From positions 1-22,122 of the forward strand of contig RDOA01000056.1 in assembly GCA_011364925.1 (NCBI GenBank): 22,122 nucleotides of DNA, given 5' to 3'. The first letter of the stretch is position 1. Every line of letters starts with the position of its first letter. The notes under the pieces are model-generated. The model had not been told where the DNA came from. It made no database searches and was given only the letters and a program-made list of their open reading frames with translations. Positions 1-22,122 of the stretch are shown here, one piece after another. This DNA is from Promethearchaeota archaeon. Lineage in GTDB: Archaea; Asgardarchaeota; Lokiarchaeia; Sigyniarchaeales; SOKP01. A program made the translations under genes and the position numbers.

Positions 1-426
1 TGTAAACCGGGGACCACATATCGCACAAGCGATGAATGGATAATGATAATACTTAGGTAAAGAAGGATCTCTCATATCTTTGAGACAATTATCGCAGATT
101 GCTACATCCGGAGGTAAGGTTAGGCTTATCCCTTTCCCTTCTTCGCTCTTTTCAATTCGTAAATCGGTATAAATCTCGTCAATTTCAATTTCGTTAACAG
201 AAAGAGTTTCGATATACGAAATATTTGGTTTCTCTTTACCTATCCAAGATATAAATTCGTCAAGGTCTACGCGATTCCCTTGTAATTTAAGTTTAACACC
301 CGCATTACCGCGATTCAATATAATACCTTTTAAACCGTGATTCCGAGCCAAATTGTAAAGGAACGGCCTGAACCCACACCCTTGAACAATGCCAGTAATC
401 TCAATATCGTAAGTAATTTGCTTCAA
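1..426 (-). CDS. hypF: Carbamoyltransferase HypF, N-terminal part (runs off the window edge)
   Basis: Not in the ORF track. Manual translation from TTG at 426 gives MKQITYDIEITGIVQGCGFRPFLYNLA (acylphosphatase-like domain) ... PDVAICDNC ... YPFIACAICGPRFT (HypF Zn fingers). An in-frame TAG lies upstream at 460-462 with no ATG in between. Confidence 0.95.
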   Translation of the reverse strand, partial: MKQITYDIEITGIVQGCGFRPFLYNLARNHGLKGIILNRGNAGVKLKLQGNRVDLDEFISWIGKEKPNISYIETLSVNEIEIDEIYTDLRIEKSEEGKGISLTLPPDVAICDNCLKDMRDPSLPKYYHYPFIACAICGPRFT

Positions 427-564
427 GAATAACCGCGAAAATCCTTCTAGAAATTTAGACTAATCTAATAAATTATCCCTTAAAGATAAAATTAATAATT
501 TATTACAATAAGACTTATAGAATTATCAATTAATATCTAAATAATTGATACTAGTTGATGTAGA

Positions 565-1437
565 ATGGAAAAAGACGAAGTAAATTGGGATGTACCGTAT
601 CATCAAGCTTTTTTTAAAACAAGCCACAATTCATTCAATATGTCTGTACGGAAACAACTGAATCACGGTGTTAGAGGCCTTGAATACGATATTCACGACA
701 GTAGGATTCAAAAACTCGGTGATTTTGAAGTGTATCATTTACCTCGACATGTTGACGCTGCTATTAATATTGATGGAAACCCGGGGGATCTTCTGTTATC
801 AAATTGGCTTAAATTATTGAGGAATTGGTCAGATGAACAAAGCAGAGAACACGCGCCTATTACTCTTTTTATCGAATTCAAGGATTCTATCGTTGATGAG
901 AATAATGAACCAAGTGAATTGTATGGAATTAAAAGGTTAAACCAAGTAATTCTAGATGCATTGTCGCCTGATTATCTATATTCCCACGAGGATTTTAGAC
1001 ATGAGAACAAAAAATGGCCAACTGTAAGAGAATTAAAAGGTCGTGTTTTAATTGTCTTAACCAGTTATTGGGGTGGTTATTGGGCTTCTAGCGAAGGAGG
1101 TTTTGAATCTCGTTTACAATATTTAAACAATTGTTTAGAAGGGAAAGATGATGTTTGCTTTGTTTCTTGGATTGAAGAGGATAAAGGAGATCAAAAGGAT
1201 TTTATGAAAGAGAACGCTAGATTCTGGAAATGTAGCATAGAGTTAAGCACTAAGCATTATGAAGAGAATGTAAACTTACAACGCCCCACAAGAGTTGATT
1301 ACGATAAAATCCGTATGGGTCGCCATATTAAAACTTACTATGAAAAGAATTATGAAAACGGTTTTAGAGCCAATTTTTTAGCTACGGATTCAATATATAA
1401 AGAGGAGTATAACAAAGTTTTTCCTTGGTCTGTTTAA
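565..1437 (+). CDS. PI-PLC-like phosphodiesterase (PLC X-domain/TIM-barrel type)
   Basis: SHNSF, GVRGLEYDIH, VYH, PITLFIEFKD and WPTVRELKGRVLIV motifs typical of PI-PLC-like phosphodiesterases; no signal peptide. Confidence 0.75.
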   Translation: MEKDEVNWDVPYHQAFFKTSHNSFNMSVRKQLNHGVRGLEYDIHDSRIQKLGDFEVYHLPRHVDAAINIDGNPGDLLLSNWLKLLRNWSDEQSREHAPITLFIEFKDSIVDENNEPSELYGIKRLNQVILDALSPDYLYSHEDFRHENKKWPTVRELKGRVLIVLTSYWGGYWASSEGGFESRLQYLNNCLEGKDDVCFVSWIEEDKGDQKDFMKENARFWKCSIELSTKHYEENVNLQRPTRVDYDKIRMGRHIKTYYEKNYENGFRANFLATDSIYKEEYNKVFPWSV

Positions 1438-1520
1438 GATCGCTATTTGCCGATCGTTTAATATTAACATTAATTTAATCAAAAAAATGGTAGCAAAAGT
1501 TATCAAGTCTGCAAAAACTG

Positions 1521-2618
1521 CTAGTGATATTTATAGTAAATACTACAAGTCCCTTCCATAGAAACCATACAAGGTCCAATAGGGTTCAGTGGAGTGCAAG
1601 ATGTTCTAAATAATTTACATTCTGGTGGAGAAATCTTTCCAACCATTACCAAATGACACGAGCAGCCAGGAGGGATATCTTGTGATTTTCCTATCTGGAT
1701 GTTAAATTTCTTATCAGCATCATACTTTTCAAATTCTGGGCGAATTGCTAATCCACCATCGAGGATTCTTCCAATGCCCCTCCAAGGACTAGATACTGGT
1801 TCAAAAACATCGTTTATTATCTTCTGAGCAATTTTATTTCCTTCAGGTTTAACTACTCGTGAATACTCGTTCAATGTTTCGAATTTTTTATTTTTAATTT
1901 GCTGAAGAAGCATTAATATACCTAATAGTACATCGTTCGGCTCGAAACCAGCTATAACATTTGGCACTCTATATGCATCAGAGAAGATTTTAAAAGGCTC
2001 TAATCCGATAATCGTAGAAACGTGACCCGGAGAAATAAAACCATCGATTCTAAGTTGTGATTGGCTTATTAACAATTCTAAAGCTGCTGGAATCAGTTTA
2101 TAGGCGCAAATTACTGAAAAGTTTGGGGGAGGACCGTTTACGATTTCATATCCTACAGTAGGTACCGTTGTTTCAAAACCTATGGCAAAAAAAACAATTT
2201 CTTTATGAGGATTATCAATCGCTATTTTAATTGCGTCGTGAGGCCCGTATACGATCCTTACATCACCTCCTGTTGCCTTCAATTCTGCAAGTGAGAGATT
2301 AGTCGCGGGAACTCGTATCATATCACCAAATGTGGTTATAATTATATCTTTTCTTTTTCCCAGTTCGATAGCTTTATCGATATCTGCAGCGGGACAAACA
2401 CAGACTGGACAACCAGGACCGGATAAGATTTCCAAATTTTTAGGTAATAATGATCTAAGCCCGTACCTAGCAATAGTATGTTCATGTGTACCACATACAT
2501 GCATCAGCTTTAGAGGCTTATTGATTTCCCTTGCTAGGCTATTTATTGCTCGTATGACTTTGGATGTAAAATCTTTATCTCTCAAATGTTGCGTTCCAGG
2601 AATTTCCATATGTTTCAA
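1521..2618 (-). CDS. hypD: Hydrogenase formation protein HypD
   Basis: HVCGTHE, GPGCPVC, GFETT, PGHVS, GFEP motifs and C-terminal Cys cluster ending PIGPCMVSMEGTC; start may be the ATG at 2609. Confidence 0.97.
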   Translation of the reverse strand: MKHMEIPGTQHLRDKDFTSKVIRAINSLAREINKPLKLMHVCGTHEHTIARYGLRSLLPKNLEILSGPGCPVCVCPAADIDKAIELGKRKDIIITTFGDMIRVPATNLSLAELKATGGDVRIVYGPHDAIKIAIDNPHKEIVFFAIGFETTVPTVGYEIVNGPPPNFSVICAYKLIPAALELLISQSQLRIDGFISPGHVSTIIGLEPFKIFSDAYRVPNVIAGFEPNDVLLGILMLLQQIKNKKFETLNEYSRVVKPEGNKIAQKIINDVFEPVSSPWRGIGRILDGGLAIRPEFEKYDADKKFNIQIGKSQDIPPGCSCHLVMVGKISPPECKLFRTSCTPLNPIGPCMVSMEGTCSIYYKYH

Positions 2619-2624
2619 TCAATC

Positions 2625-3293
2625 TCAATTAATAATTATATGTTCTAAATTTGCGCCTGAGGTGTCAAAACATTTTATGCTATCGGATCGATTATAAGGG
2701 TAAGCAAGAAGCATGGTAAATCTCCGCCTTTTAAATATTTCGGTTAATTTCTCGTTAATAGAAAGATCACCCGATGGGCGTGATATAAAAGTTCCTTCGT
2801 ATGCGAAGTCTAGCGGAAGAGAACAAGCAGTTCCCAGAAATATAATGTCTTTTGATACATCGGAGCAAGGTCTTGATGGTAAAATATATTCAGATACGAC
2901 TCCTTTATGTACTCCTAGAATTCCTCGCATCTTTAAAGGATGTTGCTTTTGACACATATCAATTAAACCGTCAAGAAACTCTTTTTTGATTAAAATCTGA
3001 TTCATCTTCAAAGTTTCAATTAACAACAATATTTCGTCTATTACACTTAAAATTGAGGGTGTAGGTATTTGTTTCCAATCTCGAAGCGACGAGACGACAC
3101 GACCAAGCTTGAATTTTTGGCCTTTATCATTAATTAAATACGCTTTTACTTTCTTTGGATATTTGTTAAAATCAATTTCTAACAATATTCCCCCATTTAT
3201 TTTCAAAAGGAGAAGATAATTTTGTTCTCCTAAGAAAATTGCGTTCGGATATTTCTCGATAATCTTTAGGAATTCTTCCTTTCGTATATCCAT
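2625..3293 (-). CDS. Putative UBC/UEV-like domain fused to a degenerate JAB/MPN domain
   Basis: N-half LEIDFNKYP...SLRDW...PSILSVIDEI resembles the E2 fold. C-half QHPLKMRGILG...LPLD...GTFISRPSGD...LLAYPY resembles archaeal JAMM proteins, with the catalytic residues replaced. Confidence 0.55.
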   Translation of the reverse strand: MDIRKEEFLKIIEKYPNAIFLGEQNYLLLLKINGGILLEIDFNKYPKKVKAYLINDKGQKFKLGRVVSSLRDWKQIPTPSILSVIDEILLLIETLKMNQILIKKEFLDGLIDMCQKQHPLKMRGILGVHKGVVSEYILPSRPCSDVSKDIIFLGTACSLPLDFAYEGTFISRPSGDLSINEKLTEIFKRRRFTMLLAYPYNRSDSIKCFDTSGANLEHIIIN

Positions 3294-3356
3294 AATTTTT
3301 TCAAATTTTAATAATTTATTTGATTTACGATTAAAAACTCAATTTCAGTAAATATC

Positions 3357-4409
3357 TCAACAGATTCTCGGTATATTTTCTCCAATTGGCATATCCACAA
3401 ATCGAGTACCTCCTACGAGAGTATTTAAAAGTACTTTTCTAGGATGATTTGAATTCACTTCACCAATAATTACGGCATCTTTACCAATTTTAGTAGACCT
3501 AATCTTTTTTAAAATTTCATCGGCTTTGTCTGAATCTACCGACATTAAAGCTCTTCCTTCACTCGCGATTGCGTATGGATCAAGTCCGAGCATTTCGCAT
3601 ATCGCTTTGACTTGCCTTTTCAATGTTACTTTATCTTCTTCAAGTAAAATCCCCACATTTGATTTTTTAGCCCAATCGTTTAAAGCTCCTGCTATACCTC
3701 CTCTTGTTGGATCTTTCATAGCATGGATAAAATTATTATTAATTTCTTCTCTAAGAACATTGTATATTTCGAGCAGTGATCCAACATCAGAGGTCAAATC
3801 TGTTGATATATTTAATCCTTCGCGGCTAGCGATTAACGCTGTACCATGATCTCCTATACTACCCGTTATAATTATTTTATCTGCTTGCTTTAAATTATTA
3901 TCTAGTACAATAACGTTTTTATCCTTAATGCCTATTCCCGTAGTTGCCATTATCATATCGTTTAGAGTGCCCTTCGGCATTACTTTCGTATCACCGGCGA
4001 TTATTGCGACCTTTGCTTCTTTCGCCTTAAAATTAAAACTATCGATTATTTTTTCGAGTTGTTCAAATTTAAAACCCTCTTCTACGATAACAATCGAAGT
4101 GAGTGCGAGAGGTTGCGCGCCCATCATTATTAAATCGTTTATGGTACCACAAGCGCTCAGAGTCCCTAAATTTCCTCCGGGAAAAAATAAAGGATAAACT
4201 GTGTGGCCATCAGCAGTGATAACAATTTCTTTATCGTAATTTTCTAAAGGAATAGTTGCGCCGTCGTCAAGTTCTTGAACTCCAATCCCTTTATTTACGT
4301 TCTTATAAGTAATATTTTTAGTAATGAACGAAATAAGTTCTTCTTGAAGTACACCACCCGCACCGTGGGCAAGTTTAATAATCTCTGAGCTTATATTTTT
4401 CGGACTCAT
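3357..4409 (-). CDS. hypE: Hydrogenase expression/formation protein HypE
   Basis: LAHGAGG, DDGA, PLFFPGG, GDTKV, MKDPTRGG and C-terminal PRIC. Confidence 0.97.
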   Translation of the reverse strand: MSPKNISSEIIKLAHGAGGVLQEELISFITKNITYKNVNKGIGVQELDDGATIPLENYDKEIVITADGHTVYPLFFPGGNLGTLSACGTINDLIMMGAQPLALTSIVIVEEGFKFEQLEKIIDSFNFKAKEAKVAIIAGDTKVMPKGTLNDMIMATTGIGIKDKNVIVLDNNLKQADKIIITGSIGDHGTALIASREGLNISTDLTSDVGSLLEIYNVLREEINNNFIHAMKDPTRGGIAGALNDWAKKSNVGILLEEDKVTLKRQVKAICEMLGLDPYAIASEGRALMSVDSDKADEILKKIRSTKIGKDAVIIGEVNSNHPRKVLLNTLVGGTRFVDMPIGENIPRIC

Positions 4410-4505
4410 ACTAAAATGAAAGATTGGAAAATTTAAAGAATTTAGGTTATAAAATAGAATTCTAAGATAAAAAATATCTCTTAAAAATAATAGAAAAAAT
4501 CAAAT

Positions 4506-5867
4506 TTACTTATAAAATTCACATTCCTCAAGGATTTGGGAAATGTCTATTACCGGTAAGTCAGGTTTAGTTTGACTAGCGGTGAGATATAGATTGTTTT
4601 TACAAAAAACGCAAGCACTTACTAACATTTCTGCATCGGTTTCGATTGCTTCTTTTAGACGATTTTCGTTTATATTTTCCCAACAGGCAACAGTTTCATC
4701 TAATCTACTGCTAGCAATATCATTTGAGATTTCCCCATAGAGAGCCCGCACTCCTCCACCTGCACCACAACACCACGACATTTCTCTATTGTGTTTCATT
4801 TCGATTAACTTTACGCCTTCTATCATTTCTATAAGCTCTCGAGGTTCATCGTATACTCCACAATATCTCCCTAAATGGCAAGGATCGTGATAAGTAATTA
4901 TTAGTGGATCTTCTTTTGTGCGTTTAGTGTATCGGATTTTAAGACCGTTTTCTTTGGCATATTTAGAAACAAATTGAACCATATGAGTTATCTCGAATCC
5001 TAGATCACCTTTTATGAATTTTGGATATTCTGTCGTAAAAGTAGAAAAACAGCCTGCACAAGAAAAAACGATTTCTTTGACGCCTAATTCGCGAATCATA
5101 TCTACGTTGTAATGAGTTAATTGGACAGCATCATCCTCTAAACCTGTTCTAAATAATACTGAACCACAGCAATATTCATCAGGAAAAACTATGAAATTTA
5201 CGCCCATTTTATCTAATATTCTACAAGTTGCAGAACTTAGTTCATTATTTCTATAAGCAGATGTACAGCCTACGAAATAACCCACCAAGTGTTCTTCTAT
5301 ATCGCTTGGTTTTATTTCTCCAGAAGCGATTCTTCTCGAATGTTCTGCCCCCCGTTCATAAGCCATATGTCCTTCATCACAAGATTGAGTTTCACACCAA
5401 TTAAATCTATCAGTTCCGCTTTCGAGGAACGGATTTTTATTAGTATGGATGGACTTTTTAAGAACTTGTAATTTTTCTGGCATTACACCTTTCCTAACAG
5501 CAGTTCTTCTATATGTTTGGAAGACGTTTAATGTGTCTATACCCACGGGACATACCGTACGACAGTTACCACAAAGCATACACTGATATATAGCGTCTAT
5601 TATTTGATCCTTATCGAAATTTATTGCTCGTTTTTTTAATGATTTGAGTATTCTATTCCGACCTCCAGCGTAATCACGTTCAGCGTAGGTAGCATTATAA
5701 ACTCTACACACAAGGCGACAATATCCACACTGAACACAACGCTCGTAGTCTTCTTCTGCTTTAGAATCTGGTTCGACGAGATTTTTTTGGTCAGGAGCAA
5801 ACATGCCTGATACCGTAGGTCCAGAAGTCACTACTTCTTTTACATCTTCGGTTTCTTTTTCATACAT
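4506..5867 (-). CDS. Fe-S oxidoreductase, HdrD/GlpC/GlcF family (2x[4Fe-4S] + two CCG domains)
   Basis: CVQCGYCRLVC and CMLCGNCRTVCP; YFVGC..CCG..CAGC and YHDPCHLGR..CCGAGGG..CVFC. Confidence 0.9.
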   Translation of the reverse strand: MYEKETEDVKEVVTSGPTVSGMFAPDQKNLVEPDSKAEEDYERCVQCGYCRLVCRVYNATYAERDYAGGRNRILKSLKKRAINFDKDQIIDAIYQCMLCGNCRTVCPVGIDTLNVFQTYRRTAVRKGVMPEKLQVLKKSIHTNKNPFLESGTDRFNWCETQSCDEGHMAYERGAEHSRRIASGEIKPSDIEEHLVGYFVGCTSAYRNNELSSATCRILDKMGVNFIVFPDEYCCGSVLFRTGLEDDAVQLTHYNVDMIRELGVKEIVFSCAGCFSTFTTEYPKFIKGDLGFEITHMVQFVSKYAKENGLKIRYTKRTKEDPLIITYHDPCHLGRYCGVYDEPRELIEMIEGVKLIEMKHNREMSWCCGAGGGVRALYGEISNDIASSRLDETVACWENINENRLKEAIETDAEMLVSACVFCKNNLYLTASQTKPDLPVIDISQILEECEFYK

Positions 5868-5900
5868 TGTTCTTTTTACCTCCGATCATAATTATCACTT

Positions 5901-7361
5901 TTAGGCTGTTTTGTAAAGGCGTTTTGCGATCCAGAAGAGTAATCCAAGACGCCAGGATCTCATCTTCGCTTTTGTTAATCTGTACGAGTTCAGCAAATCT
6001 TCAGGATCAAGGTTATACTTCAAATTCCGCAAATAACTTGCTCTTTCAGAATTATATTTGAGAAAATATTGAGTGTTAACTACTCCTATGGTATAAAGAC
6101 TATCATTATTTCTGTAGTTGAAATTTGTTATGTCGTTAAATACTGCTTTAATCCCAAAAAATTCGCGCGAGTTAGCAATATCTGAAAGTCCAAATAATTT
6201 AATTCTATTCTCACCTTTAGTTCCTGACATTAGATAAAAAGCGTTTCGATATCTCTGTCGAGAAGTCTTTTTAATGTAGAAATCATAAAAATCTTCTAAT
6301 TTATCATCAGAGACCAAATATTCTTGAAAAATTAAATTTTGGCACCATCGTCCGACATTAACTTCTGTATCAGCTAAATCGCGCCACTTTTCTTTCAGAT
6401 ACCATCCTTCTACTGCTAATCCGTCTAAATTTGAAGCTACGTCCTTAGCAAAGGCTAGACATTGAGAAGTTACACTTGGGGTGTCTGAATAAACCGCGTA
6501 AACAAAAAACGCTCTCGCAGGATAAGTCCAATGAGCATATTTCTCGAAATTCTTATCTGAGAGCGAGAGAAAGAATGGTTTACTTGCGTCATTATCTTTC
6601 AAGGTTCGGAAAAACTTAACTGCCATTTCATATGTATGAAACCCATATCCAACATACTCCATCGATTTATTAAGCAAAGTAATTTCCATCTCAACCTCTG
6701 CAACAGCTCCGAGTATCCCGAAAGAACTAATAATGTCGTTCAACTTCAAGTCTCCTTGAGAATCTCTTGTAATCTTTTCAACAGAACCATCTGGTTTTAC
6801 AAAAACGAGAGAGCGTATTGCATTTTTCATTGGGCCATTTCTCAAAACTCCAACACCCACTTTACCAGATGTAACGATAAATCCTCCAACAATACTAGCT
6901 TTATAGCTAGTAGGATAACATTTTGGGCCCAATCCATAATCGAGAAGAGTTTCAATCAGCCTTAACCAAGAAATTCCAGCGTCACATCTAACAGTCATAT
7001 TTTTTGGATCGATATCGTGAATTTTGTCCATTCTTCGCATATCAATTACAACACCACCTCTAGTTGGTGTAGATGCAGAATAGCAAGAACTTCCTGCTCC
7101 TCGAATAGTCATAGGAATCGAAGATTCATAGCATTTTTTCATCAACTTTGAAAGTTCATCTGTGCTACCTGGACGAATAACATGCGTTGCTTTATATTCT
7201 TCTTTAAATTTATAGTGGTATTTAGGAAGCAAGGAAAGATCTCCTGTAGTAGCTTCAATATCGTAGGGATCAGTACTCACATGGGTAGGAGGAATGAATT
7301 CCTTAACTTCTTCAGTAAAATTTCCTTCTTCCCTAACTTTACTCGCATTCAATTTTTTCAC
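5901..7361 (-). CDS. FAD-binding oxidoreductase (GlcD/VAO-PCMH family), substrate unknown
   Basis: RPGSTDEL, IRGAGSS, GGVVIDM, DAGI, SIVGG motifs and C-terminal LDPEDLLN; GTG start. Confidence 0.85.
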   Translation of the reverse strand: MKKLNASKVREEGNFTEEVKEFIPPTHVSTDPYDIEATTGDLSLLPKYHYKFKEEYKATHVIRPGSTDELSKLMKKCYESSIPMTIRGAGSSCYSASTPTRGGVVIDMRRMDKIHDIDPKNMTVRCDAGISWLRLIETLLDYGLGPKCYPTSYKASIVGGFIVTSGKVGVGVLRNGPMKNAIRSLVFVKPDGSVEKITRDSQGDLKLNDIISSFGILGAVAEVEMEITLLNKSMEYVGYGFHTYEMAVKFFRTLKDNDASKPFFLSLSDKNFEKYAHWTYPARAFFVYAVYSDTPSVTSQCLAFAKDVASNLDGLAVEGWYLKEKWRDLADTEVNVGRWCQNLIFQEYLVSDDKLEDFYDFYIKKTSRQRYRNAFYLMSGTKGENRIKLFGLSDIANSREFFGIKAVFNDITNFNYRNNDSLYTIGVVNTQYFLKYNSERASYLRNLKYNLDPEDLLNSYRLTKAKMRSWRLGLLFWIAKRLYKTA

Positions 7362-7369
7362 ACCTCATA

Positions 7370-7933
7370 TTATAATAAAAGTCCTAACAAAAAGGCACCC
7401 CACCACCCAGCTAAAGTAAAATATCCCGTTAATCTTGCAAGATTTCGCTGCCCTGAAGCACCAAACAAGAAACTTGCGATACCAGTTATCAAACCCGTCG
7501 CTCCAAGCATTATATGAAGCGTATGAATCAACCCAGAGTAATTAAGAACTTCCGTAGGAGTTAAGAAAATAAGTAAAATAATGTTAATTATTGTAACTAT
7601 CAGCGCTCCTCCAGTGAAATATCCATGCCATAACACATACTTAGGTTCGTCATATAAAACAAGTATCGTTCCTATTGACAATGAGATTAATGCCGGTAAG
7701 CCTAAAATTAATCCAATATGCCAACTATTACTAGCACTATCAATTATCTCGATACCATTTGAAATCATATCAGACACGACTATGAATGTCATCACAGCTC
7801 CAAATAAAGTTATCCAAATCCATATCAAACTTTTCATTTTGCCTTGTCTTCTGAAGTTCAATGTTAATATTAGCGCAATGAATGCTACAACAGCTACAAC
7901 AGAAAGGATTATTTGTAAATCCGGTGTTAGCAT
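7370..7933 (-). CDS. Multi-pass membrane protein with His residues; C-terminal part DUF420/CtaM-like
   Basis: About 6 hydrophobic helices; WHGY, HTLHIMLG and terminal ARLTG...WW...LLG pattern reminiscent of DUF420; lies immediately downstream of heme O synthase. Confidence 0.45.
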   Translation of the reverse strand: MLTPDLQIILSVVAVVAFIALILTLNFRRQGKMKSLIWIWITLFGAVMTFIVVSDMISNGIEIIDSASNSWHIGLILGLPALISLSIGTILVLYDEPKYVLWHGYFTGGALIVTIINIILLIFLTPTEVLNYSGLIHTLHIMLGATGLITGIASFLFGASGQRNLARLTGYFTLAGWWGAFLLGLLL

Positions 7934-8004
7934 ATATTTTACCTTAATTTTTTTATTTTTAATTTTATTTAATTTGATTCGAATGAATTGTTATTTTAGT
8001 ATGA

Positions 8005-8904
8005 TTAATTAAAAACCACCCCTAAAAATACCAAAAAAAATCCAAGAATCATGTAGAGCGAAGCAATCTTAAAAATTATGAATGTAAGTTTATTTGAGGG
8101 CTTTATTAAACTTTTTACGACTAAGATTATAATTATTGCGCAACATAATCCCCAGATAATTCTAATTATTGCGTGAGCACCTAGTAATCTCGCCACTTCA
8201 TAAAGGGCGAGACTACTTATAAAGGCACCTATCGCTATAACTCGCATGGTTTGGGTCTCTGAACTCACTATTGGCCACATCGGTACGCCAGCATCTTTGT
8301 AACCTTTATAATTTTTTGGTATTAACGCTATCGTTAGGATATGAACGGGAATCCATGCTAAAACAAAGATGAGTAGTAAAAAACCAATCCAATCTAAATT
8401 TCCCAATATTGCGATCCTACCTGCCCAAGCGGGAAGTCCGCCAGCTATGCCTCCAAAAATTATGCTAAATTTAGTTCTTCTTTTTAATAAAACGGTATAC
8501 ACTACAACATCAAAGAAAAAACCGAGGAATATAATTAGCGTGGTTAACCAATTGAGCGTTAAAGATGAGAGAAGGATCCCAAGAATTGTAAGAATTATCC
8601 CAGTTATTAAAACTGTTAAAGGTGAGACTTTACCACTGGGTAAAGGACGATTCTTTGTCCGTTCCATAATCGCATCAATGTCTTTATCGATATACATATT
8701 TAAAACCGTAGTTCCTGATATTGCAAAATACAACGATAAGAACAAGAAAAGTAATTCAAGCCAATTAAATACCGTAATTTTAGTAAATGCCGTGATGAAA
8801 TAGGCCATTACTCCAGTATAGACCAAAAGGATAGTTTGTCGAGCTTTGATAAGTTCTCCAAAAAGAAAGGTGATATCTTTTAACTTCAAAACGATCCCCA
8901 TCAA
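8005..8904 (-). CDS. cyoE: Protoheme IX farnesyltransferase (heme O synthase), UbiA family
   Basis: ELIKAR, NMYIDKDIDAIMERTKNRPLPSG, VYTVLLKRRT, GGIAGGLP, WIPVH and YKDAGVPMWP motifs. Confidence 0.9.
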   Translation of the reverse strand: MMGIVLKLKDITFLFGELIKARQTILLVYTGVMAYFITAFTKITVFNWLELLFLFLSLYFAISGTTVLNMYIDKDIDAIMERTKNRPLPSGKVSPLTVLITGIILTILGILLSSLTLNWLTTLIIFLGFFFDVVVYTVLLKRRTKFSIIFGGIAGGLPAWAGRIAILGNLDWIGFLLLIFVLAWIPVHILTIALIPKNYKGYKDAGVPMWPIVSSETQTMRVIAIGAFISSLALYEVARLLGAHAIIRIIWGLCCAIIIILVVKSLIKPSNKLTFIIFKIASLYMILGFFLVFLGVVFN

Positions 8905-8922
8905 TTTTTGTTCTTATAGGAG

Positions 8923-10452
8923 TTACTTAATTGGTTCAATTGGTAGTAATTGCTTAGATTCAAAAGGAGGTTTCTTAAGATTTTTCGCTAAAGCAAAAAG
9001 CCCGACTACAAAACCAACTAAGAGAACCCATATCCCCACAAAAGTAATGTCTAGAAATATGAAACCATATTCCCATGCTAACGGTCGAACCATATATATC
9101 ATAGCGAAAGGGAACGTGAGATTGACTCCTATAAAAAATGTCCAACCAAGAAACACTTTTAATTTCCCTTCAACTTTGAAATAATCAATAGCGTGTAGCA
9201 TTAATATTACCGCAATCGATACTGCCAATTGATGCCAATGCCCTACGTTAAATCCATATTCAAGCTCTACATACGAATGTAATCTGTATACACTATCAGT
9301 TGTGAGCCCAGCATAAATTTGAGGAAAAACTATAAATTGTGCCACTAAAAATAAATAATAATAGGATAACTTTACAGGTTCCTTAAAAAGATTTTTAAGT
9401 TTTGCGCTACGGGATGCTGAATTATAGCTTTCTTTCATGCGCGTTTTAATAGTATTTTTCAGACCGATTATAGCCATAGTTAAAGTACCGAGAATTAATA
9501 TACCAGCTCCGACCCAAATAACGTAATGGTTCAGAACCCATGCCCCATAAGATAAGGTTATAATCCCAATTGGAGTCATGAGGAGCACAAATTTATAGAG
9601 GTTACCGCTCATTTTACTTGTACGAAAGCCGACTAACATCACCATTGCTGCTGACTGAGCAAGTTGGATGTGTAAGTGTCCTATTATCATGTTTTCGACA
9701 ATGTCATGTTCTGTTCCAAATGTGATACCGTGTCTAACAATGGCTTCGGCAAGGAATGCGACAGGGTCTCGATTGAGTCCCCAAATAGTACTTGTAAAGT
9801 TCTCTATTGCTGCCAAAGCGCCATAAATTGTCGAAACAAGAATACATATTGCCAAGACAACAAGATTAAAATACTCTAAATTTAATCCACGGAAGGTTGA
9901 TCCATCGGGATTGGATTTTGGAAATCTCCCTTTCACTGGCCAAGCTGATATTACAAATATTACTCCCCCAATAAAACAAAGAAATAATCCAAAAATGAAA
10001 AGCTCATGAAATAACCGAATTCGAGTATAAGCAAAAATCATACCATTAATTCCTACAAGAAAAGCACTAGGCACTAAAAGGACTTTTAGAGTTGGTAGCC
10101 ATTTTTTGCGAATTGGATAATGTTCTAAAATCCAAAATGTGTTTGCTACTAAAAATGGTATAGCTAAAGAATGATATATCATAACTAGGCGAGCTGTCCT
10201 TGAGATAACATCGTCACTAAGGACAAAAGGAAAGATAGGTTGACCCCCAATCAACTCTGTTAATGGTTCTGAAAAGGTAAAATACCAAAGTACTTGAAGA
10301 AAAACGAAGACAAACATCATATAATGAATTTTTTTAAAACTCGGCTTTGGTTCAACTCTCGTCGTTTGAGTTTCCATTGTGGTACTAAGTTTAGTTTGGA
10401 TTGGAACTGTTTCTATTTCTATTTTTAACACCTTTTCTTTTCTATTGATCAA
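8923..10452 (-). CDS. 12-TM His-rich membrane protein, divergent heme-copper-oxidase subunit I-like fold
   Basis: Twelve hydrophobic segments; His in helix II (YH94S), helix VI (GH259LH261) and helix X (GH405WH407), plus H149 and H309; adjacent to cyoE. True start may be a downstream Met. Confidence 0.55.
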   Translation of the reverse strand: MINRKEKVLKIEIETVPIQTKLSTTMETQTTRVEPKPSFKKIHYMMFVFVFLQVLWYFTFSEPLTELIGGQPIFPFVLSDDVISRTARLVMIYHSLAIPFLVANTFWILEHYPIRKKWLPTLKVLLVPSAFLVGINGMIFAYTRIRLFHELFIFGLFLCFIGGVIFVISAWPVKGRFPKSNPDGSTFRGLNLEYFNLVVLAICILVSTIYGALAAIENFTSTIWGLNRDPVAFLAEAIVRHGITFGTEHDIVENMIIGHLHIQLAQSAAMVMLVGFRTSKMSGNLYKFVLLMTPIGIITLSYGAWVLNHYVIWVGAGILILGTLTMAIIGLKNTIKTRMKESYNSASRSAKLKNLFKEPVKLSYYYLFLVAQFIVFPQIYAGLTTDSVYRLHSYVELEYGFNVGHWHQLAVSIAVILMLHAIDYFKVEGKLKVFLGWTFFIGVNLTFPFAMIYMVRPLAWEYGFIFLDITFVGIWVLLVGFVVGLFALAKNLKKPPFESKQLLPIEPIK

Positions 10453-10457
10453 AAATA

Positions 10458-10988
10458 TTATTTATTTTTTCCAATTTCAGTATTATTTTTGCGCTTTTTC
10501 TGTCCAAACAATGGTAGAATGAAAAGCAATCCGAAAACAATAATCGTCGAGACAATTGTAGGAATGATTGCTTGCGAAAATGTTCCATGGGGGTTGTAAT
10601 AAGGTTGTCCTACGTAAAAATGCTCAGTTAAGCTTCCTCCAAGGGAACAATAAGCTGTTACAGTAATGTTTGCTTTATTTCCCGCAGGGAAGTTAAAAAT
10701 GTAATGGTTTATATTATGAGTAGGTTGTTCAGTTTTAGGGTATGAATAATTAGGAGCTTCAGGAGGATCGGATGGATTGCTACTATTAACCCAGATTTCA
10801 ATTAAATTTATATAATGATAACTAGGATCGGTTACTCCATGAGTTATCTTCACACTGAGACTTTGGGTGTCAAGATTATACTCCATATCCATCGTAATTG
10901 GACTGTGTGCTCTAACTTGAAGGTTGTTTGAATTTATAACGAAAATCATTAAGATCAACAAAATATAAAAAATGTTTTTTTTAGCCAT
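10458..10988 (-). CDS. Exported, C-terminally anchored superoxide-reductase-like (Ig-fold) metal-binding protein
   Basis: Signal peptide ending VRA|HSP; H28, H50, H58 (HYINLIEI) and C114 (AYCSLGG) mirror the SOR H..H..H..C ligands; C-terminal TM helix followed by a KKRK tail. Confidence 0.5.
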   Translation of the reverse strand: MAKKNIFYILLILMIFVINSNNLQVRAHSPITMDMEYNLDTQSLSVKITHGVTDPSYHYINLIEIWVNSSNPSDPPEAPNYSYPKTEQPTHNINHYIFNFPAGNKANITVTAYCSLGGSLTEHFYVGQPYYNPHGTFSQAIIPTIVSTIIVFGLLFILPLFGQKKRKNNTEIGKNK

Positions 10989-11053
10989 GATTATTTTGTT
11001 GTTTCTTAAAATGTTAACTTATGAATTTTAATTAAATTAATTATAAATCAAGC

Positions 11054-11069
11054 TATATATAAAAGTTTT
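11054..11069 (-). promoter_or_regulatory. Putative BRE-TATA promoter of the 10988->4506 operon
   Basis: AAAACTTTTATATATA on the minus strand about 65 nt upstream of the ATG; an identical 16-mer lies at 14668-14683. Confidence 0.55.
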
Positions 11070-11259
11070 GAATTCTGGAAATATGAATTTTCAGATTTAG
11101 AAACAGCAAAACGAATTAAAGCAAATTAAAATGCAATAAAATTTAAGTTCAAGATGCTAAATATGTTTTTAAAATCGAATTTTTATTTGAATGCGCTAAG
11201 AATGTCAATTTACAACTCTATTAACTCTAAATATTTGAAAATAAAAATCTAATTATCAT

Positions 11260-12489
11260 TTACTTTCCATTCCTATAGAATGAGAGCATGATTAAAAGGA
11301 TTAAAGCTACTATTAGTGGTGTTAAAATCCCAAATAATAGAGTTATTTGTTCAGTACTATTGCTATAAATTTGCCCAGAAATTGGTGCTCCAATAGCCAC
11401 TCCCGCTACTAATAAGGCATAAAATGTCCCTGTTGCAATTCCACTCTCAGAACTTTTCGTTTTCGTTTTAACAAAACCAGCAGAAGAAGGGAAAATTAAT
11501 CCGTGACCTAACCCAAGTAAAATCATGCCAATCATAGGTATAGGGACATCGAACGAGATCATAAATACACCAAACGCTGCTGCAACAATTATCAATCCGA
11601 TTAGCATAACCTTCACATGACCTAGTTTATCGCTCAAAATACCTGCTGGATAATGTATAATTATAGAAAATATAACCATTATGCTTAAGATCATTCCAAT
11701 TTGTCCTATTGTATAAGTTGCGTGCTCTAACATCAGTGTATATACTGTAGTCACGATTCCCATGTTAAACATCATTGCAAATATTGAAAAATATGGACCT
11801 ATCATGGATTTACGCAAGACAGTTTTCCGAAATATTTTAAGCTCTTCCATAAAATTTAACTTATTTTTCGAATGTTGATAAACTTTTGGAAGAAAGAATG
11901 TTGAAAATGTCATTATAAATAGTATAATAGCTAAAGTAAAAAACATGATATTCACTCCAATGATCTGGGACACCAATCCCCCCAGCAAGAATCCAATTAA
12001 ATTTGAAAACCCAATGGATATCCCATATAAAGCCATCCCTCTCCCACTTCGTCTTTGGGAAGTTGCATCGGAAATATAAGCCATAGTAGCTGGACCTCCA
12101 AATCCACCCCCTATTCCATGAACAATTCTCCCAAATAAAAGGAATACTGGATCTAGAGCTATCGAATATAAAAGCAATGATAATCCATCTAACATTACAC
12201 CAACGCTAATTAAAGTTTTTCGACCTATTTTATCAACTAATCTTCCAAAAACAATATTTGAGGGAATATGAACCATGGAATAAACTCCAACTATAAAGCC
12301 AATCATTACAATCGAAGCACCTAGATTTTCAGCGTAAGTTGCAATTACAGGTATAGCTGCGTTACTATCGAAATTTACTATAAAAGATAGAGAAAGCGCT
12401 AAAAACAAGTATTTTCTTTTTATTATTCGTGACTTCTGAATTCCTATTTTCTGTTTGTTAACAGTATCTTGAGTTTCGATTTCTCTCAC
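11260..12489 (-). CDS. MFS transporter
   Basis: 12 TM helices; motif A GRLVDKIGRK and its repeat GILSDKLG; GRIVHGIGGG. Confidence 0.92.
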   Translation of the reverse strand: MREIETQDTVNKQKIGIQKSRIIKRKYLFLALSLSFIVNFDSNAAIPVIATYAENLGASIVMIGFIVGVYSMVHIPSNIVFGRLVDKIGRKTLISVGVMLDGLSLLLYSIALDPVFLLFGRIVHGIGGGFGGPATMAYISDATSQRRSGRGMALYGISIGFSNLIGFLLGGLVSQIIGVNIMFFTLAIILFIMTFSTFFLPKVYQHSKNKLNFMEELKIFRKTVLRKSMIGPYFSIFAMMFNMGIVTTVYTLMLEHATYTIGQIGMILSIMVIFSIIIHYPAGILSDKLGHVKVMLIGLIIVAAAFGVFMISFDVPIPMIGMILLGLGHGLIFPSSAGFVKTKTKSSESGIATGTFYALLVAGVAIGAPISGQIYSNSTEQITLLFGILTPLIVALILLIMLSFYRNGK

Positions 12490-12605
12490 CTAAGATTCCT
12501 CGATTAATTCAAATTTTAATGAAAAAGTAAACAATCAAAAATATAATTTTTTATTATCGAATATTATTTAATACATCAGTTTTAATTATCCTATGTGATC
12601 TTTAG

Positions 12606-12932
12606 ATGAGTCTTAAAAGTCAATTAGAAAAAGAACATAAAACAGTTAAAACAATGATTCAAATGTATTGTAAGAGGTGTCATAACACCGATTCTGTTTT
12701 GTGCCAAGATTGCTCTGATCTCTTTGAATACGCTGAAGAACGCCTAAAAAGCTGTCGTTTCGGTGAAAGTAAACCCACATGTGATACTTGCATAATTCAT
12801 TGTTATAAACCAGAAATGAGGGAAAAAATTAAAATAGTTATGCGGTACGCTGGACCTAGGATGATATACACCCATCCTATTATGGGTATACAACACTTAT
12901 TAAAAAAATTGAAAAAAAAGAGAGAATATTGA
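12606..12932 (+). CDS. YgbA / nitrous-oxide-stimulated promoter family Cys-rich protein
   Basis: EHKTVKTMIQMYC..H..LCQDC..YAEERL..C.FGESKPTCDTC.IHCYKPEMRE..MRYAGPRMIYTHP matches the family pattern. Confidence 0.85.
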   Translation: MSLKSQLEKEHKTVKTMIQMYCKRCHNTDSVLCQDCSDLFEYAEERLKSCRFGESKPTCDTCIIHCYKPEMREKIKIVMRYAGPRMIYTHPIMGIQHLLKKLKKKREY

Positions 12933-12973
12933 AAGATACGATGGCTTTGAATCTTTTTTGATCTTTTTATATT

Positions 12974-13795
12974 TTAATTAAAAAATACCCTTGTCAGCTC
13001 GGTTTTCTCTCCATTTAGATAACTCTTGAGAACATCTTTTTTGTTCATTGAGAGAATAGCTACTTCAAGACCTTTTTTTATTAAATCCTCAATAGAAATT
13101 AAAACAGATAATTTTCCCTTCATTTTACCAGTAGCATCTTTTGTCATTGACATGTTCATTTTAGTTAATAATTCTCCAAGTTCGTTGATGTTTATTTCGC
13201 GGAGTAAATGTACTTTTTCTCCCGAGTTTGGATCTTTGTCGAACACTCCAGGCACATCTGTAATAAACAAAAGCTTTTTTGCTTGTAATACGCGTGAGAG
13301 AATTACTGCTAATTGGTCTCCACCACAAACGCTAAATCCCATGACTTTATCATACATCATATCTCCTCCGATCAACGGAACCATACCCAGAGATAGATAA
13401 CCTACTAGAGAATTAAAGTAATCCTCAGTTATTCGCATCTTTTCTCCCACCACCATAGAAGAAGCGTGCATCAAGTTAATGGGAATTCCTTCTTCTAAAA
13501 AGGTAGTAGCAATCTTTTTACGAAATTCATTTACGATTTGTTGCGTTTTTGACAGCGATATTAACTGATCTTTATTTTTAAAACCTTTATGCAGATTATA
13601 TTTTAAAACCGGAGGATGTCCGAACGAGCCTACTCCATGAATTAGTACTAGTTTTTTGATTAAATCTAAATCAAAACATTCTTTTATTTCTGCGGCAACC
13701 GCTTTTAGAATATCCTCTTTAAGTTTGTACGGAGTTGACTTATCCGTTAGCAATGAGCCACCGAGTTTTATTATGATAGTTTCATCTACAGTCAT
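12974..13795 (-). CDS. ipk: Isopentenyl phosphate kinase (amino-acid kinase family)
   Basis: IKLGGSLLTDK, HGVGSFGH (IPK signature His), GDQL, TDVPGV, DATGKMKGK. Confidence 0.85.
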   Translation of the reverse strand: MTVDETIIIKLGGSLLTDKSTPYKLKEDILKAVAAEIKECFDLDLIKKLVLIHGVGSFGHPPVLKYNLHKGFKNKDQLISLSKTQQIVNEFRKKIATTFLEEGIPINLMHASSMVVGEKMRITEDYFNSLVGYLSLGMVPLIGGDMMYDKVMGFSVCGGDQLAVILSRVLQAKKLLFITDVPGVFDKDPNSGEKVHLLREININELGELLTKMNMSMTKDATGKMKGKLSVLISIEDLIKKGLEVAILSMNKKDVLKSYLNGEKTELTRVFFN

Positions 13796-13818
13796 ATTTA
13801 CTCATTTTGACAATCGTA

Positions 13819-14622
13819 TTAAAAGCTATAAGAGAACGGCCAAAAGTCTGGAAATCCTAACTCAAGTATTAGAATAGTAATTATAACTGCTATAAATATT
13901 AGGAAATTATCGGTACCCTTAGGTGATAACGCTTCTACAACGGTAGCGACCACACTAACAACGATTATTGGTAAAATTAGAACAACAATGTTAAAACTCG
14001 GGATCTCTAATGAGAAGATCATGACAAGAATACTGCTAACTAATATTGATCCAACTAACATACCAATACTGCCTATAATTGTTTTTTCGCTACCTTTTAT
14101 TCCAAATTTTTTTTCGCCGCCAAATTTACGACCGATAATATCTGCCAATCCATCTCCTCCCGAAACACAACCAATAATTAGTAGTGCCGTAGGATTCGCA
14201 TTACCGATACCTGTGGATGGTACGTAAAACCAGAAAAATGTCATGAGTAGCATCACGATTGCATAATATAGAGTTCCCCCTAAAAGCTCTCTTGGGTTTC
14301 CCGATCTCGACATAGAATTAACAAAACTTTCGTTTTTCATAAATCCAGTACCAATCGCTACAAATTGTAGAATAAACAATAGAGGAACTATTGAGGCTAT
14401 ATAGTGACTGACAATCTCCCCTGAAAACAACATCCAAGTCAAAACAAATATCGGACCAGCAAATATGTGAACAAACTTTCTTGTAATGATTTGAGATAAA
14501 ACACCCTTTTTTTGCATGATACCGTTAATTTGTACCAAAGCTAACAGAATAACTATTGATATAACAGCTGCAATTAAATCCCAAACAAACGCTAAACTAC
14601 TATCAAACGGATTAAATACCAT
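13819..14622 (-). CDS. CTP-dependent polyprenol kinase (phytol/farnesol kinase VTE5/FOLK-like)
   Basis: TRKFVHI, SMSRSG.PRELLGGTLYY, GDGLADIIGRKFG, KTIIGS and DNF motifs; multi-TM. Confidence 0.8.
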   Translation of the reverse strand: MVFNPFDSSLAFVWDLIAAVISIVILLALVQINGIMQKKGVLSQIITRKFVHIFAGPIFVLTWMLFSGEIVSHYIASIVPLLFILQFVAIGTGFMKNESFVNSMSRSGNPRELLGGTLYYAIVMLLMTFFWFYVPSTGIGNANPTALLIIGCVSGGDGLADIIGRKFGGEKKFGIKGSEKTIIGSIGMLVGSILVSSILVMIFSLEIPSFNIVVLILPIIVVSVVATVVEALSPKGTDNFLIFIAVIITILILELGFPDFWPFSYSF

Positions 14623-14667
14623 AGTACTATATACCTAATATAAAGTACTTATAGTTAGTGTTATGAA

Positions 14668-14683
14668 TATATATAAAAGTTTT
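14668..14683 (-). promoter_or_regulatory. Putative BRE-TATA promoter of the prenol kinase-ipk operon
   Basis: AAAACTTTTATATATA on the minus strand about 45 nt upstream of ATG 14622. Confidence 0.55.
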
Positions 14684-14791
14684 CGATCAGTAGGAGAATA
14701 TCTCGTCTTATTAATTAATCTACAACAAAATGAATCAAATTATAGATTCAAGGTTATTCATCGCAAATTTTAAATTAATAAGTTAATAATC

Positions 14792-16834
14792 TCAAATCTG
14801 ATTACCACTTACACTTAACTTCTTAAGAGATTTTAATTCGTTTAGTGAAGTGGGTAGAGCTTTTAGACAATTTCCATTTAAATTTAGTTCTTTTAAGGAT
14901 GTTAAACTACTAATTTCTTCAGGAATGCGTTCAATCTCGTTCTCACATAAATCTAAGGTTACCAGCGATCGGAGAGATCCTATCGATTTTGGTACGTATG
15001 CAATTAAATTATCGTTAACCTTCAAAATTTTAAGCGAATTTAGATTTCTAATAAAGTTAGGGAACTTACTTATTTCATTTTGAGATAAAATTAAGTGCTC
15101 AAGAGAAGGTAAACAAAAAGTTGAATTAGGAATATTCTTTAATTTATTATGAGAAAAATCGAGAGTTTTTAACGTTTGTATAGAAGTAATACATAATGGG
15201 AAGCATTTAAATCTGTTCCAACTAATATTAAGGCACTCAAGCGATTTAAGAAGTCTAATCGAATGTGGGAGCGATGCTAACGCATTTTCCTCTAACTGTA
15301 AAACTTTAAGAGAAAAAAGAGACCCTATACCATCTGGAATTTCTCTTAGCAAATTTTTGTTCAGGTTAAGTGTTTTAAGTGAATGAAGCAAACTGATTGA
15401 TTCTGGCAGCTTTTCTAGCTTATTAGAATTTATTGTGAGTAACTGTAGTAGTTTTAGCTGTCCTATAGAATGTGGAATGTATTTTAATTGGTTTTTGCTT
15501 ATATTCAAAGTTTTTAATAAGATCAACCGTCCGATAGATTTTGGGAGCGACACTAGATTATTACTCTCCAAGTTTAAAGTTCTCAGAGAGGTAAGTCTTC
15601 CTATATAAGTTGGGAGCTCAGCAAATTTATTATTTGATAAATCTAATTTTCTCAACGATCGAAGGCGCTTAATTGAGTTTGGCAAATTTGTAAGATTGTT
15701 TCCTTTAATGTTTAAAACTTTTAACTCTTTAAAAGTGCCAATTGATTCAGGAAGCGAATAAAGATTGCAATTCGTTAGCTCTAAAGAACGAAGTGATCTA
15801 AAATAGCATACGAATTCTGGAAGAGTTATTAATGGTTTACCCTCTATTTGTAATTCAATAACTTCCCCCTCACTCAATTTATAATCTATTTCTTTATACT
15901 TCCTTTTTAAAAAGGTGATTAGGATGAAGTTTCTATAAATATTTGATAATTTTAAAATTGAAAAATTTTCTAACGAGTCTTTTTTCGTGATAAGATTTCT
16001 AACTGATCTTACGAATTTTAACTCATCAATTTTTTCGATTTCGGATATTATAGCTTTTTTTGCAGCCGTATTGTTTAAACTCTCTAACGCTTTTAATAAT
16101 ACCAATGAGTTGGTAAAGGTTCTATCGTCATTAACCGTCCAATTCAATGGAAAAAACTTAAGATCGTTCAATTCTTTTAAGTGTCTAATCCCTAGTAAAT
16201 CAGAAGTGTCTTCTAAATACTCTCGGTTATGCCAATCTATCCCCAATTCTTCTACATTTGATAAGTCTAAACCAACAACTGATCCCCTGTCAACTTCATA
16301 GTTAAGCTTTTTAAATTTCTTTTTCAATGAAAAAATAGTTATATGGTTAAGTAAAATATCTGCAAGATTTCTCTGTGAAAGAGATTCAATTTCACCATTA
16401 AGTATAAGAGGTGATAAATTTTCCTTAATTGGTTCAATCTGTATCTTTTTTATTTCATTTAACAATACTGCTTTTATTTTATCATCGTTAATTTCTTCTA
16501 AAGAATTAATTATGCATGCTAAGCAATTGTAAGACGATTCGAACTTAAGACCCCACAAAAAGGGAGATAAGGCTTTATCTAAAAATTTCTTTTTAATTAC
16601 TCTTGCTGCAGCATATCTCAGATCCTCATTTGGATCGGAGAGAAATATATTTTCTAAAAGTTTGAATATTTTATTATTGTGAATATCGATTTTATTTAAA
16701 ATATTAATAGACTTCTTTCGAATTTCATCGTTATCAATAATCTCTATTAATGTGATTAATGAATCTACCGCTTTTGATTCATCTATTGCTTCATTTCTAA
16801 ATCGTTCATAGATTTTACTGGGAGATAAAATCAT
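14792..16834 (-). CDS. HEAT-repeat + leucine-rich-repeat protein
   Basis: N-terminal HEAT-like LSDPNEDLRYAAARVI; 15 consecutive 23-aa LxxLxLxxNxLxxLPxxIxxL repeats. Confidence 0.92.
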   Translation of the reverse strand: MILSPSKIYERFRNEAIDESKAVDSLITLIEIIDNDEIRKKSINILNKIDIHNNKIFKLLENIFLSDPNEDLRYAAARVIKKKFLDKALSPFLWGLKFESSYNCLACIINSLEEINDDKIKAVLLNEIKKIQIEPIKENLSPLILNGEIESLSQRNLADILLNHITIFSLKKKFKKLNYEVDRGSVVGLDLSNVEELGIDWHNREYLEDTSDLLGIRHLKELNDLKFFPLNWTVNDDRTFTNSLVLLKALESLNNTAAKKAIISEIEKIDELKFVRSVRNLITKKDSLENFSILKLSNIYRNFILITFLKRKYKEIDYKLSEGEVIELQIEGKPLITLPEFVCYFRSLRSLELTNCNLYSLPESIGTFKELKVLNIKGNNLTNLPNSIKRLRSLRKLDLSNNKFAELPTYIGRLTSLRTLNLESNNLVSLPKSIGRLILLKTLNISKNQLKYIPHSIGQLKLLQLLTINSNKLEKLPESISLLHSLKTLNLNKNLLREIPDGIGSLFSLKVLQLEENALASLPHSIRLLKSLECLNISWNRFKCFPLCITSIQTLKTLDFSHNKLKNIPNSTFCLPSLEHLILSQNEISKFPNFIRNLNSLKILKVNDNLIAYVPKSIGSLRSLVTLDLCENEIERIPEEISSLTSLKELNLNGNCLKALPTSLNELKSLKKLSVSGNQI
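14795..15830 (-). repeat. Tandem 69-bp-period coding repeat (15 LRR units)
   Basis: Counted 15 LxxLxLxxN cores from LRSLELTNC to LKKLSVSGN; degenerate at DNA level. Confidence 0.85.
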
Positions 16835-16918
16835 CTTAATATTTATCCATTTAAAACTAATTAAATTTAAAGCTGAAATTTAGAGTTCTTACACCATTGA
16901 ATTGATATCGTAAGAATT

Positions 16919-17122
16919 TTAACGCATTTCTACATTTAGTAGATTAGAGTAAAGTTCTTTGCCTTTTTCATTCGTTATGGAAAATTTAAGCAGAGGATTT
17001 CCGGCTAACATTAATCTAAAATATTGAGGCAGATTTTCTTTGTATTCAATATCAATCTCAGGTAAAGCAATCATTTTTTCAACTTCAACATCTACTTTTT
17101 CAGGTTCTAATACTTGGACCAT
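16919..17122 (-). CDS. Small hypothetical protein (67 aa)
   Basis: Strong Shine-Dalgarno AGGAGGTT (17131-17138) upstream of the ATG. Confidence 0.7.
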   Translation of the reverse strand: MVQVLEPEKVDVEVEKMIALPEIDIEYKENLPQYFRLMLAGNPLLKFSITNEKGKELYSNLLNVEMR

Positions 17123-17434
17123 TTAATTATAACCTCCTATTCACAAAAATTTTTAATATTGTTGCTTATAGATAAATTACACTATGGAAATTTAAATATT
17201 TCGGTTATAGGCTAATTTAAACGATAGAATAGGCTTCAGTTTCAATTTAACACTAAATCGCGATCTTAAGTTTCAATTTGAAATAAAAAAATTGATGCAA
17301 CATTTTGCAAATCAATAAATTGATCCTAAATCTTGATCGATCTCAGAAAATAATCAGAAAAGTCTGATCAATATTTGACATTTCCTAAAATATTTTTGGT
17401 GTGTATCCACAAGGAAAATTCGTGTTTTTAGAAT

Positions 17435-17458
17435 AATTCTGAATAATAATTCAGAATT
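17435..17458. promoter_or_regulatory. Perfect 10-bp inverted repeat, candidate operator upstream of the vhu-hdr operon
   Basis: AATTCTGAAT-aata-ATTCAGAATT in the divergent intergenic region, about 40 nt upstream of a TTTAAATA box near 17496. Confidence 0.4.
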
Positions 17459-17648
17459 TATCGACCCAAATAAATTTCGTAGTAATAAGCTGGTTTAAAT
17501 AGTAATGTGCTAGTTATCGTGTTATCTAATTGCAAAAGCAGAAGCTTTTTTATTAAATTATGATTACATAAACACAACTAATTTTCAATAAATAAATTAG
17601 CTAATTGTTAAAATCAAATAAAAAAAAATAAAAATTAGAAGATGAAAA

Positions 17649-18965
17649 ATGGCAGTAAAAGTAGCTTTTATGCAGAATAGCGATTGTTGGGGCTGTCACC
17701 AATCCTTATTGAACGCGCATTTAGGATTGTTGCCAGTTCTTCCAGCACTCGATTTTGTATACTGGCCAGCAGTTGTTGATTTCAAACACGAATCATTGGT
17801 GTCACGTCCAGACAAAGATATTCTTGTAGGTTTCATTGAAGGCAGCTTGAGAACTAATGCCGATGTTGAAAACGCAAAGCTCATGAGAGCTAAATGCCAG
17901 TTAATAATCGCTTTTGGCAGTTGTTCGTGCTATGGTAATGTTCATGGATTAGCTAATCAATGGGATGTTGAAGAATTAATTCAACGGAAATTCGAAAAAG
18001 TAGAGTCAATTACTAACGAATCTCCTCACGAACCAAAAGAGCACATGCCAGGTTTTACCAGTAAAATAGTACCGTTAGACGAAGTCGTACAAGTTGACGC
18101 ATATATGGCAGGATGTCCTCCAAAACCAGAAGCTATCATAAGCGCAGTTCAATTCTTACTTGGTCAAAAGCCTCAACCAATGGCAGAAATATCTTTTTGT
18201 AACGATTGCTCTTTAAATAACGAGAATTGCTTATTAGAAAAATACGAGTTATGCTTTGGACCAATTACGAGTATGGGCTGTTCTTTAAAATGCACTGATA
18301 ATGGAGATCCATGTGTTGGTTGTTTAGGTCCATCAAAAACAGTCTCTGTACGAGCAGAAAAATTAAAAAACATGACGAATAATATTGACCAACTCAGTAC
18401 TGGCGACAAGAAAAATTTGCACGAATTCTTAACGCTGTTTCTAAACGTTCCTCTCATGTCAGGATTCGATTTAGCAGGGGATATTTTGAAACAAGTTAGT
18501 CACTCTGGAGAACCTAAAACCGCATTAGCTAACGTACCTGCGGACACAGCAGATATTTTTGCGAACGCTATGAAATTTCTTAGAGATAACAGAGATTTCA
18601 TTAAAGTATCAACTGTCTGCGATCAATGCGACCTTCAAATCGGAAGTAAATCTCAGATGACAAGAGTTAAACGAGACTACGAAGGGCTCCCTAACATGCA
18701 CGATTGCCTAATTGAACAGGGCTATTTGTGTGCAGGGCCTATTACAAGGGCAGGATGTGGAGGTTTGTGTATGAGAGTTAACGCACCATGTTCTGGCTGC
18801 TTTGGTCAATCAGCTTGGGGTGTTGATCAAGCTGAACGCTTTGCTGATGTAGTAACGAAGGGCTACAATGTGGCTTTATCAAAAGAAGAATTACTTGCCC
18901 AGATTAAGGACAAGATTGGCTTCACTGAAAAGTTTACGTTAGCCGCAAACAAAAACTATAGGTAG
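17649..18965 (+). CDS. vhuG: F420-non-reducing (group 3c-type) hydrogenase small subunit, extended by a duplicated Fe-S module
   Basis: DCWGCHQS, EGS, GSCSCYG and GCPP proximal-cluster motifs; two copies of CxxC..CL....LC.GPIT..GC...C......CxGC. Confidence 0.9.
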   Translation: MAVKVAFMQNSDCWGCHQSLLNAHLGLLPVLPALDFVYWPAVVDFKHESLVSRPDKDILVGFIEGSLRTNADVENAKLMRAKCQLIIAFGSCSCYGNVHGLANQWDVEELIQRKFEKVESITNESPHEPKEHMPGFTSKIVPLDEVVQVDAYMAGCPPKPEAIISAVQFLLGQKPQPMAEISFCNDCSLNNENCLLEKYELCFGPITSMGCSLKCTDNGDPCVGCLGPSKTVSVRAEKLKNMTNNIDQLSTGDKKNLHEFLTLFLNVPLMSGFDLAGDILKQVSHSGEPKTALANVPADTADIFANAMKFLRDNRDFIKVSTVCDQCDLQIGSKSQMTRVKRDYEGLPNMHDCLIEQGYLCAGPITRAGCGGLCMRVNAPCSGCFGQSAWGVDQAERFADVVTKGYNVALSKEELLAQIKDKIGFTEKFTLAANKNYR

Positions 18966-18975
18966 GTGTAAAAAG

Positions 18976-20280
18976 ATGGGAAAAGAAATAGAAGTTGAAC
19001 CAGTCACTCGATTAGAGGGACATGGTGGATTAAGGCTTGTCATCGGTGATGACGGCAAAGTGAAAGACGCTCAGTTTAACATCTCTTCTACAAGATTTTT
19101 CGAAAAATTCCTTGAAGGTCGTTATTGCGAACACATACCTAGGATCACACCTAGAATCTGTGGAATTTGTCCGATCCCTCACCACTTAACTCCTACTAAA
19201 GCTGTTGAAGATGCTTGGGGTGTTACGATCCCAGAATCAGCTCGAAAATTGCGAGTTTTACTCCAAAACGCGAAGCAATATTCAAGCCACGCCTTACATT
19301 TTTACGCTTTAGCTGCTCCGGACTTTTTACTAGGTCCTTTTGCAGATCCGGCTTTAAGGAACGTTGTTCACGTTATTAGTAAAATGCCTGAAGTAGGAGC
19401 AATGGCTTTGAAGATGATGGATTTTGGTCAAAAACTCTGTGCGGACATTGGAGGGAAATCAGTTCACCCGATTTCTGCGATCGTAGGGGGCATGAAAAAG
19501 CCTATGAGCGAAGAATCTCGAGATAAATTTCTCAAACAGGTTAACGAACAAGTAGAATTCACAAAGAAGACTGTTGAAATAGGGCTAAAAGTCGTAGAAG
19601 ACTATTGGGATGTTGTAGCTAACGTAGGCGTCGTTCCGACTTATTACGTAGGGATGACCAAAAATGGAGTCCACGATATTTACGAAGGTGATATCAGAAT
19701 TGTTACACCCGATGGCAAGAAGATTGATTACGACGTTCATAATTATTTGGACGCTCTTGGCGAACATATTCCTGAGCATTCGTACGCGACTCATATGTAT
19801 TATAAGCCAGCAGGCTATCCCGAAGGCATTTATCGTGCTAATACTTTAGCAATGATTAACTGTGCGGATAAGATGGCTACGCCGTTAGCTGACGACGCGT
19901 TAAAAGCTTTTAGAGAAAAAACTGGACCAATCTCCCACCATACTTTTGCGTATCATTGGGCTCGATTAATTGAATTAGTTGAGTCAATCGAAATGATTGC
20001 CACTCTCTTACAGGATCCAGATATACTCAATCCTGACTGTAAAACTTTAGATGTACAACCAAGAGAGGGAAATGGTGTAGGAGTAACTGAAGCACCAAGA
20101 GGACTTTTGTTATATAACATATGGTCCGATGCTGAAGGTCTTTGTAAGAAAGCGAACCTTTTAGTCGCGACAAATCACAACATTGCTGGTATTGAAAAGA
20201 CGTTAATGCATGTTGCCAAACAAGTTTTTGAAGACAAGGCATTAGAAGGATTAACATTGCCTAAACCTTGGATTGATTAA
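18976..20280 (+). CDS. vhuA: F420-non-reducing [NiFeSe]-hydrogenase large subunit (split type, lacks the C-terminal CxxC)
   Basis: EPVTRLEGHG, RFFEKFLEGR, PRICGICPIPH (L1), EAPRG and NLLVATNHN; ends PWID without DPCxxC. Confidence 0.93.
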   Translation: MGKEIEVEPVTRLEGHGGLRLVIGDDGKVKDAQFNISSTRFFEKFLEGRYCEHIPRITPRICGICPIPHHLTPTKAVEDAWGVTIPESARKLRVLLQNAKQYSSHALHFYALAAPDFLLGPFADPALRNVVHVISKMPEVGAMALKMMDFGQKLCADIGGKSVHPISAIVGGMKKPMSEESRDKFLKQVNEQVEFTKKTVEIGLKVVEDYWDVVANVGVVPTYYVGMTKNGVHDIYEGDIRIVTPDGKKIDYDVHNYLDALGEHIPEHSYATHMYYKPAGYPEGIYRANTLAMINCADKMATPLADDALKAFREKTGPISHHTFAYHWARLIELVESIEMIATLLQDPDILNPDCKTLDVQPREGNGVGVTEAPRGLLLYNIWSDAEGLCKKANLLVATNHNIAGIEKTLMHVAKQVFEDKALEGLTLPKPWID

Positions 20281-20310
20281 AAATAAAAAAAGGAAACCGT
20301 GATAAGAAAA

Positions 20311-20463
20311 ATGAGTGAAGAAGTACCGGAAGGTGTAGTAAACCTTTTAGAAATGGTCGTGCGCTGTTTCGATTGTTGACTATCGTGTGCGGCTCACATC
20401 ACCGTTGTTAAAGAAGACGGTGAAGAGGTTTACTCCCGCAAGTTGAACGTTGGTTTAGGATGA
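20311..20463 (+). CDS. vhuU: Selenoprotein VhuU: C-terminal Ni-ligand peptide of the split hydrogenase large subunit (UGA 20377-20379 read as Sec)
   Basis: Not in the ORF track. Translation MSEEVPEGVVNLLEMVVRCFDC(U)LSCAAHITVVKEDGEEVYSRKLNVGLG*; the UGA falls exactly at the first ligand position of the L2 motif that vhuA lacks. Alternative GTG start at 20299. Confidence 0.92.
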
Positions 20464-20521
20464 TTGTCCAATAAAAACAATAGATTGGACATAACTGCCC
20501 CCGCCCGGGGTACAAACCAAC
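20449..20521 (+). promoter_or_regulatory. Candidate SECIS-like structured RNA element overlapping the vhuU stop codon
   Basis: GTTGGTTT/AAACCAAC closing stem; ATGA followed by a TGTCCAAT/ATTGGACA stem with an A-rich loop; (TG)CCCC/GGGG(TA) hairpin. Confidence 0.6.
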
Positions 20522-20532
20522 AATAATATAAA

Positions 20533-21075
20533 ATGTATGTAAAAAAAATTGGAAAAAATGTGAAAAAAATGACAGTAGATTTTGAATTCCGAAAACAAGT
20601 AATGGATTATCATATCGGGTCTGATTTAATCAAATATTGTTATCAATGTAGTCGTTGTGCGGATAACTGTCCAGTTACGAAAGTAACAACAGACTTCTAT
20701 ACGACTACAGGATACAATCCAAGAAGTAATATTCTCAATGCCTTGTTGGGATACAAAGCAGCAATTTTTGACGCCGATCCTCTAACTATTTGGGGTTGTA
20801 CGGTATGCGATACTTGCGACGAAGTGTGTCCACAGAATATCGAACTAACTGAGATCTTTACGTTCTTAAAGAATCAAAGTATAGCAAGAGGAGATGGACC
20901 AGACTTCGTTTACTCGCAAGCAGAGCAGATATTTCTTGCTGCGAAAGCGATTCCTTCTCAACCAGCTATAGAGCGTAGGCGCGATCAATTAGGATTGCCA
21001 CCTGTTGCTGCTCCCGATGTTGAAGAATTTCAAACTTTATTGAAAAATATGGGAACTAATAGAAAGCTCAAATAA
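20533..21075 (+). CDS. hdrC: Heterodisulfide reductase subunit C (probable start ATG 20569)
   Basis: CYQCSRCADNCP and IWGCTVCDTCDEVCPQ; YNPR; RRRDQLGLPP; directly upstream of hdrB. Confidence 0.9.
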   Translation: MYVKKIGKNVKKMTVDFEFRKQVMDYHIGSDLIKYCYQCSRCADNCPVTKVTTDFYTTTGYNPRSNILNALLGYKAAIFDADPLTIWGCTVCDTCDEVCPQNIELTEIFTFLKNQSIARGDGPDFVYSQAEQIFLAAKAIPSQPAIERRRDQLGLPPVAAPDVEEFQTLLKNMGTNRKLK

Positions 21076-21088
21076 GAGGGATGAAAAG

Positions 21089-21961
21089 ATGACAGAATTT
21101 AAAATGTTTGAAGGTTGTACTATTGGAAACCGTATTCCTTTTATTGAAGCGGCTTCTAGAAAAGTTTTTGATAAGGTTGGAATTGAGACATCGCAAACGA
21201 ATTTCACTTGTTGCCCTGATCCAACGGGCATGAAATCGTTCGATAACGACGCTTGGTTGGCAATCGGCGCTAGAAACTTATGTTTAGCCGAAGCTGAAGG
21301 TAAAGACATAATCTCGTTGTGTAATGGTTGCGCAAATACGCTTCGAGGAGTCCAACATCAACTAAAGCACGACTCTTGGAAGATGGACAAGGTTAACAAG
21401 GAACTCGCTAAGATCGGAAAAGAATACAAAGGAACGATCGATGTTAAGCATTTTGTTGATGTGCTAAGCGATAATTTAGACAAAGTCAAGGGCGCTATTA
21501 CTAAGCCCCTTAGTGGACTGAAAGTCGCGGTACATCCAGGATGCCATTACATGCGACCTGCGGAATGGATGGAATCTGACGATCCTATGCGACCAACTAC
21601 GCTAAAGAAACTCGTTGCGGCAAGTGGCGCCACTGTTGTTGATTACGGGGAAGAAGTTTTATGTTGTGGGAGTGCTGTAACTAATGCTTACGAAGAGCAT
21701 GGATTTGCGAACTTAAAGATTAAAATGGACGCCATTAAAAAAGCTGGCGCCGATATAATCGTTGTTAATTGTCCCGCGTGTTTTCAGCAATTTGACACCA
21801 GACAACGGGATTTAGGTAAGAAATACGAAACAGAATACGATACTCCTGTAATGTATATAACAGAGCTTTACGCCTTAGCTATGGGTTTTGCTCCAGACGA
21901 TCTTGGCATGAAATTCCATAGAACTCGATTGCAATCCACTTTAGAAAAGCTTGGTTTATAA
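21089..21961 (+). CDS. hdrB: Heterodisulfide reductase subunit B
   Basis: FEGC, FTCCPDP, ARNL, LCNGC, HPGCHYMRP, LCCG and NCPACFQQFD (two CCG domains). Confidence 0.95.
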   Translation: MTEFKMFEGCTIGNRIPFIEAASRKVFDKVGIETSQTNFTCCPDPTGMKSFDNDAWLAIGARNLCLAEAEGKDIISLCNGCANTLRGVQHQLKHDSWKMDKVNKELAKIGKEYKGTIDVKHFVDVLSDNLDKVKGAITKPLSGLKVAVHPGCHYMRPAEWMESDDPMRPTTLKKLVAASGATVVDYGEEVLCCGSAVTNAYEEHGFANLKIKMDAIKKAGADIIVVNCPACFQQFDTRQRDLGKKYETEYDTPVMYITELYALAMGFAPDDLGMKFHRTRLQSTLEKLGL

Positions 21962-21978
21962 ATAACCAAATTTAAAAC

Positions 21979-21996
21979 TTTATTTTTTTATTTTTT
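21979..21996 (+). terminator. Oligo-T archaeal terminator candidate after hdrB
   Basis: TTTATTTTTTTATTTTTT about 18 nt after the stop codon. Confidence 0.5.
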
Positions 21997-22122
21997 ATAT
22001 AAAAAGTAGTATAATTTTCAAATGTGACAAATATTCTTTTAACAGCTTAAATTAAATTTTGACTAAATTTCAAACCAACGAAAAATGATCTCCCTTTGAT
22101 TAGATTATTTATCTCTTAGGAC

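Follow-up and report, generated by a model that had tools for sequence, protein, structure and literature searches.

The window, a 22,122-nucleotide stretch from an anaerobic Loki-type Asgard archaeon (contig RDOA01000056.1, positions 1 to 22,122), contains a gene without annotation for a 12-helix membrane protein with the fold of haem-copper oxidoreductase (HCO) subunit I, here called HCOL. The gene lies in an operon with the order superoxide reductase (SOR)-like protein, HCOL, haem O synthase, membrane protein with four conserved histidines (4-His protein), FAD enzyme and CCG protein, an order conserved in Loki, Thor, Hermod and Hod loci:

11260..12932, mixed strands: MFS transporter (minus) and YgbA_NO family protein (plus), a loosely linked neighbourhood
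10458..10988, minus strand: SOR-like beta-sandwich protein, exported and membrane-anchored, 176 aa, candidate subunit II analogue
8923..10452, minus strand: HCOL, an open reading frame of 509 aa counted from TTG 10452
8005..8904, minus strand: haem O synthase-like UbiA prenyltransferase, 299 aa, assigned by TIGR01473 and adjacency to HCOL
7370..7933, minus strand: six-helix 4-His protein, candidate membrane electron carrier or assembly factor
5901..7361, minus strand: FAD_binding_4 (GlcD-like) flavoprotein, 486 aa (PF01565, E 3e-30)
4506..5867, minus strand: protein with two [4Fe-4S] clusters and CCG domains (HdrD/GlcF/DsrK-like), 453 aa (PF02754, E 9e-33, plus Fer4 domains)

The reading frame at 8923-10452 proposed by the initial annotation is real and lies on the minus strand. 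Translation likely starts at GTG 10431, which would yield MLKIEIE as homologues have, so that the residue numbers used here may truly be 7 lower. HCOL has no match in Pfam or NCBIfam (PF00115, COX1, none at E <=0.01) and is missed by annotation pipelines; scans of ten distant relatives against both libraries were likewise empty, with no COX1 match at E <=0.1, and PDB sequence and profile searches returned noise only. The AlphaFold2 model (pLDDT 84.4, pTM 0.85) has 12 long helices, as had been predicted from the sequence, and the topology is N-in/C-in, the same as in HCOs, with 22 Lys and Arg residues inside vs 5 outside.

Comparison of the model by VIA gives CcoN as the best match (3mk7_A; Z 22.0, rmsd 3.7 Å, 396 of 466 residues aligned), with NorB at Z 20.8 (4xyd_A). 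All ten top matches are HCO/NOR subunit I chains (Z 14.6-22.0, 378-417 residues aligned), the first unrelated fold following at Z 10.4, and the top ranks in Foldseek are COX1, CcoN and NOR chains only. These scores, together with an internal repeat considered below, indicate the three arcs of four helices of HCO subunit I. In sequence, a 70-member HCOL family profile aligns in register with a 44-sequence HCO profile over 395 columns (score 51.0, Prob 80%, E 1.4e-5), as against 22.9 for the reversed profile and 18.6-29.4 for eight block-shuffles, all at E 0.01 or worse. Significance is reached only with these two profiles, the HCO profile of this sole in-register alignment being a mixture of NorB, FixN and A-type oxidases read in NorB numbering; a 7-sequence HCO profile gave an insignificant alignment, out of register, that placed helix X onto helix II, and a wide HCO search was of little use because close NorB sequences were nearly all it returned. 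Fold and profile together bear out the divergent branch of the HCO/NOR superfamily suggested initially, and support a very distant kinship between HCOL and the catalytic subunit of the respiratory reductases of oxygen and nitric oxide.

CcoN and HCOL share 12 helices in the same order, an inside N-terminus, a helix II His, a helix X HxH motif and the lack of a Tyr four residues past the helix VI His. The two are nonetheless only about 10% identical and HCOL lacks a Pfam COX1 match, while CcoN has a helix VII His-His pair and a helix VII Tyr, is partnered by cytochrome c subunits rather than a SOR-like protein, and does not require haem O. NnrS (PF05940; a haem and copper protein of denitrifiers with 12 helices), against which the initial annotation proposed a check, resembles HCOL as a His-rich multi-helix membrane protein with an NO-related genomic context. 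Identity with NnrS was rejected: HCOL has no PF05940 match, NnrS is absent from the tested genomes, and two NnrS sequences align with it at E 0.7 in hhalign.

The seven histidines that first drew attention to the protein had been placed correctly, as a check of their codons confirmed, and they fall in the model as follows:

10171..10173, minus strand: H94, inside helix II (85-111), predicted low-spin haem ligand, kept in 142 of 148 relatives, the rest being gaps
10006..10008, minus strand: H149, in the first turn of helix IV (146-170) on the outer side, repeat-equivalent of H309, 141 of 148
9670..9678, minus strand: H259-L-H261, in helix VI (251-279), one His a likely non-haem metal ligand, 147 and 142 of 148
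9523..9528, minus strand: H309-Y310, at the helix VII/VIII boundary, where helix VIII (309-342) begins at H309, counterpart of the canonical His-His pair, H309 in 141 of 148
9232..9240, minus strand: H405-W-H407, in helix X (392-424), predicted high-spin (H405) and low-spin (H407) haem ligands, 145 of 148 each

The counts refer to 148 family members with a length of >=380 aa, the most distant being about 22% identical. The initial annotation had made conservation of these residues a test of its proposal, and each is kept in at least 141 relatives, most exceptions being gaps, which is far beyond chance. R88, R390 and E398 are each retained by >=132 of the 148, E398 standing seven residues ahead of H405, as does the Asp of HDT...GHFH in A-type oxidases.

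In the profile alignment H94 corresponds to NorB H53, and H405 and H407 to NorB H326 and H328 (VGHWH vs VGHFH). The residues that define the low-spin haem site of HCOs, a helix II His and the second His of the helix X HxH, would hence be H94 and H407, and the first His of that motif, which defines the high-spin site, H405. The non-haem metal site departs further from the canon. H309 aligns with NorB H237 and Y310 with H238, so the initial claim that the helix VII His-His pair is missing holds for its second member, replaced by Tyr, but not for its first, and the pair is not wholly absent. Of the canonical CuB/FeB set, a helix VI His and the helix VII His-His, only H309 aligns with the pair. 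The second HxH motif reported for helix VI, H259-L-H261, is indeed there (GHLHIQ vs GHPEVY of A-type oxidases), and NorB H186 aligns with H259 in one alignment and with H249 in another, both at low confidence. Helices V-VIII taken alone match weakly best to the third HCO repeat (HD...GHxH, Prob 17%) and not the second, and on this account the helix VI ligand stays ambiguous. Four residues beyond the helix VI His stands Q263, at a position where 108 of the 148 relatives have Gln and 26 Met, in agreement with the reported absence of the cross-linked Tyr; neither this Tyr nor a C-family-type Tyr conserved in helix VII, the marks of O2-reducing HCOs, was found among the 148 relatives. The FeB site of cNOR and qNOR, three His and a Glu at +4, is likewise lacking, with Q263 at the Glu position and two canonical His only. 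The invariant H149 is separated from the NorB EFLE loop by 1-2 columns.

HCOL is thus like cNOR NorB and qNOR in having no cross-linked Tyr and in bearing acidic residues on the outer side, and the NorB motif GHHYYWIGAP resembles NHYVIWVGAG of HCOL. It differs in the loss of the second helix VII His, in Gln or Met at the FeB Glu position, in an extra helix VI His two residues further on, in the additional H149 and in its partner proteins. A precedent for an altered metal site is gNOR (Murali et al. 2024, PMC11214002), an HCO family in which one otherwise invariant active-site His is replaced and the Tyr is missing, both as in HCOL. Unlike HCOL, gNOR is a recognisable B-family COX1 relative with a cupredoxin subunit II, its His being replaced by Asp, and the paper describing it nowhere mentions Asgard or Loki archaea.

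These residues bear directly on whether HCOL could be an O2 reductase that scavenges oxygen traces in nominal anaerobes, with Y310 serving in the Loki/Thor clade as a relocated redox-active Tyr, comparable to that of C-family helix VII. Y310 is nearly invariant in that clade, and a dedicated haem O synthase is reminiscent of bo3-type oxidases. In the single-contig Loki genome of Promethearchaeum syntrophicum MK-D1, oxygen-defence genes flank the operon, namely a flavodiiron protein and a rubredoxin-reductase-like gene, and Heimdall genomes with canonical oxidases retain HCOL as well, each with a separate synthase copy. Tyr is however found at position 310 in 101 of the 148 relatives only; outside the Loki/Thor clade the residue is K, F, V, L or Q, with His in one Heimdall relative (L022). 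The helix VI +4 position offers no Tyr, the canonical metal His are down to two, and in a published analysis HCOs that have lost the active-site Tyr are taken to be unable to reduce O2, its absence being the criterion for NOR over O2 reductase (PMC11214002). We regard this role as distinctly unlikely.

The three-fold repeat noted initially can be detected by hhalign within HCOL itself. Helices V-VIII match IX-XII (Prob 96%, E 3e-9), pairing H259 with H405 and H261 with H407, helices I-IV match IX-XII (Prob 95%, E 7e-8), pairing H94 with H407, and helices I-IV match V-VIII (Prob 82%), pairing H149 with H309. This symmetry is the main ground for supposing that HCOL only conducts electrons, with three haems or in some other way that involves no catalysis. 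H149 and one of H259 and H261 would then bind a third cofactor inside the pore, where canonical oxidases have side chains, and the chemistry would be done elsewhere, e.g. by the exported SOR-like partner, which has two His and one Cys. The pairing of helix VI with the haem-binding HxH of helix X, the weak preference of helices V-VIII for the third HCO repeat, and the retention of H50, H58 and C114 in the SOR-like partner are all consistent with such a role; in addition, the two His of an HxH pair should, by geometry, point opposite ways from the helix, so one of them cannot serve a site beside the high-spin haem. Yet the third haem is argued from symmetry alone, H309 and a helix VI His would on the alignment occupy canonical metal-ligand positions, two of the five SOR iron ligands are gone from the partner, and both HCO haems sit at equal membrane depth, so the fold itself is no membrane-spanning wire. 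A conduit is in our view unlikely. Quite improbable, by our estimate, is a related proposal in which the family is a near-symmetric, early-type HCO relative, with its helix VI HxH, a third cofactor site and a chemistry new to the fold, running on scavenged haem in Asgard archaea. Reduction of N2O or another N-oxide is one candidate for that chemistry, and an HCOL relative could then be the unidentified N2O reductase of denitrifying Pyrobaculum that lack NosZ.

The adjacent synthase scores 195.5 bits against TIGR01473 (the cyoE_ctaB equivalog), below the trusted cut-off of 210.3, with other prenyltransferase models at <=54 bits. Of 400 Asgard genomes, 63 have HCOL, 24 have COX1 and 72 have haem O synthase. 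In the 376 that lack COX1, both HCOL and synthase occur in 46, HCOL alone in 2, synthase alone in 3 and neither in 325, i.e. 46 of 49 synthase-bearing genomes have HCOL. Of the 41 other genomes of the genus, the same 12 have both, as the source genome does, and by hand count the two genes lie on one contig <=5 kb apart in 50 of the 63 HCOL genomes. COX1 was not found in the source genome, which is 100% complete. This co-occurrence, adjacency and lack of COX1 substantiate the initial suggestion that HCOL is the client of the neighbouring synthase. The organism itself appears to be a haem auxotroph: ALAD and porphobilinogen deaminase were not found in the source genome, nor ALAD in five further HCOL carriers, one a single-contig genome.

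Auxotrophy and the strict coupling to haem O synthase raise the question whether HCOL instead handles haem, receiving, storing or chaperoning scavenged haem and haem O in the membrane, and the MFS transporter nearby would fit such a function. Haem O is not known to be used outside HCO-type enzymes, so a store would need a client, and no other haem O client was found in the source genome. Four extra invariant His with R88, R390 and E398 resemble an active site, and the conserved link to an FAD/Fe-S dehydrogenase suggests electron flow. Haem handling is therefore highly improbable.

The dehydrogenase in question comprises the FAD flavoprotein, a distant GlcD match (88.6 bits vs a cut-off of 568) that is syntenic in Loki, Thor, Hermod and Hod loci, and the CCG protein, whose best NCBIfam matches are TfrB, LdhH, GlpC, GlcF, TmcB, HmcF and DsrK. 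Between these genes and the synthase is the gene for the 4-His protein, in which H72, H103, H137 and H140 are invariant in 19-22 orthologues; it has no Pfam match, Pfam scans of all orthologues gave noise, and weak atlas leads point to DUF420 and cytochrome b561. On the other side of HCOL, the SOR-like protein is modelled (pLDDT 81) as a helix (3-23), seven strands (32-125) and a second helix (137-169). Its Foldseek top matches are superoxide reductases (E 3e-4) and its PF01880 match is weak; by VIA, generic FnIII/Ig matches score Z ~10 and SOR Z 8.8, so that SOR is singled out by Foldseek only. H50, H58, C114 and Q88 are invariant in 19-20 orthologues.

The MFS/YgbA_NO pair upstream of the operon is syntenic in most Loki and Thor loci. 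With 108 of 400 Asgard genomes carrying it, YgbA_NO is not exclusive to HCOL carriers, and this lack of specificity counts against the reductase reading given below. As an obligate partner it was rejected, being present, within the genus, in 10 of 12 other carriers and also in 9 of 29 non-carriers; the source genome has it. Distant HCOL relatives adjoin qNOR in three Pyrobaculum-type genomes, the gene in a Pyrobaculum lying between norZ and narG, and a tblastn search of plasmids with a Pyrobaculum relative gave no match. The qNOR adjacency and the flavodiiron and rubredoxin-reductase-like neighbours in MK-D1 speak for chemistry with NO or O2, although with qNOR next door HCOL is unlikely to be a redundant NOR.

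Our best reading of HCOL is a terminal reductase for NO or O2, and we give even chances to a fuller proposal: HCOL would be the catalytic-type subunit of a haem O-dependent HCO member, so far undescribed and very divergent, that works as follows. Haem b, which must be scavenged since the organism cannot make haem, would be farnesylated by the adjacent synthase. H94 of helix II and H407 of helix X would hold a low-spin haem between them. H405 would carry the high-spin haem, which is probably haem O, beside a non-haem metal with two canonical His, namely H309 and either H259 or H261 of helix VI; Tyr replaces the other helix VII His, and the canonical position apparently lacks the cross-linked Tyr. 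Electrons would be supplied by the cytoplasmic FAD and Fe-S/CCG dehydrogenase and may reach the haems via the 4-His protein, a route that rests only on analogy with pairs of CCG protein and cytochrome b. The exported SOR-like protein would take the place of subunit II. A small oxidant, NO being favoured and O2 the alternative, would be reduced in the outer half of the membrane, the purpose presumably being detoxification or electron disposal rather than proton-pumping respiration.

Several observations run against this haem O-dependent reductase. The helix VI ligand could be H259 or H249, and the FeB-type Glu is Gln or Met. Electrons normally enter HCOs from the outside, whereas the FAD/CCG pair is in the cytoplasm. 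As to the preference for NO, Y310 of the Loki/Thor clade could still support O2 chemistry.

Terminal oxidases have been credited only to Heimdall-type Asgard lineages (10.1101/2025.11.07.685452; PMC6737245), and Loki- and Thor-type Asgard archaea, including MK-D1, are treated as oxidase-free anaerobes. Literature searches found no description of the HCOL family, and a proteomics paper on a cultured Loki strain leaves the locus unmentioned. As HCOL is a distant HCO relative that has a haem O synthase to itself, an undescribed haem enzyme is probably present in archaea that are counted as free of oxidases. It adds to the HCO superfamily a branch well outside the catalogued families, and its sequence-detectable three-fold repeat may help to reconstruct the origin of the oxidase fold. 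The operon is present in the MK-D1 genome, which makes these questions directly testable. HCOL shows, moreover, that haem auxotrophs can still invest in haem O chemistry. That a protein missed by annotation has a dedicated synthase and a dedicated dehydrogenase matters for understanding how the archaeal relatives of eukaryotes deal with O2 or NO.

The AlphaFold2 model of HCOL, the product of the 12-helix haem-copper oxidase-like gene (pLDDT 84.4, pTM 0.85), has 12 long helices, with the histidines placed as the initial annotation, whose residue numbering we retain, had them. A full-library structural search with this model ranks ten subunit I chains of haem-copper oxidases (HCOs) and nitric-oxide reductases first, each with 378-417 residues aligned, headed by CcoN (3mk7_A, Z 22.0) and NorB (4xyd_A, Z 20.8) and followed by A- and B-type oxidases and quinol-type nitric-oxide reductases (qNORs) down to Z 14.6, against Z 10.4 for the best unrelated chain; the top 50 Foldseek hits fall in these families too, with modest E-values. 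At the sequence level, HCOL had no match in Pfam, NCBIfam or PDB. Aligned by hhalign, a 70-sequence HCOL profile and a 44-sequence HCO profile (NorB and three FixN from a rhizobial plasmid, Pyrobaculum oxidases and qNOR, Asgard A-type oxidases, further NorBs) run in full register over 395 columns (score 51.0, Prob 80%, E 1.4e-5), while the controls score 22.9 (reversed profile) and 18.6-29.4 (eight block-shuffled profiles). Structural ranking and in-register alignment together bear out the proposed COX1/NorB/CcoN-like fold and divergent superfamily branch, and by these scores HCOL is a true but very remote HCO relative. Positive charges (22 K+R inside, 5 outside) predict an N-in/C-in topology; the histidine cluster then lies in the membrane's outer half, where oxidases also have theirs.

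In the hhalign alignment H94 pairs with NorB H53, the helix II haem b ligand, and H405 and H407 pair with H326 and H328 of helix X; E398, seven residues before H405, matches the Asp of HDT...VGHFH in the profile's A-type sequences. The helix VII His-His pair had been thought absent, which is true of one half of it: because NHYVIWVGAG of HCOL aligns with NorB GHHYYWIGAP, H309 is by profile alignment the counterpart of the first His, and it is the second that is missing, replaced by Y310. A rival reading, in which HCOL is an O2 scavenger, would have Y310 in use; the Loki/Thor clade (101/148) has Tyr at position 310 and the remaining relatives have K, F, V, L or Q, apart from one Heimdall relative (L022) that retains His-His at 309-310. 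The helix VI metal ligand is uncertain, NorB H186 pairing with H259 in one alignment and H249 in the other, both at low confidence; the H259-to-H309 spacing is 50 residues, versus 51 in NorB. GHLHIQ of HCOL resembles A-type GHPEVY, a parallel that would presumably set H261 at the D-channel Glu and Q263 at the cross-linked Tyr position, and H149 and E150 lie within one or two columns of the NorB EFLE loop. Across the family, as aligned, one of the three metal histidines and the conserved active-site Tyr are missing, the latter in keeping with the annotated lack of a cross-linked Tyr motif.

The three-fold histidine pattern noticed at the outset is real. When the family profile was cut into three four-helix segments and these were compared by hhalign, helices V-VIII matched IX-XII (Prob 96%, E 3e-9; H259 with H405, H261 with H407), I-IV matched IX-XII (Prob 95%, E 7e-8; H94 with H407) and I-IV matched V-VIII (Prob 82%; H149 with H309). 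The two histidines of an HxH on a helix point to opposite sides, so H259 and H261 cannot both serve a site next to the high-spin haem. Whichever does not, perhaps together with H149, faces a pore that side chains occupy in canonical oxidases, and could there act in proton relay or bind a second metal or a third haem; it is here that a rival view of HCOL as a multi-cofactor conduit finds its place.

HCOL is the second gene of a tight co-directional row of six, with intergenic gaps of 5-71 nt, listed here below two genes that lie upstream of it:

12606-12932, plus strand: YgbA_NO family gene, upstream of the operon
11260-12489, minus strand: MFS transporter, upstream of the operon
10988-10458, minus strand: exported SOR-like protein, first in the row
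8923-10452, minus strand: HCOL, open reading frame of 509 aa from TTG
8904-8005, minus strand: haem O synthase-like UbiA enzyme, directly after HCOL
7933-7370, minus strand: six-helix 4-His membrane protein, after the synthase
7361-5901, minus strand: FAD_binding_4 flavoprotein, after the 4-His protein
5867-4506, minus strand: 2x[4Fe-4S]+CCG protein, after the flavoprotein

The true HCOL is probably 502 aa long, as translation from a GTG at 10431, which has a purine-rich stretch ahead of it, yields the N-terminus MLKIEIE found in homologues. Elsewhere in the window, leucine-rich repeats make up most of a 680-aa protein (14792-16834, minus strand) with an N-terminal HEAT-like region.

The order from SOR-like to CCG gene is conserved across Loki, Thor, Hermod and Hod loci, a few of which have the synthase after the CCG gene or, in Promethearchaeum, beside a second HCOL copy elsewhere; the YgbA_NO and MFS genes keep their upstream place in most Loki/Thor loci. 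In its model (pLDDT 81) the SOR-like protein has a seven-strand sandwich between two helices, and its eight Foldseek matches at E <=0.001 are all superoxide reductases (SORs) or SOR homologues. It retains H50, H58 and C114 of the SOR site, with an invariant Q88, and has lost the other SOR ligands; H28, past the predicted signal helix, is Asp, Ala or Thr in three orthologues. We infer that it takes the place of subunit II, in a redox or a structural capacity. The 4-His protein, with H72, H103, H137 and H140 retained across orthologues, has no family match in Pfam scans of these orthologues and gives weak leads only, to DUF420 and cytochrome b561. The CCG protein is similar to GlpC, GlcF, TmcB, HmcF and DsrK, proteins that dock onto a cytochrome b in the membrane, the usual pairing; on a Thermoproteota contig (L082:5233-10599) EtfB, EtfA, a FAD_binding_4 dehydrogenase, a CCG protein and a NarI-like cytochrome b lie 2.6 kb downstream of an HCOL relative. 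By analogy, the Asgard 4-His protein may replace this cytochrome b and may be a membrane electron carrier.

A search of 5.8 billion proteins yielded 119 HCOL relatives, those with a named source all from Asgard (Loki, Thor, Hod, Heimdall, Harpocratesius; DSAG12_01126 of the cultured Prometheoarchaeum) or unclassified archaea, and an exhaustive profile search some 150 further, more distant ones. The histidines are conserved: in a 41-sequence alignment five (H94, H149, H259, H405, H407) are invariant and the other two (H261, H309) nearly invariant, and each of the seven is present in 141-147 of the 148 relatives of at least 380 aa, as are R88, R390 and E398 in at least 132 each and E236 in 131. 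Some Loki/Thor genomes carry, just upstream of the SOR-like gene, a second paralogue of 439-480 aa (L010:2956-4275 (+), P0120, P0127) with the five invariant histidines, Arg for H261 and Asn for H309, apparently a copy that binds haem but lacks the extra site. The window's genome has a single HCOL copy; a single-contig 4.3-Mb Loki genome (G145, matching L020, Promethearchaeum syntrophicum MK-D1) has two (C1:642284-643762 and C1:2725544-2726956), one in the dehydrogenase operon without synthase, the other adjoining the sole haem O synthase (2727320-2728153). Some bacterial relatives (P0134, P0194, and P0206 at L071:7001-9358) have an FGE-sulfatase domain or PD40 propellers fused to their C-terminus, and the FGE-fused one has a haem O synthase-like UbiA gene 4 kb upstream, 41% identical to the window's. 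The atlas holds unnamed sister clusters from Chloroflexota, Thermoproteota and Nitrososphaerota, one auto-named 'Cytochrome oxidase subunit I profile domain-containing', its HCO resemblance flagged automatically, but without study. Our literature search found no description of the family, and works on Asgard oxygen metabolism cover only the canonical A-type oxidases of Heimdall lineages (10.1101/2025.11.07.685452).

Gene distribution supports the early proposal that HCOL is the client of the adjacent haem O synthase. No COX1 was found in the window's own genome (3.9 Mb, 100% complete by markers), and among 400 Asgard genomes HCOL occurs in 63, the synthase in 72 and COX1 in 24, all of Heimdall-type families. 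In the 376 COX1-less genomes the synthase is present in 46 of 48 HCOL carriers (absent in 2), while 3 non-carriers have it and 325 do not. Within the genus the identical 12 of 41 other genomes have both, as does the window's, a patchy yet perfectly matched distribution that is hard to explain otherwise, though kin are not independent. The two genes share a contig at most 5 kb apart in 50 of the 63 genomes (hand count), and in genomes with both a canonical oxidase and HCOL, each of the two has a synthase copy of its own next to it. The window's genome lacks both ALAD and porphobilinogen deaminase; five more carriers, among them a single-contig genome, lack ALAD. Judged by gene content, the window's organism appears unable to make any tetrapyrrole, and haem must be scavenged and then farnesylated. 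Another rival reading gives HCOL a haem-handling role.

By the published criterion, an HCO without the active-site Tyr reduces NO and not O2, and gNOR, in a paper that leaves Asgard archaea unmentioned, is a precedent for an HCO that, like HCOL, has lost one active-site His (PMC11214002). The Pyrobaculum-type relative of HCOL (26% identical; L029:4990-13192, L076, L080) lies between qNOR and NarG in Pyrobaculum oguniense and likewise in a 2,222,430-bp Pyrobaculum-type genome; the relative in a third genome carries an in-frame stop and has qNOR next to it, together with a NosZ-like gene and a fragment of a haem O synthase. Next to the Promethearchaeum operon there is a gene for a flavodiiron protein, along with a rubredoxin-reductase-like one. 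YgbA_NO is syntenic with HCOL but not specific to carriers; within the genus it is found in 10 of 12 other carriers and the window's genome versus 9 of 29 non-carriers. This genomic context weakly favours NO over O2, the same way as the residue losses. Given the loss of Tyr and metal His, and this context, the reading we favour, though it could equally well prove wrong, is of a terminal reductase that would reduce NO or O2 without pumping protons, its electrons supplied by the cytoplasmic dehydrogenase.
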